From the NCBI GenBank assembly GCA_050012255.1, contig JBEKHN010000006.1, positions 45,454 through 109,453 on the forward strand: a stretch of DNA of 64,000 nt, written 5' to 3'. Within the stretch, counting starts at the first letter, position 1; each line of letters opens with the position of its first letter. Made by a program: the position numbers and the translations under genes. The notes under the pieces were generated by a model. That model had not been told where the DNA came from and made no database searches. It saw only the letters and a program-made list of their open reading frames with translations. Positions 1 to 64,000 of this stretch are shown piece by piece. This DNA is from Candidatus Bathyarchaeia archaeon (lineage in GTDB: Archaea > Thermoproteota > Bathyarchaeia > Bathyarchaeales > Bathycorpusculaceae).

Positions 1-869
1 CTTGGAAGCTTTGTCCACAGGGGGTCTATTTGCCTGTCAATTATGAGCTGTATGCAAGGGTCTCTAACGAGATAATGGATATTCTGCGGAAATACGCTGA
101 CAAGTTTGAACAGTGGGGTATCGACGAAGCCTTCCTTGATGTGTCCTCAAGAGTGAGAGATTATGCGGAAGCGGGAGCTTTGGCACGGGAGATAAAGAGG
201 AAAATCTACGAGAACGAAGGGCTGACTTGCTCGATAGGGGTAAGCTCAAACAAGCTCGTCGCCAAAATAGTCAGCGAAGCCCAGAAGCCCGACGGTCTGA
301 CAATTGTCAGGGAGGAGGCTGTTGAAAAGTTTCTTGCTCCTCTTCCAGTTCGGAGGTTGCTGGGCGTCGGAAGGAAGACTGGGCAGATACTCGAAGAGAT
401 GGGCATAAAGACCATTGAAGACCTAGCTCATTTTGACCCTGCGGTCTTGGCTGAATCTTTCGGTGTCATGGGCACTCAGCTTTACCTTATGGCTCATGGG
501 ATTGATAGAAGTGAGGTTGAGGAAAGAAGTGAGGTCAAATCCATCGGGCGAGACGTGACTTTTCCGGAGGATACCGACGACTTCGGCTATGTTTTGAATA
601 CTTTGTACGGGCTTTCTGAGGAGGTGAGCAGGAACGTTTTGGACCAGCGGCTTTACTTTAAGACGGTAACGGTTAGGGTGCGTTACGAGAATTTTGAAAC
701 GCACACACATGGCAAGACCCTGCCTTTCATGACAGACCGTTTGCAGGATTTGAAGAAAGCCTCTGGGGAACTGATGCAATCTTATCTTAAACCTAGCAGG
801 AAAGTCAGGCTCGTCGGCGTCAGAGTGTCCAGTCTTGTTTCGGGTTTCAAGCAGAAGAAGCTGCTCTAG
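1..869 (+). CDS. dinB: DNA polymerase IV (Y-family), 5' part outside the window
   Basis: GIDEAFLD catalytic motif, CSIG..NK..AKI, KPDG, HhH GVGRKT, little-finger C-terminus (VRLVGVRVS). The N-terminal motifs are missing, so the gene starts upstream of the window. Confidence 0.93.
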   Translation, partial: WKLCPQGVYLPVNYELYARVSNEIMDILRKYADKFEQWGIDEAFLDVSSRVRDYAEAGALAREIKRKIYENEGLTCSIGVSSNKLVAKIVSEAQKPDGLTIVREEAVEKFLAPLPVRRLLGVGRKTGQILEEMGIKTIEDLAHFDPAVLAESFGVMGTQLYLMAHGIDRSEVEERSEVKSIGRDVTFPEDTDDFGYVLNTLYGLSEEVSRNVLDQRLYFKTVTVRVRYENFETHTHGKTLPFMTDRLQDLKKASGELMQSYLKPSRKVRLVGVRVSSLVSGFKQKKLL

Positions 870-1010
870 TCCGCTGTGGGCTGATGGGAACTATCTTTCA
901 TGTGGGAGCAGGATCTGGACTTTGCGATCTGGCCAACAATAGTTATTAATAAGACATTTGAGAAATTCTGTGCGTTCAGATTATAGAGCGAAGGCGAAAG
1001 GGTAAGGAAG

Positions 1011-2576
1011 ATGCCGGCTAAGTCGGGCGTGAAGGTTGTGCTGACTGCTTCAGCGACGGAGATGAGTGACTTTGCCGATAATCCCTTTGTTGCCTTCGCA
1101 GGTGGTTTTGCCAAGGGACCAGTGCCTTTGTGGTTTTTGAGGAGAGCATTGTACCCACCGGTCGAACGGAATGACGGTGACGGAAGGGCAAAGTATGCGC
1201 CCTACGGTTTAAGGAAGGTTGAAGCTCTGCTCTTGCAGAATGGTTTTGAAGAGTCAGAAGTGGCGGTCGTTCATCCGAGCAACCTTGACGAGTTCGTTGG
1301 GCCGAACACGAAGGTCGTAGGCATAACTTCCATGGACCCCACTGGAATGGCATACGTTAGCAAGACATATTCTTCAATAGTCGGCGGTGGAGAGCCGATG
1401 AACGCTATTGAATTCAAAAAGCTGATCAAGCACAGGAGTATCCGAAGATATAGGCCTAAGGTGATCGTTGGAGGCTTCGGGTCTTGGCAGCTGGAACGGA
1501 AGAGAGTGGCTGAAAGATACGGTGTGGACTGCGTGGTCATCGGTGAGGGGGAAACGGCTGTCACAAATGTTTTCAAGAAGGCCGTGAACGGTGAACCCGT
1601 TCCCCGCGTCGTTCGTGTCAGGAGCAGCGTTGAATGTGACAAAGTGCCGCTTATCAGGCATCCAGCGATCCACGGCTGCGTGGAAATCTCCAGAGGCTGC
1701 GGTAGAAATTGCCAGTTCTGCACTCCTACGATGCAGAAAAAGCGGGATGTGCCGCTGGAAAGGATACTGAAGGAAGTTGAAGTCACTACAAAGGGAGGAT
1801 CCCCTCGTATCACGCTGGTGACTGAGGACCTTTTCCTTTATGGTTCGAAGGATCCTGGTTTTGTACCAAACAGAGAGGCTGTTGTGAGGCTGGTTAGGAG
1901 CGTGGCGTCGGTTCCAGGGGTCAAGGCTGTGCAGCCGTCGCACAGTTCTTTGGCTCCCGTTGTTGCTGACCCTGCGATGGTCAAGGAAGTTGCTGACGTT
2001 CTGATTGAGCACAACTGGTATTATCACGGGAAAAAGAGGATTGTGACTTCTGAAGTGGGGTTGGAGACTGGCAGCGTTAGGCTCATGCGGAAGTACATGG
2101 CTGGGAAGATGCTTCCCTTCAAGCCTGAGCAGTGGAAGGAAGTCGTGGCTCAATCCTTTGGAATAATGAATGATAACGACTGGTACCCTCTTGCCACGCT
2201 GATAATTGGGCTCCCAGATGAACGTGAAGAAGATGTTTTGGAGACGCTTGGACTGATGGATGACCTGAGGGATTACAGCGCCTTCTATGTTCCTCTGTTC
2301 TTTGTTCCCCTAGAGAATTGTCTCCTGATGAACGGGCGTGGAGCGGAGCTTGATTCTCTCACGAAGGCGCGGTGGGAGCTTTTCGCGCGTTCCTGGGAAT
2401 ACAACGTCAGGATATGGGGAGACACTTTCTTGCAGCACAGGATTCCGAACCCGCTGCTCTTCAAGCTCGTGAAGAGGGTGGCGATCCCCTTCGGCGGCAA
2501 AGTTGCAGGATTATATTATGGAATGAAGCACGGCGAAGAAATGGAGAAGGCCATCTGGCGGATGGCAAACGCCTGA
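1011..2576 (+). CDS. B12-binding-domain radical SAM protein
   Basis: RGCGRNCQFC (CxxxCxxC), GLETGS, N-terminal APYGLRKVEA and VGGFG segments. Confidence 0.88.
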   Translation: MPAKSGVKVVLTASATEMSDFADNPFVAFAGGFAKGPVPLWFLRRALYPPVERNDGDGRAKYAPYGLRKVEALLLQNGFEESEVAVVHPSNLDEFVGPNTKVVGITSMDPTGMAYVSKTYSSIVGGGEPMNAIEFKKLIKHRSIRRYRPKVIVGGFGSWQLERKRVAERYGVDCVVIGEGETAVTNVFKKAVNGEPVPRVVRVRSSVECDKVPLIRHPAIHGCVEISRGCGRNCQFCTPTMQKKRDVPLERILKEVEVTTKGGSPRITLVTEDLFLYGSKDPGFVPNREAVVRLVRSVASVPGVKAVQPSHSSLAPVVADPAMVKEVADVLIEHNWYYHGKKRIVTSEVGLETGSVRLMRKYMAGKMLPFKPEQWKEVVAQSFGIMNDNDWYPLATLIIGLPDEREEDVLETLGLMDDLRDYSAFYVPLFFVPLENCLLMNGRGAELDSLTKARWELFARSWEYNVRIWGDTFLQHRIPNPLLFKLVKRVAIPFGGKVAGLYYGMKHGEEMEKAIWRMANA

Positions 2577-2586
2577 CTTTTGATCA

Positions 2587-2859
2587 CTATTTTGGTTTTT
2601 TCTTCTTTGCTCGTCGAATCTCGAACACGACGGGGTTCTCGCCGTCTGGGCACGCGTTGAAGATGACGTCTTTGTCTTCAGCCCAAGGAAAATCGGCGTC
2701 GTAACGCATCGCGTAGACTTTTGGAAGCAGAACCATCAAGGCGCTGTAGCAGATGTCTCCTTTGACGGTTCTCCCGTCGAAGACAATCTTATCGCCGACT
2801 CTGTGTCCGAAGTTGCACTTCCCTTTCTGACTCTTCACTGTCACTTCGACGACAGACAT
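2587..2859 (-). CDS. Small Cys-containing protein (TIGR04076-like)
   Basis: GKCNFGHRVGD...IC...ACPDGENPVVFEI pattern. Confidence 0.75.
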   Translation of the reverse strand: MSVVEVTVKSQKGKCNFGHRVGDKIVFDGRTVKGDICYSALMVLLPKVYAMRYDADFPWAEDKDVIFNACPDGENPVVFEIRRAKKKKPK

Positions 2860-2872
2860 GCTTGTTCACCCA

Positions 2873-3199
2873 TTATTCTCCAACTGCCTCTGGGTATTTC
2901 TCTCTTATCTCTTCGTCTGCTATCTTCGCGATCATCGCGCTAGAGATGAGCACGTGTTTGACCCCTCTGAGGGCAGCCAAGTCTGCGGGTTTCTGGTCCT
3001 GTGTGACCAGCAAGAGGTTGTTTCTTCTCGCGAACTCGACTATGTCCTTGTCTTTCGCTCCTTTCAGGCCAACATTCTGTGCGGTCACTGCTTCCCAGCC
3101 TAGGGTTTCAAAGTACTCTTTCAAGCCTGCGTACATTTCGTCGAGCAGAAGCTTCAATCCTGCCGCCTCTTCGGTCGGTCTTAGATGTGCAGTGTTCAC
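2873..3199 (-). CDS. PIN-like domain protein (DUF5615/Mut7-C type)
   Basis: LLLDEM...G.KD.DIVEFA...LLVTQD motif set. Confidence 0.75.
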   Translation of the reverse strand: MNTAHLRPTEEAAGLKLLLDEMYAGLKEYFETLGWEAVTAQNVGLKGAKDKDIVEFARRNNLLLVTQDQKPADLAALRGVKHVLISSAMIAKIADEEIREKYPEAVGE

Positions 3200-3271
3200 C
3201 TATTTAGACGCTTCCACAAGTCTTGGCTGACGCTACATCCCTGTATTCGCGTTTTGACCCCGTCTATTCCA

Positions 3272-3490
3272 CCCTCCCCCTCCCCCCTAGGGTACTAGTA
3301 CTGCACGTAGGCTTTCGTGAAGGCCCTAGTGGATTGGCGTGGGTCCGAGGCCAGGTGTGTGCGGAAGGCTTCGCAGAGGGTCTTGGCAAGGGTCGTAACT
3401 TTTCAATGCACTCCAACATCAAGCCGCTTACTGGTTTCAGCTGCCCCGCGCAGACCTTGCCGACACGCCTGTCCCTCCCCTCCAGGGTGC
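3272..3490 (+). ncRNA. Putative structured non-coding RNA or leader, family unknown
   Basis: Nested stems 3352-3360/3463-3471 and 3383-3394/3453-3463 plus hairpins 3310-3325 and 3361-3374. The mismatches are G-U compatible on the + strand. Confidence 0.35.
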
Positions 3491-3607
3491 CCGTTCTTAC
3501 TAGACTATATCGAAGAAACTGCCGCATCCGGCCTCTTCTGCTGTTTCGGCCGCTGGGAGAAAAGTCTTTAGGACGACAGGGGTTACGTAAGCTTGAGGTT
3601 GTAACGT

Positions 3608-4594
3608 TTGGTCTCTTTGAGGGCTTTGGCCCCTTCTTTGACGCGGATCACGGTGGCTGCTGCTGTCGGAGCGGCTTTGCACATCGGCCAAGGGAATGCC
3701 GATTTGGTGGATGCGAAGGCTGTCGAGTTTTCGAGAGCTGTGCTGGCTCAGACGGATGTTGAAGGAGAAGTGATTGCTTGTGAAGGGCCTAAGGACAATG
3801 CGCCTGCGTTCCTGCGCAGAGAACTTGTGGGAACCGGGAAGGGCCCGAAGGTTCAGTTCGTCATCGACCCAGTTGACGGCACAACAGCTGCCTCAAAGGG
3901 CAGAAAAGACGCGATCTCGGCTCTCGCGTGTGCACCAGCAGGATGCTTCCAAGTGCTTCCAGACGACGGATACTACTTCAAGGTGGCAACGGATCACCGT
4001 TCAATCGGAAAAATCTCGTTAGAAATGTCGGTGGACGACATTGTGCGCACGGTTGCCCGCGAAAAGGGCTTGCCCCTTGAGAACTTCACCGTCATAATGT
4101 TGGAACGCGACAGGCACACGGGGATTCTGCAAAGTCTGAGAAAGCTGGGCGTAAGGATAATTCTCATTCCCGACGGTGACATCGCAGGAGCGGTTGTCAC
4201 GTGCCGACCAGGCTCAGGCATTGACCTTCTCGTCGGTGCAGGCGCAGGTCCAGAAGCGACCATTGCTGCAACAGCGATCAAGTGTCTGGGAGGCACGATG
4301 CTCGTCAAGGTTTGGAGAGACGAGAAAGATGATCAGAAACGGCTGGAAAGGTTGGCTACCGAAGGAGTAGACGTGGACAAGACTTATAGCGAAGACGAGC
4401 TTGCCAAGGGCAACGAACTTGTCTTTGCAGCCTCAGGCGTGACGAAGGGCGAACTCTTAGACGGCGTGCGTTTCATCCCAGAAGGCGCCGTGGTGAACTC
4501 CCTTTGCATGCGATTACCCAGCGGAACAGTGGAAAAGTCTGAAACGACTTTGCGCTTCAAAGGACACCCCGTGTACAAGAAGTTCCTACCATGA
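3608..4594 (+). CDS. glpX: Fructose-1,6-bisphosphatase class II
   Basis: EG.KDNAP, IDPVDGT, RDRH, DGDI, G.GPEATIAA, ASGVTKGELLDGV motifs. Confidence 0.9.
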   Translation: MVSLRALAPSLTRITVAAAVGAALHIGQGNADLVDAKAVEFSRAVLAQTDVEGEVIACEGPKDNAPAFLRRELVGTGKGPKVQFVIDPVDGTTAASKGRKDAISALACAPAGCFQVLPDDGYYFKVATDHRSIGKISLEMSVDDIVRTVAREKGLPLENFTVIMLERDRHTGILQSLRKLGVRIILIPDGDIAGAVVTCRPGSGIDLLVGAGAGPEATIAATAIKCLGGTMLVKVWRDEKDDQKRLERLATEGVDVDKTYSEDELAKGNELVFAASGVTKGELLDGVRFIPEGAVVNSLCMRLPSGTVEKSETTLRFKGHPVYKKFLP

Positions 4595-4682
4595 TCCTGT
4601 GGCGAAAGAGTTTGAAAGTGGAAATGCTGGGAAAGTGTACGCGGTTCGAAGCCCAATCTGGCTTTGATGAGGAGTTGGGAAA

Positions 4683-4832
4683 GTGACTGGAAAGACGACC
4701 ACTTTGCCTTGCGGATGCAAGTATCAAGACGACGGATACATGGTTGTTCGTGTCCATGAATGCGCTTACCACATGCAGAGACGAACAAGAAAGCGACCGT
4801 ACCGGCCTAAGGCTGAGTGCGTAAGGCCCTAA
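4683..4832 (+). CDS. Putative 49-aa Cys/His microprotein (below the ORF-track cutoff)
   Basis: GTG start after GAGGAG; MTGKTTTLPCGCKYQDDGYMVVRVHECAYHMQRRTRKRPYRPKAECVRP. Confidence 0.45.
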   Translation: MTGKTTTLPCGCKYQDDGYMVVRVHECAYHMQRRTRKRPYRPKAECVRP

Positions 4833-5012
4833 ACGCTCGCCAAAACAAGTCTTTACCCAAACTGGTGAAGCCAAATCTATGGCAAATCTGATTTCAGTGT
4901 CGAGCGCGCCGATAGCTGGCTATGGCAACAAAGTCTTGGATAAAATCAGAAGAAAGTGGAAGTTATTGTTGCAAGCGGTTGATTTCCAAGCTTTACGGAG
5001 TGCCTGAACGAG

Positions 5013-5669
5013 ATGGTTAACAGTAGGATGATTGTGTTTGCTCCCCACCCAGACGATGAAACGTTGGCCTGCGGCGGAACCATGCTTAGAAAAATCCAAG
5101 AAGGGTTTGATGTCCACGTCGTTGTCATGACGGATGGGCGCCATTCTCATGATGTCACGCTTGGCCTCGCGGAGCCTTCGCCTGAAACAATAGCGGAAAT
5201 ACGTGCGACAGAGTTTAGCGAAGCCACCCGTGTCTTGGGAGTCAATCTTAGTAATCTGCTTCTCCTGGGGTTTGAGGATGGCAAGCTAAGGGAGCAAATG
5301 AGTGAAGCAAGAGAAAGGACTGTTCGGATTCTTCGCGAGGTGCGTCCAGTCGAGATATACGTGCCTTACAGAGACGACGCCAATGAAGATCACCGGACAA
5401 CTTACGAAATCGTTGCTGGCAGTGTCAGGGAAGCTGATCTGCTCCCTAAAATGTACGAATACTCCGTATGGAATGGAAAGATCCCTCGCCCAGGATTGAA
5501 AGTGTTTGTGATGGATATTCACGGGGAATTGGGAAGAAAAATGGAAGCCATCTCCAAATACAAGAGTCAGATCTCAACGTGTTTTCCAAAGCAGGAAAAA
5601 GCAGTCCTAAGCGAAGAGTTCGTAAACATGTTCCGTTCTGAAAGTGAAGTATTCTACACAAAACAATAA
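5013..5669 (+). CDS. PIG-L family deacetylase
   Basis: APHPDDE, TDG, DH, KYKSQ motifs. Confidence 0.9.
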   Translation: MVNSRMIVFAPHPDDETLACGGTMLRKIQEGFDVHVVVMTDGRHSHDVTLGLAEPSPETIAEIRATEFSEATRVLGVNLSNLLLLGFEDGKLREQMSEARERTVRILREVRPVEIYVPYRDDANEDHRTTYEIVAGSVREADLLPKMYEYSVWNGKIPRPGLKVFVMDIHGELGRKMEAISKYKSQISTCFPKQEKAVLSEEFVNMFRSESEVFYTKQ

Positions 5670-5902
5670 CCAAGACCCATAACGTGCTTGTCTTGCACGC
5701 GCGCTGTTCTGGAGCTTCCTTCGTTGCTTATTCCGCCCCCGTCTATGATAGTGACGTTGTTGGCAGTGGTGGTCCGCAGAAGAAAACGCATGTTCTAGTA
5801 CCCTCTGCATAAGAGAAACTTGAAGCACCAGACTCCTGACATAGAAAGTGCCTCTGCATGACTTTGGCACAGAATGTCTTAAGAATGATCCCCCTGCTTG
5901 AT

Positions 5903-6541
5903 ATGTGCATGACAAAGCTGTATTTTCTCGGCGGGGAAGATGTGGCAGAAAGAGACTCTAGAGAAATCAATGAAAAAGCGTTTATGGAAGCTGGTGGGAC
6001 ACCTGTTGTTCTGATTTTCAATTGGACAGCAGAATCGGCTGACAAAATGGGAAAATACGGGAAGATAATGGTTGATTACTTTGAAGACATTGGTGCAAGC
6101 GCTGTCGAATTTGCAGAACGTTCAGATTCGTCGGAAGAAATTGCTCAGAAGGCTAAGCGTTCAGATTTGATATACCTGCCCGGCGGAGTCACGAGAATTC
6201 TGCTTGAACGTATACTAGATGCAAAAGTCGACAGCTTGTTGCGAGAATACGACAAAATCATCGTTGGAAACAGTGCAGGTGCCCTAGCGCTTGGCAGAGA
6301 CTGCATACTCACCAGAGGTAAACTCAACAAGAGAACCGTGATAATTCCAGGCCTCGGTCTGGTGGACTTCAGTGTTAAAGTTCACTACAAAGCTTCAAGG
6401 GACCGCGAATTGAAACAGCTTTCATACGCAAGAACAATATACGCCATCCCCGAGCGCTGTGCACTCATTTATGACGGCGGCTCTGTATCCGGCATTGGGG
6501 ACATCTACCTGTTTCAAAACGGAGAGAAGACCAAGCAGTGA
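5903..6541 (+). CDS. Peptidase S51 (peptidase E / GATase-like)
   Basis: IYLPGG, GNSAGA nucleophile elbow, GLGL..VHY. Start moved to ATG 5903 (or 5909). Confidence 0.85.
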   Translation: MCMTKLYFLGGEDVAERDSREINEKAFMEAGGTPVVLIFNWTAESADKMGKYGKIMVDYFEDIGASAVEFAERSDSSEEIAQKAKRSDLIYLPGGVTRILLERILDAKVDSLLREYDKIIVGNSAGALALGRDCILTRGKLNKRTVIIPGLGLVDFSVKVHYKASRDRELKQLSYARTIYAIPERCALIYDGGSVSGIGDIYLFQNGEKTKQ

Positions 6542-6672
6542 ATGGAAACATTTGCTCAGAGTCTAAGCTTCTCTGAACTTGTTGAAGCCTATTATTTCTT
6601 TGATGGTCTTCCTTTTTCTGGTCGTCAGGCAACGGCGAAAATCCTCCTTCTTGCTGCTGGATGCAGTACCGC

Positions 6673-7755
6673 TCAGAGCAAAAACTTGCTTACCAACAAC
6701 ACGATAGAGATTATGCTGTAAGTCTGTGTGATCATCATTATCCACTGAGGATTGTGTGCAGACAGACGCACGATGTTTGCCTCAGTGCTACTGCTCTTCG
6801 ATACCATGAATTCTTTGGAAAGCGAGTAGAGCTTCCTGAACTCTGTCAACACAACAGATCCGGCAACTGGTATAGCAACTAAGAGAACAGCCAAGAATAA
6901 GTGTTGAGCGTAAGCGAATTGCAGAAGGAATGCAAGCGCAGTGAGCGCTGCTCCTGCAGTTAGAAGTGCCATGGCGATCAGTGATGCTTTAACGAGACCC
7001 ACGTGCACCGTCAATGTTTCGATGCCCATTGCTTTGTCTCCGAAGTAGTCTCGGATTTCAGTCGGTACGATCACGCCGTACACTGTCAGAGCGAGCCCTG
7101 TGAGCGACATGAGAAAGAAGGGGTTCATTTCCGTTGTGAAGGTGTAGTAGGCGAATAGCACCGGGAAAAAGGCGAGTACGAGAATTAACGAGATCGGAGC
7201 TAGCCAATTTCTGGATTTCAGTCTTATTGGCGGAAGAGAGTAGGCACAGCCCAGACAGATTCCGACTATCCACAGAAGTAGCAAAACAGGCTTCTGCAGA
7301 ATCAGCATGAACAGAAAGACCAGAATCAGCGTAAGAGCAAATTCGATGATAAGCGCCTTTTTCAGTCTGTCTGCTCCAAAAAAATTCATTGCTTCCACAA
7401 GCTGTTTCTTGCGCTCATCCTTTGAATCTAATTCACGGTCCGAGAGAGTGTTGGCTTGTGCACCAATAGCAGAGCTTAGATTGATTATTGCAAAGGACAA
7501 AACTATCATAACCACCAAGCCACTAACACTTGTAGACAGTGTTGCTCCCCAAGCAAGTCCCATAATGAGCGAACCCAAATTCGGCAGCAGAAACTCTGCT
7601 CTGGAAACAGTACCGAACAATCGTACGGTTTCGAACATGGCATTGCCAAGAGGGCTATAAGATCTAGGAGAATAAAAAGCGCATGCTAAAAGTAACACTA
7701 TTTGTAATGGTAAAAGGTAATTAGGTGAACCTTCTGGCCGAACTCGCGTACGCAT
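6673..7755 (-). CDS. UbiA family prenyltransferase
   Basis: NTLSDRELD, YSLPPIRLK, RDYFGD motifs and multiple TM helices. The true start is probably nearer 7638. Confidence 0.87.
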   Translation of the reverse strand: MRTRVRPEGSPNYLLPLQIVLLLACAFYSPRSYSPLGNAMFETVRLFGTVSRAEFLLPNLGSLIMGLAWGATLSTSVSGLVVMIVLSFAIINLSSAIGAQANTLSDRELDSKDERKKQLVEAMNFFGADRLKKALIIEFALTLILVFLFMLILQKPVLLLLWIVGICLGCAYSLPPIRLKSRNWLAPISLILVLAFFPVLFAYYTFTTEMNPFFLMSLTGLALTVYGVIVPTEIRDYFGDKAMGIETLTVHVGLVKASLIAMALLTAGAALTALAFLLQFAYAQHLFLAVLLVAIPVAGSVVLTEFRKLYSLSKEFMVSKSSSTEANIVRLSAHNPQWIMMITQTYSIISIVLLVSKFLL

Positions 7756-7855
7756 TAGGTTCGAAATTTCGAAGTTTTGTGGAAGGCAGAGTTTCTTGAG
7801 AAGTGAATGCGAAATCGTTAAAACCCCGTGTTACAAATTCAACTGAGGGGTTCTT

Positions 7856-9088
7856 ATGATTAACAATCGAAGGTACCTGTTCACTTCGGAGTCTGTGGCA
7901 GAAGGTCATCCAGACAAGGTCGCCGACCAGATATCAGATGCTGTCCTTGATGCTGTCTTAAGCAAGGATCCTAAAGCAAGAGTTGACTGTGAAACACTGG
8001 TGATGCAAGGAAACGTGATAGTCACTGGTCAGATCACGACGTCTTGCTACGTGGACATTCCCTGCATTACTAGAAAAACTCTGAAGGAAATAGGCTTGGA
8101 TAACGCCAAAGATGGAATGGACTGGGAGACCTGTGGCGTGTTGGTTTCGATAACCGAGCAGTCCCCAGATATTGCCATGGGAGTCAACGAGTCCGAGGCT
8201 CATGAACAGGGAGCTGGAGACCAAGGAATGGTGTTCGGCTATGCCACAAACGAGACGAAGGAATTGATGCCTTTGCCGATCATGTTTGCGCACAACCTTG
8301 TGAGACGACTTTCCGAGTGCAGAAAGAACAGAATTTTGCCATACCTGAGGCCAGATGGCAAGTCACAAGTCACGGTTGAGTATGCTGGTGGAAAACCAAA
8401 AAGAGTGGAGGCCGTTGTGATAGCTGCTCAACACGTTGAGAGCGTTAACAGAGAGAAGATGAAGGAAGACGTGATAAATCAAGTCATAAGAAAGGTCATA
8501 CCTTCCGGCATGTTGGACAAGGAAACAAAATACTACGTTAATGAGACTGGAAGGTTCGTTGTCGGAGGAACTCTAGCAGATTCAGGTTTAACCGGAAGAA
8601 AAATAATAGTCGACACCTACGGAGGCGTCGGCAGCCACGGTGGAGGATGCTTTTCAGGAAAAGACCCATCAAAAGTCGATAGATCTGGCTGTTACATGGC
8701 AAGGTACATTGCAAAAAACGTCGTAGCAGCAGGTCTGGCAGACCAGTGCGAGGTCCAGATATCTTATGCAATTGGCCTCGCACAGCCAGTTTCTGTGATG
8801 GTAAACACGTTTGGCACAGGAAAGATACCTGACGAAAGAATTCTCGAATTAGTGCGAACACATTTCGACTTAAGACCCAAAGCAATAATAAATCATCTGA
8901 ATTTGCTCAGACCAATATACAGAAAAACGGCTGTGTTTGGGCACTTTGGCAGAGACGACCCAGACTTCACATGGGAAAAAACCGACAAAGCAGAGATTCT
9001 CAAGAAGCACGCCAGATTACCACGACCAGCTCAGAACTGTAGTAAGAGACAGGAACCAAGGCGTGGTTTTCATGAATCTTCAGGATAG
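7856..9088 (+). CDS. metK: S-adenosylmethionine synthetase, bacterial/eukaryotic type
   Basis: [43 protein letters not shown]. Confidence 0.97.
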
Positions 9089-9809
9089 GCTCGTAATTGT
9101 CACTGGTGCTTCTTCAGGGATAGGTCTGGCGACAGCTAGACTTCTCGCTAAACAGGGCGCGAAACTGGCTCTCGTCTCCCGTTCAAAAGGGGAGTTGGAG
9201 CAGCTCTCAGATGATCTTCCAGGCTCGTTAGCGGTTCCCGCCGACATGACGAGAATCTATGATATCGAGAGCATGATTAGACGGACGATGGAGCACTTCG
9301 GGAGAATCGACGTTCTAATGAACTGTGCAGGTCAGGGATATGACGCTCCAGTTGAGAAGACTAACATTGACACTTTCCATCACATCTTCGACTTGGACGT
9401 GGTGGGCCCGGTTGTCGCGATGGAGCTGGTGATTCCTATCATGAGGAACCAGGGCGGAGGAACGATTGTCAACGTTAGCTCTGGCACTGCCCTGATGTAT
9501 TTGCCGTACAACGGTGCATATTCGGCCTTAAAACGCGCGCTTGCTAATATCAGTTTGACTGCAAGGGAGGAGTTGAAGAAGGACAACATTGTTGTCAGTG
9601 TCGTGTACCCGTACATGACGCTCACGAATTTCGAGAAGAACACGATTAAAGATGCTGTTCCCGAGGGAGGGGAGCAGGATGGTGGCCCTCCTTTTCCAGC
9701 TGACACGGCAGAGTATGTGGCTCAGAAGATACTGGAAGGAATAGAAAGCGGAGAAGCAGAAATCTTCGCCCACGATTGGATGAAGAAAAGAGCCGACGCA
9801 AACCCCTAA
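9072..9809 (+). CDS. SDR family oxidoreductase
   Basis: [13 protein letters not shown] (YxxxK). Start taken at ATG 9072. Confidence 0.92.
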
Positions 9810-9972
9810 CCTCGCTACTTCGACGCTTTTAGATATTCTGAGAAACCCCTGCTAGTGGATCAATTTGAACAAGCGTTAATCAGTAAGATGCTGCAGCTTC
9901 AGCGCAGGCTAGACTTATATGCGAAAATTCATCTAGAGGAAAATCACAGGCGCAAGTGGTTCAAGTTGGGAG

Positions 9973-10701
9973 ATGATGGTTATGGCTGATGTCTTGAAAA
10001 TCATTCAGCAGAGACGGTCAATCAGGGTTCCTTTTAATCCGAATCGTCCAGTTTCCAAGGAGAACCTGAGGCAGATCCTCGAGGCGACGCGTTGGGCGCC
10101 GACGGCTCACAACATGCAGAACTTCGAAATTCTTGTCGTTGATGACAAGGAGGTTCTGGAGGAGATTGGAAAAATCAAATCCCGTGTGTCGGAAGCGTTC
10201 ATCCGTGAGAACTACCAGCAGCTGTCATTCTCGGAAGAGGAGTTGCTTCAGAAGAAGGTCGGAATCCTCGGCACCAATTTTCCGCCGGATTGGAGGGATC
10301 CTGACAAGCTGGACAAGGCTGTTCGTGAGAGCACGCCTTCGCCCCTGAACCAACGCATCAGAGGTAGTCCGCTGCTGCTGATAGTGATTTATGATTCTAG
10401 GAAGAAAGCGCCTGCTTCCGAGGGGGATGTTTTGGGTTTCATTAGCCTGGGCTGTGTGATGGAGAACATGTGGCTTATGGCCCAGTCGCTTGGGATAAGC
10501 GTTCACATATTGAGTGTGTTCAGCGGAGATGCCGTGGAAAAAGAGGTGAAGCGAATTCTCAACATCCCTGAAAACATGAAGGTTGCTTTTGCCATCCGTC
10601 TGGGATACCCCGTCTCCAGGCCGGCTAAACACCTGAGAGTGCGCCGTGACATGGAAATGCTCACGCATCATAATGGGTTTGGGAACAAGGGCTTCAGTTG
10701 A
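9973..10701 (+). CDS. Nitroreductase family protein
   Basis: RRSIR, APTAHNMQ, ENMWLMA..LG, LGYP. Confidence 0.9.
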   Translation: MMVMADVLKIIQQRRSIRVPFNPNRPVSKENLRQILEATRWAPTAHNMQNFEILVVDDKEVLEEIGKIKSRVSEAFIRENYQQLSFSEEELLQKKVGILGTNFPPDWRDPDKLDKAVRESTPSPLNQRIRGSPLLLIVIYDSRKKAPASEGDVLGFISLGCVMENMWLMAQSLGISVHILSVFSGDAVEKEVKRILNIPENMKVAFAIRLGYPVSRPAKHLRVRRDMEMLTHHNGFGNKGFS

Positions 10702-10731
10702 GAAAACCTTGTCTTGTTTTCGCGCGCGCTG

Positions 10732-10774
10732 GTGGACCGGTGGGGACTTGAACCCCAGACCTCCTGAGTGCAAG
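10732..10774. repeat. att site: duplicated 3' half of tRNA-Ala, with the chromosomal CCA just outside it
   Basis: GTGGACCGGTGGGGACTTGAACCCCAGACCTCCTGAGTGCAAG is identical to 18937-18979; TGG at 10730-10732 reads CCA on the minus strand. Confidence 0.95.
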
Positions 10775-11623
10775 ATGATTAATGATGCAATATGGGAAAA
10801 CTTTGGTACTTGGCTATTGAAAACACACAAACAAAGGAATGCAAAAGAAGCTCTAAGAAATGCTAAGAAGTATGCTGCAATCCTGGAAAAACCCAGCATG
10901 GCTTCACAGCTTCTAATGTTAAACAAAGACCTTAGAAGAGTAGCAATGAGTTCACTGAGCAATCTATCCAAGTATTTAGGAGTCTATGATCAATGGAAAC
11001 AGACAATAAGAAATTATGGCTTGAAATGGGAAAACACAACCAGTCTAGAAACATTTCTCAGCATTCTAAACAGCAATCTGGAAGAGACAGAAATCTGGCT
11101 TAGACAAGTCATTAAGAAGCTACCGAGTGACTACTCTACAATTTTGGTATTTGATGTCTTAACTGGATTGAGACCCAGTGAAGCAGCAATGTCATGCAAA
11201 CTGATAACAGACCTTTCAAACATGAACAAGCTGGACTCGTATCTGGATGGAGATCTAATGATGTTACAGCATTTCAGATTTCCAGACTTGTTCCTAAGGA
11301 AATCAAAGAATGCATACATATCATTCATAACCCCAGAACTGCTTCAGCTTGTTCTGAGAACAAAACCAAGTATCAAATATTCAGCAATAGACACAATGAT
11401 TGGCAGACAGGGTTTCAATACCAGAACAAAGCAGTTGAGAAAACTCTATGCAACCAGGCTGAGAAACGATTTGCCTCAAGAGCTCGTTGATTTATTGCAG
11501 GGAAGAATAAGCCAAACGATATTTATGAAATTCTACTATAAGCCTCTACTAAGAGACATCCAACAGAAAACAATCAAAGCACTGCAACCTCTACAAATGG
11601 AACTCCTGTCTCAAATACAGTGA
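10733..11623 (+). CDS. Integrase C-terminal catalytic fragment Int(C), SSV-type tyrosine recombinase
   Basis: TGLRPSEA, KSK, KQLRK, LQGR, FYY. The frame runs through att (WTGGDLNPRPPECK), and there is an ATG at 10775. Confidence 0.9.
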   Translation, partial: WTGGDLNPRPPECKMINDAIWENFGTWLLKTHKQRNAKEALRNAKKYAAILEKPSMASQLLMLNKDLRRVAMSSLSNLSKYLGVYDQWKQTIRNYGLKWENTTSLETFLSILNSNLEETEIWLRQVIKKLPSDYSTILVFDVLTGLRPSEAAMSCKLITDLSNMNKLDSYLDGDLMMLQHFRFPDLFLRKSKNAYISFITPELLQLVLRTKPSIKYSAIDTMIGRQGFNTRTKQLRKLYATRLRNDLPQELVDLLQGRISQTIFMKFYYKPLLRDIQQKTIKALQPLQMELLSQIQ

Positions 11624-11826
11624 GTCCTAGAAACCATGCTCATAAGAGACTACTGAAGCCCATCATCCAGCAGAACTCAGAGACAGAACACTCAAAGCAA
11701 TATCAGAGCTAGAACAAACACTAAACTAAGTGTTGAAACAAACCGAAACACTTCTCCCTCTTTTCCATGTATACAGAACTACGGTGAAAAACTTCTAGAG
11801 GGTCTTTGAAATCTTTGAAGGAAGCT

Positions 11827-12360
11827 TTAGGCTTTTGATTGTTGAAGCTGTTGTTCTCTTTTCTTCAGTTCGTTGTATAGATATTCAAACTGCTGTAGTG
11901 ACCTTGGAGACTGGAACTGTTTTCTATATCCGTCTACTACCAGCTTGATTTTTTCCCATAGAGGTATAGCTATATAGCCAAAGAGGTCGTCAACTAATCC
12001 GAGGTCTATGAGCTTTCTATTCAGAAGCACGCCTATTTGTTCGAACATCACGTTGACTATGCTCATACCGATAATTTCTGGTGAATCAACAAACCCCGTA
12101 GTAGTAGAATAATACTTTTTCACGAATTCATCATAGTCCTTGAAATCCAAGTTGAACGTTCTTGTCAAGGCTTTCCAGAATTCTTCACTACCAAAAGTTG
12201 AGTAAATTCTCATAAGAAGGTCTGCTTGCCTTGTCTCAATTTCTGCTTGTCTCGTCTTACTCTGATGTCTTATCTCCAGAACGTAGTAGACAACCCCAAC
12301 TAACACACCTGCTGCTGCCACCATTGCAGAAATCTCGGTTATGTCAACCATTCTTAACAC
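11827..12360 (-). CDS. Membrane-anchored DUF4760-like protein, paralog 1
   Basis: N-terminal TM (ISAMVAAAGVLVGVVYY), FEQIGVL..RKLID, FEYLYNE, shared with the two paralogs. Confidence 0.7.
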   Translation of the reverse strand: MLRMVDITEISAMVAAAGVLVGVVYYVLEIRHQSKTRQAEIETRQADLLMRIYSTFGSEEFWKALTRTFNLDFKDYDEFVKKYYSTTTGFVDSPEIIGMSIVNVMFEQIGVLLNRKLIDLGLVDDLFGYIAIPLWEKIKLVVDGYRKQFQSPRSLQQFEYLYNELKKREQQLQQSKA

Positions 12361-12920
12361 CTAGAAGACTCGTCAGGAGAATTAGAATCTAAGACTGCTG
12401 GGAGAATTGCTTTCGCCCAAGTTTTCCTTAGTTGTGGTTCTTTTCTCAGAAGCTCATTATGGAGATACTCGAATCCCGCCCCTAACACTGGTTCATTGAG
12501 TTCTCTTCTAAATCCCACTGTCAGTGGCTTGGTCTTTTCATAGATTTCCTTAATCGCTGAAACTCCAAAGACATCGTAGGTCAAGCCTAGGTCAATGTGT
12601 TTTCTGTAGAGAAGAGTGCCAACCAATTCAAAGAATCCACAAACAGTAGAGATTGCCTTGTTAATTTCTAGCCTTGCTTCGGAATGTCGTGGATAATTCT
12701 TTAGGAAGTCCTCGTAGTCTTTGAATTGCAGCCTCATGATTTTCGAGAATGCATCTTGAAATTCGTTGCTATGCAACCTTGAATACAGTCTTATGAGTAG
12801 GTCTGTCTGCTTCTGCTCGTGAAGATGCCTAAGCTCCAAAACAGTCAAGGCAACACCTATCAACACACCTATTGCTGCAACAATAGCTGAAATAGAAGGT
12901 ATGTCCAACATCCTTGTCAC
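12354..12920 (-). CDS. Membrane-anchored DUF4760-like protein, paralog 2
   Basis: N-terminal TM, FFELVGTLLYRKHID, FEYLHNE. Confidence 0.7.
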   Translation of the reverse strand: MTRMLDIPSISAIVAAIGVLIGVALTVLELRHLHEQKQTDLLIRLYSRLHSNEFQDAFSKIMRLQFKDYEDFLKNYPRHSEARLEINKAISTVCGFFELVGTLLYRKHIDLGLTYDVFGVSAIKEIYEKTKPLTVGFRRELNEPVLGAGFEYLHNELLRKEPQLRKTWAKAILPAVLDSNSPDESSRC

Positions 12921-13105
12921 CCAGAAGACAAGATTAGGTGAGATCAGTATTAAAGACTACATCATAAACCATGAAAAGAACATCAAATAGAAAAGAAGCC
13001 CAATAGTAGCTTATTATGTTAATAACAGACAGAATATTGTTTACTTCTTTTCAGTCCTTGTCAGTATCTTTGGTTCTTTCCACTCTTCCCTGAGGATGCT
13101 GTAGA
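12918..13105. repeat. Direct repeat of about 190 bp (GNAT 3' end + spacer + DUF4760-like promoter); second copy at 15242-15430
   Basis: Shared blocks ATCAGTATTAAAGACTACATCA and TATGTTAATAACAGACAGAATATTGTTTACTTCTTTTC. Confidence 0.92.
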
Positions 13106-13583
13106 CAAAGGAATCTCTCCATTCTCCTCTCGTGAAGAAGTTTCTACGATGTGTTCCTTCCTTCTTGAAACCAACTTTCTCTAAGACCTTCTGAGAGGCT
13201 ACATTTCTAGGGTCTGTCTGAGCTTGAACACGGCCTATGTCTTTGGAGAGAAACAAGTAATCCACCATAATTTTGACAGCTTCAGAGCAGTAGCCTTTCC
13301 CCCTCTCGTTTGGCACCAAACTGTAGCCGATTTCTAGTTGCCTACCTGCAATGTGTAGGACGTAGAAATGGGCTATGAAACCAATTTTGCTTCCATCTTT
13401 CTTCTCTATTATGAATGGTTTCAGCTCGTTAGGGTTCTCGAGCATCTTTTCTATATCTGTTCTGGACCCCTGATGCAAGGGATTGTATTCACCGAAGACC
13501 TCAGGCTTGTTGAACCATTCTGCAAATAATGGCAGATCCTCTTTCTCTATAGTTCTCAGATTTACATTCTTACCTTCAAGCAA
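13041..13583 (-). CDS. GNAT acetyltransferase, RimJ/RimL type, paralog 1
   Basis: EIGY...RGKGY, N.ASQKVLEKVGF..EG. Confidence 0.92.
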   Translation of the reverse strand: MLEGKNVNLRTIEKEDLPLFAEWFNKPEVFGEYNPLHQGSRTDIEKMLENPNELKPFIIEKKDGSKIGFIAHFYVLHIAGRQLEIGYSLVPNERGKGYCSEAVKIMVDYLFLSKDIGRVQAQTDPRNVASQKVLEKVGFKKEGTHRRNFFTRGEWRDSFVYSILREEWKEPKILTRTEKK

Positions 13584-13611
13584 CCTCTTTCACCTTTGAT
13601 TCTTGTCTTCT

Positions 13612-13634
13612 TGTTTCAGTTCTTATGACTTGTG
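13612..13634 (-). promoter_or_regulatory. Shared 23-bp promoter module; second copy at 17415-17437
   Basis: TGTTTCAGTTCTTATGACTTGTG is identical 27-29 nt upstream of the GNAT-1 and methyltransferase start codons. Confidence 0.75.
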
Positions 13635-13714
13635 GAAACATCCATGAACGAAACACTGGCAGCGCCAAATAGCTCTATCCATGAGAACCAATCTCAGATT
13701 CCTTCTCACAAGGA

Positions 13715-13792
13715 CTAGGCATGGATTCAATATCTCTACTATTATTTCAACGATGCTAAGAGACCTATCATTAGAGTGCCTGGTAGGCCAAA
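13715..13792. repeat. Imperfect non-coding repeat of about 80 bp; second copy at about 17831-17910
   Basis: Identical core TCAACGATGCTAAGA at 13747-13761 and 17864-17878, with similar flanks. Confidence 0.8.
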
Positions 13793-13894
13793 GGTAAAAT
13801 ACTATGCATTTTCGAAGTCACAAACTTCTAGGGAGTCCCTGAAAAGGAAAGTTCACAGAGAAAGAAAAGGAAGGAAGCTATTTTCATCAAGCTG

Positions 13895-14560
13895 TTATTT
13901 TAGCTCAAATGTATGGATAGCATCGAGTTTTGGATATTTTTTGAATAAGTGAGCGTTCACTAACTCTATGGAATTAACAGCTATTTTTCCAAACTCTGTG
14001 TCCCTCAGCTTTTCTAGGTGACTAATTAGTCTGGTGAAATCCTTATTCTTCTGAAAATGCATTATGCTGATGTGAGGCAAGAAAGGATAGTCAAATTTCC
14101 TCTCTATCATCTCGTGTATTGTTTGTAGTCTTCCAAATATTTCTTCGATTTTGCCTCCATCATGAACCTCCACGAAGACAACATCAGGGAAAATGTTGAG
14201 TTTAGAAAGGAAAACGTCAAATCTGCTAAATGGTTGTAAGACTTCTTTCGCTTGATTGATTATTCTTTGCAGGTTCTCAATCAAAATATCGTCTTCATAT
14301 TTCTCTGATTTTGCTAGGAATCCAAGTCCCATTACGGATATGTGAAAATAGTCTTTTGGGAATGGGGCTACACAAGAAATAGTGGATAGCCTATTCTGAA
14401 TTTCAACTATCTTCTCAATCAGTTCTTCATTTCTGATTCTTACATGAAAAGTCAGATATTGACTTCTTCCTTTGGTCCAATCATTGTCAATCCAATATTT
14501 CTTTACATTCAATTGGATATTCTTTCTTCTTTCCCAAACATCCCTGAATCTGTTGTTCAT
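13895..14560 (-). CDS. 2H phosphoesterase (2'-5' RNA ligase family)
   Basis: Two HxS motifs (FHISV, PHISI). Confidence 0.8.
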   Translation of the reverse strand: MNNRFRDVWERRKNIQLNVKKYWIDNDWTKGRSQYLTFHVRIRNEELIEKIVEIQNRLSTISCVAPFPKDYFHISVMGLGFLAKSEKYEDDILIENLQRIINQAKEVLQPFSRFDVFLSKLNIFPDVVFVEVHDGGKIEEIFGRLQTIHEMIERKFDYPFLPHISIMHFQKNKDFTRLISHLEKLRDTEFGKIAVNSIELVNAHLFKKYPKLDAIHTFELK

Positions 14561-14776
14561 ATACTGAATTGATAATCCTTTTCGCCTAAAGTCTTTTTGA
14601 ACTATGCAGTTCAGTTAGTGCACACTACAGCACATCAAAAACACTCAAACAACCAGAACAGTCATTCAACACTATCGCAACAATTCGACAAAACAAAATT
14701 AATCTATCCTTATGCACACACTTTCTGAACTACGATGAAAAACTTCTACAGACCCTCTGAAATCTTTGGAGAAATG

Positions 14777-15244
14777 CTAGGTTTTTGGTTGTTGAAGCTT
14801 CTGGTCTCTTTTCTTCAGTTCATTATAGAGATACTCGAACCAAAAGCATTTGTCTGAATGCATTTCTTTAAGTGTAGACTCGTTCTTTTCCCATACCTGT
14901 TTCACTGGTTCAGCGAACAGTTCTCTAGCCATATCTATGTCCAAGAGTTTTCTATAGAGTAACAACCCGACTTCTTCATAGTATGTGCTCATTTTAAGAA
15001 GCTCCTTCCAACCTTGTCCCTTGATATATTCATTGAAGTCTTTCTCTCCCCTGACCTTCAGTTGATACCAGTAATTCATGACCTCTTCAGTCAATATCCC
15101 TTGGTATAATCTCAAGGTAAGGTCTGTTTGCCTTGTTCTGTTCTGATTTCTCATATCAAGTATATAGTAGACAACACCAACTAGCACACCAGCAGCAGCT
15201 ACCATTGCTGAAACAGAAGTTACGTCAAACTCCATTTGTTTCAC
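14777..15244 (-). CDS. Membrane-anchored DUF4760-like protein, paralog 3
   Basis: SAMVAAAGVLVGVVYY, YEEVGLLLYRKLLD, FEYLYNELKKR. Confidence 0.7.
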   Translation of the reverse strand: MKQMEFDVTSVSAMVAAAGVLVGVVYYILDMRNQNRTRQTDLTLRLYQGILTEEVMNYWYQLKVRGEKDFNEYIKGQGWKELLKMSTYYEEVGLLLYRKLLDIDMARELFAEPVKQVWEKNESTLKEMHSDKCFWFEYLYNELKKRDQKLQQPKT

Positions 15245-15365
15245 CCAAAAGACCAGATAACCCGCAATCAGTATTAAAGACTACATCACAAACCATGAAG
15301 AGAATGATTATTTAGAAAAGAAGCCTAATCTAAGCTCTATATGTTAATAACAGACAGAATATTGT

Positions 15366-15926
15366 TTACTTCTTTTCGGTCCTTGTCAGTATCTTTGGTT
15401 CTTTCCACTCTTCTCTGAGGATGCTGTAGAGATGGTAATCGGTCCATGCTCCTCGCACGAACAGCAGTTTTCGAATAGTCCCTTCTATCTTTAAGCCTGC
15501 TTTCTCCAAAACTTTCTGTGCCGTTTTGTTCCTTACATTTGTGCATGCTTGTATACGACCAATGTTTTTTGAGAGAAATAGGTAATCAACCATTAACTGA
15601 GTCGCTTCTGCTCCGTATCCTTTCCCTCTTTCGCTAGGAACAAAAAAGCAACCGATTTCCATCACCCCGTATGGCTGATTAATAAAATGCCAGACAAACC
15701 CCATTCTATTTCCGTCCTTCTTCTGAACTATAAACTTCTTCCACTCAATCGAAATCGCTATGTTCGGGGGATTGTCAAAATTTTGCATCAATCCTGACTT
15801 CGAAGTCTGCTCAAATACAGGATTGCTGTATTCCCCCCAGAAATACATGTTATTGAAGCATTCAGCTAGAAAATCAATGTCGTCTCTCTCCAAAACCCTC
15901 AGATTCACAGTCTTCCCTTCAAGCAA
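15366..15926 (-). CDS. GNAT acetyltransferase, RimJ/RimL type, paralog 2
   Basis: ERGKGYG, KVLEKAG..IEG; same termini as paralog 1. Confidence 0.92.
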   Translation of the reverse strand: MLEGKTVNLRVLERDDIDFLAECFNNMYFWGEYSNPVFEQTSKSGLMQNFDNPPNIAISIEWKKFIVQKKDGNRMGFVWHFINQPYGVMEIGCFFVPSERGKGYGAEATQLMVDYLFLSKNIGRIQACTNVRNKTAQKVLEKAGLKIEGTIRKLLFVRGAWTDYHLYSILREEWKEPKILTRTEKK

Positions 15927-15950
15927 ATCAAGTCACCATTCAAACCAATT

Positions 15951-16032
15951 ACTTTCGGTTCAGCTATAACTTTTCCGCAAAACCAAAAACTGACTATCTT
16001 CAAGCGGTTTTTGTCAGTATTTTTGGTTCTTT
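15951..16032. repeat. Direct repeat of about 82 bp (gene tail + promoter); second copy at 16576-16659
   Basis: Identical 31-mer ACTTTCGGTTCAGCTATAACTTTTCCGCAAA (BRE/TATA-like on the minus strand) plus the KEPKILT-coding 22-mer. Confidence 0.92.
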
Positions 16033-16551
16033 CCATTCTTCTCTTAGAATGCTGTGGAGATAGTGATCAGTCCATACTCCTCTAACGAGCGTAAGTTTTC
16101 GGATAGTCCCTTCTATTCTGAAACCTGCTTTCTCCAGAACCCTCTGTGACGCTTTGTTCCCCACGTTTGTCGTTGCTTCTATCCGAACGATGTCTTTAGA
16201 GAGAAATAGATAATCAACCATTAACTGGACTGCTTCTGTTCCATATCCTTTCCCCCTTTCGCTGGGAAGAAGAAAGTACCCGATTTCCATCGTCCCGTAT
16301 GGCTGATTAGTCCTGTGATGGACAAGCCCAATTCTGGTTCCGTCCTTCTTCTGAATGATGAACATCTTTAAGCCAAGCATTTTTTGAAACTCTGTAGGAT
16401 TATCAAAACTCTTCATCCATTCTGACTTCGACATCTGCTCCTCAATTGGGATGTAATCCGCACAGAAACCCCCGTCATTATGGCATCCAACCTCAAAATC
16501 AATGTCATCACTCTCAATTACCCTCAGATTCACAGTCCTACCTTCAAGCAA
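16000..16551 (-). CDS. GNAT acetyltransferase, RimJ/RimL type, paralog 3
   Basis: EIGY..ERGKGYG, NKASQRVLEKAGF. Confidence 0.92.
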   Translation of the reverse strand: MLEGRTVNLRVIESDDIDFEVGCHNDGGFCADYIPIEEQMSKSEWMKSFDNPTEFQKMLGLKMFIIQKKDGTRIGLVHHRTNQPYGTMEIGYFLLPSERGKGYGTEAVQLMVDYLFLSKDIVRIEATTNVGNKASQRVLEKAGFRIEGTIRKLTLVRGVWTDHYLHSILREEWKEPKILTKTA

Positions 16552-16626
16552 CTCAGTTCACCAAACCACAGAGTCACTTTCGGTTCAGCTATAACTTTTC
16601 CGCAAAGTAGGAGAACTGAAAAACCT

Positions 16627-17388
16627 TCAAGCTCTTTTTGTCAGTATCTTTGGTTCTTTATCAATAACAGCTATGTATGCTGAGTCACCAGAATCTATGA
16701 ATTCCCTGATCTTCCATCCTGTTCCTTTGAGTATCTCTTCCATTTCTTTCTTGGATACTATCAGGTAATCGAACCATCTGCCAACGCATTTCCTGAATCT
16801 TATTCTTACTCTTAACTGTCCTGCCATTCTGCCTTTTTTCTTGTTGAGCTTGTGATATTCCAAGTGGTCAGGATTGTCAGTCTTGTATGTGTCACGAGTA
16901 CTGGCAATAATCAATCCATTCTTGGAAGTCATTCTATGAAACTTCTTCAGCAATCTTCTTGCCTTCTTGAAACTGCCAAACAGCCCAAAATTGCTTCCCA
17001 TCATAATAATCGTGTCGAAGGAATTGGGCTTGAAATTCAATTCTTCAATTGACATAACTCTTGCCCGTTTCAAGCCTCTCAACTTGCAGATTTTGATCGC
17101 AAGAGGAGAACTGTCAATTCCCAACACGTCAAAACCCATCTTCTGCAAATACGGAGAATGCCTACCAGCTCCGCAACCGATGTCCAAAACCCTTCCTTTC
17201 ACGAATTCCATAGCCTTTCTATCAATGAGATCCCAATTTTCATACTCTGAAAAATAGAATCCTGGACCCTTTGGGGATGCATTAAAGTAGCCATCATCCC
17301 TTTCCACTATCTCAGAAGCTTCTTCACGTTTGTAGCAAGCCCACATCTCCTGACCAAACGTATCTTCCTCAGGCTCAAGTTTCTTCAT
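16627..17388 (-). CDS. Class I SAM-dependent methyltransferase
   Basis: [19 protein letters not shown] motifs. Confidence 0.92.
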
Positions 17389-17939
17389 GTCAAATCATTG
17401 ATTACATCTTTTCCTGTTTCAGTTCTTATGACTTGTGCTAATCCGACAATTTAACATCGAAAATCATGTCCAGCCACTTTTAATGTCAAGAACAGCATGT
17501 CAAGTGGAGCACTTACGATTAAAAAAGTCTGTCTTCAGAGTTTGACCTTTGCTTTCTAGAAGTGGAAAATCCAGATATCTGGCTGTAGCAGTGTTTTAAA
17601 CGGTCCTAGCAATTGGAAAAGAAACACACAAAGCAAATGGAATGCATCTCTCATGAAGACAGAAAGAGAGAAGCAAACAAACCTTTGTACCTTGCTAGGT
17701 ATGAATGAATACAATCCTTTTCTTATTAATTGAACATGTTGCACGCCCACACATGCATAGACACAATGATGTACTCCAATACAACAAGGTTCATTGAAGA
17801 AACAAACCTGATTTCCTTCTTCTTACAGAAGCTAAGCATAGACCAATATCTCCTATTGTTATCTCAACGATGCTAAGAAACAATCATCAGAATACCAGGT
17901 ATTCGCAAGGAGGAATTCCTAGCAGCTACGATGACTGCT

Positions 17940-18314
17940 CTACCTCCATTTATGAGGTGTAAATCTACTCTTAGGAACTGCTTTTCTGTTGTAAGAGGCT
18001 AGTCCAAACTTGTGCAATATTCTTAGCAGTATGGATGCTTGGTGCATAATCTCTCTGTGACTAAACTCCCTGCCGTTCCAGGTTTCTTTGGTAGTAAACA
18101 ACTGTCCATCCTTGATTATGAGTAATGGCTTTCCTGGATACCGATAGAATATCATGCCAGACTCATCCCATATTTCTGGAATTGCTTTAACCGACAACTC
18201 ATCGAAAAGTCCTTTGATTGAATCAGCATCAAAGTTGGATAGTTTATACCCATAGTATCTAACTATCCTATTCTTCTGATATTCAATGGGAGTGACTAAT
18301 TCTAACTCACTCAA
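17940..18314 (-). CDS. Hypothetical protein (element backbone)
   Basis: 124-aa ORF with protein-like composition, divergent from Int(N); no recognised motif. Confidence 0.6.
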   Translation of the reverse strand: MSELELVTPIEYQKNRIVRYYGYKLSNFDADSIKGLFDELSVKAIPEIWDESGMIFYRYPGKPLLIIKDGQLFTTKETWNGREFSHREIMHQASILLRILHKFGLASYNRKAVPKSRFTPHKWR

Positions 18315-18721
18315 ATCTTGACCATTCCGAACTAAGCCTGGATTAGTACTCGATCATTTAGAAGACATATCATACTATATCTGCTCTGTGTAGATACACA
18401 GTTAGTGCATAGGCTTTCTATGGACAAACAATGGAGATCAACATATGCAAAAGCACCCTAACTTACTCTTTATAATAGAATGACCCTCCATCACTTCTAA
18501 TGTCACGTTCTAAATCGGGAGTCACATTCTGGACAGAAGCTATAGAAACTAGCTCTCTTCTCTGTTGAAAGGATGTTTTCCTTTGTGCCTTTGTAGGTTG
18601 AAAGATGTCTTAAAGCACATCCGAGTTTTGATGGAACAAATAGAACGTATCCAGCCTCTGAAGAATGGTCTTTAAGGGTCCTTAAATTCTCTGATTGCTC
18701 GTCAGGAGGTCAGTGATTAGA

Positions 18722-19000
18722 ATGACTAAGATTGAATGCCCAGTATGTGGAATTTCTGGCTTTCTGCAAGTAAGAGGGACTAATGTGATGGTCCAACACT
18801 ACCAAGGATTCAGGGATAATAGAAGAATTTACATTTACCATAGAGTTCCTTATGAACTGTTTCAGAACTTGCAAGTAAATGCAAGTAAAACTAAGCAAGT
18901 AAATGAGCCTGATTTGAACCTTATTTCTAAAATGAAGTGGACCGGTGGGGACTTGAACCCCAGACCTCCTGAGTGCAAGTCAGGCGTTCATACCAACTGA
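18722..19000 (+). CDS. Integrase N-terminal fragment Int(N) with a putative Zn-binding motif
   Basis: GGAGG SD; MTKIECPVCG...QH...YH; reads in frame into att (WTGGDLNPRPPECK) and stops inside the tRNA. Confidence 0.85.
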   Translation: MTKIECPVCGISGFLQVRGTNVMVQHYQGFRDNRRIYIYHRVPYELFQNLQVNASKTKQVNEPDLNLISKMKWTGGDLNPRPPECKSGVHTN

Positions 19001-19011
19001 ACTACCGGCCC
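18938..19011 (-). tRNA. tRNA-Ala(TGC)
   Basis: Minus strand GGGCCGGTAGTTCAGTTGGTATGAACGCCTGACTTGCACTCAGGAGGTCTGGGGTTCAAGTCCCCACCGGTCCA folds as a cloverleaf with anticodon TGC and the G3-U70 identity pair. Confidence 0.97.
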
Positions 19012-19188
19012 GGGCTGCTTTCAGGAAAGAACCCGCGGTATCGAATTTAGAGCTTTCGGTATCATAGCTTTGGGAAGACGCGCTTCTGTGACTTATGATC
19101 GAGCCTTTCGAAACATGTGTGAAAAAAGTTTGTACTGGGATAAGAAAAAAGTTAGAATGGTCGATTCTGCAAGATCGATTAGTTTGGT

Positions 19189-19329
19189 CTAGAATCTTCT
19201 TGTCGAAGTTCTTCGCTTGGACCAGCATTCTCGGCAGTAAACAGGTCTGCTTGGGTCAGGTTTGAAGGGAACTTCGCACTCCTTTCCACAATCAGCACAA
19301 ACTGCCTTATGCATCTCTTTCTCTGCCAT
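19189..19329 (-). CDS. CxxC-x17-CxxC zinc-ribbon microprotein (46 aa, not in the ORF track)
   Basis: MAEKEMHKAVCADCGKECEVPFKPDPSRPVYCRECWSKRRTSTRRF; GGAG SD upstream. Confidence 0.9.
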   Translation of the reverse strand: MAEKEMHKAVCADCGKECEVPFKPDPSRPVYCRECWSKRRTSTRRF

Positions 19330-19594
19330 ATACTATTTCAACTCCTTTGATTGGTTTGTGCAGAAATTGCTTCTTGCACGACGCTATGAAATGGACTAGC
19401 AACTTATAAAACTTGCCGTGAAGAAACAAGGCCCAACGGTGGCTTCTTCCATAATGTTAGACCATGTTTCTCAATGAACGCAGTTCATTGGGAGGCCAGC
19501 TGGAGCAGACTCCTTGTCGTATCTGGCGATCCTTCAGCATCACGTTTTTAAGCAAAGTCTTGCTACCTTAGGGTTCCCTCAAACGGTGAGGCGA

Positions 19595-20692
19595 ATGGTC
19601 GACCAAAGAATTGAAAAGCTCGCAAGACTCTGCGTCAACTACAGCGTTGACGTGAAACCTAATGAACTAGTGCTTATACAAGGAAGCGAACAGGCTTTCC
19701 CGCTGATTAACGAAATCTTCAAGGAATGCCTTCTAAGCGACGCGCAGCCGATGATCCTTGCAAACCTTGATACGCAGTACACATTCTTCAAGTACGCAAA
19801 AGAACATCAACTGAAGTTCGTTTCCCCCATTCAAAAGTTTACGATGGAAAACATAGACGTGCGCATAAGCATATTCTGTGAACCGAGCCCGAAGGGACTG
19901 TCTACCGTGGACCCGTCGAAGATCAGAACCCGCATGGCTTCTGGAAAAGAGCTAACAGAGATCTTCTACAGACGTATTGCGGAGGGCAAACTCAGATGGA
20001 CTGGCTTACCTTACCCGATAAACGCTCAAGCACAAGAAGGCGACATGGCACTAAGCGAGTACGAAGACTTTGTCTACAGCAGCTGTCTAATCGGCAAGGA
20101 AGACCCGATTGCTGAATGGAAGAAAATTCATCAACAGCAGCAGAAAATCTGCGAATTTCTAGACCAAACAAGCAAAATTCGTGTGGTGGGCGAGGACACA
20201 GACTTGACGTTCAACGCAGAGAAAAGGAAATGGATAAACTGCAGCGGAAAAGAGAACATGCCTGACGGTGAAGTGTTTACAGGACCGATCGAAAACTCGG
20301 CCAACGGAACCATAAGATTCACCTTCCCAGGAATATTCTCCAGCAGAGAAATCGAAGACATAAACCTCACATTCAAAGACGGAAGAGTAGTGAAGGCTTC
20401 AGCAGCAAAGGGTGACGATTTTCTTCAACAAACACTGAAGATAGAAGGAGCGGACCGCCTCGGTGAAACCGCGATTGGCACAAACTACGGAATAACTAGA
20501 TTCACCAAAAACATGCTCTTTGACGAAAAAATGGGCGGCACGGTGCACATGGCTCTAGGCAACTCTTACCCAGAATCAGGAGGCAAAAACAGGTCAGCAA
20601 TACACTGGGACATACTGAAAGACATGAAAAAAGACGGAGAGATCTACGCAGATAACAAGCTGTTCTACAAGAACGGCAAGTTCCTAATCTAG
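19595..20692 (+). CDS. Aminopeptidase, M29 family
   Basis: NMPDGEVFTGP, GETAIGTN, LFDEKMGGTVHMALG, SAIHWD. Confidence 0.93.
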   Translation: MVDQRIEKLARLCVNYSVDVKPNELVLIQGSEQAFPLINEIFKECLLSDAQPMILANLDTQYTFFKYAKEHQLKFVSPIQKFTMENIDVRISIFCEPSPKGLSTVDPSKIRTRMASGKELTEIFYRRIAEGKLRWTGLPYPINAQAQEGDMALSEYEDFVYSSCLIGKEDPIAEWKKIHQQQQKICEFLDQTSKIRVVGEDTDLTFNAEKRKWINCSGKENMPDGEVFTGPIENSANGTIRFTFPGIFSSREIEDINLTFKDGRVVKASAAKGDDFLQQTLKIEGADRLGETAIGTNYGITRFTKNMLFDEKMGGTVHMALGNSYPESGGKNRSAIHWDILKDMKKDGEIYADNKLFYKNGKFLI

Positions 20693-20750
20693 CGAAACCC
20701 CCTTATTTTCGATTGACTCGCCATCTTCAGGAATCTGTCAAACTGAAAGA

Positions 20751-22064
20751 GTGATTCTTTGGATGGCAAACAATGAGATTGAAACTCAGAAGCGACGAAC
20801 ATTTAGAAACACTTTCTTCAACCTGAGTGTCTTCGAGTTTCTCACGTTCCTCAGAAGAGGAGTATTCTACACTTTCATGATCTACTACCTTTACAAACTG
20901 ATGGGCACCGTAACGTCGACAGCCGCCCTTGGAACTATGACCATGGTGGCATCTTCGCTTGGCCAAAATCTGCTGTGGGGAAGAATATGCGACAAGTATA
21001 AGATCAGAACAAAGCTGATAGTGATGGGCGAAACAATCGCCGCATTCACCTATTTGATGGTCTTTCTGGTCCACAAATCATTGATTAATGGTGGAAACAA
21101 TTTCGCGGCCGGTTTGGCAATAATCTTCGGCCTGTCAATTCTTGAGTTCTTCTGGTCCATGTCAGACGTTGGGTGGGCGGCCCTCCTCACTGACATCACA
21201 ACTCCTGAAACACGGGGCAGAGTGGTGGGCTCAATGAACTTCATCGCTTCACTGGGAAGGATGGTGGGCATACTCTATTCCGGCTTCTTATACCTCGGAG
21301 GCGAAGGCTTCGAGAACGGAACAATCTTCTACATAGTTATTGTCATGCTTCTCATAGGTGCCGCTCTGATGGCTTTCACGTCAAGACGCATCGGAGCAAA
21401 ACGTGCAATACCACAGCAAGCCGCTACAACGGAAACAGAGACAGAAGAAAACGAGCCGGATATTCAAAGTGAGAAACCGTACCATTGGTTCCTGGCGTCC
21501 CTTGTGATAATAGTCTTTGGGGCAGCCTCAATTAACCAGATATTTCTCCTCTTCCTACAGCTTCCACAAGGCTTGAACTTCACTGACACCCAGGTTACTT
21601 TTGTGACGTCAGCGTGGACCGTGGGCGGAATGATAGCCAGTTTAGGCGCAGGAAGACTTTCAGACAGGTTTGGAAGGAGCAAGGTTTTGCTTCTGGGACT
21701 CAGTCTGGCAACAGTCACGCCGGCGTTCTATCTTTACGCTTCCACTGTGCCTTTGATGGCTTTCATTTACGGATTGAACGGCATTTCGTTCTGGACTATT
21801 CAAACAGTGGGCTTCGTACTCGCAGGAGATCTTATTCCGAAACACAGGAGAGGAAGACTGCTAAGCAGGTACAACACGGTCATAGCACTGAGCTGGGGAC
21901 CAGCTGGAATCCTTATCGGCGGACCCTTAGCGGATCTGCAAGTCCAAAGGTTAGGACTGTCATCTTACGCCTCATACGTGAACGCTTTTTACGCAGCGTC
22001 AATCATAGTGGCCGTTGGCACGGCGTTGTTCGCCATGAAAGTCGCAAGGCTGAAACACGATTAA
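20751..22064 (+). CDS. MFS transporter
   Basis: About 12 TM helices; GRLSDRFGR motif. Confidence 0.9.
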   Translation: MILWMANNEIETQKRRTFRNTFFNLSVFEFLTFLRRGVFYTFMIYYLYKLMGTVTSTAALGTMTMVASSLGQNLLWGRICDKYKIRTKLIVMGETIAAFTYLMVFLVHKSLINGGNNFAAGLAIIFGLSILEFFWSMSDVGWAALLTDITTPETRGRVVGSMNFIASLGRMVGILYSGFLYLGGEGFENGTIFYIVIVMLLIGAALMAFTSRRIGAKRAIPQQAATTETETEENEPDIQSEKPYHWFLASLVIIVFGAASINQIFLLFLQLPQGLNFTDTQVTFVTSAWTVGGMIASLGAGRLSDRFGRSKVLLLGLSLATVTPAFYLYASTVPLMAFIYGLNGISFWTIQTVGFVLAGDLIPKHRRGRLLSRYNTVIALSWGPAGILIGGPLADLQVQRLGLSSYASYVNAFYAASIIVAVGTALFAMKVARLKHD

Positions 22065-22111
22065 CGAAGTTTTAAATTCAGGCGTCCTAGAATCAGCTGA
22101 GGGACACTATA

Positions 22112-22597
22112 CTGGAACTCAAGACTGTCAAGGTTGAAGTGCCAGAAGGTTGCAACGTGATTTTGGGCATGGCACACTTCATCAAAACTGTTGAAGACCT
22201 TTATGAGGCCCTCGTAAACGCCGTTCCAAACGCAAAGTTCGGGATAGGCTTCTGCGAAAGCTCAGGACCCTGCTTGGTTAGACATGAGGGAAATGATGAA
22301 GATTTGAGACAGCAGGCGGCGAAAAAAGCTCTGGAAATCGGCTGCGGCCACAGCTTCATAATCTTCTTGAAAAACGCGTACCCCATAAACGTGTTGGATA
22401 AGATTAAGACTGTGCCAGAAGTATGCGCAATCTACGCGGCCACGGCTAATTCTCTGGAGGTTATTATAGCAGAGACTGAGCAGGGTCGAGGAATAATCGG
22501 CGTAGTAGACGGCTTCTCGAGCAAGGGCATCGAAGCCGAGAAAGACATCAAGGCACGAAAGGATTTTCTGAGGAAGATAGGTTACAAACTCGGCTGA
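22112..22597 (+). CDS. Adenosine-specific kinase family protein (DUF355-like)
   Basis: [33 protein letters not shown]. The likely start is CTG 22112 (ELKTVKVE) rather than GTG 22139. Confidence 0.85.
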
Positions 22598-22683
22598 GAA
22601 GTTGTTCAAAAAATAGGCGCCGCAGGGTGAACGTGCCTGCGGATAGCGATGCTGTTCGGGTGATAAAGAATGGAGGCTATGTT

Positions 22684-22908
22684 CTATCTGTTCATAGCTA
22701 TTTCTTCTCGCAGTTCAAAGGGCATCTTCTCGTTCATTCTTTGAGCTGCATAGGTTGCTAATCTCTTAAACTGGCGTTCTGTCAGAACATGTCGTGCTCT
22801 GGATAGAATTTCAAGGCAGATTTCTTTAAAAACTAAGTCGGCGCATCCCATTTTGGCGTCGTCGATCAATTCTTTGCAAGCTTGAAAGATTTGTTCGTTC
22901 AAAGGCAC
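22684..22908 (-). CDS. Small helical hypothetical protein
   Basis: GGTGA SD before GTG 22908; amphipathic helical sequence. Confidence 0.6.
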   Translation of the reverse strand: MPLNEQIFQACKELIDDAKMGCADLVFKEICLEILSRARHVLTERQFKRLATYAAQRMNEKMPFELREEIAMNR

Positions 22909-23137
22909 TTCACCCTGCAAGCAACACTTGCAACTTGTGGAATTAAACACTTATGAAAACAAAAATCTAATTGGAAATCCATCTCCAGCCTACCGAAACA
23001 ATGTTTAGAGCTTGCCCGGAGGCACGCTCCACCTCCATTTAGGGTCGTCAGACACCTTGACCGCTTCTCCGCTCACCACGCGCGTTAACCTTTTAAACAT
23101 AAGCGTTGAATATGGTACTCGAAAAGAGGATGAAACC

Positions 23138-23677
23138 GTGGCTAATGAGGTTCTGGACGCCATCAGGAACAGGCGCAGCGTCTTAAGGTTTGAAAGCGCC
23201 CAAGTTGAAGAAGATAAGGTTGAAGCCATTCTCGAAGCCGGACGGTGGGCACCCTCTTGGATCAACAAGCAACCTTGGAGTTTTATAGTCGTCATAGACC
23301 AAGAAACCAAGGACGAACTCAGCGAGGTCGTTCCAACCACCTTCGTGCAGGGGCTGAAGGAAGCTCCAGTCTGCATCGCGGTCACCGTTGACGCTGACGA
23401 AGACCCGTATCACCACGTGGAAGACGGGGCAGCGGCCACACAGAACATGGCACTGGCCGCGCACAGCCTAGGACTAAACACCTCATGGATCGGAGTCTAC
23501 GACCTGACGAACCAGAAGAACTCAGCCGAATCCAAAGTCAAGGATATTCTCGAGCTTCCGAAAAAACATCGAGTGATCGCGCTCTTGCCACTTGGCCACG
23601 TTAAATACGAGGTTCCAAAGAAGGACAGAAAGACGCTTCGCCAGATAGTGTACCGAGAAAAATTCGGAAAGCGTTAG
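23138..23677 (+). CDS. Nitroreductase family protein
   Basis: RRSV, APSWINKQPW, QNMALAAHSLGL. Confidence 0.92.
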   Translation: MANEVLDAIRNRRSVLRFESAQVEEDKVEAILEAGRWAPSWINKQPWSFIVVIDQETKDELSEVVPTTFVQGLKEAPVCIAVTVDADEDPYHHVEDGAAATQNMALAAHSLGLNTSWIGVYDLTNQKNSAESKVKDILELPKKHRVIALLPLGHVKYEVPKKDRKTLRQIVYREKFGKR

Positions 23678-23789
23678 AGTACAGAACCCGTCACATCGTC
23701 TCAGGTTTTTGATTTTGACTTGATCCTGTTTGGATGGCAATCGCTATATAATGCTGCTTGCCTAACCCCTGTGGAGCGGCGACCGTTAC

Positions 23790-24332
23790 ATGGGTCACGT
23801 TGCTGTTTGGAAAGCTCTGGAACAGATGGTCACAGACTTTCGCAAGAAAGGATTAAGAGTTCCAGCAGAAATCATGAGCGACCTTAAAAATGCGAAGACC
23901 CTGATTAAAATCTTGAAGGCTGAACCGAGCCGCGTAGAAAACATTCAGAAAATTGAGAAATGCTTGGAAAACGTCGAATCCTACCTCATTTCTGAAGGCC
24001 AAAAAGAGTTCGGGGTCGAATACGCTGACCGATGGCTTGAGCAGTTGGACAAGGCCAGCAGAGAAATCCTTGATGAGGAGGACAAAGAAACGAGGTTTAT
24101 CCCTGGACTCCCAAGGCACCGAAAGTGGATTCGCGTCACATCCTCAGCAGACTTACCCCTTGAAAAACTGACGACAATTGCGGATCAGATGAGCCTCTCT
24201 TACAACGTTCACAAGAACGGCTCTCTGCTCGTCTACGGCGAAGACCAGAGCATAAAAGATTTTGTCAAGAAGATGGCTTCGAAATACGAGTCAAAGGCTG
24301 AGAAATATCGCAAAAAAGTACATAACCGTTAA
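23790..24332 (+). CDS. DUF2096-like archaeal protein
   Basis: W..LEQMVTDF..., PGLPR..KWIRV pattern. Confidence 0.7.
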   Translation: MGHVAVWKALEQMVTDFRKKGLRVPAEIMSDLKNAKTLIKILKAEPSRVENIQKIEKCLENVESYLISEGQKEFGVEYADRWLEQLDKASREILDEEDKETRFIPGLPRHRKWIRVTSSADLPLEKLTTIADQMSLSYNVHKNGSLLVYGEDQSIKDFVKKMASKYESKAEKYRKKVHNR

Positions 24333-24427
24333 AGCTTCATGGCACAGTAAATGCTTTTATAAAAAGTGCCACAGACTGTCTGCAAAAGAAAAATGCGGAC
24401 GTTTCGAAGCGTGAGGGCGCAGACTCA

Positions 24428-27400
24428 ATGCCCTACATCAAGAAAATGGAACTCAGGGGTTTCAAATCATTCGGACCGCAGGACGTTAAAATAGTCCTAG
24501 ACAAGGGTTTCACGGCGATAACAGGCCCAAACGGAAGCGGAAAAACAAACGTCCTCGATGCTTTTCTATTCTCACTCGGCGAACTGAGCACAAGAAGACT
24601 CCGTGCAGAAACCGCCGCGAAACTGATCTTCCACGGGTCAGAAAAGGCCGGGTTAGAAAGGGCCAAAATGGCCAAGGTAGTGATCCAGTTCGACAACTCA
24701 GACGGGCGCATGCCCGTCGACACAACAACAGTTACGATTTCTAGGGAAGTCTACAGGAACGGACTAAGCGTGTACAGGCTTAACGGCAGAAGAATCTCCA
24801 GAACCCACATCATGGAAATCCTTTCCATGGCCGGAATAAGCTCCGCAAGCCAAAACATAATCCTGCAGGGCACTATTACTCGACTGACGGACATCTCCCC
24901 TATGGAACGTAGAAGAATCATCGAAGACCTGATTGGAATAGGCCAGTACGACACCGAAAAAGCCGAAGCAGAAGAAAAGCTGCGAGCAGCAGACATCTCC
25001 ATACGCACCGCCATGGGCAGAATTGACGAAGTGCAGAAGAGGCTTGACGACCTAGAAAGAGAACGCAACGAACTGCTCAAAGTCAGCTTCATCCAGGCCG
25101 AACTGAGACAGTTTGAAGCGGTCAAGATCTCACACGATATGACTCAGATACAGAAGAAGGTAGAGGAAAATTCGTCGCAAGCAGACAAGGTTAAGACCAG
25201 AGTTGAAAAACTCAGAGAACTGCGTGACGGTCACAGGTCGAAAAGAAGAGAAGTTGAGGGTGAATGGCGAAGACTAAGCTCCGAAATGGTCGAGGAAGGC
25301 GGCTCTCAGGTAGTCAAGGTGCAGATAACAATCGGAGAGCTGAAATCAAAACTGACGGAGTTGGCGACCAGAATAAGCTCCGGGAAAACAACCCTGGAAG
25401 GACTCACGAGAATCAGGGAAAACAACCTCCAACAACACCAGACAATTCAAAAGGAAATTCACGAAAACCGGTTAAAGACAAGGCACTTCAGAAGCGAACA
25501 TGAAAGAATTCTTGGCCAGATAAACGAGAAACAAGCAGAACATGATACTCTAGCAAAAGAAGCCGCCCAGCTTTGGGAAAACCTTGGAAAAAACAGCAAG
25601 AAAATACGGGAGATCGAGCTTAAAATCGAGGGAGACAACAAGAGACTCGTATCCTTGAGGTCGGAATACGTAAAGAATCAGACAGCCATCAAGGTGCGGA
25701 CGAGAAGACAGAAGGACTTGAACGACCGCAAGCAACGGTTTGCAGCAACACTCACCGAGCTTGAAAAGTCTTTCTCCGAGCTTGAAAAAGTTCAGAAAGA
25801 ACAAAAAATTCAGCTGAAAAACCTGGAACGGAACCTTGAAAGAAGAAGCGCTCAAAAAGAAGCTGTTGAGAGAGAAATAGTTGAAGCAGGCAAGATAGCT
25901 GATTCAGCACGTGAAGCGGTCGTCGAGTTTGCAACCCAGAGAGAACTTGCAGAAACCGTGGCCTCAGAGGAGAAAGCCCTCAGAAGCATAGAAGAGCTGG
26001 GCGAACTGGGCGTCATCAAGGGCGTGTACGGAAGACTTCGCAACCTAGCGAAAATCGACAAGACCTACCAAAGAGCAATGGAAGCTGCATCAGTAGGATG
26101 GCTTGACGCCGTCGTCGTAAAAGACTTCGACTCGGCTTTCACGTGTACAGAAACGTTGAGAAGGATGAAACTTGGGAGAATAAAGATCATTCCCCTCGAA
26201 GGAACCACCGCGGCCAAGCCGTTCAAGATTCCCGAAAAGGAAGGCGTTCGCGGCGCTGCTGAGGCTTTCATAAAGTCTGAAAAGAGTTGTGGACCTGCGG
26301 TCCGCTTCGTTTTCGGAGACACACTCGTTGTAGCGGACGACAAGACCGCTTTCACGTTGGCCAGCCAGGGCTATCGCAGTGTAACAGTTGAGGGAGACCT
26401 CTACGAGGTTGGCGGTGCATTTGAAAGCGGTTACTACCGTGCTCCCATAGACTTTTCCACCATAATCCCAAGTGAAACAGCCATCAAGAGCCTAGACGAG
26501 GCTGTCAACGCTCTTCAGCAGCATCTTTCAAGGAGAAACGATGACATAACCAGCTATGAAGACGAAATCGACCGAACTCGCGTTGAAATCGCCCGCTTGT
26601 CCGAAGCCATAACAACGTTAGACAGGGAAATCGTCAGGGTGAAAAGAAGCGTCAGGAGAACAAGGTCCAACGTTAGACGCGTTGATCACTACATCGTTCG
26701 AATCAACAAAGAAATCGAGAATGAGAAAGCCCAGATGTGGGTGCACAGCGCTGAGAGGAGCTCGATCCTGAAGGAGATGCGAAGACTCCAGAACGAGTTG
26801 GCAGTTCTGAGAAAAAGGACAGACCCTGGGCACATTCAGGAAATGGAAGTCAATAGGGAGAAACTGTCAGAAGAGATAATCACTCTGAGGCAGAAGCTGG
26901 GAACAAGCCAGACGGAAATCTCAACGCTGCAGTCGCAGTTCGACAACGTTCTGAGGGTTGGGTACCAGAACTCAAAGATTCAGACCTCAAAGGTTGAGCA
27001 GCAATTGCGGAAGGTAGAGAAAGATGTGGAGGATGCATTGCAGCAGAGGGAAGGACTGAAGCAGGAACTTTCGCAACTGGAGAAGAACCGAGTTGAACTT
27101 TCAAAGACAGTTTTCTCAGCAAGGGAGGAGGCAAAGAAATTCACGAGCCAGATTGACGACATAGACAAAGAACTTCGCAAGGTTGACGCTGAGTATGAAC
27201 AAGTCGACCGTCTGCAAAACCAGCTCCAGCTGAACGTCCAAACGTCTCTTCTGCAGCTTGAACAGTACCAAAACCAGCTGAGACTTTCCGGTTATAAACA
27301 ACCACTGACTGTGACTCCGAAACAGGTTGAGGAAGCTGAAACCTCCATGAAGATGATGCAGTTTGAACTTGAAAGAATAGGCGCAGTCAACCAGCTTGCG

Positions 27401-27979
27401 TTGTCGCATTACGCCGACCAGATTTCACGTTACAAGGAACTTTCGATCAGGTTGAACGAGCTTGAAAAAGAAAAGCAGGCAATAGTACAGTTCATGGACG
27501 AGATCGACCGGAAGAAACGCAAAATCTTCATGGAAGCCTTCGAAAAAATCAACCAAAACCAGAACGTATACTTCTCGAAGCTCACAGGAGGCGGCACCTC
27601 CACGATGACGCTTGAAAACGTCGAAGACCCCTTTGCAGGAGGCATAGACATGCTCGTCCAATTTCCCAACAAACCCTCAATAGTCGTGAGCGCTGCCAGC
27701 GGAGGCGAACGCTCAGTAGCAGCCGTCGCGTTCCTGTTTGCCCTTAGGGAGTTCACACCCGCATCATTCTACATCCTTGACGAGATCGACGCTCACCTAG
27801 ACGCTTTCCACGTTTCAAAACTGGCTGAGCTCCTGCGAGAAGAATCGGACAGAACACAGTTTATAGTTATCACCCTAAAACCCGAAATGGTGAACAAAGC
27901 TCAGAAAGTCTACGGGGCCTACATGAGCAACGGAGTGTCAAACGTCATTTCCCTCAAACTGCTGGAGGTCCCAAGCTAG
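24428..27979 (+). CDS. smc: Chromosome segregation protein SMC
   Basis: GFKSF, GPNGSGKTN, coiled coils, hinge, SGGE signature, LDEIDAHLD. Confidence 0.97.
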   Translation: MPYIKKMELRGFKSFGPQDVKIVLDKGFTAITGPNGSGKTNVLDAFLFSLGELSTRRLRAETAAKLIFHGSEKAGLERAKMAKVVIQFDNSDGRMPVDTTTVTISREVYRNGLSVYRLNGRRISRTHIMEILSMAGISSASQNIILQGTITRLTDISPMERRRIIEDLIGIGQYDTEKAEAEEKLRAADISIRTAMGRIDEVQKRLDDLERERNELLKVSFIQAELRQFEAVKISHDMTQIQKKVEENSSQADKVKTRVEKLRELRDGHRSKRREVEGEWRRLSSEMVEEGGSQVVKVQITIGELKSKLTELATRISSGKTTLEGLTRIRENNLQQHQTIQKEIHENRLKTRHFRSEHERILGQINEKQAEHDTLAKEAAQLWENLGKNSKKIREIELKIEGDNKRLVSLRSEYVKNQTAIKVRTRRQKDLNDRKQRFAATLTELEKSFSELEKVQKEQKIQLKNLERNLERRSAQKEAVEREIVEAGKIADSAREAVVEFATQRELAETVASEEKALRSIEELGELGVIKGVYGRLRNLAKIDKTYQRAMEAASVGWLDAVVVKDFDSAFTCTETLRRMKLGRIKIIPLEGTTAAKPFKIPEKEGVRGAAEAFIKSEKSCGPAVRFVFGDTLVVADDKTAFTLASQGYRSVTVEGDLYEVGGAFESGYYRAPIDFSTIIPSETAIKSLDEAVNALQQHLSRRNDDITSYEDEIDRTRVEIARLSEAITTLDREIVRVKRSVRRTRSNVRRVDHYIVRINKEIENEKAQMWVHSAERSSILKEMRRLQNELAVLRKRTDPGHIQEMEVNREKLSEEIITLRQKLGTSQTEISTLQSQFDNVLRVGYQNSKIQTSKVEQQLRKVEKDVEDALQQREGLKQELSQLEKNRVELSKTVFSAREEAKKFTSQIDDIDKELRKVDAEYEQVDRLQNQLQLNVQTSLLQLEQYQNQLRLSGYKQPLTVTPKQVEEAETSMKMMQFELERIGAVNQLALSHYADQISRYKELSIRLNELEKEKQAIVQFMDEIDRKKRKIFMEAFEKINQNQNVYFSKLTGGGTSTMTLENVEDPFAGGIDMLVQFPNKPSIVVSAASGGERSVAAVAFLFALREFTPASFYILDEIDAHLDAFHVSKLAELLREESDRTQFIVITLKPEMVNKAQKVYGAYMSNGVSNVISLKLLEVPS

Positions 27980-28680
27980 TGTCGGCCACGGCAACAAAGA
28001 AACCGTTCTACCTGTTTCCTCCATGGAACATCCTCTTCGAGTTCCACAGACTGGAAAAGCTTGCACCATGGAACATCAGCATCGCATACTTACTAACATC
28101 GTTTCTTGAAAACATGGAGAAGACGGGCCAAGTAGATTTCAGGGCATCAGGAGTGGCCCTTGACTCTTCAGCCCTCATATACCTAATGAAGTCAAGGCTT
28201 CTGCTGAAGCTTGAAGAACCTTCACCGCCGCCGAAGCCGCCAATGGACTATTTGCCTCCGCCCTTGTTCCTGCCACTCAGACACGAATTGACGTCTACGA
28301 CCATTGGAAACCTTCTGGAAGTACTGGACGACATCCTGAAACTGGAGAAGCTGGTTCGCCCAGAGAAGCTTGTCCAACAGCCTGTCTTGCCAACGCCCTC
28401 GGAAATACTTCCTCAACTGGACATGTACCTGATGGAAATTGAGCTTCAGATGGAAAAACTCCACGCCTCCCTTTCGGAACGGGTGAAAGGCGCGGGAATA
28501 ATAGAGTTCTCAACCTTGATTAAGGGAGTCGGACGGTTTGAGGCGATCCGCACGTTCATTCTTTTACTGTTCTTGGCGCAGGATGGAAAAATCAGCCTGT
28601 GGCAGAACGAAGAGACAGAGGAGATTTACATAGCTGTTGGTGACTTGAAACTTGCAGGAAGTAGAGAAACAGGCACCTAG
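27979..28680 (+). CDS. scpA: Kleisin ScpA
   Basis: PWNISI, YLMKSRLLL, FILLLFLAQDG.I.LWQ; follows smc. Confidence 0.85.
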   Translation: MSATATKKPFYLFPPWNILFEFHRLEKLAPWNISIAYLLTSFLENMEKTGQVDFRASGVALDSSALIYLMKSRLLLKLEEPSPPPKPPMDYLPPPLFLPLRHELTSTTIGNLLEVLDDILKLEKLVRPEKLVQQPVLPTPSEILPQLDMYLMEIELQMEKLHASLSERVKGAGIIEFSTLIKGVGRFEAIRTFILLLFLAQDGKISLWQNEETEEIYIAVGDLKLAGSRETGT

Positions 28681-29254
28681 CCTAGGCGAAGAGGAAAGTG
28701 AGAAGCCGACTCCGGCAAGGACACATGATGACTTGTCGATGGTGGAGGCAGCCTTGTACGTTGCTGGACGCCCCCTAGACCTAAACGAGTTGTGCTCGGT
28801 CTTGAAGACCCGGTCAAAGAATAGGGCCAGAAGAACCACGAAGACCCTCATGCAGCAGTACGCATGCAGAAACACTGCTCTCGAAATTCTGGAACTAAAG
28901 GACGAAAGGTATGTTCTGCAGATTAAGGCCGACTTCACACCGCATGTCAAGAAGTTTGTCAACAGACCGTTGCTTTCTCTCGGTCCGTTAAAGACCCTTT
29001 CGTACATAGCCTACAGACAGCCAGTTTCTCAGAAAAGAGTGATCGAAGTGCGAGGTCGTCACGCCTACACTCACGTAAGAACCTTAAAGGAAATGAGGCT
29101 GATTGGAAGTGAAAGAAGTGGAAGGTCATCGGTTCTCAGGACCACAGAGTATTTCGCGGACTACTTCGGTCTCAGTCCAGACACAGCATCGATGAAAAAA
29201 GAGCTCAAACATGTTTTCGAAGAATTCCCAAAGGCAGACAAACGCTCAGACTGA
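28652..29254 (+). CDS. scpB: SMC-Scp complex subunit ScpB
   Basis: VEAALY, TLSYIAYRQPV, RG, TTEYFADYFGL. Confidence 0.93.
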   Translation: MQEVEKQAPSLGEEESEKPTPARTHDDLSMVEAALYVAGRPLDLNELCSVLKTRSKNRARRTTKTLMQQYACRNTALEILELKDERYVLQIKADFTPHVKKFVNRPLLSLGPLKTLSYIAYRQPVSQKRVIEVRGRHAYTHVRTLKEMRLIGSERSGRSSVLRTTEYFADYFGLSPDTASMKKELKHVFEEFPKADKRSD

Positions 29255-29328
29255 AAACGGATACGCTTATATTCGAAAGAGCCATGATAGTCCACACTCA
29301 AAATTCGGCAACACCGGAGAAATGAAGA

Positions 29329-29724
29329 ATGTCAGTTTGGCATGGCAAAATGCGCAAGAAAAAACCATCAGGAGGCAGAAGACACGTCTACAGAAAGAAG
29401 AGAAAGTTTGAGCAGGGCACGTTTCCAGCTGAGACCATGATGGGAGAGCAGAAGAAAAAAGTTGTTAGAGGAAGGGGTGGAAACCTGAAAATCAAGGTTC
29501 TGAGTGAAAAACAGGTCTGCGTCACCGACCCGAAGACTGGAAAAACGGAGAAAACAGAGGTTGTACGAGTTGTCAAGAACCCTGCGAACATCGATTACAA
29601 CCGCAGAGGCGTGATCACTAAGGGAGCCGTCGTACAGACTCCTTTAGGCCAAGCAAGGATAACATCCCGCCCTGGACAACACGGAATACTGAATGCTGTC
29701 CTCATAAGTGCGGAGAAAAGCTAA
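29329..29724 (+). CDS. rps8e: 30S ribosomal protein S8e
   Basis: RGRGGN.K, NPAN..Y.RRGVITKG, TSRPGQHG. Confidence 0.97.
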   Translation: MSVWHGKMRKKKPSGGRRHVYRKKRKFEQGTFPAETMMGEQKKKVVRGRGGNLKIKVLSEKQVCVTDPKTGKTEKTEVVRVVKNPANIDYNRRGVITKGAVVQTPLGQARITSRPGQHGILNAVLISAEKS

Positions 29725-29728
29725 CTTC

Positions 29729-30028
29729 TCATTCCACTTTAGCAACAGAGCGCATGTTTGAAAGTTTTTTTGCAATCATCGTGATCGTTTGGTTCTTAGA
29801 GCCTTTCTTCTCGACCAGAACCATACCGGTTTTCAACCAAGATGCTTTGGGGTAGCCAGCGTCTGGAAAAAGTTCGCAGGCCAAACTCAGTTTTTCCGCC
29901 GCCTCTTTCACCTCTGCAATTTTCGGAGAAGCAACAGCGATGCTTTTTGGCACTCGCCTTCCATCCTCTCTGCTTCTGGTTAGGTCAAAGTAGGCTGGCC
30001 AGATGATCACTTTATCTTGTTTTCGCAA
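29729..30028 (-). CDS. srp19: Signal recognition particle 19 kDa protein
   Basis: IIWPAYFD..SREDGRRVPK. Confidence 0.95.
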   Translation of the reverse strand: MRKQDKVIIWPAYFDLTRSREDGRRVPKSIAVASPKIAEVKEAAEKLSLACELFPDAGYPKASWLKTGMVLVEKKGSKNQTITMIAKKLSNMRSVAKVE

Positions 30029-30046
30029 GTTCTTTTTCTCCTAAGC

Positions 30047-31798
30047 TCATTTTTGAGCGAAATAGGCTGTTAACCCATTGTTGATTTCGTCAACTCTGAC
30101 AAAACCGAACCGTTCAAACTGTATTATGTCGTTCGGCTTCAACTTCTTACAAGCGCTCTCTGCCACTCCTTCTGCCACGCTTGCGTCAGGCATGACGACC
30201 CGGCAAGGCACGTCGTGTCCTATGAGCACCCAGTGGATCAGCTGAGCCTTAACCTTTCTTGCATCTTCGTAGGACTCGCTGACGAAAAGGCTTTGAGCTG
30301 AATACACGTTTGCGTTCTCGATCTTTACGTTGAACAATTCCATCAGGCGAAGCATCGCGCCCACGCTTGATGAGTCGACGTCTTTCTTCGAAACCCATAG
30401 AGTCACGCGGCATTCTTCGCCCTGGGGCTGCACCGTGTATTCTCTGAACCCTCTGCCAGACTCGTCTGGATGCAGCTTGAGCCTAGCTTCAAAAAGCTTC
30501 GGGACTCTTCTGACCGTTAGCTCTATTGGGTTATTCACGAAAAAGTACCTATCAGCGGTTGGATCCAATATCTTGCGGTTGTACGCGTAGAGGTTTTCCC
30601 AGCTCAGAGTGACATCCGAAGTCTTCGGCCCGATATCGATAATCATCTTCTTGATCGCATCAGGCTTTATTCCACGCCTTCGTAAGGCGACAAAAGTTGC
30701 CAAGCGCGGGTCATCCCAAGCCTTGTACAGCCCGTCCCGCATTCCTTGAACTATCTTTGACTTGCTCAGAGACGCCCCCGTGATCTTCAATCTTCCATAG
30801 TGTATGGACTCCGGATAATTCCAGCCTAGATGCCGATACATGTACTCTTGGCGAGCCTGATTTGTCAGGTGCTCCTTCCCCCGGATGATGTGGGTTATGC
30901 CAATTAGGTGGTCATCCACACCGCTTGCAAGGTTGTAAAGCGGCCAAACCCTGTACTTGCTTCCAACCCTTGGATGTGGATACTTCAGAGTGTCAATGAC
31001 TCGAAGCGCAGGCCAGTCTCGAACCGCGGGGTTCGGGTGGTCCAAGTCTGTTTTGACTCGAACAACAGCTTCACCCTCTCTGTAGCCCCCGTCCAGCATC
31101 CGTCTCCATCGTTCAAAATGCTCTTCAACTGAAAGGTTGCGGCAATCGCATGGCCTTTGAGCAAGTATTCTCTTTCGAAACTCTTCCGGTTTGCACGTGC
31201 AGACGTACGCGTTTCCATCCCTGACCAGTCTTTCAGCGTGCTCGTAGTAAATCGGAATTCTGTCGCTTTGAATGTACTCCTCGTCGGGTTTACAACCAAG
31301 CCAAGCCAGGTCCTCCCTGATATCGTCATAGAATTCTAAGACGGGCCTTTTCAGCTTCGGGTCCGTGTCCTCAAAGCGAAGAACAAACTTGCCCTTGTAC
31401 ATCAGCGCATACTCATGGCACAGTACAATCGCTCTGGCTGAGCCCAAGTGCAGTACACAGTCAGGGTTAGGCGCATAACGAGTGACTACCTGCGGATAAT
31501 TGGAAACGTTCGGCAGAGGCGGAAGACGTTTTTCTTCAGCCTTCTCCTTGACAAAGGCTTCTGGCCACTCTGTGTCGACCATGCGCTTCTGCTCATCCGG
31601 TGAAAGACCGTTGACCTCTTCAACGATTTCATTGATGAGAGCCGATACTTCCTTAACCTTGTCTCTATATTCTGGTCTTTCACCCAGTATCTTTCCAACA
31701 ACCGCGCCCGTCTGCGCCTTGCCACCATGCTTAACAGCGTTCAACAGGGCGAACTTGCGAACAAGTTTTCGGAGCCCTGCTTCTTCTCCTAGATTCAA
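30047..31798 (-). CDS. gltX: Glutamate--tRNA ligase
   Basis: RYAPNP..HLGS, RFEDTDP, LSKS, QFERFGF. Confidence 0.96.
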   Translation of the reverse strand: MNLGEEAGLRKLVRKFALLNAVKHGGKAQTGAVVGKILGERPEYRDKVKEVSALINEIVEEVNGLSPDEQKRMVDTEWPEAFVKEKAEEKRLPPLPNVSNYPQVVTRYAPNPDCVLHLGSARAIVLCHEYALMYKGKFVLRFEDTDPKLKRPVLEFYDDIREDLAWLGCKPDEEYIQSDRIPIYYEHAERLVRDGNAYVCTCKPEEFRKRILAQRPCDCRNLSVEEHFERWRRMLDGGYREGEAVVRVKTDLDHPNPAVRDWPALRVIDTLKYPHPRVGSKYRVWPLYNLASGVDDHLIGITHIIRGKEHLTNQARQEYMYRHLGWNYPESIHYGRLKITGASLSKSKIVQGMRDGLYKAWDDPRLATFVALRRRGIKPDAIKKMIIDIGPKTSDVTLSWENLYAYNRKILDPTADRYFFVNNPIELTVRRVPKLFEARLKLHPDESGRGFREYTVQPQGEECRVTLWVSKKDVDSSSVGAMLRLMELFNVKIENANVYSAQSLFVSESYEDARKVKAQLIHWVLIGHDVPCRVVMPDASVAEGVAESACKKLKPNDIIQFERFGFVRVDEINNGLTAYFAQK

Positions 31799-31810
31799 CA
31801 GTTCTACACT

Positions 31811-32881
31811 CTAGATTTTTCTCTCGATCAAGAAGACTGCGAAGGCTTTTAGTTTTTCCTTTCCCGCTGAGGGGGGCAGTAACATCTCGACCTCACTCCA
31901 GCTTTCTTTGACCATTCTTCTTGCCACCTGCTTCGCGTATTCTGTTGAGTCGTACTTCAGCATTATGGCGATAGCAGCGTCTCTCAAATCCTGATGTGAA
32001 GTGTGCATTTCTAGAATTTCAGTGAGTTTCTTCCTATCCTGGGTTTGTGCAACCTTCAATGCGTGGATTACTGGTAAGCTCCTCTTCCCCTCTGTTATGT
32101 CCTGCCCTCTTCCACCTTTCTTTTCCCCGAACTTCTCGCTGGTCAAGTCTAGAACGTCATCTTGTATCTGAAAAGCCACCCCTATGCTCTCTGCAAAAAT
32201 TCCAAGCTTTTCGACGAGTTCATCACTCGCATCAGCCAGAACACTCGCGATCTTTGCTGCCATTCTTGCCAGAGTTCCCGTCTTGTAGGCGCACATCTGC
32301 AGGTAGTCCTTTTCGTCGATTGTGTCAGCGTCTGCTAAGCCTCTGTGCCAGGCTATGTCCATGGCTTGGCCGAGACTTACGTTGATCATTTCTTGAGCGT
32401 AGATCTCGTAGATCCTGCTGATTTTTTGAGGTGATAGCTTCTGGTTTTTTTCCATCAGTGGAAGAAGTGGCAGGTAGTACATGGCGTTTCCGGCGTTTAT
32501 GGCCACGTCGAGCCCGAAGATTTTGTAGGTGCAAGGTTTTCCCCTTCTGTATTCGGATGAATCCTCTATGTCGTCGACCATGAGGGTTCCGTTATGAATG
32601 ACTTCTGGTATGATGGCATAGTCAGCGTAGTCCTCTGGGTCTTTGCCTAATGCTTCGCAGACCAGTAGGAACATGGTCGGCCGCCATCTTTTGCCGCCTC
32701 TGTCAAGAAATTCCCATATAGGGTCTGCGACTGCCTTGTTCAAGGCTTCCAAGTTGTACGAGTATCTTGGTGGACTCAGTTTGAACAGAACGGCGTTCTT
32801 GGAGAATACTCTTGGAACGTATTTTTCAACGGCCTTGTTTATCAAAGGGGCCTTTTCTCGAAGAATTTCTTCAATGTCCAT
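31811..32881 (-). CDS. Polyprenyl (geranylgeranyl) diphosphate synthase
   Basis: GGKRWRP, DDIED..RRG, FQIQDDVLD. Confidence 0.93.
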   Translation of the reverse strand: MDIEEILREKAPLINKAVEKYVPRVFSKNAVLFKLSPPRYSYNLEALNKAVADPIWEFLDRGGKRWRPTMFLLVCEALGKDPEDYADYAIIPEVIHNGTLMVDDIEDSSEYRRGKPCTYKIFGLDVAINAGNAMYYLPLLPLMEKNQKLSPQKISRIYEIYAQEMINVSLGQAMDIAWHRGLADADTIDEKDYLQMCAYKTGTLARMAAKIASVLADASDELVEKLGIFAESIGVAFQIQDDVLDLTSEKFGEKKGGRGQDITEGKRSLPVIHALKVAQTQDRKKLTEILEMHTSHQDLRDAAIAIMLKYDSTEYAKQVARRMVKESWSEVEMLLPPSAGKEKLKAFAVFLIERKI

Positions 32882-32883
32882 GC

Positions 32884-33987
32884 TTAAGCCTTCTGTCTCC
32901 GCGCGTAGTTTTCAGTCCCGTAGCCCCTCGTGCGAAGCCATTCTGAGGTCTTGCCTTTTATCACAATTGGTGCTCTGCGCAGTGATTCGGTCGAACCTGC
33001 TCCAACAAGGAACATGACATTTTTCAACTCGTCCATGAGGAGGGAAAGCGTTTTGCATGTTTCTTTGACTCCTTTAACTGCTGATTGCAGAATTGGCTGG
33101 GAAAGGCTTGCCAAGCTGGCGCCCAGCGCGAAACTCTTCGCAGCATCCACTCCGCTGCGTATTCCTCCGGAAGCGATGACGGGTATACTGACAGATTGAG
33201 ACACTTCAACAATGCTTGCCACGGTTGGGATTCCCCAGTCCCAGAAGACGGCGCCTAGCCTGCGCTTTGAACTGCTCTCGAGCCCTTCTGCACGGTAGTA
33301 TTCGACGGCTGCGAAGCTTGTGCCGCCTGTTCCGCTCACGTCTATGCCTTTCACGCCCACGTTCTCAAGCTTCTTGGCCTCTTCAGCAGCTATGCCGGCG
33401 CCTGTCTCCTTTGCAATAACCGGCTTGTCTAATTCTTGAGCGACCTCCCCTATGCGTTCGAGAACGCCTCGAAAGTTTGTTTGGCCCTCGGGCTGGGCAG
33501 TCTCCTGGAGCGCGTTTAGGTGTATTGCCAAGGCGTCTGCTTCGATCATTTCCACGGCTCTTTTTGCTTCTTTCAAGCCATAGCCGTTGACAAGTTGCAC
33601 ACCACCGATGTTTGCGATGAGGAAGGCGTTTGGAGCTTTTTCCCTAACTACCGCGAAGGTCTTCTCAAGTCTTTTATCCTCTATCGCTGCGCGTTGACTT
33701 CCTACACCCATTCCCAAGCCCAGCTCTTCGACTGCTTCGGCTATCGTTGCGTTGATCTTTCCGGCCTCGCGGGTTCCACCCGTTATTGCTCCTGCAATCA
33801 ATGGCGCGGTAAACCTGTGGCCGAAAACCACGGTGGAGAGGTCTATTCTTTTCCGGTCAACTTCAGGCAGGGCCTTGTGCACGAAGCTTATGTCCTCGAA
33901 ACCTGTGGTTACGCTCTTTGCTTGAACGTTCTGGTTCAATGAGATTTTGATGTGCTCTGACTTTCGCTTCGCTGTTTCTTTTGACAA
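32884..33987 (-). CDS. fni: Type 2 isopentenyl-diphosphate isomerase
   Basis: RKSEH, TGG, GVGSQR, HLN..QE..QPEG, KETG, GGTSF. Confidence 0.96.
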   Translation of the reverse strand: MSKETAKRKSEHIKISLNQNVQAKSVTTGFEDISFVHKALPEVDRKRIDLSTVVFGHRFTAPLIAGAITGGTREAGKINATIAEAVEELGLGMGVGSQRAAIEDKRLEKTFAVVREKAPNAFLIANIGGVQLVNGYGLKEAKRAVEMIEADALAIHLNALQETAQPEGQTNFRGVLERIGEVAQELDKPVIAKETGAGIAAEEAKKLENVGVKGIDVSGTGGTSFAAVEYYRAEGLESSSKRRLGAVFWDWGIPTVASIVEVSQSVSIPVIASGGIRSGVDAAKSFALGASLASLSQPILQSAVKGVKETCKTLSLLMDELKNVMFLVGAGSTESLRRAPIVIKGKTSEWLRTRGYGTENYARRQKA

Positions 33988-33991
33988 GACT

Positions 33992-34792
33992 CTATTCCTT
34001 CTCTATTACCGTACCCTTTACTGCTTCTCTTTCAAGGGCCTTGTAAACGTAACGGGGTTTTGATGCGTTGACAACGGTAACCGGAATGTTCAGTTCGACA
34101 GCTGGTATGAGCTCCGCCATTTTACCGAACATGCCGCCGGTGACGTCGCAGGCCGTTGCCTTGCCCAGCTTGCCTTGAAGACCCTTCAGCTCTTCGAGTG
34201 TCAGATGGTCCAGCATCTTCGCGGTTTTTACAAGTTTCGGGTCCGCATCATACACTCCGTCAACGTCGACTCCGATTATTATGCGGGCTGCCTCGAACCG
34301 TATAGCAAGCGTTGAGACAAGCTGGTCGCCCGACAGCACCGTGAAACCTAGCTTTGTGTCCAACACGGCGTCTCCGTAGAGGACGGGTGTGAAGCCCATC
34401 TTCAACAGCGACTTTACCGAGGCATCCTCGAACTGTTTGATTCTTCCGTTTTCTGTGATTATGCATGATAATGGTGTCACGCTTACTGCTGGCAAGTCGT
34501 GCCAAATGAGAGAATCCATGAACAAGCCGTTGAGCACAGTCATGTAGTGATGAGTAACGGAGAAACCGACCTTCTGTGACTCTTCTTTGTAACCTTCCTT
34601 TATCGCATACTCTTCCGCTGAGGGATGACCGAAGCTTCCGCCTCCGTGGACGATTATCAGGTTTTGCACGCGAGCCCCGTGTATCTCACTTGCCAGACGG
34701 TTTATCTCATCCGTCTTAGCGGCAAGCTGCCCTTCCTTGTCTGTTATCACTGAACCGCCGATTTTCAGGATCGTAGGTTTAAGGCTGCTCAA
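33992..34792 (-). CDS. ipk: Isopentenyl phosphate kinase
   Basis: KIGGSVITDK, HGGGSFGH, SGD, DVTGGM; lies between mvk and fni. Confidence 0.92.
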   Translation of the reverse strand: MSSLKPTILKIGGSVITDKEGQLAAKTDEINRLASEIHGARVQNLIIVHGGGSFGHPSAEEYAIKEGYKEESQKVGFSVTHHYMTVLNGLFMDSLIWHDLPAVSVTPLSCIITENGRIKQFEDASVKSLLKMGFTPVLYGDAVLDTKLGFTVLSGDQLVSTLAIRFEAARIIIGVDVDGVYDADPKLVKTAKMLDHLTLEELKGLQGKLGKATACDVTGGMFGKMAELIPAVELNIPVTVVNASKPRYVYKALEREAVKGTVIEKE

Positions 34793-35762
34793 CCCTTACG
34801 CCCTCGTCTGTTTTTCTAGCCTTGAAAGGTCTGCCTCCAGCCCTCATGATTCCCTGCAAAACATCCTCAAGCTTGTCATCTTCGGCCAAAGCAATCATGC
34901 ATCCGCCTCCGCCTGCTCCAGTCAGTTTCGCCCCCAGAGCTCCTGATTTTTTCGCCGCGTTTATCAGCCATTCAAGCGATTCATCGGAGACACCCACTCC
35001 GTAGAGCAGGGCATGATTGATGTTCATAAGGTCCCCAAGAGTCTTCAGGTCGTTCGCTCTTAAGGCATCTATGGCTCTGAGCACGATTTCCCGCGCAGCC
35101 TTCCTTATAGGTTCAGCGATCCGCGGATAGTTGTCCATCAAGTTTCGCACTTTTTCAACCTGAACTCTCGTGGACCTTTCAACACCGGTGTTTCCGACGA
35201 CCAAGGGAATGTCTGTTTTTACTTCAAGAGCCTTGAACCCTGTGTCCGTTTGAAACAGGAGGGCTCCACCGAAAGTAGCTATCGCCGGGTCCACGCCTGA
35301 AGGTGTGCCGTGCACAAGCTTCTCAGCTTCGAGGGCAACACGGAAAACGTCTTCCTTCGACATTTTCACGTTCAGAAGAGCGCCAACCGCCGCAGTTACA
35401 GCGGTCACCACTGCGGCAGAAGACCCAAGACCGGCAGCAACAGGCACGGTTGAGTTGATCTCGATGTCCAGACCGATATCGCTTTTGTGTGCAGCCAGGA
35501 CTTTTTCCACGGCCAACTTGACTGGCTCAAACCTCAACCTGGCTTCTCTCACGTCTCCCTGTTCAACCTTAAAGACTCCGTCTTCAAAGTAGCCTTTCAG
35601 GTTCAGGTTTGCCGACCGGACGTGGACGCGTTTGTCCTCGCTGCGATCCACCGTTGCGTAGGCTCTCCTGTCTATGGCCAAAACAATCGCGGGCTCGCCG
35701 TAGACTACGAAGTGTTCTCCGAAAAGTATGACTTTTGCTGGAGCTGAGGCAACGACCCTCAT
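34779..35762 (-). CDS. mvk: Mevalonate kinase
   Basis: KVILFGEHFVVYG, GLGSSAA, HGTPSGVD, KLTGAGGGG. Confidence 0.96.
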   Translation of the reverse strand: MRVVASAPAKVILFGEHFVVYGEPAIVLAIDRRAYATVDRSEDKRVHVRSANLNLKGYFEDGVFKVEQGDVREARLRFEPVKLAVEKVLAAHKSDIGLDIEINSTVPVAAGLGSSAAVVTAVTAAVGALLNVKMSKEDVFRVALEAEKLVHGTPSGVDPAIATFGGALLFQTDTGFKALEVKTDIPLVVGNTGVERSTRVQVEKVRNLMDNYPRIAEPIRKAAREIVLRAIDALRANDLKTLGDLMNINHALLYGVGVSDESLEWLINAAKKSGALGAKLTGAGGGGCMIALAEDDKLEDVLQGIMRAGGRPFKARKTDEGVRVEQP

Positions 35763-35771
35763 CCTAGACCA

Positions 35772-36623
35772 CTATTTTGTGAAACACACGGCGGCGTACC
35801 CAACGACGCTTGAGTAGTCGCCAATCACATCTCCACTGGTCTTATAGCATAATAATTTTGCCTCTTTTGCCCCCAACACCTTTGCGGCACTTATTAGGGC
35901 CGCTATTGGCCCAACGCCGCACGCGCTGATTTGATGAGACTCGACGGTTGAGATGAAACGGGCTTCATCCATTGCCTCCACTCCTTCAAGCGCTTTTCTG
36001 TCCTTTCTTTCGGCGATTTCCTGAGGCTCGTAGTGAGTCATGTCGGAAGAAGCTATGATAACAGCGTTCTTCTGAGAGGCAACCTTCGCCACGGCCTCTC
36101 CCACTTCTCTTGCTGAGGACAAATCCTGCATTAGGAAACAGATCGGCACGATCTTGAATTCTGAACGATAAAGATACTGGAGAAATGGAAGCTGAACCTC
36201 GATTGAATGTTCATAATTGTGGGCAGAATCATCGATGTCAATGATTCGAGAATCTCGTGCGACTTGATCGGCTGCTTCACCGTCAACTTCAACGTCGCCC
36301 AGCGGCGTGCGCCAAGAACCCTCGTTCACGATGGCCAAGCCGCTTCCCACTCCTGTGTGGTTCGGTCCGAAAAGGAACACAACATCCGGTTTGCCGTCAA
36401 CAGACAGACGGTAATAGGCGTGAGCGGCAACGGGGCCTGAAAACATGTAACCAGCGTGCGGACAGATGAGGCCTACAACTCGCCTAGGCCCAGTCGTCAC
36501 AACTTCTGGAAGCTCTCCGGGCCCGAGCCTGCTGAGGAAGCACCCTTCTATCTGGCGCCTCAGCGGTTCAGCCTTCGCCTCGTAGAACGCTCCGGCTTGG
36601 CATGGACGCCGAACCCCTCCCAT
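35772..36623 (-). CDS. MEMO1 family protein (AmmeMemoRadiSam B)
   Basis: AGAFY, PHAGYMFSG, GPNH, EHSIEVQLPF, SSDMTHY, VGY. Confidence 0.93.
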   Translation of the reverse strand: MGGVRRPCQAGAFYEAKAEPLRRQIEGCFLSRLGPGELPEVVTTGPRRVVGLICPHAGYMFSGPVAAHAYYRLSVDGKPDVVFLFGPNHTGVGSGLAIVNEGSWRTPLGDVEVDGEAADQVARDSRIIDIDDSAHNYEHSIEVQLPFLQYLYRSEFKIVPICFLMQDLSSAREVGEAVAKVASQKNAVIIASSDMTHYEPQEIAERKDRKALEGVEAMDEARFISTVESHQISACGVGPIAALISAAKVLGAKEAKLLCYKTSGDVIGDYSSVVGYAAVCFTK

Positions 36624-36627
36624 CCTG

Positions 36628-37377
36628 TTAGGTTTCCTCCTCCTCCCTCGTGATCTTGGCTTCAAAATCATCAAGCGTAAGAGGTAAATCCTTGTCAGCG
36701 GCCAGTTCACCGCGTTCCCTCAGCACCTGCCTTGCAAGGAGCCAGTAGATGACGGCCAAGGCTCGCCTACCCTTGTTGTTTGTGGGAACAACAAAGTCGA
36801 CCCCTACAAACTCGTTGTCCGTGCTGCACAAGGCCACGACTGGTATGCCGACGGCGGACGCCTCCTTAACTGCCTGAAGATCTGCCCTCGGGTCGGACAC
36901 TATCAACACGTCCGGTTCAATGCGGTTAGGATACAACGGGTTTGACAAGAGCCCAGGGATGAACCTTCCAGCCACTGCAGTTGCTCCAGTAACCTTACAG
37001 AACTTGGTAACAGGCTCTTGCGCGTAAAGCCTAGCCGCCACCGCAGCGATTTTTGCAGGCTCGAACCGAGCTAGGAATTTAGCTGCCACCCGTATTCGAT
37101 CATCTGTCTTCTTGACATCCAAAACGAAAAGTCCGTCAGGCCTCACGCGGTATATGAATTGTTCCATGTCTCCTGTTTTCATTCTTGTCCCGATGTGTAC
37201 CCCAGCAGACAGCAAGGTATCCTGTGGCAGAAGAAGCTCTTCTTCAGGGGCCACCACCTCGGTTGTTCCTGCTGCCTCCGCGTTCTCTGCAGGTTTTACT
37301 TCTTCCTTCATCTCGTCCTGCTTGTCTTCTTCTTCATTTCCTTCTTTGATTTCTTCGTCTTCTGACAAACCTTTCAT
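36628..37377 (-). CDS. rps2: 30S ribosomal protein S2 with acidic N-terminal extension
   Basis: GVHIGT, GRFIPG, DP..D.QAVKEA, PTNNKG. Confidence 0.96.
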
Positions 37378-38636
37378 GCTCCTTTCGAAACCTCTAGATC
37401 CGCCATTCTGGCTCTGTCTCCAAGAAACTCCTCGATCCTTATCAGCTCGTTTATCTTTGCCGTGCGTGCAGCCTCGACGACTCCAGCCTTTATCACTGGA
37501 CACTTATAAGCCACGGCCAGTTGGGCTATGTGCCAGTCGCACGTGTCACCCGAACGGTGGGACATCACTGGAACGTACCCGTGTCTTTTTGCCATTTCAA
37601 TCGTTTCCCAAGCATCAGAGAGAGTTCCCACTTGGTTCACCTTTATTATGATCGCGTTTGCCGCGTGCATCCTTATTCCACGATTAAGTCTTTCACTGTT
37701 TGTCGTGAAAAGGTCGTCTCCACAGACCAAGCAGCCCTTGATCTTCTTGGAGAGCTCTGCAAAGCTGCTAAAATCTTCCTCGTGAAAAGGGTCTTCAACG
37801 TAGACCAAGTGATACTTCTTGGCCAGTTCAAGAACAAACTCCAACTGTTCGCCTGAATCGCGCTTCTTCTTTTCCCTTTCGTAGTTGTATTTTTTCTCTT
37901 TGCCATTCCAGAGGGAAGACGATGCAAAATCGACGCCCATACTGCACACAAGACCCAGTTCGCCGCCTTTTTCCTCACAGGCCTGGGTCAAAACCTCGAA
38001 TGCCTCCGCGTCTCCTATGTTGGCGACCCAAGCCCCCTCATCACTTCTTCCGCCGCTGAAAAGCTTGTCCTTCTTGCTCAGTATTTCACCGACTTTCTTG
38101 TGAACCTGAACGTTTGCCGTAGCAGCTTCCAAGAAGGACTCAGCTCCGTGAGAAATCACCAGAAACTCTTGAATGTCCGGAGATTTTCCGCGCGTGTGTT
38201 GTCCACCGCTTAAAATGTTTCCCAATGGATAGGGAAGCTCACAGGCAACGTGTCCGCCTAAATATCGGAAGAGAAGAAGTCCGCTGGAGTTTGCGGCTGC
38301 CTCGGCACTGGCCAGTGAAACGGCGAAAGCAGCGTTGCCGCCGATCGACCTGAAGTCTTTTGAACCGTCGATTTCGTGCAGTGTATTGTCGATTTCTTCT
38401 TGGCAATCAGCGTTTAGCCCTATGATCTCTGGGGCTACAAGCTCTTCAACCCTTTTTATTGCCTGTTCAACCCCGCCCTGCGGATAGTAGACGACCTCCG
38501 CTTTTCCACGGCTCTTTCCGGCGGGCGCTGCGACTCTCCCGAAGCCTGAAGCGGTTATTACATCAACTTCTATAGTTTCCTCTCCCCGGTTGTTGAACAC
38601 TTTTCTTGCTATGACATCCTCAATCACAGCCGCCAT
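37374..38636 (-). CDS. eno: Enolase
   Basis: [33 protein letters not shown]. Confidence 0.93.
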
Positions 38637-38659
38637 TGCTTTCTCCTCGATTGTCCTCG

Positions 38660-38887
38660 CTAGTAGTTTCTTGCCTCTTTCCGTTTTTCAGCCTCTTCAC
38701 AAAAGCGCAGGACTTCGTCCAAAATCTCCACGTGCGACAGTAGCATGCGCCTGCAGCAGTAGCGTGTTACTCCCAGGTTGTCCAGCACTTCACCGGCGTT
38801 TTCACCCGCTTTGACTCTTCTGGCAAATTCTTCCCATTTGTCCCCGATCAGTTTGCCACACGTGAAACATCTTACAGGGATGATCAA
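38660..38887 (-). CDS. rpoN: RNA polymerase subunit N (Rpo10)
   Basis: [15 protein letters not shown]. Confidence 0.97.
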
Positions 38888-38902
38888 CCCGGTTCAACCT
38901 CT

Positions 38903-39313
38903 TTACCGGTAGCTCTTTTGGTCTCTCGACCGAGCGCCTGACCCGCCGAATTTTTTAGGCTCTTTCTTCCTGGAGTCTCCTGCAATCATTGTTCTGTCGT
39001 ATTCCGCGAAAAGAGTCCGTAAATGAGTGCTCTTAGTCCACTTCAATATCGCGTTAGCAATGGCCGTGCGGGCGGCCTCTGCCTGGCCCATGTAACCTCC
39101 CCCCGAGGTTTTCACGTCCAAGTCTAGCTGTTTCCAAATCTCATCTCCAGCCTGCATGAGCGGTTCCATCATCTTCTCACGCGCGATTTCGGGTTCAAAA
39201 ATCTCCAGGGGGATTCGGTTTACGTAGACTCTTCCAACCCCCGGTCTCACGACTACGCGTGAAAGGGCTGTTTTCCTCTTTCCGCTCACCACGAGAGTTT
39301 TCTTAGCTGGCAC
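38903..39313 (-). CDS. rps9: 30S ribosomal protein S9
   Basis: GKRKTA, GGG..GQAEA, KKFGG.GAR...QKSYR. Confidence 0.97.
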   Translation of the reverse strand: MPAKKTLVVSGKRKTALSRVVVRPGVGRVYVNRIPLEIFEPEIAREKMMEPLMQAGDEIWKQLDLDVKTSGGGYMGQAEAARTAIANAILKWTKSTHLRTLFAEYDRTMIAGDSRKKEPKKFGGSGARSRDQKSYR

Positions 39314-39315
39314 TC

Positions 39316-39759
39316 TTATTCACCCTGGTTCCACCCTATATCTTTCGCCAACTCGCCGACTGTGAAGCATGGGCATGTTAGCCTTTTTGCCTGAGCTTCG
39401 GGTACGGTTTCCATCTTCTGGTTTTTGAGGTCGTCCGGAATTCCTATAAACACTCTCAGCCGTTTGTACGCTTGTTTTCCCTTAGGTTTCTTTGACGGTA
39501 TCATGCCGCCGACGGTCTTTCTGACTATTCTGTCAGGTCGCCTGTAGTGGAATGGTCCCCGGTTAACACCTCCCACCGCCAGAAATTCTTTGGCTTCGGC
39601 TACTTTGCTTCTTTTTCTTCCGGACATCACCGCTTTCTCAGCGTTCACAATGACTATTTCCTCACCGGTCAACAGACGTTTGGCAATTTTGCTTGCCATC
39701 CTGCCCAGTATCAGCCCGTCAGCATTCACTACAGTGACAGGTTTACTAGTTGTCTCCAT
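39316..39759 (-). CDS. rpl13: 50S ribosomal protein L13
   Basis: ILGRMAS, NAEKAV.SG, RPDRI...GMIP. Confidence 0.96.
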   Translation of the reverse strand: METTSKPVTVVNADGLILGRMASKIAKRLLTGEEIVIVNAEKAVMSGRKRSKVAEAKEFLAVGGVNRGPFHYRRPDRIVRKTVGGMIPSKKPKGKQAYKRLRVFIGIPDDLKNQKMETVPEAQAKRLTCPCFTVGELAKDIGWNQGE

Positions 39760-39763
39760 ATTT

Positions 39764-40126
39764 TCACCCAATAATCTTGACGTTTGACCCCTTAGGGTTT
39801 TTCTTGATAAGGTCGAAGAAGGACAAACACTTCCCCCTCGCAGCTGCTATCTTTTCCCTTGCCCTTGCAGAGAACGCAAACGCTGCTATCGTTACGGGAT
39901 GGCTTAATTTGCCCGTGGCAAGCACCTTGCCAGCAACGGCTACTGTCTCGCTCCTGCGCGTGAACCTGTTCAAGCGGCTCAGGTTCACGACGATGCCTCT
40001 TCTTCTTGGCTTGGCAAGACGATCGGCAACGTCCCACCAGATCTCAGCATCGTTTTCTCTGCATTGCTTCTTGAGGAAATTAATGACTTCCAAGAGTTCT
40101 GGGTTTGTGGCCTTAATCTTCTTCAC
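39764..40126 (-). CDS. rpl18e: 50S ribosomal protein L18e
   Basis: TNP, VNLSRLNR, GKVLA.G, FS..A.EKI, NPKG. Confidence 0.96.
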   Translation of the reverse strand: MKKIKATNPELLEVINFLKKQCRENDAEIWWDVADRLAKPRRRGIVVNLSRLNRFTRRSETVAVAGKVLATGKLSHPVTIAAFAFSARAREKIAAARGKCLSFFDLIKKNPKGSNVKIIG

Positions 40127-40934
40127 TTTTTTTCACCTTGATTTGATTCTCAAGCTCCTTCAGCTGCTTGTCCAGTGTCTTGACGGCTTCTGTGAGGATT
40201 CGTTCGGCAGGAAGTGCCTGTGTGGACTCGATATTGAATATGTAGGCATCTTCTTCTCCGGAAGCCGTTATTGCACGCGGGTTCTCTGGGCAAGCTTCAG
40301 CGCAGTCTTGGCAAAGTGTGCAAGCCATCAGGTCGCGGACTTCAATTCTGTTGTCAGTCTTGACCAAGACCTTCCTTGGACACATTTCCACGCATTTTCC
40401 GCAGACACTGCACTTCTTGCTTATCTCGATCTTGGGGAAGTACTTGTATGTGCACATTGAAACTGGCTGCCACTTTGCGTGATTTTTCCCTTTCCCAAGC
40501 CTGGCGTAGGCCTCAAGCCTTATTTTCTGCTCTTTGGCCAGTTTCACGATTGGAATCTTGTCGCTCACCGCTACAACCGATTCGCTCTCTGATTTAAGGT
40601 CGCCTGAATAGATTGTCTTAGACCCCTCCTTTGCTTCGACGTCAAGAGCAAGTGTCACCCTGCAGAGGTTGCATCCGAATTCGCTTTTGCATGGACATTC
40701 TTCGGGCAGGTTATAACTGTCCAAGTCGGTCTTAAGAGGAATAAGCCCAAGTCTGTGGGCGATGATCTCATCCTGAATTATCGACGAATTCTCAACCATC
40801 ACGATTTCGTCTATCGCCATGCATGGCACCTCTGAGAGCACTATCCTTCTCAGGGCGTTAACGTACGGAACGTTCACTCCTCGAATGAGCAGGCGCAGAT
40901 TGTCCTCGTCTTTCTTGAGCACCTTTATTTCCAC
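40113..40934 (-). CDS. rpoD: RNA polymerase subunit D with ferredoxin-like Fe-S insert
   Basis: NALRR, DEIIAHRLGLIPL, HAKW, CSVCGKCVEMCP and CTLCQDC. Confidence 0.96.
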   Translation of the reverse strand: MEIKVLKKDEDNLRLLIRGVNVPYVNALRRIVLSEVPCMAIDEIVMVENSSIIQDEIIAHRLGLIPLKTDLDSYNLPEECPCKSEFGCNLCRVTLALDVEAKEGSKTIYSGDLKSESESVVAVSDKIPIVKLAKEQKIRLEAYARLGKGKNHAKWQPVSMCTYKYFPKIEISKKCSVCGKCVEMCPRKVLVKTDNRIEVRDLMACTLCQDCAEACPENPRAITASGEEDAYIFNIESTQALPAERILTEAVKTLDKQLKELENQIKVKKSEED

Positions 40935-41039
40935 TTGCTTGGACACTCCATAACGGACTATGCTAACCAGCGTGCCGTTCAATAAGACATTGGTGCATTA
41001 TTTCAATTTTTCTATCAGGAGAAGAACAGCAGGAACCTC

Positions 41040-41441
41040 TTAGACTCTTCTTCCCCTTCTGCCGCCTGGCCTCCTTGTGCCATCATGCGGGATAGGTGTA
41101 ACCTCTTCTATCCGTTCTATCCGGAAGCCTGCCCTTGCTAGCGCTCTGATCGCTGCCTGAGCGCCTGGTCCAGGCGTTCTTGGACCTGCGCCTCCCGGAG
41201 CTCTCACCTTGATGTGTATCGCGGTTATGCCCTTGTCCTTGGCCGCGTCAGCCGCCAGCGAAGCTGCACGCATTGCAGCGTACGGCGAAGATTCCATCCT
41301 GTCGGCTTTCACAACCATGCCTCCAGACGTTCTGGCTATTGTTTCTGCACCAGAGATGTCGGTCATGTGGATTATTGTGTTGTTATAGGAGCTGAAAATG
41401 TGAACAACCGCATATTTTTCGGTCTTCTTGCTGGAACTCAA
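41040..41441 (-). CDS. rps11: 30S ribosomal protein S11
   Basis: [36 protein letters not shown]. Confidence 0.97.
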
Positions 41442-42013
41442 AAGCCCTCTCCCTCCCCTCTTACCTTCTCGCGGCTAGCCTGTGACTGGGGCGCCACAGT
41501 TATTGTCTGGCGCAAAGGGTGACTTGGATTTGCAAGTGAGCTTTGAGTCATGTAGTCTATTTGGCCCTCTTCAGGCTTTGTCACCATACGACCAGGTATC
41601 TTAACCCTCTGGCCCCCTATCGTTACGTGTCCATGAGTAATAAGCTGACGGGATTGTTGGATCGTCTTTGCTAGGCCCTTACGCAAGACGATCGTTTGCA
41701 GTCTTCGTTCAAGGATGTCTTCTATCGTCATGTCCAGAACGTCGTCCAAGACTGCCGTTTCAGGAAGAATGCCCAGCCTCTTCAAACGGGTTAAGAGTTC
41801 TTCCTCCATTTTCTTGCGTTCCTCAGGTGTCTTGCCTATGAGCGAGCGTGCCGTGCCCCTGAACGTCGACAGCATCGTTTCTTGCCGCCAAAGTTCATGC
41901 TTGTTTCTCAAACCGTACTGGCCAATTAGCTTAAGCTCTTCCTGCATTATGTCTGTTCGCCATGGAAATCGCGGAGTATCGTACTTCTTTCTCTGCTTCC
42001 TAGGGTCGCCCAT
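41438..42013 (-). CDS. rps4: 30S ribosomal protein S4
   Basis: [26 protein letters not shown]. Confidence 0.97.
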
Positions 42014-42495
42014 TACTTCTTACTCTCCGCGGCACCCGGCCTTTGCATGAGCGTTTTCTTCTTAACCCCAAGAGCCTTGCCTGCCCTGCCAGTGGTCTTG
42101 GTTCTCTGACCCCGCACCTTCAGCCCGTAAGCGTGCCTGTATCCACGCCAAGACTTTATCGACTTCATCTGGTCTATGTCCATCTTGGTCCTCAGAACGA
42201 GCCCAGCGCTGATCAAATGTCCATCCTTTCCGGTTTCCGCGTCTTTCCGTCTGTTCAAAAGCCAGCTTGGCAAACCGTGCGATGCCGGGTCCTTAATTAT
42301 CTCTTCCACCGAATCTATTTCCGTTTCCGTAAGAAAACCTGCCCTCTTGTTCGGGTTTATTCCCGCCTTCTTCAGTATCGCGTTTCCCAAGCTCAGACTG
42401 ATCCCTTTGACTTTTGACAGCGCGTAAGACACTTTCAACGTGCCGTCAACGTCAGCGTCTATTATTCTGAGCCTGTACCTGAACTCCTCTGACAT
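42013..42495 (-). CDS. rps13: 30S ribosomal protein S13
   Basis: WLLNRRKD, RGYRH..GLKVRGQRTKTTGR. Confidence 0.97.
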   Translation of the reverse strand: MSEEFRYRLRIIDADVDGTLKVSYALSKVKGISLSLGNAILKKAGINPNKRAGFLTETEIDSVEEIIKDPASHGLPSWLLNRRKDAETGKDGHLISAGLVLRTKMDIDQMKSIKSWRGYRHAYGLKVRGQRTKTTGRAGKALGVKKKTLMQRPGAAESKK

Positions 42496-42695
42496 TCATC
42501 GTCATCCATTATTGACCGAAGCTACCTAGAGATAAACCGTATTTTATTTAAGAATATCGGTCTCCCAACAAGACTTCATGCTTCCCGCCGACTCTCCGTG
42601 AACAGTTTTGCCCCTTCATTTTGAAACATGTTCACGTTTTCTTTTGTCAACCCTCTAGTGTTTAGTCCAACGCATCCTGCACGTTCGGGGGCCCA

Positions 42696-44060
42696 CTAGG
42701 GATTCGTTTTCCCGAAGTTCTCGGCCATGATTATTGCATCGTAGATGTCCACTGCGTTATCACCGTTGATATCCGCGTTAGGGTTCCAGTTTGAGTTACC
42801 AGAAGAAGAGTTAAACGCGTTAGCCAATATGATTGCGTCGTATATGTCCACGCTTCTGTCGCCGTTCAAGTCGCCTGGAATTGTGATGGTTACCAAGCCA
42901 TCAACACGCGAGTTGTCTGATGTGTCCGTTTCCCCCGAAACAGGACCAGCACTGGCGCTCACATTATATTTGCCCTTTGTCATGTTCACGGTGCTACTGT
43001 TAAAGATAAGTTCTGCTTCCTCTGCACTTGCAAGAGTTACCATCTGTGTTCCAACGAGTGTCGCGTTAGCGTAAGCTGTGACGTTGAACGTTTCACTGAA
43101 CACTCCGTAGTCTTTCACGAAGACTCCTATGCTCATGTTATAGCCTTGACCTACAACCGTTTTCAACAGTATCAAACCGATAACGGCTATATCATGGCCC
43201 GGAGTAAGTATGGTAACCGGCGTATTTGCTATTCCCGTATTGTTTCCCGTGTTCACTTCTCCCGGGGCAAGGCTTACTGAAGCCGAGATTTTGTAGTCTC
43301 CTTTTCCAAAGCCGGAGGTGTTCCACGTGAAGGCAAGGTTTGCAGAAGAACCGATAGTCAAGTAGACTGGCTGCATCCCGATGACCTGCGAGTTGGCGTA
43401 GACTGTGACGTTGAAGTTCTCGTCGAAACCGCCTAGGTCCTGAACAGTGACGTTGATGCCCACGAGAGTTCCGATAGGCACTGCGGTGGGTGAAACTTGA
43501 ACATCCTTGACTGCTACGTCATGTGGGGAGGTGAAGTAGCCGTAGCCGCCCACAACTTGGCATGGGATATCCGTCGGATTGGTGGAGTTGCCATCCACTA
43601 GTGTCGCATTGTACAAGTGTAAAGAAGATTGGCCTACATCTTTAACGTAGAAGGTTAATGTGGCCAATATTCCATCGCCATTGACTCCCGGGGCTGCTCC
43701 TTCTAGCGTGCAGTCCACTATCATGTGACCTTGCGTGCCGCTGTTGTAAGTGAAGAAAGTCGTGCCGCCGGCCTTCAAGAATGGACCTTCGATGATGTCA
43801 ACCGAGTCCAGCAGGGATGCAGTCCAGTTAAGCGTGAACTCCCAACCGTAGACGCCGTAAGGGTCTGAAACGTTTCCGACTGTGACGTTTACGCTGAAGC
43901 TTTGGCCGACGCTGGCTGTTATAGATGGAGGAGATACAGCAACTGTTGCAGAACCTGCCTGAGCTGAGCATTCAAGTACGGAAACTGGTAACATAACCGA
44001 GAAGAGGCACAAGACAAGGCAGACGCATATTGAACATTCTTCATGCCTGCCTCTCTTCAT
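42696..44060 (-). CDS. Secreted cohesin + two CARDB/Ig-like repeats + dockerin protein
   Basis: Signal peptide; cohesin-like FSVNVTV..VYGWEFTLNW...GDGILATLTF; two HD(V/I)AV...E.FNVT.YAN repeats; GDLNGDRSVDIYD and ADINGDNAVDIYD Ca-binding loops. Confidence 0.85.
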   Translation of the reverse strand: MKRGRHEECSICVCLVLCLFSVMLPVSVLECSAQAGSATVAVSPPSITASVGQSFSVNVTVGNVSDPYGVYGWEFTLNWTASLLDSVDIIEGPFLKAGGTTFFTYNSGTQGHMIVDCTLEGAAPGVNGDGILATLTFYVKDVGQSSLHLYNATLVDGNSTNPTDIPCQVVGGYGYFTSPHDVAVKDVQVSPTAVPIGTLVGINVTVQDLGGFDENFNVTVYANSQVIGMQPVYLTIGSSANLAFTWNTSGFGKGDYKISASVSLAPGEVNTGNNTGIANTPVTILTPGHDIAVIGLILLKTVVGQGYNMSIGVFVKDYGVFSETFNVTAYANATLVGTQMVTLASAEEAELIFNSSTVNMTKGKYNVSASAGPVSGETDTSDNSRVDGLVTITIPGDLNGDRSVDIYDAIILANAFNSSSGNSNWNPNADINGDNAVDIYDAIIMAENFGKTNP

Positions 44061-44147
44061 AGTGCTACTGCTTCCATATCAAACCAGTGTATAATCGCGG
44101 CTAATTTACGTTGTTCTCGAAAAAAAGAAGAGGAAATGGTTTAGAGT

Positions 44148-45008
44148 TTAGCCCTGTATGTTTGCAGCAATCGTTGTTAGGTCGCCGATGTCGATTTTAC
44201 CGTCGCCGTTCAAGTCTAAGCTAGAGTCGTAGTTTCCGAACCCTGGTGCCTCCCCATAGTGCTTGGCCACCTTCACGAGATCGTTTATGTCAACTTTGCC
44301 ACGCGGGTTACCTTGTGCGTCGCCTAGGTCACATATGTTCAACTCATGGGTCCACTCTATCCCTTTCCGCGCGAAGCCGCTCAGCGTCCCCACGCCGTCA
44401 ATGCTTAGCGCGAACTTTCCTATCCACCCATAAACTCCTCCCCAGTCGGCAACGAGTGTACCGTTTGCGTTGGTAGCCACAGGGGTATCCGTCCATGTGA
44501 CTGTTATCTGTCTCATATGTTCGCCCCATGTTATGTTGATGGTCTGTGTCCTTTCTGAGACATTCCAGTAGCCCGCTAAGTAGAAGTCATGACCTGTCTC
44601 TGTCTTGTTAAAGCCTAGCTCAGTAACGTTGAGTAACCTTGCAGTGTAGAAGGAAAACGTGTAGGAGAAATTTCCCATTTCCGTTTCACTGACGTTGACC
44701 TCGCCTAGTGGATGGTCACCCAACGGGTAGGCGCGCATGATATCCGACCAAGTCGCGTGCGCCATGGCCCACTCGTGAACTGTGCCATTCTTGTTTACTA
44801 CTGCAGCGTTGGCCACGATCCAGCCAAAGGTCTTAGTCGTGTTTCCATTGGTCATATTCCATTGGGTGATATATCCATTCATTCGAACCCACGTGCCCTG
44901 TGATTGGACATCTGCATTAGCAAAATTCGGAACGAAGCTAAAGACGCTCATTGCCATCATTGCAAGCATGATTCCAGTTATTGCCTTTTTCATATGTTTT
45001 CGCTCCAA
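44148..45008 (-). CDS. Secreted beta-rich protein with C-terminal dockerin/EF-hand pair
   Basis: Signal peptide; GKVDINDL and DLNGDGKIDIGDL. Confidence 0.8.
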   Translation of the reverse strand: MERKHMKKAITGIMLAMMAMSVFSFVPNFANADVQSQGTWVRMNGYITQWNMTNGNTTKTFGWIVANAAVVNKNGTVHEWAMAHATWSDIMRAYPLGDHPLGEVNVSETEMGNFSYTFSFYTARLLNVTELGFNKTETGHDFYLAGYWNVSERTQTINITWGEHMRQITVTWTDTPVATNANGTLVADWGGVYGWIGKFALSIDGVGTLSGFARKGIEWTHELNICDLGDAQGNPRGKVDINDLVKVAKHYGEAPGFGNYDSSLDLNGDGKIDIGDLTTIAANIQG

Positions 45009-45364
45009 TTTCCTTAAACCATTTAGTAGACGTGAAATAAAAGCATTTCTGAGGTGCTTTTCCGTTTTTATTGCTTGTAATCGTTTATTTCAGTTCAATA
45101 TAGTTCATCTTAGTCTTATTTTGGTTCAGAAGCGCAATTCTTGACTCTTAGTATCTTCGCAGCGGAAAGATTGGATTCTTACAAGAAGGCCCAACAAGTG
45201 CCAAAGCAATGTGTTCCCAAAGCTCAGAGCGGCTCATTGGCGGTTCGATGCACGATTTGCCCAGATAGCACCTCAGTGTTACAAGCAGTCGCCGCTAGAA
45301 ATTTGGATTCCGAGTTTATAATTCTTAAATACCTCCGAACCACTCTCCAACATGAAGATAACTG

Positions 45365-46288
45365 ATGAAAACTTTTATGCTGATTGCTACAGCTTCTCTA
45401 CTTCTGCTCCTAATTCCTTATGCAACAGTGCTGTGCGAAAGCCAACCCACGTACGCAATTCAAATTGGCAGCGATGGCTCGGCAAAGTGGACCGTGACCC
45501 AGACTCTAGAAATCAACTCTTCCATTGAAACCCTAGAAACGCTTCAGAACAGGATAACACTTCTTGTTGAGGCATCAGAAAGCACGACGGGAAGGGCCAT
45601 GGCTGCCAGCGTGGATTCGTTAACGTTCACGCGACCAACGAACTCCTCGTACATTGAGGCGGAATACAAGTTTCAGTGGGAAAACTTTTGCGAGATCCTA
45701 GATACGCACATTGTGATAGGCGATGTGTTTCGAAGTCCAAACTTCTTCGATCAACTCTATGGTGACGGCGAGGTTTACATAACGTACCCGCCGCAGTACG
45801 TCGTTCAAACCGTCCAGCCCGCGCCCTTTACGCGGAACGATTCCATCCAGACCCTCAAGTGGCTTGGGACGAAGGATCTCCAAAACGGCACAAGAATAGT
45901 TTTAACGCAAGAATCGACAACTCTGAGCTTCATTGACACGTTGAAAGGGAATGCAGTTCTAATTGCAGGTCTCCTGGCAATCGCCGCTGGTTCTTCGGTA
46001 GGCTTCTACATCTTCAGGCAATATAAGAAAAAGAAGAGCAAGGCTCCAGAAAACGTTGAATTCAGAAGTCTTGCGGGAATGGAGAGTGATGAAGAGAAAA
46101 CCGTGAAGCTGATCAGATCCGCAGGGGGGAGCCTCTATCAATCCGCTATCACAAATCAACTCGGATTCTCGAAGGCGAAGACCAGTCAGCTTCTAGGAAT
46201 CCTAGAGCAAAAGGGAGTGATTAGGAGATACAAGAAGGGAAGAGACAAGATAGTAGTCCTTCTGGAAAAAGACAAGAGTGAAATATGA
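45365..46288 (+). CDS. Membrane-spanning protein with extracellular domain and C-terminal winged HTH
   Basis: Signal peptide, TM followed by KKKK, then GGSLYQSAI...FSKAKTSQLL..LEQKG.I.R.KKGR. Confidence 0.8.
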   Translation: MKTFMLIATASLLLLLIPYATVLCESQPTYAIQIGSDGSAKWTVTQTLEINSSIETLETLQNRITLLVEASESTTGRAMAASVDSLTFTRPTNSSYIEAEYKFQWENFCEILDTHIVIGDVFRSPNFFDQLYGDGEVYITYPPQYVVQTVQPAPFTRNDSIQTLKWLGTKDLQNGTRIVLTQESTTLSFIDTLKGNAVLIAGLLAIAAGSSVGFYIFRQYKKKKSKAPENVEFRSLAGMESDEEKTVKLIRSAGGSLYQSAITNQLGFSKAKTSQLLGILEQKGVIRRYKKGRDKIVVLLEKDKSEI

Positions 46289-46989
46289 TGACGCTCAGAT
46301 TCATCAAGTCGAGAATAATCCTAATCGCTCTATTTGCCTTATTCTCTTCATCAAATTTATTCATTCGAACAAACGTTGTTCGAGGATCTCCTGAAACAGT
46401 CGTAGAGGTAGTTCCCTACACAAGCACAGCTGACGTGGGCCAATCATTCACTGTAAACATTACAGTTCTTAATGTGCAAGACCTGTACGGCGTAGAAGCT
46501 ACTGTTAACTGGAATTCGTCCGTTTTAGAACTCAGCAACGTCGACATTCGCCTAGGACACACGGATGCCGATGGAGTCCTGTACAACACCAGTTCCACTA
46601 GTCCACCTTTCATCGCTGAGAACTCAACGCAAGACGGCCAGTATGTTATTGCTGCCACATCCACGGGTCCTGCACCTTCTTTCAACGGCAGCGGAAACAT
46701 AGTCCGAATCACCTTCAACGTGACTAATTCAGGCCATTCTAACATCGATTTGGAATCCCAATTATACGATTATCCCCCACCAGACCGAGAGCCCCGCGTA
46801 TCCTTGCCAATACAACACACCACGATCGGCGGCCAGTTTAACACGACAGTTGCAGAAATCCCAAATTCGGCCATTCTACTTGTCTTCACCGTTCTAACCG
46901 TCTCAACCCTCGTGCTTTCCAAGAAGATGACCAGAAAACGTGCACCTACATCTGTTTTATCTACAAAACAAGATTTATTAACGAAGTGA
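46285..46989 (+). CDS. Cohesin-domain protein with C-terminal membrane anchor (PEF-CTERM-like)
   Basis: FTVNITV..VQDLYG...NWN...FNGSGNIVRITF; VAEIP + TM + basic tail. Confidence 0.78.
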   Translation: MMTLRFIKSRIILIALFALFSSSNLFIRTNVVRGSPETVVEVVPYTSTADVGQSFTVNITVLNVQDLYGVEATVNWNSSVLELSNVDIRLGHTDADGVLYNTSSTSPPFIAENSTQDGQYVIAATSTGPAPSFNGSGNIVRITFNVTNSGHSNIDLESQLYDYPPPDREPRVSLPIQHTTIGGQFNTTVAEIPNSAILLVFTVLTVSTLVLSKKMTRKRAPTSVLSTKQDLLTK

Positions 46990-47019
46990 AAGGCTACTAA
47001 ATACGCAAGGCCCGCCACA

Positions 47020-47526
47020 ATGAACAGAAAAACCATCATAGTTGCCTGTCTGCTTGCCATTCTCGTTGTAGTTCTAGCTTACGTGATCTTGTCCATTCCC
47101 TCGTCAACGGTGTTGTTCGTGGAGCCTAAGACCGTTCAAGGGACAACTGGCCAGGATTTCACAGTTAACGTGAGCATTTCGAACGTTGCTGATCTTTACG
47201 GTTGGCAAATTGAACTCAGTTGGAATTCGTCGCTGCTGAACTTAACAAACGTCATAGAAGGCCCGATGCTGAAAAGCAGCGGCAACAGAACGTTTTTCAG
47301 CCCCGTAGTGAACAATGCTGCAGGAAATCTTAGCGCACTTTGCACGCGTCTCCTATCGTTTGGGTCGAACGTGACTGGAGTGAGCGGACATGGAACGTTA
47401 ATGACCGTACAATTTGAAGTTATTGGAAGTGGAGCATGCGACTTGAACCTTTATGACACCCAACTGCTTGATTCAAACAGCAGGGCCATAAGTCACACGG
47501 TTCAGAGCGGTCATTTTAACGCATAG
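47020..47526 (+). CDS. Cohesin-domain protein with N-terminal membrane anchor
   Basis: FTVNVSISNVADLYGWQIELSWN...GHGTLMTVQF. Confidence 0.8.
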   Translation: MNRKTIIVACLLAILVVVLAYVILSIPSSTVLFVEPKTVQGTTGQDFTVNVSISNVADLYGWQIELSWNSSLLNLTNVIEGPMLKSSGNRTFFSPVVNNAAGNLSALCTRLLSFGSNVTGVSGHGTLMTVQFEVIGSGACDLNLYDTQLLDSNSRAISHTVQSGHFNA

Positions 47527-47958
47527 CCCGCATGCTTGTTCCTAAATTTCGTTCAGGAGGGGTGCATAGTGTTTTCCGATGGGGGATGGTTACTGTCACG
47601 GTTCGGGCTGGGCTCTTGCGCTCTCACACCCTCCCCCAGGGGTATGCTATATGAGCCAAATATGGTTGAAGAGCAGAATGAGCAGCACAAGCCACTTCCC
47701 AAAAGAATTCAGGAACACGCTAGCGCGCACCGCGCGCAGAGCATAATTCGGAATCGTGCACCATGCTTCATCGTTTTTCCATGAAAAGCCGTTCAATTGG
47801 CGTGAGAATTTTCTCGAAAGAGCCGAGCGACGCTGAGGATATTGCTAAATCTGAATGGAGATGTCTCCAGACATGTTTCAGATATCGTAATATAGGTTAA
47901 ATCTTTTAAGGATGTACGGTATAATCAGAAAGTAGAAAAAAGGAATAAGCAGGTAATA

Positions 47959-48297
47959 ATGATGAAAACAGACCGAGAAACGGAGAAGGCTAAGCACATA
48001 TTGACTGACCCTAAGCTGGCACCGATCAAGGCTATGTTGGAGAAGGACCATGCCATAGACTGCATCCTACTGCTCCACGTAAACCGTGGAAAATGGAAGG
48101 AAGCGAAGGAATTCATGCGTGAAAACAAGCTGACCCTGAGTGATGGAACTTTCAGAGCCAGGATGATCGAGATTGAACAGTTAGGGTTGGCGAAGAGCGA
48201 GAGGATAGACCCCTTGAAGAAGTACTACTTGAAGACAGAGTTTGGCGAGAAAGTTGCGAAGCTTCTGCTCGGGCTCTTCGACGAACTAGAGCATTAA
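47959..48297 (+). CDS. Putative winged-HTH regulator
   Basis: LSDGTFRARMIEIEQLGL....YYLKTEFG pattern. Confidence 0.65.
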   Translation: MMKTDRETEKAKHILTDPKLAPIKAMLEKDHAIDCILLLHVNRGKWKEAKEFMRENKLTLSDGTFRARMIEIEQLGLAKSERIDPLKKYYLKTEFGEKVAKLLLGLFDELEH

Positions 48298-48492
48298 GCC
48301 TAGAAGCCTAGCTGCTCGTTGCCGTTGCATACGTTCTTTCTTCACGTTTTTTCACTTGTTACGCTTGTTCAGCTAATGGATGCTTCCTGATTTGGTGTAT
48401 TCGTGTTTTACAGGCAGAAAATATGATGTAGTAAGTCGTAAGATTTAAATCCCTCACTTCCCCTAGCATACTTACAAGTCCCAAAAGGAGGG

Positions 48493-48945
48493 ATGAAAAC
48501 AAAAATGAGAACAAAGAGCAGAAAAGCCCTAAGCCCCGTAGTAGCCTCAATCATACTCATCGCAGTCACAGTCGCAGTCAGCATAGCCGTCGCAGCATGG
48601 ATGGGAGCCCTAACATTCGGCTTCATGGGATCCTCATCGATAACTGTAACCAACGTGGTCTTTGCTGACGTCAATGGAGTTGCAAATCAGGGAAGCGGTG
48701 CAACAACCAACATGATTATCTTAAGCTTGAAGAACACTGGAACAAAGCAGGTGACTATAGGACAGGTGAAAGTTAACAACAACATATACAACTACACCAT
48801 AGCCGCCCCGATCAATGCTGGTTCTATCTCAAGTCTGAATATTACGGCTGTTCAATGGACAAACGGAAATCCATACAAGATTGACCTGTATGATGGTAGT
48901 GGTAACGGAGTGGGCTCTACTCAGCAGAACGCGCCTGGAGCATAG
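48493..48945 (+). CDS. Archaeal type IV pilin / archaellin-like protein
   Basis: Class III signal peptide RKA|LSPVVASIILIAVTVAVSIAV. Confidence 0.9.
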   Translation: MKTKMRTKSRKALSPVVASIILIAVTVAVSIAVAAWMGALTFGFMGSSSITVTNVVFADVNGVANQGSGATTNMIILSLKNTGTKQVTIGQVKVNNNIYNYTIAAPINAGSISSLNITAVQWTNGNPYKIDLYDGSGNGVGSTQQNAPGA

Positions 48946-49031
48946 TTTCCCCTTTGCTTTGTTGAGATTAGGGGTAGGGTGAGAATGAAGTTCCCCAGTT
49001 TCCCTTTGTTTCATACGTGGAGGTGTAGTGA

Positions 49032-49457
49032 ATGACAGTTGAAATAAAAGAGTATGGTTCAGCAGTAGAGATTGCAGAAACACTGGAAAAGGAAATATCT
49101 GAAACAAAAAGCACGTTAGGCGAATACCTGCGTCGACTAGACGATATAAGGGCCTTGGCTGAAAAATCAAAGAAGATCCATGAAGTGGTCATGAAGCTCG
49201 CAGGAAAGAAAGCCGCGTCAGAGAGCCTCGGTGAAATCTCGATCGGCGCCCTAAACCTTGTTCTGGACGCAAACCCGTTCCATGAGTTGACAGCGATAGA
49301 ACAGGTTGTGCGCAGCCACCAGGAAAGGCTTCTGGTCCTGCAGAAGGCTCGTGAAGCACTGAAGTGGTTAGACCAGCTCGGAGACACTGAAGGCCTCAAG
49401 TATCTCGTAGTGGAAGACGACGGCGTTCCTGAACGAATACTCTTCAGAATTTCATAA
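49032..49457 (+). CDS. Coiled-coil hypothetical protein
   Basis: GAGGTG SD; two heptad helices flanking a short beta segment. Confidence 0.7.
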   Translation: MTVEIKEYGSAVEIAETLEKEISETKSTLGEYLRRLDDIRALAEKSKKIHEVVMKLAGKKAASESLGEISIGALNLVLDANPFHELTAIEQVVRSHQERLLVLQKAREALKWLDQLGDTEGLKYLVVEDDGVPERILFRIS

Positions 49458-49479
49458 AAAGAAATGGCGAAGTGAAAGA

Positions 49480-50277
49480 ATGGATAATGAAGTCTACGCG
49501 TTTGCCTTAAAGAACACTCTGGATGAAATACAGAAGATCTGCCCCGACATCAAGAACGCCTTCGTGCTCACGAAAAACCGTGAACTCATAGCAAGCGACG
49601 GGGACACCCCTGAAAAAACGATCACTCGCGCTGTAAACGCATTCGAAGAGATGCTGGAGAAAGCTCAGGCCATAGGCGGAGTTGAAGACGTGACGATCGA
49701 GGGCATCAACGGTAGGCTGAACGTTTCTCGACTGGACGAAATTTACCTTGTCACGGTCACTTCCAAGCAGGCAGACTTAGACTACGTGAACACGGTGACC
49801 CACGTTATCGTCCCGACGATTCTAAGGCTAATGGAGAAACTCAGCCCTGCCCCCCTCAAGAAAAACCCGCCAACGCCCGACATAGAACCCGAAGAACCAA
49901 CTGTTGAACGCGATGAAGAGCCTGAGACGGAAAAACATGAAAAGCAGTTAGAGCCTAAAGAAGAATCAGAGACGATTCTACCAGAAACACCAGTCAACCA
50001 GCTCATAGTAGAAGACCTGAAAGGCTTACTCGCACCATCAGACACGATCCGCATAGACAGCACCATAATAGAAGAATGGAACGAACTCTACGAGGACAGG
50101 ACCATAGAGGAAGCAGACATCGAAACCTTCGGCGGAAAATCAACCCGGTGCAAAGTCAAACCCATAAAAGAATCGAAGCTTGACGGACAGGGAAAGATAC
50201 AGATACCTAGCAAGGTGCAACTAACTCTGGATGTCAAGAAGGGCGAGCTCGTGAGAGTTAAGCCCGCGGTTGAATGA
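49480..50277 (+). CDS. Roadblock/LC7-like domain + acidic linker + C-terminal beta-barrel domain
   Basis: N-terminal helix-AFVL...-LVTVT pattern; P/E-rich linker; IQIPSKVQLTLDVKKGELVRVKP. Confidence 0.65.
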   Translation: MDNEVYAFALKNTLDEIQKICPDIKNAFVLTKNRELIASDGDTPEKTITRAVNAFEEMLEKAQAIGGVEDVTIEGINGRLNVSRLDEIYLVTVTSKQADLDYVNTVTHVIVPTILRLMEKLSPAPLKKNPPTPDIEPEEPTVERDEEPETEKHEKQLEPKEESETILPETPVNQLIVEDLKGLLAPSDTIRIDSTIIEEWNELYEDRTIEEADIETFGGKSTRCKVKPIKESKLDGQGKIQIPSKVQLTLDVKKGELVRVKPAVE

Positions 50278-50689
50278 TGGAGGTTCATGGATCATGGTCA
50301 AGAAAAAGAAGGACGAGCTAGAAATCACAACCGTATCAGAGCCGACACTGATCGAGACCACAGACTACGAGAGCAACTTGCGCGCAAACCTGGAAGAAAT
50401 CAAAAAATATAACGGTGTGGTAGGCTACATCCTCAGGAACACCACGTCCGCCTCGATTGACCTCAAAGACCCGGCTAAGATAATAGACTATGCGATCCTC
50501 TCTTCCACAACGTTTGACGCGACCGAAGAAGTCTCAGACCTTTTCGAGTTGGGTACACTCAAAAACATCATCGTCAACGGCAAGAACGTTAAAATGCTGT
50601 CTCTAACCGTTGAACAAAACAAGATAAGCATCTTCATGGAAAACAACGCAGACACAGAGAAAGTCTTGGAGAAGCTCAAAGCGTCTTAA
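50270..50689 (+). CDS. Roadblock/LC7-like protein
   Basis: LEEIKKYNGVVGYIL...LFELGTLKNIIV pattern. Confidence 0.7.
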   Translation: MNDGGSWIMVKKKKDELEITTVSEPTLIETTDYESNLRANLEEIKKYNGVVGYILRNTTSASIDLKDPAKIIDYAILSSTTFDATEEVSDLFELGTLKNIIVNGKNVKMLSLTVEQNKISIFMENNADTEKVLEKLKAS

Positions 50690-50838
50690 AATTTAAACAA
50701 CCCTTTCCTGCTTTTTTGCGTTTTTCGCCTCGTCTTCCTCACTAATTCAGTTTTCAGAACGTTTAAATCAACGTACTTGCATTACTATGAATGGGAGAAA
50801 GCGGTCACAAATAGCCTCAGAGAAGGGGGGCTATACCT

Positions 50839-51126
50839 GTGGGTTCATTGGTCGGTAACAAGAACGACGGCAGTAATAGCCATCGAGGAAACCTAGACAT
50901 AATCGCAGATATTCTGGACGCCTCTGAAGGAGGCAGCAAGAAAACGTGCCTGATGTACCGTTGCAACTTGAGCTTCAAACAGTTGAAGAACTACTCAAGC
51001 TTTCTACTCGGCAGCGGACTCCTGCACGTTACGAAAGAAGAAGCCAACAACGGAATGCTCCAAGTCACCGACAAGGGAAAAGAGTTCCTGCGGGCCTACA
51101 AGAACCTGAAAGCCCTCATGAAGTAG
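50839..51126 (+). CDS. Winged-HTH protein (HTH_45 / ArnR1-like)
   Basis: R..LDIIADIL...KT.LMYRCNLS...Y...L...GLL...TDKG. Confidence 0.85.
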   Translation: MGSLVGNKNDGSNSHRGNLDIIADILDASEGGSKKTCLMYRCNLSFKQLKNYSSFLLGSGLLHVTKEEANNGMLQVTDKGKEFLRAYKNLKALMK

Positions 51127-51337
51127 CTGGTTGCAACAAGAAACTTCGCACGGCTTCCTTGATCTTCATCTTGTTCTTCGAATTATCAACTGCTATGAAC
51201 TCGTATTCACTCAAGAACTCTGTGATCCGCTTGACCTGATTCTCATTCAGCCTCATCTCTTTCCGCACCTGGTCTAACGTGTGCCACTCGCCATCGCCTA
51301 GTATCTCAAGTATTTCAGCAACTCTTCTGGGCGTTAT
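51116..51337 (-). CDS. 73-aa winged-HTH-like protein with a non-canonical start (not in the ORF track)
   Basis: ITPRRVAEILEILGDGEWHTLDQVRKEMRLNENQVKRITEFLSEYEFIAVD...; GGGGAG SD followed by ATA/ACG, with an in-frame stop just upstream. Confidence 0.7.
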   Translation of the reverse strand: MTPRRVAEILEILGDGEWHTLDQVRKEMRLNENQVKRITEFLSEYEFIAVDNSKNKMKIKEAVRSFLLQPATS

Positions 51338-51382
51338 GTCTCCCCGCGAACACTACTCTCTCTGACACGTTGCTTAAAGCGT

Positions 51383-51403
51383 TTCTGAAACTGTGTTTCA
51401 GAA
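51383..51403. promoter_or_regulatory. Perfect 9-3-9 palindrome, candidate operator
   Basis: TTCTGAAAC-TGT-GTTTCAGAA next to the TTTAAG box of the minus-strand wHTH gene. Confidence 0.55.
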
Positions 51404-51552
51404 GTTTTCTCTAGAAGATTGTTTCAAAGAATCGACTCTCAAAACATGCTCACACGCTGAACCTTGGCTGTTGAGACACTCCCCCAACGTCCGGAGCATT
51501 CAGCAAAGGCTTTATCAAAAGCAACTGTAAGGAAGAACGGAGAATACTTGGG

Positions 51553-52392
51553 ATGCGCGAACCAGTCGATTGGGCCCACGTTCTCATTCAATGCAGGAAC
51601 ATCATACAAGAAAAGATCAAACCACTTCTCAAAACGTTGAACCAGCCTCAGCCCAACCTAGGGACAGGAGCAGGTGGCGACCCTGTTAAGAAGATAGACT
51701 TGGCAGCCGAAAACGCCATCGTGAGCACCCTGAGAAAGCAAAAGATCACTTTTACGTTGATCAGCGAAGAATCTGGCATAGTAGAATATGGCGAAAGCCC
51801 TCATCGATGCTACGTTACAGCTGACCCGATAGACGGTACGACCAACCTCATCAGGGGCGCGCCCTTCTACGCGACGTCCATTGCGGTGTCGACGGAACCG
51901 ACTTTAACCAAGGTGCACACAGCCCTCGTGACAGACTTGTTTCACGGCACAACCTACACTGCGCAGAAGGGGTGCGGAGCCTACAAAGATGACCGAAGAA
52001 TAAGACCTTCCACAAGCACTTCGATGGAAGAGGCAGTCATAGGCATCGACTTGAACAGTTACAGGATCCAGAAGATCGCCCCGAGACTCACGAAACTGAT
52101 AGGAAAAACAAAGCATGTGCGACACTTCGGCGCAAACGCGCTCGAATTGTGCTATGTGGCAGACGGCACTATCGATGCCTTCATCGACATCCGCGGAAAA
52201 CTCCGCACAACAGACATGGCAGCCGCGTGGCTAATCATAGAAGAAGCAGGAGCCATAATAACGACCCCACAAGGAGAACCGTTACGCGCCAAGCTTAGCC
52301 CCACGGAGAAAGTGGAGTTTATAGCAGCTGCGAACCCGGAAATGCACAGGAGAATATTCAGCCTGATAAAACCCGAAAAGGAAAAAATATGA
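51553..52392 (+). CDS. Inositol monophosphatase / FBPase class IV
   Basis: SEESG, DPIDGTTN, R.FG..ALELCYVA.G, D.AAA.LIIEEAG. Confidence 0.92.
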   Translation: MREPVDWAHVLIQCRNIIQEKIKPLLKTLNQPQPNLGTGAGGDPVKKIDLAAENAIVSTLRKQKITFTLISEESGIVEYGESPHRCYVTADPIDGTTNLIRGAPFYATSIAVSTEPTLTKVHTALVTDLFHGTTYTAQKGCGAYKDDRRIRPSTSTSMEEAVIGIDLNSYRIQKIAPRLTKLIGKTKHVRHFGANALELCYVADGTIDAFIDIRGKLRTTDMAAAWLIIEEAGAIITTPQGEPLRAKLSPTEKVEFIAAANPEMHRRIFSLIKPEKEKI

Positions 52393-53234
52393 TAGTCCCG
52401 CTTCCACCGTACGCAGCCGCACTGGTCAAGACGCATGGTGCGAGGACAATAGCGATAGCTGACCTCCACATAGGCTGGGAAATGGCTCTTTCCTACAAAG
52501 GCATACACGTTCCAACACAGACGCCGAAGCTGCTAAAGAAACTCAAAGAACTACTGTCCGCCTACAAACCGGATAAACTGCTTATCCTAGGAGACATCAA
52601 ACACACGGTGGCGACCGCTGAAAAAATCGAGTGGCAAGACGTGCCAGACTTCTTCATCGAATTAAGAAAGCACGTAGAGGAAATATCCGTTGTCCGCGGC
52701 AACCACGACGGAAACCTGGAACCCTTACTCCCTGAGAACGTCAAGATGCTACCTGCCACCGGTTCAGCGATGGACGATGTTGGCTTCTTCCACGGACACC
52801 AATGGCCCTCACCAGACCTTCTCAAATGCAGAACTCTAGTCATGGGCCATGTTCATCCAGTTGTAGCTTTTCGGGATCCTGCAGGGTTCAGAGTGACGCG
52901 GCAGGTCTGGGTGAAAGCGCGCTGCAACACAACCGAGCTTACCGAAGTCCTGCTGCGCAAACGGAAGGTCAAGATTGAAAAGAACCCTGAGAAAACGTTG
53001 CACGAATACTACAAGATCAAACCGAAAGCCTCGCAGCTTTTCATAATGCCGTCTTTCAACGACTTCCTAGGAGGAAGACCGCTCAACGAAAGAAGACGAC
53101 TTGGAAAGAATAATGCTGAGATGATTATAGGACCCGTTCTCAGGTCGGAAGCGGTCGACATGAAAAACGCGGAAACGTATCTCCTCGACGGAACCTTCCT
53201 TGGAACGCTTGAACAACTGAAAGCGTTGAGCTAG
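52389..53234 (+). CDS. Calcineurin-like metallophosphoesterase
   Basis: DLH, GD, GNHD, HGH, GHVHP, MPSFN. Confidence 0.92.
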   Translation: MIVPLPPYAAALVKTHGARTIAIADLHIGWEMALSYKGIHVPTQTPKLLKKLKELLSAYKPDKLLILGDIKHTVATAEKIEWQDVPDFFIELRKHVEEISVVRGNHDGNLEPLLPENVKMLPATGSAMDDVGFFHGHQWPSPDLLKCRTLVMGHVHPVVAFRDPAGFRVTRQVWVKARCNTTELTEVLLRKRKVKIEKNPEKTLHEYYKIKPKASQLFIMPSFNDFLGGRPLNERRRLGKNNAEMIIGPVLRSEAVDMKNAETYLLDGTFLGTLEQLKALS

Positions 53235-53293
53235 AGAACAGCGTGCATAAGACTTATAGAGAAAGGCATTCTTCACACTAACTCGGTGATGGA

Positions 53294-53893
53294 ATGCCAT
53301 CAGAAGACGATTACCCAGAATGGCTCAGAAGGAAACGTTCTCCATTCTTCAGAAGCTGGGGTTTTGACGACATCGACAAGATGTTCGAAGAGATGGAGAA
53401 AATGATGGAACAAGAATTCAAGACATTCTCTTCAAGAATCCCAAAAGACTACGTCAGAGAACGCAAGCTTCCAGACGGCTCGACTGCGCGTGAACTGGGA
53501 CCTTTCGTCTATGGCTACAGCGTAAAGATAGGTCCAGACGGAAAACCTGATGTCCACGAGTTTGGAAACGTCAAGCCGACGAGGCACGGGCTCCCCCAGG
53601 TGCAGGAAGAACGCGAGCCGCTAGTGGACATAGTTGAGACAAACGGTGAAGTTCACGTTGTAGCAGAACTGCCGGGAGTTGATAAGAAGGACATCAAACT
53701 CAGCGGGACAGAAGACTCGTTGACCATAGCGGTCGACGCTCCGGAACGCAAGTATTACAAAGAGGTCAAGCTGCCAGTGAAGATAAGGGTAAGAGAAGCA
53801 AAAACAGGGTACAAGAACGGCGTGTTGGAGGTCACGTTTCCCAAAGTCGCGGATGAGAGACACTCCAAAGGTGAACCAATACACGTAGACTGA
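53294..53893 (+). CDS. hsp20: Small heat shock protein Hsp20
   Basis: GPFVYG, REPLVD, AELPGV.K.DI, YKNGVLEV. Confidence 0.95.
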   Translation: MPSEDDYPEWLRRKRSPFFRSWGFDDIDKMFEEMEKMMEQEFKTFSSRIPKDYVRERKLPDGSTARELGPFVYGYSVKIGPDGKPDVHEFGNVKPTRHGLPQVQEEREPLVDIVETNGEVHVVAELPGVDKKDIKLSGTEDSLTIAVDAPERKYYKEVKLPVKIRVREAKTGYKNGVLEVTFPKVADERHSKGEPIHVD

Positions 53894-53945
53894 TTCTTTC
53901 ACACTTTTCAGCTTACTCCAGAACCGCCTAGGTAGTTCACCCGGT

Positions 53946-54356
53946 ATGGATGAAAAATCAGAAATCGACGTACTCAACAGCGTCTGCAAGAAGGCAAAGA
54001 CAGAGGGCAAGCTGACCGGTAAGAACCTGACGAATCTCTACGAGATTTTTGGTCAAAGGTTCACGAGAGCCTTCGAAGCCTTGAAAGAAAACAGGGTGAA
54101 AAAGTATGTCTTCAAGCCTAGCGGCAAAACAGTCTGGATCGTGGTGGGAAGGGAGCGCGACTACCTCATAATGCCTGAAGCTGAGTTCTGCATGTGCGAC
54201 GACTTCTACTTCCGCGTGTTAGACAGAGAAGTGCACCTGTGTTATCATCTCATCGCACAGAAACTTGCCAAGAATCTAGACTGGTACGAGGCCATAGAGG
54301 AGCATGACGAGCTTTACAAATCACTTATGAACGAATGGAAAAAAGCTACTGCTTAA
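53946..54356 (+). CDS. SWIM zinc-finger protein
   Basis: FCMCDDF...LCYH (CxC...CxH). Confidence 0.85.
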   Translation: MDEKSEIDVLNSVCKKAKTEGKLTGKNLTNLYEIFGQRFTRAFEALKENRVKKYVFKPSGKTVWIVVGRERDYLIMPEAEFCMCDDFYFRVLDREVHLCYHLIAQKLAKNLDWYEAIEEHDELYKSLMNEWKKATA

Positions 54357-54372
54357 ATACTTAAGCAGTGAC
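54345..54372. other. dif/att-like 11-6-11 inverted repeat
   Basis: GCTACTGCTTA-AATACT-TAAGCAGTGAC; the inner 8 bp of the arms are perfectly inverted; lies between the host gene and the recombinase stop codon. Confidence 0.55.
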
Positions 54373-54375
54373 ATT

Positions 54376-55854
54376 TTACTTTAAACCCATAAACCTTTTT
54401 GGTTTTCTGTAGAAGTGAATTCCCCTCATTTCGTCATACTTGACGAATCCAGTTTGCCCTAGCTGCTTCACTTCTTCCTCTGTTGTTGCTGTCGCTATTT
54501 CAAAGTCTTCGTCTTTGAATTCCAATGTATGAATGTACTTCATTGTGTTCTGAACGCTCTTGTGTCTCAGCAGTTTCTTGATGGTTAAGACGTTGCCGTT
54601 TGTGTAGTGCGCTAGCATTGAACCGCCCCAATGCCGGTACGACTTGAAGGAGATCTCGAGTAATTTTGGGTTCTGGAGTTTCACGGAAGCTCTTTTTCTA
54701 AGTGCCTGCAGGCATTGGTGAATTACTGCATACGATGTTGGGAACACTAGCTTACTTGTCTTGGGAAGTGCGTTCAACATTGACAGTAGTCTATTTGAAA
54801 CTTCCACTTGCCCGGGCAAATGTCCTTTGACTGGGTGATTTATCGTTACTATGTTGTCTTTGATGTCTCGCCATTCTAACCTCAAGATTTCTCCTGGATC
54901 AGCGAAGGTCTCTTTCAAGCATTGCAGATAAGCGGCCATTCTCTTGCTCTGTGTCGAATTGATGAGTGCGTCCAGGTCTTTTTCGTCTGGAACGTACATT
55001 ATGGTTTCTTGCTGTTTGTATCGGGGTTTTGTCCATGTGATGTTTTCCATTCTGCAAAACTGATCGTAGGCATAGGTAGCCAACATTTTAACGCTGTCTT
55101 TCCATTTGTGCCTGGCAATCTTTGTTTTCACGTCTTCGGGATCATGTAGGTTAGCACCGTCCTTGACGAGGGCCCGCATTAAGTCCATGTAGGAAGTGTC
55201 TCTATAGTAACCTTGTCTCTCCAGATGTGCAGCGTATTTGACCAGTGAGCCTTTAGCGTCTTGTGGTATTTCTCCCGCAACAGTCTTGATTTCTGTTGCA
55301 GTGCTCAAGTTTTTCGCTTCCTTGTCGGTAACGCATACTTGGCCATCACTATACTTGGAAAGCAAAGGATATAAGCGTTTTCCACCAACAGTGATAGATG
55401 GTGATTTCGCATGAAAAGCTACATCTTCTCGGTCAAGGAGAGAAGAGCTGTTGAGGCTTTTCTCGAAGGAAAACTTAGAATGACAGACCATTTTCTCTCT
55501 CAGATCAGAACGAGAACCAAACAGTTCACTCGCTTGAGAGAGGACGTTGACCTCTACGCCAGATTGGTTCAAAGACTCGCTGAACCTGAAACCACAGTTT
55601 CTGCACAAGAACCTCTGAATTGACCTTTGACCTTTGTACCTGAACCCATCCTTGTAGACTCTCTGAGATCCACATTGAGGGCAATTGGGAAACTGTGCGA
55701 GCAGCTCAGGCTTCTGATGAGCCGACTTCCCTCTTCTTTTCTCGCTTTTGCCAAGTATGCTTTCGCTGGTGGAAGCAGCTTTTTCCCTGCCCAAATCAAC
55801 CATCATCATGAACCTCTTAGTCTCAACCTCATGGGAAGGTTGCAACATCTGCAT
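54376..55854 (-). CDS. Tyrosine recombinase with N-terminal Zn ribbon and atypical active site
   Basis: CPQC..YKDG.R...QRFLCRNC; ETFADPGE, VKG, KSYRH, LRH, KYIH. Start codon uncertain. Confidence 0.85.
   Translation of the reverse strand: MQMLQPSHEVETKRFMMMVDLGREKAASTSESILGKSEKRRGKSAHQKPELLAQFPNCPQCGSQRVYKDGFRYKGQRSIQRFLCRNCGFRFSESLNQSGVEVNVLSQASELFGSRSDLREKMVCHSKFSFEKSLNSSSLLDREDVAFHAKSPSITVGGKRLYPLLSKYSDGQVCVTDKEAKNLSTATEIKTVAGEIPQDAKGSLVKYAAHLERQGYYRDTSYMDLMRALVKDGANLHDPEDVKTKIARHKWKDSVKMLATYAYDQFCRMENITWTKPRYKQQETIMYVPDEKDLDALINSTQSKRMAAYLQCLKETFADPGEILRLEWRDIKDNIVTINHPVKGHLPGQVEVSNRLLSMLNALPKTSKLVFPTSYAVIHQCLQALRKRASVKLQNPKLLEISFKSYRHWGGSMLAHYTNGNVLTIKKLLRHKSVQNTMKYIHTLEFKDEDFEIATATTEEEVKQLGQTGFVKYDEMRGIHFYRKPKRFMGLK
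55411..55623 (+). CDS. Putative nested antisense small protein inside the recombinase gene
   Basis: TATA-like ATATAAG at 55369, GGTGAT SD at 55400, ATG; helical basic 70-aa product. Confidence 0.6.
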   Translation: MKSYIFSVKERRAVEAFLEGKLRMTDHFLSQIRTRTKQFTRLREDVDLYARLVQRLAEPETTVSAQEPLN

Positions 55855-57122
55855 CTTACGAGCTTGCCAATGTCATGGTCGTTGTAGTCGAATGACCAAC
55901 CGCATTTGGGGCATCTCCCGTAATGCTTGTTATCAAGTGTAACCTCGATTTCCTTTTCAGCGGGTTGGCTTGCTTCTTTTTCCACTTTCGGCTTTTTCAA
56001 GGCAAGAGACTCAACGATAACGTCGATTCCTGCGGAGAAGTTCTTCCACAAGGGGTCATCGTAGACTTCTTTGAACTTTTGTTTTGACGATTCCTCTTTC
56101 TTTTTGAAGCGTTCCTTAGCGTCTTTCCCATAGTATTTCTCAATTGCGTTCCTACAGATCTCTTCTCCAGCCCTCAGCGTTGCGTCGCTTTTGAAAAGCG
56201 CATTTGACTCACACTTCCTTCTCCCATACCTGTCAATATAGCCATAATCACGTGATTCTCTTCCAGAACCCGTCTTGAGGTTCTCTATCCATGTTAGATT
56301 ATGCCTGTCGACGTCGTCCTTGTTCAAGCCAAACCTTTCAATTACCAGCCCAGATGGGCTCCAGCCTGTCCCTCTTTCGCAATCCTCAAGGTTTTCACGA
56401 AACATATCCGTAATCTTGAGTCCGGCTGGGTCATGATCGTAGAATAACAATACGACAGGCGTTAGGCCATTGGCCTCAGCTCTCTGAGAGAGGCTTGCAA
56501 TATGGCTTCTCAGTAGAATCGGCGCCCATCCTTTTGAGGAGACTATGGGAACGCGGTATTCATCACAGATCGGTTTGAACAGGCTCAGAAGGTCTCCCTT
56601 TTCAACACACATCATAACGTAGTACTCTTCGCGAAGCCAGTACTCAGTAGTGTACGATGGTAAGTTCTCCAGCATCCTTGAGACTTCGTCTTTTATGTTA
56701 TGAAGGCACTTAGATGGGTCTGACGCTTCAATGATTCCTTGGAATCGCCTTGTCTCGTCTTGGTCTTCCCTTACGAAGTCTACTGGTAGAAGCCCAGTTT
56801 TCCTGCAATCGTTGATTGCTTTCTGACATGAATCAAACTCTCCTTTGTGGATTTTCCCTAGCCCTTCAAGGAGATAGCACCATCCCCTTGACGAATACTT
56901 TACGGGGTTTGTTCTCTGAGAGTCTATCGCTTTTATTTCGTCTGCGAAGTCTTTGAGTCTCAGCTCGTAGGCGTCGTCTTCAATTTGACCGTGAGGAACC
57001 CATGACACCGGTCTCGGTGGCGGTGGAGGATGATACACTCTTGGAGTCTTTGGGATGGGTAGAACTTTGTTGAAGGCCTTCTCCATGAGGGAGCTTATGC
57101 TCTCGTCCTGCTGGCTACTCAT
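55806..57122 (-). CDS. Topoisomerase VI A / Spo11-like protein (wHTH + TOPRIM) with C-terminal Zn ribbon
   Basis: SSRGWCY (R...Y), VEK, SKG, YDHDPAG (DxD), CPKC...CRCC. Confidence 0.78.
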   Translation of the reverse strand: MSSQQDESISSLMEKAFNKVLPIPKTPRVYHPPPPPRPVSWVPHGQIEDDAYELRLKDFADEIKAIDSQRTNPVKYSSRGWCYLLEGLGKIHKGEFDSCQKAINDCRKTGLLPVDFVREDQDETRRFQGIIEASDPSKCLHNIKDEVSRMLENLPSYTTEYWLREEYYVMMCVEKGDLLSLFKPICDEYRVPIVSSKGWAPILLRSHIASLSQRAEANGLTPVVLLFYDHDPAGLKITDMFRENLEDCERGTGWSPSGLVIERFGLNKDDVDRHNLTWIENLKTGSGRESRDYGYIDRYGRRKCESNALFKSDATLRAGEEICRNAIEKYYGKDAKERFKKKEESSKQKFKEVYDDPLWKNFSAGIDVIVESLALKKPKVEKEASQPAEKEIEVTLDNKHYGRCPKCGWSFDYNDHDIGKLVRCRCCNLPMRLRLRGS

Positions 57123-58524
57123 TCAGACCACTCTTTCCATAGTTCAGCCATTTCAGAACTGGGCAAACAAGATGGGCTACAACTGTAACGGGCATGTCTT
57201 TGCTGATATTCACCCTGCCTAAATGGTAGTTGATGTTGTATATTCTGGAGAAGATGTCTTCCATTGAAGCCATGAAGTTGACGCATTGATAGACTTTGAG
57301 TCCTTCTTGGTCGTCCCTCTTCCTGTCGAAGACTGCGAGCTCTATCAGGTATGGAAACTCGACGTGTTTTTCATTACGGCATGGTCCGTCACCATGGTGA
57401 TACTCGGTGCACTCTACTTTGATCCCGGGCATTACAACATACCTTAGCCTCTCCCACTCGTTCTGTTTACGGACCTCCTCGAACGATTCTTCTCCTACAA
57501 CCCCCAGAACCGACGAAATGCTTCTCTTGGAAATTGGCTTTGCCTTCGACCTCATAGCCGCAAAGAGTTTTGACACATTTTCCTTCGGTAAGTCTTTGAT
57601 GTGTGTGGCGGGGAAAAACTGCACAGCGCTGTTTTCCCCAGAATCATGATTCTCAGAGTTGAGTTTTTGCAGAATTTCCCCGATGACTTTCCTTGAAGTG
57701 AATCCTCTGAAGAGGGCAACGAACTCTTTCAGCTGTGTTTCTGGTTTTGCCCTGACAAAGTCTTCAAAGAGCGATTCAAACTGTTTTTGAGTGTACCATA
57801 AAACCGATGTTTCCTGTCTGATGGCTTTCCCGCCTTCTGTTGAGCCGGTCGTTCCCTTTTCAACGCCGAAGATCTTGTAGGAGATTTTCCGTGTAGGGCT
57901 GACCATGCCCGTCGCAAAGATCAGGTCTTTTAGCACCGACGGTCTGGAAGGATGGGTTCTTTGACATTGTTCGCTGGTTATGTCATCTTTGGGGAACTTC
58001 ACAATGAATGTAGTGAGGCCGTCGTCTTCTCTCTTTGTGGTCACAATCTTCGAGCCGATAACTCCTTTGACCCTATCTGGGTTCAGAGTGATCATGTATT
58101 CATGGTTGGCGGACTTTACTATGATGTCGCGTGGACTAAGTCCCTTCGACTCAGCAAGCGCGTAGGAGTAGCCGAAGATGCATTTCAAAGCGTTTCCAAG
58201 ATAACCCCGCGAAACACGTAGGAATCCTCTCTTCGACGAAGCCTTGTTTTCAAAGTCAAGTATCAACCTAATCTCTCTTAAAGAGAGTTTCTTGCCGCCG
58301 TTGTCTCCAACAGCCATGCAGTAAAAGTCTCCCTCAACTTGTATGTCAATGTCTATTTCAGTTGCATCTTTGTCCAGGGCATTGCAGAGCATTTCTCCTA
58401 AGGCAAATTTGAGAACCGAGTCTGGGCTAATACCAGTTCTCTTCCTCAATTCATCAAGAATTACAAAGTCGAGTCCACGGGTTGTGCCGGGTCGAATTAT
58501 GTCTCCAAGCGTAGCCACGGTCAA
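57115..58524 (-). CDS. Topoisomerase VI B-like GHKL ATPase
   Basis: EMLCNALD, GDNG, SSK...RGYLGNAL, GLTTF Bergerat-fold motifs; overlaps the A-like gene. Confidence 0.8.
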   Translation of the reverse strand: MTVATLGDIIRPGTTRGLDFVILDELRKRTGISPDSVLKFALGEMLCNALDKDATEIDIDIQVEGDFYCMAVGDNGGKKLSLREIRLILDFENKASSKRGFLRVSRGYLGNALKCIFGYSYALAESKGLSPRDIIVKSANHEYMITLNPDRVKGVIGSKIVTTKREDDGLTTFIVKFPKDDITSEQCQRTHPSRPSVLKDLIFATGMVSPTRKISYKIFGVEKGTTGSTEGGKAIRQETSVLWYTQKQFESLFEDFVRAKPETQLKEFVALFRGFTSRKVIGEILQKLNSENHDSGENSAVQFFPATHIKDLPKENVSKLFAAMRSKAKPISKRSISSVLGVVGEESFEEVRKQNEWERLRYVVMPGIKVECTEYHHGDGPCRNEKHVEFPYLIELAVFDRKRDDQEGLKVYQCVNFMASMEDIFSRIYNINYHLGRVNISKDMPVTVVAHLVCPVLKWLNYGKSGLNE

Positions 58525-58557
58525 ACGTTCATCCCTTCGCCGTATTTTCTCAAGAGT

Positions 58558-58743
58558 TCAATGCGTCTCCGGGGCCGCATAAATTGCCACGTAAACGTTC
58601 AGTTCCGGGAAAAACTTCAAAGCGCATATAGGCGGATTCTGTTGAGAACGCTCACGCTTGCGAGCCTCAGCCCTAGCCACTGCTAATATGGCACCGACTT
58701 CCTTTGTGTTTTCGTTTGGAACTATGACCAGAGCCTTCAACAT
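58558..58743 (-). CDS. Small hypothetical protein
   Basis: Fills the gap in the co-oriented operon; AGTGAT upstream of ATG. Confidence 0.4.
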   Translation of the reverse strand: MLKALVIVPNENTKEVGAILAVARAEARKRERSQQNPPICALKFFPELNVYVAIYAAPETH

Positions 58744-58786
58744 TCGGGATCACTTTCCAGCGCGTTTGGAAACACACTCAAGATAG

Positions 58787-59527
58787 CTAGACAACAAATC
58801 CACGATCCTCCCTAGGCTTAACACTCCGAGCGCAATCAACAACTGAGCTCAAAGCCACATTAAGAGACTCTAAGAGCCTACTACACTCTTCGACTGCTTT
58901 GGTGGACTTCTCGGCATAGTCGGGATACCAAAAACTGATCTCTATTCCTGTGGGGTGTGATGAATCTCCAGTTGTCAGTTCGATACCGTTAGACTCTCTG
59001 AGAAAATCCACCTTCCGATGAGGCAGTTTTGCGCCGACATCTACAACCAGACTGGCTCCACGAAACGCAAGAGATTCCACAATACTATTGAACATACTGA
59101 GATCTTCGATTAGGTCATTCTTGAAGAATGCGTTTGCCAATAACTGATTAGCATGTCCTCTTGTAGGAGAGCGCACGAATACTCTGACTGTTCCATTGAC
59201 ATGCCACTCCAATCGACCTAAGGGTTGCTTCCATACAAGCATATGATTCTTGGCCTTAGTCGATAACCACCCACATGATAGAGCCTTCTCCCTATCCGCA
59301 CAGTTGGCAGTTGTAACGCCATGAACATTGTGAAGATTTAGGCATTTTAGGCGTAGCCTATCTTCCGAGTGACACTTCCACTCACTTCTCAAATTCCTGA
59401 CATAATGCCCATGCTTTTTATAGTCTATTTCCAATAACTTGCACAAGTTCTGGGGCATCAGTGATGGATTTTGCCTTAGCTTCTCGAATACTTGCGCTTT
59501 GAGAGTTGAAATGTCACCTGCTGTCAT
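58787..59527 (-). CDS. Hypothetical mobile-element protein with N-terminal HTH-like region
   Basis: 246-aa ORF directly after the RHH gene; HNVH and GDSSHP motifs. Confidence 0.7.
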   Translation of the reverse strand: MTAGDISTLKAQVFEKLRQNPSLMPQNLCKLLEIDYKKHGHYVRNLRSEWKCHSEDRLRLKCLNLHNVHGVTTANCADREKALSCGWLSTKAKNHMLVWKQPLGRLEWHVNGTVRVFVRSPTRGHANQLLANAFFKNDLIEDLSMFNSIVESLAFRGASLVVDVGAKLPHRKVDFLRESNGIELTTGDSSHPTGIEISFWYPDYAEKSTKAVEECSRLLESLNVALSSVVDCARSVKPREDRGFVV

Positions 59528-59534
59528 ATGTCAA

Positions 59535-59684
59535 TCAACTTTTCGAGGTTAGAAACTGCTCTAGGGCTGCGCGGACAGCTTGGCTTAGATTCTTGAATTT
59601 GCCCTCTCTAATGAGTCGCTCCATCCGTTGTCTTTCTTCTTTCGATAATCGGAATGCGATTCTTTCTCTGTATTCTGCTATCAT
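59535..59684 (-). CDS. Ribbon-helix-helix (CopG/MetJ-like) regulator, 49 aa (not in the ORF track)
   Basis: MIAEYRERIAFRLSKEERQRMERLIREGKFKNLSQAVRAALEQFLTSKS. Confidence 0.88.
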   Translation of the reverse strand: MIAEYRERIAFRLSKEERQRMERLIREGKFKNLSQAVRAALEQFLTSKS

Positions 59685-59736
59685 AGGCGACAAAATTGTC
59701 AAACTTTAAGTAAAGCGTAATCTGAAATTCTATGAT

Positions 59737-60441
59737 ATGTCCACCATTTCAATAGCTGAAACGTTGAAACTATATGGCAAATGGACAAAAGCTACAGACT
59801 TTGAGAATTTTGTTTCAACGAAACGGAAGATCACAGTGAGACATGCACATAATCTAATCAAGAAAGCTGTGGTTAACAGGGAGATCCTTAGAGTCCAGCT
59901 TTCAAATGGAACAGTTCTTTACGGATTGCCAGAATTCGGACCTACGGAGTCCAGTTTTATGGTTGAAGGTAAGCGTGTCGATAGTCAAAAACAGACTCGA
60001 TACAGTCGTCCGAAGGTAGATTTTGAGATAACTCAAATGATATACGATCGTCAGAACCACTGCTATTTGCCACCGCACTCTAGACGTCCGTTTCCTAGTG
60101 TCGGGTTTAATATATTCAATCGGAATGACTACCCGATAAGAGTCAGAGTTGAGGTGTAAATGATTCTTGGAGGAAGAAACCTTGGCTTGATTCCAGACGC
60201 AAAAGGATACTATAATGGAAAGGCTGAAATGGGATTCGAACCTGAACCTGATGGGCTTGTAAACGGGAACTTCAGCGTTTCTGAAGAATGTGCTAAAAGT
60301 GATGAGGAGCTTACCTTAGAGGTAAGAGTGACTGTGATTGATCCCGACAATAGAGAGTGCGAATTGCTTCCAAAAAGCTGGACTTACATAAGAGAGAAAG
60401 TCTATTGGTATTATGAACCCAAGCAGTTCACAAAAGAGTGA
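59737..60441 (+). pseudogene. One gene interrupted by an in-frame TAA (HTH-like N-terminus + Ig-like beta domain)
   Basis: ORFs 59737-60159 and 60160-60441 are in the same frame and separated only by TAA, in the middle of a beta-strand pattern. Confidence 0.6.
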
Positions 60442-60533
60442 AAGGATAAAACAGGTTTTCGGAGAGACGCAACAGGTTTTTCTCGAATTACCCAATGAAT
60501 TGATGAAAAAAGCTGTCTCTTTTTACTCGTGCT

Positions 60534-60645
60534 TCAGGAAGTCTTGATTTCTTCCAAGTCTCGTTCGATGCTGCTGAATTGTTCCAGTGAGGATTGTACG
60601 TCTTCAGTGATTTCTCTGGCAATCACGTCTGGTGGCGGTAGCTTC
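60534..60645 (-). pseudogene. 3' remnant of a type I R-M methyltransferase (HsdM-like tail)
   Basis: LPPPDVIAREITEDVQSSLEQF resembles the LPxPxVIAxEIxEDLxxALEQF C-terminus of HsdM proteins. Confidence 0.6.
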
Positions 60646-61438
60646 CATGTTGATCTGATGTTGATCTTGAAGAGTCGTTGGAAAACGGAGATTTGGCCTC
60701 TGCTAGTAGCTTTCTCCATCTGCGGATGGTTTTTCTTGTTATTCCAAAAATCTTCTCCAAGTCCCTTTCAGGGATCGGTTCTTTCTGCTCCAGATGCGAG
60801 TCGATTCTGTTAGGCTTTTCTTGTGATACGTTGTAGATGGCGGCCGCAAAAGCAGCCCTGAGTTGTTTAGGAGTCAACGGATTGTTATTCAAATATCTGA
60901 CGGTTTTGCGCTTGGCCGAGTTAATTTCTTTGTCTAACCCTGCTTGAAACATTTTGGCGAATTTCGACTGGATGAGTTGATCCAGTTCTTCTAGCTGTGC
61001 TGGCTCTTCAGGTTTTGAGATTGCGTTTTTGTATGCCTCAGCGCACTTTTTGGGGATTAGTGGTTGTTCACCTTCGCCCCATTTGGGTTTTCCGACGTAT
61101 TTCCAGTGAGGAGGCTCTAGGGTTCGCCCGCCGAGATATTCATCCTGCTTGCTCGGAGTCATCATGAGGTCGTCGTAAGCAATTGGTTCGATATAGAAGG
61201 CGGCAACCACGTTGCAGTTTTGGCATTTGAGAACTACGAGATCATAGGCATTTCCACTTTCCACGAGTTTTTCAGGACGACAGTAGAGTTCGGTCAGCTC
61301 TTGACCACACTGAGAGCAATGCTCTGGAAGCATGTCACAGTCTGTGATCGTCTCAATTGTCATGTCGATTTTTTCGTCTAGGTATACTTGAGCTTGACTG
61401 ATCAATTCGTCGATTATTGATTTCTTCTCCATAATCAC
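60623..61438 (-). CDS. Zn-ribbon + TFIIB cyclin/HTH-like protein
   Basis: CSQC...CQNC; AAFAAAIY...ERDLEKIFGITRKTIRRW. Confidence 0.6.
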   Translation of the reverse strand: MIMEKKSIIDELISQAQVYLDEKIDMTIETITDCDMLPEHCSQCGQELTELYCRPEKLVESGNAYDLVVLKCQNCNVVAAFYIEPIAYDDLMMTPSKQDEYLGGRTLEPPHWKYVGKPKWGEGEQPLIPKKCAEAYKNAISKPEEPAQLEELDQLIQSKFAKMFQAGLDKEINSAKRKTVRYLNNNPLTPKQLRAAFAAAIYNVSQEKPNRIDSHLEQKEPIPERDLEKIFGITRKTIRRWRKLLAEAKSPFSNDSSRSTSDQHGSYRHQT

Positions 61439-61676
61439 ATCCCCTGATATGTAGCGATAGAAAGAAAAGCCTTGCCGCGATTGTCGATCTATCCTTTCAA
61501 TTGCTCTTAGAAAGGTTTCAGAAGCTTCTTTGGCGATAGAGGCTTCCTCAATAGAAGCACACTTTAGTGCTCAAGAATGGAACTAATTTACCCCATGATA
61601 GTTTGGACCGAGCGGAGCATAGCATTCGTCAAGAATATTGTAAGAGTTGTTTTGAGCCCTCAACACAAGGAGATAC

Positions 61677-62219
61677 TTGATAGCATCTGCACAAGGCTTG
61701 GACAGAGTGAGAGCGACGTCTTACCGGGTTGTTGTTCATCCCAAGTATAGAACGGTCGGCTTGGGGGTCAAGCTTGTCAGGGAAACTTTAGCCCTTGCTG
61801 GAACAGACCACGTTGAAATGTCAGCCGTTATGGCCAAGTACAACCCGTTTGCAGAAAAGGCCGGAATGAAGAAAATAGCGGAACAGCACCCGCCAAAAGA
61901 AGCTGAGAAAATTATGGATGCTCTTGAAGACCTTGAGTTTAACACTCAGCTACTCGGTAGCACAAACTACTTGTCGAAGACGCTTCAAGCACTCAAAGAA
62001 GACGGCGTCGCGAAAATAAGAGAAGCCTTAGCCGCACAGAGGCACCCTCGCTTTTTGAAGAGTTTCTCGAATGACCTTCCCTTCGGCACGAGAGAGGCTT
62101 ACCAGAAGGAAATTGGGAACGCAAGCCTGAAGAAGCTTGCAAGCCTGATCAAGATCTGCGGCTTTTTGATGCAGACGAAGGTCTATCTATTCTGGAAAAA
62201 AGAAGAGATGGGGTGTTGA
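61677..62219 (+). pseudogene. 5'-truncated GNAT-like acetyltransferase
   Basis: Begins almost at the acetyl-CoA motif RVVVHPKYRTVGLG; AVMAKYNPFAEKAGM; N-terminal half absent. Confidence 0.65.
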
Positions 62220-62355
62220 AGTTCTTCAGGTCCGTGACTGCTTTTTGATTCGGCTGCGACTTTGTTCTTCAACGAATTGCATAAGCCCACCGAACACTTG
62301 ATCGAACGAGAAAAAACGCAAAGGAGATTACGTCTTAAATCTGGGCAATGAAGAC

Positions 62356-63735
62356 TTGGGCAATAGGAGGTTTGTCAAAATGAAATATAAGTCTCTACTC
62401 ATAGAAAGGGGTTTTCGAGGCCACAGACTGAGAAAAAAGGTGACAATAAGGGTTCCGAAGCGACAAAATGCGGCAGAAGAGAAACTTTTACGTTATATTA
62501 TAGAGTCGTTGAGCAGAAGATCCTGTCTAATACCGTTTACTCTCAAAAACTTCTCAACAAGGGAGCTTGCCAGACACCTGCTGTTCAACAGAACGGGGAG
62601 TCAGCTTAGTCTCTACCGATACATCGACAGCATCTATCATTTCTGCACGTGGATTGGGGCTCAACCTGATAAGCTTGTGAATAAGTGCCGGCGCAGAAAT
62701 GGGGACCCAAACTCAAAAGGAATAACCACAATGACTCGCGCCCTTGAGAAGTACATAGATCATATGGACGCAAACAACCTTTCACCCAGCACTATGAAAA
62801 GTCACCTGAAAAGCGTAACAGGCATGTTCCATGTCAATGGCATAATACTTAGAGTACCGTACAGTAAAAGCGTTTGGAATTTGTACGACGATAGAGCACC
62901 TTCGCGCGAAGAAATCCAAAAAATCTTGGACCTAGCAGAGCTTCGTGAAAGAGTCTTAATCACAATACTGGCGGTCAGCGGTCTCCGGGCGGGTACACTC
63001 TTGAAACTTCGCTATCAGCACGTAAAACAGGATCTCGAACGAGGTATCGTCCCAATTCACGTGCATGTCGAGGCGGAACTGACGAAGGGTAAACGTCGCA
63101 GCTATGACACTTTCCTGAATGAAGAGGCATCAAGGTGTCTCGGATCCTACTTTGCCGCTCGAAAAAAAGGTACGCAAAAAATCCCCCCAGAACAAATACA
63201 CGACGAATCACCTTTAATCAGAGCCAACCGTTGCAAACAAGTCAAAGGAGTAACTGTTGAGCAAGTTACGAAAATCGTTCACAATCTCTATGTCAAAGCA
63301 GGCATATTGGAAAATAATTCTTTGCGCAAAAGAAGTGAACTGAGAACCCACAGCTTCAGGAAGTTTTTCCGAACCCAAATGGCCTCATGTGATGTTGATC
63401 CTGATTGCATCGATTTCATGATGGGTCGCCCAGTGAAAGATCGCTACCATGATGTCAGAATGAAAGGCGTCGAATACCTACGCGGCATATATTTGACATC
63501 TGGAATAAGCATTAGACCGAAAACCAAGATGAACAAGATCGATGCTTTAAAAGAAATAATTCAAGCATGGGGTCTGAACCCACAGAAAATCCTGACCAAT
63601 GAAGCATTGGCGCAGCTTACTTCGACTACCAAAAAGAAGCAGGCCAGTGACAAAGATCTGCTGTTCTGGTTAAGGCCTCTACAGAATCATCAATCGAACG
63701 GCTTTTCCCCAGAATCAAGTGGTGCACACAAATGA
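62356..63735 (+). CDS. Tyrosine recombinase/integrase
   Basis: SGLRAGT, TKGK, HSFRKFF, MMGR, DRY. The likely start is GTG 62440. Confidence 0.92.
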   Translation: MGNRRFVKMKYKSLLIERGFRGHRLRKKVTIRVPKRQNAAEEKLLRYIIESLSRRSCLIPFTLKNFSTRELARHLLFNRTGSQLSLYRYIDSIYHFCTWIGAQPDKLVNKCRRRNGDPNSKGITTMTRALEKYIDHMDANNLSPSTMKSHLKSVTGMFHVNGIILRVPYSKSVWNLYDDRAPSREEIQKILDLAELRERVLITILAVSGLRAGTLLKLRYQHVKQDLERGIVPIHVHVEAELTKGKRRSYDTFLNEEASRCLGSYFAARKKGTQKIPPEQIHDESPLIRANRCKQVKGVTVEQVTKIVHNLYVKAGILENNSLRKRSELRTHSFRKFFRTQMASCDVDPDCIDFMMGRPVKDRYHDVRMKGVEYLRGIYLTSGISIRPKTKMNKIDALKEIIQAWGLNPQKILTNEALAQLTSTTKKKQASDKDLLFWLRPLQNHQSNGFSPESSGAHK

Positions 63736-63785
63736 AATCCCTGACCGTGACAAGAAGCCCGAATAATTACAGACTGAAACAACCC

Positions 63786-64000
63786 TTGAAGCTTCATATT
63801 CCAGAGCCAAAAACTGTAGCCGAGGAAAAACTGCAACGATACATCATAAACACGTTCGTCGTAAGGCACCCGCCGTTGGCGCGATTCACTTTCGAAAACT
63901 CCACGACCATGGAGCTCGCGAAACATCTGCTACGTCACCGAACAGGCAGTACAAGCACGCTTTACAATTACGTTTACGATGTATATCGTTTCTGCACATG
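63786..64000 (+). CDS. Second tandem tyrosine recombinase paralog, 5' end only
   Basis: LKLHIPEPKTVAEEKLQRYII...FTFENSTTMELAKHLLRHRTGS..TLYNYVYDVYRFCT aligns with the N-terminus of the upstream recombinase. Confidence 0.85.
   Translation, partial: MKLHIPEPKTVAEEKLQRYIINTFVVRHPPLARFTFENSTTMELAKHLLRHRTGSTSTLYNYVYDVYRFCT

Follow-up and report, generated by a model that had tools for sequence, protein, structure and literature searches.

Short conserved terminator-promoter modules in a Bathyarchaeia genome probably provide portable homology for recombination, by which whole genes are swapped among genomes. This reading draws on (i) an integrated element and its borders, (ii) the module families inside it and their spread, (iii) the age of its paralogous genes, and (iv) gene-sized segments of high identity that are bordered by modules in different genomes. 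The element, 8.2 kb in size, lies at 10732-18979 of the window (the whole 64,000-nt stretch of DNA analysed), with tRNA-Ala(TGC) as its target (Table 1). G000 denotes the genome carrying the window, C1, C15, C25 and C27 are its contigs, and G001-G009 are relatives.

The integrase gene contains its att site inside the reading frame and is split upon integration, as in SSV-type integrases. Across the repeat, the two halves share one frame and encode WTGGDLNPRPPECK; joined in silico, they give 377 codons with no internal stops. The listed ORF 10646-11623 enters the C-terminal part from outside, through attL. This part has relatives at 62-76% among Bathyarchaeota MAGs, and its ...LQGRISQTIFMKFYY... 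stretch looks like the R...Y box of tyrosine recombinases. Related elements show the split layout too, as does a second element on C25, and relatives of the N-terminal half adjoin the right-hand repeat in two of the three related elements possessing both repeats. The same gene order was not found in the two closest relatives: G001 and G007 lack the element at the same tRNA, where the flanks are 91-95% identical. At this locus, the Bathyarchaeia genome thus carries an integrative element that is small and cryptic.

Table 1. Features of the integrated element, in coordinates of the window.
Feature	Position	Strand	Evidence or remark
attL, left 43-nt direct-repeat copy	10732-10774	.	100% repeat match; = tRNA-Ala 3' part
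Integrase, C-terminal part (split, SSV-type)	10775-11623	+	Phage_integr_3, E 1.4e-4, 22.2 bits (cut-off 27)
T1 tail module, copy 1 (T5 run inside)	11776-11823	-	3' of DUF4760 gene 1; 83% repeat family
DUF4760 gene 1, 177 aa	11827-12360	-	E 5.7e-10
DUF4760 gene 2, 188 aa	12354-12920	-	E 1e-11; 7-nt overlap with gene 1
I1 spacer, copy 1 (GNAT/DUF4760)	12921-13040	-	82% to copy 2
GNAT1 (Acetyltransf_3), 180 aa	13041-13583	-	E 2.9e-25; conserved tail = final ~75 nt (13041-13116)
Module A/P2, copy 1	13596-13785	-	5' of GNAT1; blocks 13596-13634, 13702-13785
T1-like copy	13817-13844	-	3' of 2H gene; 79% repeat family
2H phosphoesterase (2_5_RNA_ligase2), 221 aa	13895-14560	-	E 2.5e-11
P1 remnant (3' half, without TATA part)	14601-14617	-	5' of 2H gene
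T1 tail module, copy 2	14727-14774	-	repeat alignment
DUF4760-like gene 3, 155 aa	14777-15244	-	E 2e-4, 22 bits (cut-off 25 bits)
I1 spacer, copy 2	15245-15365	-	repeat alignment
GNAT2, 186 aa	15366-15926	-	profile search and GNAT tree
P1 putative terminator-promoter module, copy 1 (T-runs, A-rich stretch, TTATAG, CTGAACCGAAAGT)	15951-15998	-	GNAT3 stop/GNAT2
GNAT3, 183 aa	16000-16551	-	profile search; P1+GNAT3 span = 15998-16605
P1 module, copy 2	16576-16606	-	31/31 identical to copy 1
SAM methyltransferase, 253 aa	16627-17388	-	last ~9 codons (16627-16659) = GNAT tail
Module A/P2, copy 2	17398-17901	-	5' of methyltransferase; blocks 17398-17437, 17819-17901
orf124	17940-18314	-	family searches gave no match
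Integrase, N-terminal part (split)	18695-18979	+	CxxC motif close to start; terminates in attR
tRNA-Ala(TGC)	18937-19011	-	68.6 bits; 3' 43 nt (18937-18979) = attR

The cargo consists of eight co-oriented genes on the - strand (three GNAT, three DUF4760, one 2H phosphoesterase and one SAM methyltransferase); the profile matches, the 43-nt repeat and the tRNA agree with the initial annotation, which had placed eight genes of these types in a tRNA-Ala element. DUF4760 gene 1 is 40% identical to the integrase-adjoining DUF4760 of a related element, the third gene was tied to the other two by tblastn, and the 2H phosphoesterase shares 84% aa identity with a paralogue on C1. The repeats between these genes had been called near-identical. 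This holds for their identical cores (38, 31, 23 and 15 nt; the longest exact shared strings measure 38, 31, 23 and 17 nt) but not for the whole spans, which reach 83-87% in three families: 12918-13105/15242-15430 (165 of 189 aligned columns, 87%), 15951-16032/16576-16659 (71/84, 84.5%) and 11776-11811/14727-14762 (30/36, 83%). The pairs 13612-13634/17415-17437 (23/23) and 13747-13761/17864-17878 (15/15) are identical throughout. Chance would yield 0.01 matches for the 15-mer repeat and 0.00 for the 22-nt P1 core when up to three mismatches are tolerated; two were observed in each case. The T1 tail module also stands directly 3' of the integrase in a related element, the I1 spacer contains two blocks invariant in four copies from three genomes, and the second copy of module A/P2 is interrupted by a non-coding piece of ~375 nt. 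Similarity of the 2H region to P1-bearing 2H cassettes stops at 14617.

Since the genome is a MAG, the gene order across the exact 31-38-nt repeats depends on the original assembly. These repeats could have joined paralogues of several loci or strains into a chimeric array, and 31-mer contigs of the best-matching public metagenome run do break exactly at them. However, depth in that run is the same (11.7-17.9) for all unique pieces of the element and for its two flanks, the att sites and integrase halves match at the two element ends, and similar arrays are present in a single-contig relative and in others, which makes an assembly artefact extremely unlikely.

The P1 module comprises ~43 nt, conserved from -17 to +25 around its core in 50 distinct contexts. 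It contains, in this order, T5/T4 runs, an A-rich BRE-like stretch, the TATA-like box TTATAG and GGTGA, with the start codon ~30 nt past the core. The layout is compatible with the archaeal TATA box, A-rich BRE and poly-U termination as parts of a published account describe them (PMC7289017). An ORF of at least 80 aa begins no more than 110 nt downstream in 45 of 49 P1 copies, compared to 8 of 46 in the opposite direction. Judged by this anatomy, P1 would act as a promoter for the downstream gene and an oligo-T terminator for the upstream one; the initial annotation had likewise placed promoters on the modules, and both the anatomy and the ORF bias look promoter-like.

The repeats are not confined to the locus, as searches of the genome, the genus and the order all gave matches. 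With up to two mismatches, the P1 core has 12 copies in G000 and, across the order, is present in 20 of 151 genomes; with up to three, 10, 12, 9, 18 and 13 copies were found in five relatives, and none with the reversed control. Its spread in the order is patchy: exact 22-nt copies were found in another family, and P1 is absent from all 34 genomes of one family. Array DNA has matches in nine of the ten other genomes of the genus. The genes behind P1 encode GNAT, DUF4760, 2H and HD proteins and hydrolases. P1 loci in G000 fall in insertions or mosaic stretches absent from close relatives, and those on C15 and C1 sit in integrase-bearing insertions absent from G001 and G007. In public metagenome contigs, P1 words are covered ~100x as deeply as adjacent words, and their flanks are of many kinds. 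No circle, same-strain variant or recombination intermediate was seen in the contigs of public metagenome runs. The joints in these contigs are short-sided and probably come from other organisms.

Sliding 30-nt windows agree with the earlier description of paralogues with almost identical ends and diverged centres. The identity of GNAT1 and GNAT2 is 0.97-1.00 over 13101-13041 and 0.23-0.83 in the body, and that of the P1 window at 16603 is 0.97. Overall, gene bodies are 63-75% identical between GNAT pairs and 52-59% between DUF4760 pairs. In the GNAT tree, GNAT1 clusters with sequences from four other genomes, and GNAT2 and GNAT3 cluster with G008 and G003; the GNAT3-GNAT2 tandem also occurs in the chromosome of a distant relative, at 71% identity. 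The three GNATs are old paralogues with no recent triplication. Because they do not form one clade, and the tandem is found at 71% elsewhere, the array is not a product of simple tandem duplication and decay, as had been argued from the sequence.

Part of the flank conservation is due to purifying selection, since the spacers are equally conserved between species and within the element (I1 identity 69-77% and 82%, respectively). Selection alone explains much of this conservation, and might be all that acts: the modules would then be conserved regulatory sites of an old gene family, inherited both vertically and horizontally, with no role in recombination, the array would have arisen by ordinary duplication and capture of chromosomal segments, and the gene-sized transfers would be ordinary ones whose borders only appear to be placed at modules. 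In line with this, I1 and P1 are conserved across species and even families, where the proteins that they serve are 43-53% identical, and the GNAT3-GNAT2 tandem is old. The excess of synonymous conservation in the GNAT tail also fits, being modest (mean codon identity 0.68 vs. 0.53, one-sided p 0.02, among related sequences). However, one promoter module precedes unrelated genes, and the patchy distribution of P1 is a poor fit to a lineage-wide regulon.

Gene-sized segments common to different genomes also argue against selection as the only force. These are (i) P1+GNAT3 (15998-16605; 608 nt), 96.4% identical to the distant species G003, (ii) P1+2H on C1 (764 nt), 97.3% identical to G008, (iii) P1+GNAT (about 570-610 nt), 93-96% identical among G001, G004 and G009, and (iv) P1-HD-GNAT on C27 (1310 nt), with unrelated flanks, 98.1% identical to G001 and only slightly above the 91-95% background of that pair. 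Background identity is about 67-82% for G003, G004, G008 and G009; in cases (i) to (iii) the genomes otherwise agree at about 70-80%. All four segments run from the 5' edge of P1 to a stop codon or GNAT tail, with unrelated DNA outside. P1 and the tail are conserved wherever they occur, so a border at a module merely places the crossover somewhere in or inside that module. In the G004/G001 pair, the 5' UTR from P1 to the ORF is divergent, so the crossover was probably at the ORF start and not at P1. The G003 copy of the GNAT3 segment has no second module downstream, and a simple double crossover therefore requires that a resident GNAT was replaced, which we assume.

Older exchanges appear to have left traces as well. 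The methyltransferase carries a GNAT tail absent from its six homologues, and an HD gene carries a GNAT leader and about 13 codons; these two fusions and the half P1 before the 2H gene are candidate fossil junctions. The fusion junctions lie exactly at module edges, which, with the borders of the four segments, is hard to reconcile with selection alone. Recent tandem duplication combined with purifying selection does not account for the identity profiles, and we consider a purely regulatory role of the modules rather unlikely. The exchange of gene bodies through conserved flanks, proposed in the initial annotation, is supported by the 93-98% segments bordered by modules; the integron-type mechanism attached to it is not.

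Sharp module edges amid many different flanks, with borders recurring at the same edges, would also be expected if P1 and/or the tail were recognition sites of a dedicated recombinase (the integrase of these elements or another enzyme) that moved promoter-bearing cassettes by integron/attC-like excision and insertion. The cargo types resemble those of integron cassettes, in which acetyltransferases are prevalent according to portions of a preprint (bioRxiv 10.1101/2022.02.06.479319). Furthermore, integrases adjoin three cassette loci in G000, and, by eye, both the 3' half of P1 and the GNAT tail seem to contain a similar word, GAACC..AAAG..TGAC. Against this, integron integrase models gave no match: for an IntI-type recombinase, both integrase halves matched zero NCBIfam families, and Pfam gave only a weak Archaeal phage integrase match. 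When six junctions were folded in search of attC-type hairpins, only GNAT3-to-P1 was significant (-15.3 kcal/mol, z -2.7, by folding only). Three further junctions that follow a GNAT tail have a hairpin, there is none generally upstream of P1, and strong stems in the set of 50 P1 contexts are confined to those preceded by a GNAT tail. The breakpoints vary (the P1 5' edge, inside P1 on either side of the TATA part, the tail, ORF starts), and the split-integrase family shows no clear link to P1, being found in 7 of 20 genomes with P1 and in 28 of the 131 without (Fisher two-sided p 0.25). As several junctions lie inside coding sequence, general recombination fits better than a site-specific system, which we judge very improbable.

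There is an equally slim chance that P1 and the GNAT-type tail, besides being regulatory, form the ends of cassettes in a genuine archaeal system, where a dedicated recombinase would excise and insert single genes together with their promoters. Such a system would be an integron-like platform made of different parts, and small split-integrase elements would ferry its cassettes from one Bathyarchaeia genus to another. The exact 22-nt copies in a patchy spread over the order, the integron-like cargo, the sharp edges and the recurrent borders speak for it; the varied breakpoints and the lack of a linked recombinase speak against it.

We favour recombination between conserved modules, with homologous recombination as the route that we infer together with the sequence of events. 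The cargo would be a mosaic, a row of free-standing transcription units taken from an accessory-gene pool (GNAT, DUF4760, 2H and methyltransferase here, HD and hydrolases elsewhere) that is common to the genus and patchy over the order. Short conserved regulatory sequences would bracket each unit, with P1 as the chief one, supplying oligo-T terminator runs for the upstream gene and a BRE/TATA-like promoter, probably with an operator, for the downstream gene; P2/module A, spacer I1, tail T1 and the GNAT 3' tail would play the same bracketing role. Selection on regulatory function would hold the modules near constant while the gene bodies diverge, and the modules, being constant, would therefore be usable as portable homology. 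General recombination in or beside them, with occasional illegitimate joins, would replace, add and delete gene bodies within one genome and between species.

Small size, a tRNA-gene site and the lack of viral or plasmid hallmark genes liken the element to cryptic archaeal elements with SSV1-like integrases, for which the sections of the source drawn upon give sizes of 2.6-98 kb, a range that includes 8.2 kb (PMC6563490). As far as those sections describe them, it differs in its module-bracketed array of paralogous accessory genes, which also occur outside such elements. P1 can also be compared with putative mobile promoters. A survey of these, with 80% identity across 50 nt at positions -150 to -50 as its minimum, found highly similar upstream sequences before unrelated genes, within a genome and between taxa of up to high rank; none was reported to be shared by Archaea and Bacteria (PMC3575422). 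The identity of P1 is far above 80%, its conserved span of ~43 nt is below the survey minimum of 50, and it includes the core promoter, is linked to a putative terminator and shows evidence of whole-unit movement.

Integrons, also reported in Archaea in the available portion of the preprint cited above, have small single-gene units arrayed in one orientation, a conserved element at every junction, cargo rich in acetyltransferases and small enzymes, and units common to distant genomes, all as described there (bioRxiv 10.1101/2022.02.06.479319) and all paralleled here. The initial annotation had likened the array to an integron with no IntI or canonical attC. The absence of both stands, by the model searches and the folding; the integron as a mechanism was rejected, given the missing integron integrase and the missing recurrent hairpin at cassette ends. 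The array also lacks attI/Pc, its breakpoints are not fixed, and most individual genes are preceded by a promoter-like module of their own, contrary to promoterless cassettes on a common Pc.

A closer likeness is to the PeSL (promoter-early stem-loop) regulatory cassettes of T4-type phages. As presented in excerpts of two papers (PMC2839356, PMC4122927), PeSL is a short composite terminator/promoter motif reaching from the stop codon to the Shine-Dalgarno/start of the next gene and enriched in variable regions, before small non-essential genes. The same excerpts describe motif-bordered insertions, deletions and replacements among relatives, ascribed to homologous recombination, and mini-circles formed by recombination of neighbouring motifs. 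P1, too, appears to combine terminator and promoter in one motif that lies between a stop codon and the SD/start of the next gene. It is concentrated in variable regions, ahead of accessory genes, and borders, with the stop codon or tail, four gene-sized inter-genome segments. The two differ in that P1 is BRE/TATA-like with oligo-T and PeSL combines a sigma-70 early promoter with a stem-loop, and in that P1 resides in a cellular chromosome and small integrative elements and PeSL in a lytic phage; moreover, P1, known here from sequence, is one motif near-identical across genera and families. The likeness, drawn by analogy, would be one of way of working and not of membership. On this reading, the module-bracketed array would be what the PeSL cassettes are in T4-type phages, in an archaeal version, and not an integron.

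The eight genes of the array are all encoded on the minus strand, between 11.8 and 17.4 kb of the window, and are listed with their repeats in the table below. All five repeat families described in the initial annotation were recovered, and the longest exact strings common to the repeat copies were 38, 31, 23 and 17 nt. Two matches each were obtained for the 15-mer repeat (0.01 expected) and for the 22-nt core of the module named P1 (0.00 expected), and therefore the short repeats of the array are not chance occurrences. The same annotation had held that the ends of paralogues are nearly identical and their centres diverged. This was borne out by GNAT1 and GNAT2, which in 30-nt windows were 97-100% identical over the final 60 nt, compared with 23-83% over the remainder. 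Gene bodies were 63-75% identical in GNAT pairs and 52-59% in DUF4760 pairs; the DUF4760 gene with the weaker Pfam match was tied to both others of the array by tblastn. An Rfam scan of positions 10500-19300 found the tRNA alone; none of the spacers matched an RNA family. A defence-system reading was dropped because PADLOC returned no family for ten of the eleven proteins, and for the methyltransferase solely a methyltransferase model of a candidate system.

Features of the array and the bounding repeats of the element (window coordinates)
Feature	Position	Strand	Basis or identity
43-nt direct repeat, 3' part of tRNA-Ala(TGC)	10732-10774 and 18937-18979		perfect
tRNA-Ala(TGC)	18937-19011
DUF4760	11827-12360	-	Pfam
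DUF4760	12354-12920	-	Pfam
GNAT/Acetyltransf_3 (GNAT1)	13041-13583	-	Pfam
2H phosphoesterase (2_5_RNA_ligase2)	13895-14560	-	Pfam
DUF4760, weaker match	14777-15244	-	Pfam, E 2e-4, 22 bits, below cut-off
GNAT (GNAT2)	15366-15926	-	Pfam
GNAT (GNAT3)	16000-16551	-	Pfam
SAM methyltransferase	16627-17388	-	Pfam
Repeat	12918-13105/15242-15430		165/189 columns identical
Repeat	15951-16032/16576-16659		71/84 columns identical
Repeat	13612-13634/17415-17437		23/23 identical
Repeat	13747-13761/17864-17878		15/15 identical
Repeat	11776-11811/14727-14762		30/36 identical

In a tree of 24 GNATs, GNAT1 clustered with sequences of the related genomes G001, G004, G007 and G009, and GNAT2 and GNAT3 with those of G008 and G003. 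The GNAT3-P1-GNAT2 tandem was also found in the G008 chromosome at 71% identity, with one copy broken into two ORFs. The three GNATs are thus old paralogues and not a fresh triplication, in agreement with the earlier view that simple tandem duplication and decay does not account for the array. The order GNAT, DUF4760 and sometimes a second DUF4760, present twice in the window (11827-13583 and 14777-15926), recurs in G001, G004 and G007; it is seen at loci L013, L016, L017 and L018. The spacer between GNAT and DUF4760 (I1) is conserved and contains a TATA-like box of its own, and these genes may form a functional pair or trio.

Relative to the P1 core, the conserved stretch in 50 distinct contexts begins at about -17 and ends past about +25, and P1 is therefore a module of ~43 nt. 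In the direction of the genes, it comprises a possible stop triplet, CAGTTTTTGGTTTT, GCGGAAAAG, TTATAG and CTGAACCGAAAGT. The first triplet is a real stop for the upstream GNAT and methyltransferase genes, the frame having been checked for those alone. The module is followed by GGTGA and then a start codon, the first start codon lying a median of 29 nt past the core. In 45 of 49 copies, an ORF of 80 aa or more began within 110 nt downstream, compared with 8 of 46 in the opposite direction and 124 of 300 random positions. As far as they are described in PMC7289017, archaeal promoters have an A-rich BRE beside the TATA box, and poly-U terminators function without a hairpin. We infer that P1 is an archaeal BRE/TATA-like promoter placed behind poly-U terminators.

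Folding of the DNA upstream of P1 gave a mean z of -0.90 in the 17 contexts with a T-run extension and -0.56 in the 33 without; a general stem-loop at this position was rejected, since strong stems occur only where the conserved GNAT 3' end (the tail) precedes P1. Several copies are preceded by C/A-rich runs, e.g. CCCAACCCAACCC or GGGATAAAAC...CCCC (loci L051, L026, L046 and L002, and contigs C1 and C21 of the genome of the window), and one such run folded into a strong hairpin (z -3.1). Terminal inverted repeats and target duplications, as in a transposon-like P1, were not seen by eye in the 50 contexts. The string GAACC, which recurs in the att site, in P1 and in the tail, was considered as a hint of a common site but dropped as too short.

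The search was extended to the whole genome and to relatives, as the initial annotation had suggested, and the repeats proved not to be confined to the locus. DNA of the element matched nine further contigs of its own genome, and paralogues of the cargo were found there for GNAT (C14, C15, C27 with two, and C3), DUF4760 (C15 and C21), 2H (C1) and the methyltransferase (C8 and C4). Array DNA had matches in nine of the ten other genomes of the genus. The 31-nt P1 motif (up to 6 mismatches) gave nine matches in the genome of the window, and the 22-nt core (up to 3 mismatches) gave 10, 12, 9, 18 and 13 in five relatives, in which a reversed-pattern control gave none. At up to 2 mismatches, the core was present in 20 (that of the window counted) of the 151 genomes sampled from the order, which are related to each other and are samples of their groups; the reversed control gave no match in this set. 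Excluding the genome of the window, the counts per family were 3/35, 8/25, 7/35 and 1/3, with none in the other eight families sampled (e.g. 0/34).

Exact 22-nt copies were present in another family. Among 13 P1 copies on ten loci of eight P1-bearing genomes of the order, one precedes a GNAT gene (53% identical to GNAT1), one a DUF4760 gene (43%) and one a GNAT-type leader, the remainder being followed by other ORFs or none. The idea of P1 as a common viral promoter was dropped because the degenerate core was present in only two contigs of the viral collection. In public metagenome contigs (four runs), the bin holding P1 reached ~100x the depth of neighbouring bins, and many differing continuations started from positions 15953 and 15988-15992. 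Full-text searches of one literature collection found no description of archaeal modules of this kind.

Long flanking stretches are ~67-82% identical to the genome of the window in G003, G004, G008 and G009, and 91-95% in G001 and G007. Four segments were compared with this background: (i) positions 15998-16605, containing P1, the leader and GNAT3, are 96.4% identical to G003 over 608 nt, and similarity is lost at the base immediately before P1 and three bases past the stop codon; (ii) the P1-2H unit on C1 matches G008 at 97.3% identity along 764 nt, a stretch that opens with the first base of P1 and runs to 24 nt past the stop; (iii) a P1-GNAT unit of ~570-610 nt is 93-96% identical among G001, G004 and G009, beginning at P1 and ending within the GNAT tail (pairs with G004) or at the stop codon (G009 versus G001), past which one genome has I1 and DUF4760 and the other a spacer and the next P1; and (iv) P1-HD-GNAT on C27 shares 98.1% identity with G001 across 1310 nt, little above the background of this pair, with unrelated flanks and an end 12 nt into the next P1. 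In G003, the neighbours of P1-GNAT3 are, from reading of the ORFs, probable DNA-glycosylase-like genes. It should be noted that a border "at a module" cannot be placed more finely, since the modules are conserved everywhere. These segments suggest that gene-sized units move between genomes.

Several junctions within genes and modules were also observed. The methyltransferase of the array ends in a GNAT-type tail; six homologues end two to a few residues past the equivalent ...EK and lack this tail, which reads KEPKILT in the GNATs. The HD-domain gene on C27 and its G001 copy begin with the GNAT leader and ~13 GNAT codons. The 2H gene of the window retains only the 3' half of P1, a module that is complete in the related genes of C1 and G008. 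The upstream module common to GNAT1 and the methyltransferase consists of blocks of ~95 nt and 26 nt (25/26 identical), and its methyltransferase copy is split by ~375 nt. The non-coding stretch at this place (17419-17806, ~390 nt), without an Rfam match or a convincing ORF, is 92% identical to contig C6 of G007, where it adjoins a DUF4760 3' end of which 37 nt remain. A related element in another MAG matches parts of the stretch at 77-85% identity. Such fossil junctions would be the expected residue of deletions and of unequal or illegitimate exchanges in arrays of this type. Methyltransferase homologues in chromosomes directly adjoin tRNA-like sequence (C4 85894-86621, L013 and L017), and the C4 copy is broken into two frames.

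The constancy of the modules was considered separately. The two I1 copies of the element share 82% identity, and those of G001 and G004 are 69-77% identical to them; two blocks do not vary in any of the four. P1 cores are identical across genomes whose GNAT and DUF4760 proteins share merely 43-53%. Of 256 GNAT pairs with an overall identity of up to 80%, 30 had at least 93% in a 45-nt window covering the tail, compared with 0-4 pairs in each other 45-nt window; much of this excess reflects ten almost invariant residues. In same-residue pairs, codon identity was 0.68 in the tail versus 0.53 in the body (one-sided p 0.02, for related sequences). The constancy of the modules is therefore explained by function. 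Selection, too, seems to keep the modules constant, and the exchange pattern would show what this constancy permits.

Two plus-strand ORFs traverse the two copies of the 43-nt repeat bounding the element, in one shared frame, and each encodes WTGGDLNPRPPECK there. Joined in silico, the integrase halves yielded 377 codons without internal stops, the C-terminal part having a weak Archaeal phage integrase match (Pfam). SSV-type integrases have the att site within the gene, and the arrangement of the two ORFs corresponds to this layout. G+C content is 0.38-0.41 within the element versus 0.44-0.53 in its surroundings. Integrase relatives (62-76% identity) were located in other Candidatus Bathyarchaeota MAGs. 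Three are flanked by the same tRNA-Ala(TGC) repeat, in elements of just 2.4-4.8 kb with differing cargo (DUF4760 and unknown genes, an HNH protein, a NosD-like protein). The N-terminal half adjoins the right-hand repeat in two of these three; the ORF preceding the integrase at locus L061 does not represent such a half. The ORF orf124 showed no relation to the equivalently placed ORF of a related element. A second split-integrase element of the same genome (2.8 kb, C25 5687-8499, L060) lies in tRNA-Lys(CTT), with a 55-nt perfect direct repeat and two small ORFs without a Pfam family as cargo.

The element is absent from G001 and G007, the closest relatives with the region assembled, whose flanks are 91-95% identical. 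G001 has 2 kb of different DNA at the site, and G007 has genes for Hsp20, a GNAT, a membrane protein and an Lrp-type regulator. The nitroreductase gene abutting attL (9910-10700) is 94% identical to the distant G009, its 3' end also to G003, and its neighbours are merely about 70-80% identical; it is likely a further transfer at the same hot spot. Beyond the tRNA, ~80 nt (19300-19380) have many matches in the genome of the window and in relatives (74-89%). A dispersed repeat of ~180-250 nt at 3230-3480, with dozens of copies in this genome and in the close relatives G001, G007 and G010 (73-93% identity), looks like a MITE/SINE-type element.

Cassettes also occur outside the element. A 3.7-kb insertion on C15 (about 23600-27330; L052 6615-10330), absent at the syntenic positions in G001 and G007, contains P1-GNAT, P1-DUF4760, an AsnC/Lrp-type regulator and an archaeal phage integrase. 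On C1, a 475-aa tyrosine recombinase comes after the P1-2H unit, ahead of which synteny with G001 stops. The cassettes of C14 lie within a mosaic stretch, and C27 carries a co-oriented row of hydrolase, GNAT, HD, M29 peptidase, 2H and GNAT genes adjoining toxin-antitoxin genes. Among the 151 genomes, the split-integrase family was present in 35, P1 in 20 and both in 7. This association is weak (odds ratio 2.0, two-sided p 0.25), so the integrase family is one carrier at most, and not the engine.

The genome of the window is a MAG (98.5% complete, 5% contamination), and where units are linked by exact repeats of 31-38 nt, their order rests on the original assembly. The depth of the unique pieces of the element was even (11.7-17.9 in the best-holding run), which argues that they belong to one genome. 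In contigs of the four runs, the sides of joints such as 13637>14729, 15360>16005 and 16563>17409 measured 20-36 nt. These joints probably come from related organisms and were set aside as evidence of rearrangement in the source strain. Neither an empty-site nor a circle joint was among the 15 of 177 joints listed.

Short homologies are enough for recombination in some archaea, as known from Sulfolobus. In the mechanism that seems most likely, genes that otherwise differ would share 20-45 nt of near-perfect homology at each end, supplied by the conserved brackets. Recombination in or beside them would replace one gene body by another, producing high-identity segments bounded by modules, and would now and then fuse gene pieces. 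Between adjacent copies it would delete or duplicate units, which fits the start-to-start spacing of 627-628 nt of the GNAT2, GNAT3 and methyltransferase tails. Units stacked on a small integrative element could then be ferried to other genomes.

Bathyarchaeia are abundant, uncultured archaea of sediment and peat, and the makeup of their flexible genome is poorly known. The locus offers a concrete unit of exchange, a single gene with its own putative terminator-promoter bracket, and suggests a plausible route of swapping and stacking, in chromosomes as well as on small integrative elements. Provided that the module functions as proposed, it would give a lineage that lacks genetic tools a candidate native promoter, and metagenomes could be searched with its 22-nt core, as a simple sequence tag, for mobile accessory genes of these archaea.

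The integron-like character first proposed for the array holds for its cargo, which resembles that of integron cassettes in the descriptions consulted, but not for its machinery: the array differs in integrase, in attC and in the promoterless state of integron cassettes. Promoter reuse as such is known from a survey of putative mobile promoters (PMC3575422), which describes no bracketed gene unit. The closest likeness in working is to the promoter-early stem-loop (PeSL) cassettes of T4-type phages, for which recombination at the brackets is described likewise in the parts of PMC2839356 and PMC4122927 consulted. Membership of the PeSL group is ruled out by host, promoter type and terminator type; if P1 works as proposed, the principle of a regulatory cassette serving as a recombination handle would reach from T4-type phages to archaeal cells.

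Follow-up and report, generated by a model that had tools for sequence, protein, structure and literature searches.

Genomes of lambdoid and other phages are mosaics in which modules are exchanged at short conserved boundary ('linker') sequences, chimeric genes of the Lepore type result from unequal crossover or deletion between tandem neighbors, and, in archaea, the integrase gene of integrative elements of the SSV type is split when the element inserts into a tRNA gene. The locus described here resembles each of these in part and also recalls integron cassettes and C-terminal peptide tags. It lies in a window of 64,000 nt from Candidatus Bathyarchaeia archaeon (GCA_050012255.1, contig JBEKHN010000006.1, positions 45,454-109,453), in which a class I SAM-dependent methyltransferase (MT) gene ends with the same short coding sequence as three genes for unrelated, RimJ-like acetyltransferases of the GNAT family (Table 1). 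We consider it probable that this shared tail, KEPKILT, is a recombination joint and a scar, rather than a shared tag, and that the history proposed below is broadly the right one.

As in phage mosaic exchange, similarity switches sharply at one short sequence, the trees of neighboring modules are discordant, and all module combinations are found. In contrast to the phage case, the joint is located within a coding sequence, so that a non-homologous enzyme gains nine foreign codons, and the host is not a phage but an integrated island, together with chromosomal arrays, of archaea; a search of the IMG/VR viral contigs yielded no relative of the GNATs or of the MT. With Lepore-type fusions, the locus shares the in-frame junction of adjacent genes at a short similarity, yielding one gene body with the end and 3' flank of another gene, but the partners here are non-homologous, the similarity amounts to a microhomology of 8/10 bases, and just nine codons were transferred.

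Table 1. Features of the MT/GNAT array and of the integrated element that carries it (window coordinates)
Feature	Position	Strand	Details	Basis
MT, class I SAM-dependent methyltransferase	16627-17388	-	253 aa	ORF; Pfam and PDB relatives
MT core, up to codon K244	16657-17388	-		similarity to tail-less alleles drops after K244
Grafted GNAT-type gene end	16627-16656	-	codons 245-253 (EPKILTKRA) and stop	homologous to GNAT-3 end
22-mer copy on MT	16638-16659	-	K244 codon and EPKILT	exact 22-mer match
MT/GNAT-3 spacer	16552-16626	-	oligo-T run directly after stop, then module B (16575-16612)	homologous to GNAT-3/GNAT-2 spacer
GNAT-3, RimJ-like acetyltransferase	16000-16551	-	22-mer 16011-16032	ORF, Pfam
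GNAT-3/GNAT-2 spacer	15927-15999	-	second module B copy	repeat comparison
GNAT-2	15366-15926	-	22-mer 15383-15404; ends KILTRTEKK; then module C 21-mer (15340-15360)	ORF, Pfam
GNAT-1	13041-13583	-	22-mer 13058-13079; then module C (13015-13035)	ORF, Pfam
Module A upstream of MT	17411-17437	-	promoter-like	repeat family
Module A upstream of GNAT-1	13608-13634	-	promoter-like	repeat family
Two DUF4760 genes	11827-12920	-	11827-12360 and 12354-12920; downstream of GNAT-1	ORFs, Pfam
2H-phosphoesterase/LigT-like gene and third DUF4760 gene	13895-15244	-	13895-14560 and 14777-15244	ORFs, domain matches
Left att copy	10732-10774			direct repeat
Right att copy	18937-18979		3' part of tRNA-Ala(TGC), 18937-19011 (-)	direct repeat, tRNA call
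Integrase, N-terminal piece	18695-19000	+	runs into right att copy	ORF, att phase
Integrase, C-terminal piece	10646-11623	+	starts across left att copy	PF16795, phrog_5127

The 22-mer TTGTCAGTATCTTTGGTTCTTT matches the window four times when up to three mismatches are allowed, against an expectation of 0.00 (100 shuffles). Three copies are exact and the one in GNAT-3 carries a single mismatch, as the preliminary description of this DNA had stated, and all four are located at the 3' ends of minus-strand ORFs. That description had also noted a 23-bp module shared by the upstream regions of MT and GNAT-1; the module, designated A, is indeed common to both genes and is somewhat longer, with 26 of 27 nt identical, beginning 51 nt (GNAT-1) and 49 nt (MT) before the start codons. 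At the opposite end of the gene, the similarity between MT and GNAT-3 extends past the tail, through the stop codon and the entire spacer (16575-16659 versus 15950-16032), including module B, of which the genome contains six copies. We infer a terminator role for the oligo-T run in the spacers and a promoter role for the modules.

All three acetyltransferases match Acetyltransf_3 (PF13302) at E values of 3e-25, 4e-14, and 1e-20 for GNAT-1, GNAT-2, and GNAT-3, respectively (90, 54.1, and 75 bits versus a cut-off of 25.4), without equivalog-level identity to RimJ, RimL, or SpeG (best NCBIfam scores of 44.7-51.2 bits versus cut-offs of 184-218). The MT matches Methyltransf_11 (E 1.4e-15, 58.1 bits, cut-off 21.2) and Methyltransf_25 (E 9e-15, 55.6 bits, cut-off 27), reaches no NCBIfam equivalog cut-off, and contains no GNAT domain detectable with Pfam; its translation includes a stretch that fits the glycine-rich SAM motif. 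The best PDB relatives of the MT, 9khp and 9klx (E 4e-40), align over residues 20-240, and the alignment of the GNATs to solved structures stops at ...EEWK, residue 174, so that the tail lies beyond the aligned region in both families. A literature search retrieved neither the KEPKILT tail peptide nor anything related under the PDB entries 9KHP, 9KLX, and 9KM6.

The junction between MT and tail is not an assembly artifact. It is bridged by Logan contigs from two studies, one of 2388 nt that spans 16578-17600 with 0 differences (X1 record 7) and one of 935 nt that spans 16579-17513 with 20 differences (X2 record 14), and the same junction is present in several independent metagenome assemblies (L047 and L048, from two samples, L050, L045, and P0001). 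The preliminary description had raised the possibility of a misassembly at the repeat, and both the 22-mer and the spacer are in fact repeats at which Logan unitigs end; given that the contigs of both studies and the other assemblies contain the junction, the probability that it is a chimera is negligible. Logan joints that omit MT or GNAT-2 were discounted as evidence, their short sides measuring 21-35 nt at 90% likeness.

Its distribution identifies KEPKILT as the C-terminus native to one RimJ-like GNAT family, which belongs to a single Bathyarchaeial order. The tail is present on 32 of 32 GNATs chosen regardless of tail, namely, all 8 GNAT paralogs of the genome from which the window derives and all 24 GNATs adjoining MT genes in metagenome loci. 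When 401 Bathyarchaeia genomes were searched for the 22-mer with at most two mismatches, all 15 matches outside this genome proved to be GNAT ends, as did 26 of 27 such matches to exact codings of KEPKILT in 201 genomes of the order. A GTDB-wide scan yielded 86 matches, 71 of which were GNAT ends and the remainder unrelated; one of the 86 (L128), first labelled an MT, is a chance match on a GC-rich bacterial contig without MT homology. No third family with the tail was found in the source genome, in 445 kb of loci, in the 401 and 201 genomes, or in the GTDB scan. Instead of several unrelated families, as would be expected of a shared tag, the carriers in these searches are two only, the GNATs and one clade of MTs.

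On the MTs, the tail is foreign. The native ends of MT relatives consist of ...IEK followed by 1-8 residues, and the tail is absent from both MT paralogs of the same genome and from all eight MT genes whose end was read among the 13 MT loci of relatives. Among 169 distinct MT relatives, 138 are tail-less, about 10 retain remnants, and 21 have a clear tail, defined as at least 3 of 6 residue matches; all clear tails and the 10 remnants fall within a single 75-row MT clade with a support of 99. Every MT tail read as DNA is followed by a 3' flank of the GNAT type, either module B and then a GNAT gene or module C and then DUF4760. Type 1 and type 2 MT tails each have a different GNAT flank, and an oligo-T run follows the stop codon in the type-1 flanks. 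With so many tailed MTs, remnants, and several flank types, the one-off deletion fusion that the preliminary description had named as a ground for rejecting its reading does not apply. The upstream side of the gene is another matter: module A, previously read as a sign that MT occupies a borrowed GNAT slot, precedes 32 of 75 MT genes, tail-less and outgroup genes included, as well as 10 of 24 GNAT genes, and does not mark such a slot. The same succession of parts, from module A through body and tail to module B, recurs at GNAT genes such as L050:842-1375 and L052:3446-3988.

In every MT allele read, the junction lies at the identical nucleotide, on the codon boundary between K244 and E245. Four pairs of MT loci match at 26-30 of 30 bases through the body and at only about 10-15 of 30 directly after K244, and in the case of L045, with the tail, and L053, with a native end, the genes are near-identical upstream too. 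The crossover at the KEPKILT-coding sequence, one of the two alternatives proposed from the window, is supported in substance, in the form of a GNAT 3' end that comes with its flank and a breakpoint placed exactly between K244 and E245. A GNAT gene ending in KILTKKPSV (L047:1716-2249), as though it had received the native end of an MT, was considered as the reciprocal product and rejected, given that its downstream DNA is not alignable to native MT flanks.

The trees of gene bodies are discordant with the types of 3' end. The 3'-end types are scattered across the tree calculated from 32 MT cores, where, for example, the tailed L050 is the sister of L051, which has a native end (97/84), and native-end alleles are nested among tailed ones (97/84, 100/95), their 3' DNA being homologous to that of outgroup MTs. 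Approximately unbiased (AU) tests, for which the MT and GNAT groups were defined after sight of a first tree, rejected a single clade for the MT cores with tails of any kind (p 7e-5), of type 1 (2e-5), and of type 2 (2e-8), and likewise for the GNAT bodies with module-B and module-C flanks (p 5e-57 and 4e-10). Within the window, the stretch around the tail of GNAT-1 (13027-13106) agrees with GNAT-2 at 77 of 80 positions, whereas the bodies of the two genes match at only about 60% (10-14 of 20), and the similarity of GNAT-2 to GNAT-3 ends directly after the tail. Overall, sharp breakpoints at one short conserved sequence are seen in four MT pairs and two GNAT pairs, and upstream and downstream modules occur in every combination. 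An alternative account would be that the fusion happened by deletion just once, long ago, and was passed on vertically without further exchange, the variety of tails being attributable to drift alone. The restriction of tails and remnants to one strongly supported MT clade fits such an event, as does the same-nucleotide junction in all alleles, but neither the scattering of tailed cores across the tree, nor the nested native-end alleles with their outgroup-like 3' DNA, nor the difference in GNAT flank between type 1 and type 2 tails does, which makes a single fusion highly improbable.

The explanation that we favor, repeated recombination at the joint, would run as follows. KEPKILT, native to the multi-copy RimJ-like GNATs of a single Bathyarchaeial order, would be kept on them by selection as a C-terminal extension, and the approximately 22 nt encoding it, together with the spacer behind, would constitute a conserved joint in variable GNAT/methyltransferase/DUF4760 islands, at which recombination reshuffles gene bodies relative to 3' modules. 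The two main 3' modules are B, an oligo-T run and a putative promoter followed by another GNAT gene, and C, followed by DUF4760. In one MT clade, the native end ATT GAA AAA / AAA CCT AGT CCT TCA AAA TGA (IEK-KPSPSK and stop; the slash marks the cut) appears to have been swapped in frame for a GNAT end, AAA / GAA CCA AAG ATA CTG ACA ..., which would have arrived with its own flank. The cut coincides with a microhomology, AAA-RAA-CCW-A (8/10 bases), that may have played a part in the exchange, and the simplest route would be that an MT was joined, by deletion or by unequal crossover, to the tail of a GNAT gene lying downstream of it. The 22-mer common to both families and the body of the MT genes would then have permitted later exchanges and contractions of the GNAT array, by which closely related MTs came to carry different types of tail and flank, the MT of the window being one such product, composed of module A, an MT body, nine GNAT codons, module B, and GNAT-3. 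The nine residues themselves would be a drifting passenger on the MT, neither a docking nor a degron tag. The exact pre-fusion arrangement was not found at any locus, so that deletion fusion and double-crossover replacement fit alike and, for each pair of alleles, the tail may have been gained or the native end regained. If this history is correct, these uncultivated archaea provide a clean, datable case in which a short conserved gene-end sequence lets non-homologous genes trade 3' ends along with regulatory flanks.

A different reading, raised in outline in the preliminary description, is that KEPKILT is a selected tag for docking, targeting, or degradation that both enzymes need and that the MT acquired adaptively. 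Similar to known C-terminal peptide tags, such as degrons and sorting signals, the tail of the GNATs is short, terminal, conserved, and outside the folded domain. It is retained on GNATs that are just 50-70% identical and lies beyond the region aligned to solved structures, as would be expected of a short linear motif. The constraint on the tail, however, differs between the two families. In GNAT tails, 13 codon differences are nonsynonymous and 37 synonymous (a ratio near 0.12), and none of the 32 tails is frame-broken, whereas MT tails show 10 and 5, respectively (a ratio near 0.7), and the frame is broken in 3 of 12 distinct alleles, one by a 1-nt deletion (L049) and two by frameshifts (L046 and L068); the difference is significant (Fisher p 0.006), although the counts are small and scored against a consensus and the sequences are related, so that the p-values overstate the significance. 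Constraint is thus relaxed on the MT. The decay of the MT tail is not dramatic, which counts against the scar reading and in favor of a tag: EPKILT is exact in 9 of the 21 clear MT tails, and across these 21 rows the tail mismatch rate of 0.167 does not significantly exceed the rate in the core (0.113, p 0.09) and is equivalent to that of the 12 residues that close the core (0.163). Nevertheless, in contrast to a functional tag, KEPKILT has reached an unrelated family by DNA graft only, always in the company of a GNAT DNA flank, and is not maintained there; the GNATs possess it by descent, the genome, locus, and GTDB searches described above revealed no further carriers, near-identical MT genes occur with the tail and with a native end, and most MT relatives do without it. 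We therefore regard a shared tag as improbable. As a general caution, a terminal peptide common to unrelated enzymes can be a recombination scar instead of a functional tag.

The coding sequence of the tail deserves separate consideration, as the conserved entity may be DNA or RNA. Lysine is encoded by AAA in 25 of 25 and 34 of 34 GNAT tails, isoleucine by ATA in 22 of 23, and threonine by ACA in 21 of 23, compared with general usages of 46%, 36%, and 32% for AAA, ATA, and ACA, respectively, and GAA is also nearly fixed. Synonymous diversity of the GNAT tail is 0.22 versus 0.45 elsewhere (p 0.047). The synonymous positions of the 22-mer, singled out in the preliminary description as the means of telling a DNA site from a peptide tag, give a divided answer, with the K, E, I, and T codons being near-fixed as in a DNA site, and the wobble positions of P176 and L179 being free and the second K alternating between AAG and AAA. 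The codons appear more uniform than the peptide requires, which counts against the scar reading and for which homogenization is the only explanation that we offer. Alternatively, the sequence at the GNAT stop codon might be a conserved DNA or RNA element, for instance one arm (5') of a terminator hairpin, a regulatory site, or a true recombination site, in which case the MT would have taken over a 3' control module with the peptide as a by-product. Consistent with this view, the GNAT-3 tail and GTCAGTTTTTGGTTTT, located 18 nt downstream, can form a 16-bp hairpin with a U run behind it (z -3.85; 0 of 200 shuffles fold as well), the type-1 flanks have their oligo-T run after the stop, and switch points lie at junctions on both sides of the 22-mer. 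However, the hairpin is found in just about 4-5 of 25 GNAT 3' ends, for which reason it was rejected as a general explanation, and is absent from the MT copy (z -0.56). Moreover, the 22-mer is unconserved behind MT bodies despite the same flanks, the free wobble positions and the AAG/AAA alternation are not those of a fixed element, attC-like inverted repeats are absent, and no Rfam family was matched. On balance, an element of this kind seems rather unlikely as the primary cause of the conservation.

It is also conceivable, if unlikely, that the 22-mer and modules A and B form the borders of a cassette system, a diversity generator that is integron-like but without attC, in which the bodies of enzymes that modify small molecules or proteins (GNATs, MTs) are actively and preferentially swapped by a dedicated or short-homology-dependent recombination, and that the near-fixed synonymous positions are selected for recombination. 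The resemblance to integron cassettes consists in the array of small modifying-enzyme genes on the same strand, the conserved sequences between them, and the tyrosine recombinase on or near the element. Unlike in integrons, inverted repeats are limited to arms of 10-18 nt at non-equivalent places, none of them attC-like, each spacer has its own promoter-like module, and there is no IntI-type integrase with attI, the sole recombinase being an integrase of the archaeal type that is split at the att site in the tRNA gene. Were the joint shown to be in active use for recombination, it would represent a new kind of cassette system.

The array in the window resides on an island of 8.2 kb that is integrated in a tRNA-Ala gene, bounded by a perfect 43-bp direct repeat (att, 43/43 nt), and lower in G+C than its flanks. 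The C-terminal piece of the integrase matches phrog_5127 (integrase, 2.7e-9) and, at 22.2 bits and thus below the cut-off of 27, PF16795 (E 1.4e-4). Both integrase pieces read WTGGDLNPRPPECK across att in phase 2, and their 95 and 282 codons would make 377 if joined. As in SSV-type elements with a split integrase, one copy of the att repeat lies in the tRNA gene and the integrase pieces are located in phase at opposite ends; this likeness applies to the carrier of the array, not to the tail. An empty integration site was not found in genomes of the same genus, two of which (G001 and G007) keep the right flank and the tRNA (94%) and differ on the other side. PADLOC returned only a generic methyltransferase-domain match (mad2, DrmMII), and the GNAT, DUF4760, and LigT-like proteins matched none of its systems. 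Variable arrays that combine GNAT, methyltransferase, and DUF4760 genes, and that in some cases lie on elements integrated in a tRNA gene, would seem to be a plastic part of Bathyarchaeial genomes. Related MT/GNAT arrays were also observed on contigs of up to 880 kb.

The KEPKILT tail, found on an unrelated class I SAM-dependent methyltransferase (MT), belongs to the GNAT family of RimJ-like acetyltransferases. The four copies of the 22-mer in the window (at most 3 mismatches, 0.00 expected) lie exactly where the preliminary description had placed them, at the ends of MT and of the three GNAT genes; GNAT-1 and GNAT-2 terminate in ...EEWKEPKILTRTEKK. In a six-frame scan of the window's own genome, the tail ends seven GNAT genes and one MT, with the eighth GNAT paralog carrying the variant KKPRILT. 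The tail was found on 32/32 GNATs picked without regard to it, namely 24 adjoining MT genes in metagenome loci and the eight own paralogs. Of 401 Bathyarchaeia genomes, 12 contain the 22-mer (at most 2 mismatches); these 12 all belong to the order of the window, and each of the 15 non-own matches is a GNAT 3' end. A search for KEPKILT in any coding, covering 201 genomes of that order, gave 34 matches in 24 of them (none for the backwards control), and 26 of the 27 non-own matches are GNAT ends, the other being internal to an unrelated ORF. When all GTDB species genomes were scanned with a partly degenerate pattern, 113 stretches matched, and the 80 analysed contained 86 matches: 70 in-frame GNAT ends, one frameshifted GNAT (in locus L194) and 15 unrelated ones, mostly outside Bathyarchaeia, with about 9 expected by chance by our own arithmetic. 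The alignment of GNAT to solved RimJ-like structures stops at ...EEWK, so that the tail is an extension past the known fold. The frameshift in L194 (minus strand, near 3900) is due to a 1-nt insertion (REEWKRTQNTDKT*). An unrelated bacterial family in two Clostridia MAGs (L129 and L134) ends in ...ILITEKEPKILTLL, which contains EKEPKILT by chance, the same string as at the MT junction.

No GNAT domain was detected in MT with Pfam, and the tail on this family is not the one-off that had been considered. Among 169 distinct full-length MTs (the 120 best of 4113 homologs plus the MT genes of the compared loci), 138 end 1-8 residues, rarely more, past the conserved ...IEK, and 21 carry a tail matching EPKILT at 3 or more of 6 places, 9 of them exactly; some 10 others retain tail remnants. 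All 31 tailed or remnant-bearing MTs fall into one clade (75 rows, support 99), and their tails include both GNAT kinds (...KILTKTA-like and ...KILTRTEKK) as well as others (KTARE, KTTEKQESQ). Two MT paralogs in the own genome end in ...VAVIRKGC and ...VAIIEKVA, the latter being frameshifted; the 10 same-genus genomes have only an MT type of 59-64% identity, with no closer match. The second paralog (G000:C4:85882-86630, ~62% identical) contains a frameshift and internal stops and adjoins a tRNA-like sequence, the same sequence that follows MT in two same-genus loci (L014 and L022). In another locus (L058:4001-4735), the MT gene contains an in-frame stop, and a GNAT gene follows directly.

The DNA at the MT gene ends points to the manner in which the tail was acquired. 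The native end reads ATT GAA AAA/AAA CCT AGT CCT TCA AAA TGA (IEK-KPSPSK*), point or 1-nt variants of which yield EKA* or EKT*, and outgroup MTs have the homologous end HPNPSK*. Tailed alleles read ATT GAA AAA/GAA CCA AAG ATA CTG ACA, followed by one of two continuations: in type 1 (L044, which is the window, L047/L048, L050, L062 and L075), K(T/R)A*, an oligo-T run, module B and a GNAT gene; in type 2 (L045, L092/L114, L116/L117, L049, L046 and L068), RTEKK*, module C and DUF4760. Both are ordinary 3' flanks of GNAT genes. Native and tailed ends share AAA-RAA-CCW-A over the junction (8/10 bases), which, judging from the sequences, is the likely crossover point. Four MT locus pairs have an identity of 26-30/30 in the body that drops to ~10-15/30 right after codon K244, and tailed L045 and native-ended L053 are near-identical for 270 nt upstream as well. 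Most probably, the MT 3' end was exchanged in frame, at microhomology, for a GNAT 3' end plus flank, and MT carries the tail for this reason; the drop in likeness and the GNAT-type flanks support the crossover at the KEPKILT-coding sequence that had been proposed as one of two explanations. A misassembly at the repeat is at odds with the bridging of the MT/tail junction by contigs from two studies, one of which shares its source with the MT relative P0001 (96% identical protein), and with the recurrence of this junction in several other assemblies.

The other explanation, a selected peptide tag common to unrelated enzymes, fares poorly on the MT side. Codon differences from the consensus GAA CCA AAG ATA CTG ACA number 37 synonymous and 13 nonsynonymous, 6 of the latter being K to R, across 22 distinct GNAT tails, and no frame is broken in 32 genes. 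Across 7 distinct in-frame tails of MTs, the counts are 5 synonymous and 10 nonsynonymous, and of 12 distinct MT tail alleles 3 are disrupted, L049 by a 1-nt deletion that yields EPKI* and L046 and L068 by frameshifts. The rough ratios, drawn from related sequences and small counts, are 0.12 for GNAT and 0.70 for MT tails (Fisher p 0.006). However, a strong claim of MT tail decay is countered by the 21 MTs matching at 3 or more of 6 places, in which tail mismatch (0.167) is not significantly higher than core mismatch (0.113, p 0.09) and equals the rate in the last 12 core residues. On MT, the nine residues are most plausibly a passenger.

Whether synonymous positions of the 22-mer are conserved, as in a DNA site, or free, as in a peptide tag, received a mixed answer. 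In GNAT genes, four codons are near-fixed: K174 (AAA in 25/25 genes and in 34/34 matches where AAG was allowed; usage 46%), E175 (GAA 23/23; usage in the same genes 63%), I178 (ATA 22/23; 36%) and T180 (ACA 21/23; 32%). Codon choice is free at P176 and L179, and the second K codon alternates between AAG and AAA. Overall, codon use in the tail is less variable than the peptide alone would demand: the mean synonymous pair difference is 0.22, versus 0.45 for the 61 other conserved columns compared (p 0.047). Homogenisation through recombination at the tail would explain this uniformity; a DNA- or RNA-level role could, less probably, do so as well. The GNAT-3 tail pairs with GTCAGTTTTTGGTTTT located 18 nt downstream, and the resulting 16-bp hairpin precedes a U run (window 15927-16038, minus strand; z -3.85, 0/200 shuffles folding as well). 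Comparable pairing was observed for just 4-5 of the 25 GNAT ends, and the MT copy lacks the hairpin. Searches for attC-like repeats and for an Rfam family returned none.

Exchange at the tail extends beyond a single event. When 32 MT cores, without the tail, were placed in a maximum-likelihood tree, end types were intermixed with strong support, L050 (type 1) being sister to L051 (native) at 97/84. AU tests, for groups set after the first protein tree had been seen, rejected the grouping of all tailed MTs (p 7e-5), of type 1 (2e-5) and of type 2 (2e-8). Likewise, in a tree of 24 GNAT bodies, neither module-B-flanked nor module-C-flanked genes form clades (p 5e-57 and 4e-10). The bodies of GNAT-1 and GNAT-2 agree at only 10-14/20 positions, but the stretch that begins at SILREEW and continues past the tail into module C agrees at 77/80, and GNAT-2 and GNAT-3 match at ~16/20 up to the tail, with likeness lost after it. 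The similarity of MT to GNAT-3 reaches further than previously described, covering the tail, the stop codon context and the entire spacer, which runs to the next gene and contains promoter-like module B (6 copies genome-wide). Upstream, as had been noted, MT and GNAT-1 share a module at similar distance, module A (27 nt, 26/27 identical), starting 49 and 51 nt before the respective start codons; it precedes 32/75 MT, 10/24 GNAT and 0/10 DUF4760 genes, 48-49 nt from the start. Every combination of upstream (A, B) and downstream (B, C, other) modules was found. The bodies and 3' modules of the arrays were recombined at the short conserved sequence coding for the tail, which acts as a recurrent switch point. 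Mosaic exchange at conserved boundary sequences and chimeric genes arising by unequal crossover are known processes; by analogy, the process at the tail appears known in kind, in a new setting.

The GNAT/MT array sits within an 8.2-kb island of a 2.35-Mb Bathyarchaeial MAG (38 contigs, G+C 0.48).

Features of the island and its gene array (window coordinates)
Feature	Coordinates	Strand	Remarks
Island in tRNA-Ala(TGC)	10732-18979		perfect 43-bp direct repeat (att) at both ends
att, left	10732-10774
att, right	18937-18979		3' part of tRNA-Ala(TGC)
Integrase, C piece	10646-11623
Integrase, N piece	18695-19000
GNAT-1	13041-13583	minus	Acetyltransf_3 (Pfam)
GNAT-2	15366-15926	minus	Acetyltransf_3 (Pfam)
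GNAT-3	16000-16551	minus	Acetyltransf_3 (Pfam)
MT	16627-17388	minus	Methyltransf_11/25 (Pfam)

Both pieces of the split integrase read WTGGDLNPRPPECK through the repeat in one phase, giving 377 codons if joined; the C piece matches the phrog_5127 integrase (2.7e-9) and scores below the cut-off for the archaeal integrase Pfam family. The island has a G+C of 0.36-0.42 versus 0.46-0.50 outside. Two same-genus genomes share the tRNA and the right flank at 94% identity; their DNA past the tRNA differs, and one of the two has another GNAT there. Other island genes are three DUF4760 and one LigT-like 2H phosphoesterase, and the ORFs include none recognisable as replication or virion genes. The GNATs and MT can be assigned, from sequence, at the family level. 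Just outside the element (window ~19190-19380), ~170-190 nt resemble a dispersed short repeat, with many matches at 74-85% identity, in every searched genome of the genus (query positions 161-378).

Several recurring elements were observed in the array. The octamer GCTTGAAG spans the stop codon in tails of the KTA type (GCT TGA AG; window 16000-16040 and 16620-16660) and, in another frame, lies at the beginning of each GNAT gene (TTG CTT GAA GG; 16540-16551, 15915-15926 and 13572-13583), the first five codons of which show almost no synonymous variation (TTG 24/24, CTT 23/24, GAA 25/25). GNAT followed directly by DUF4760, a domain of no known function, is a recurring pair (window 12354-13583 and 14777-15926; on another contig, G000:C15:24156-25311). 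In all four runs, summed Logan contig depth on the tail, spacer and GNAT-start modules (window 15377-15453 and 15916-16069) was ~30 to several hundred times that on gene bodies, which implies a great many different contexts for these modules in communities of wetland, peat and sediment.
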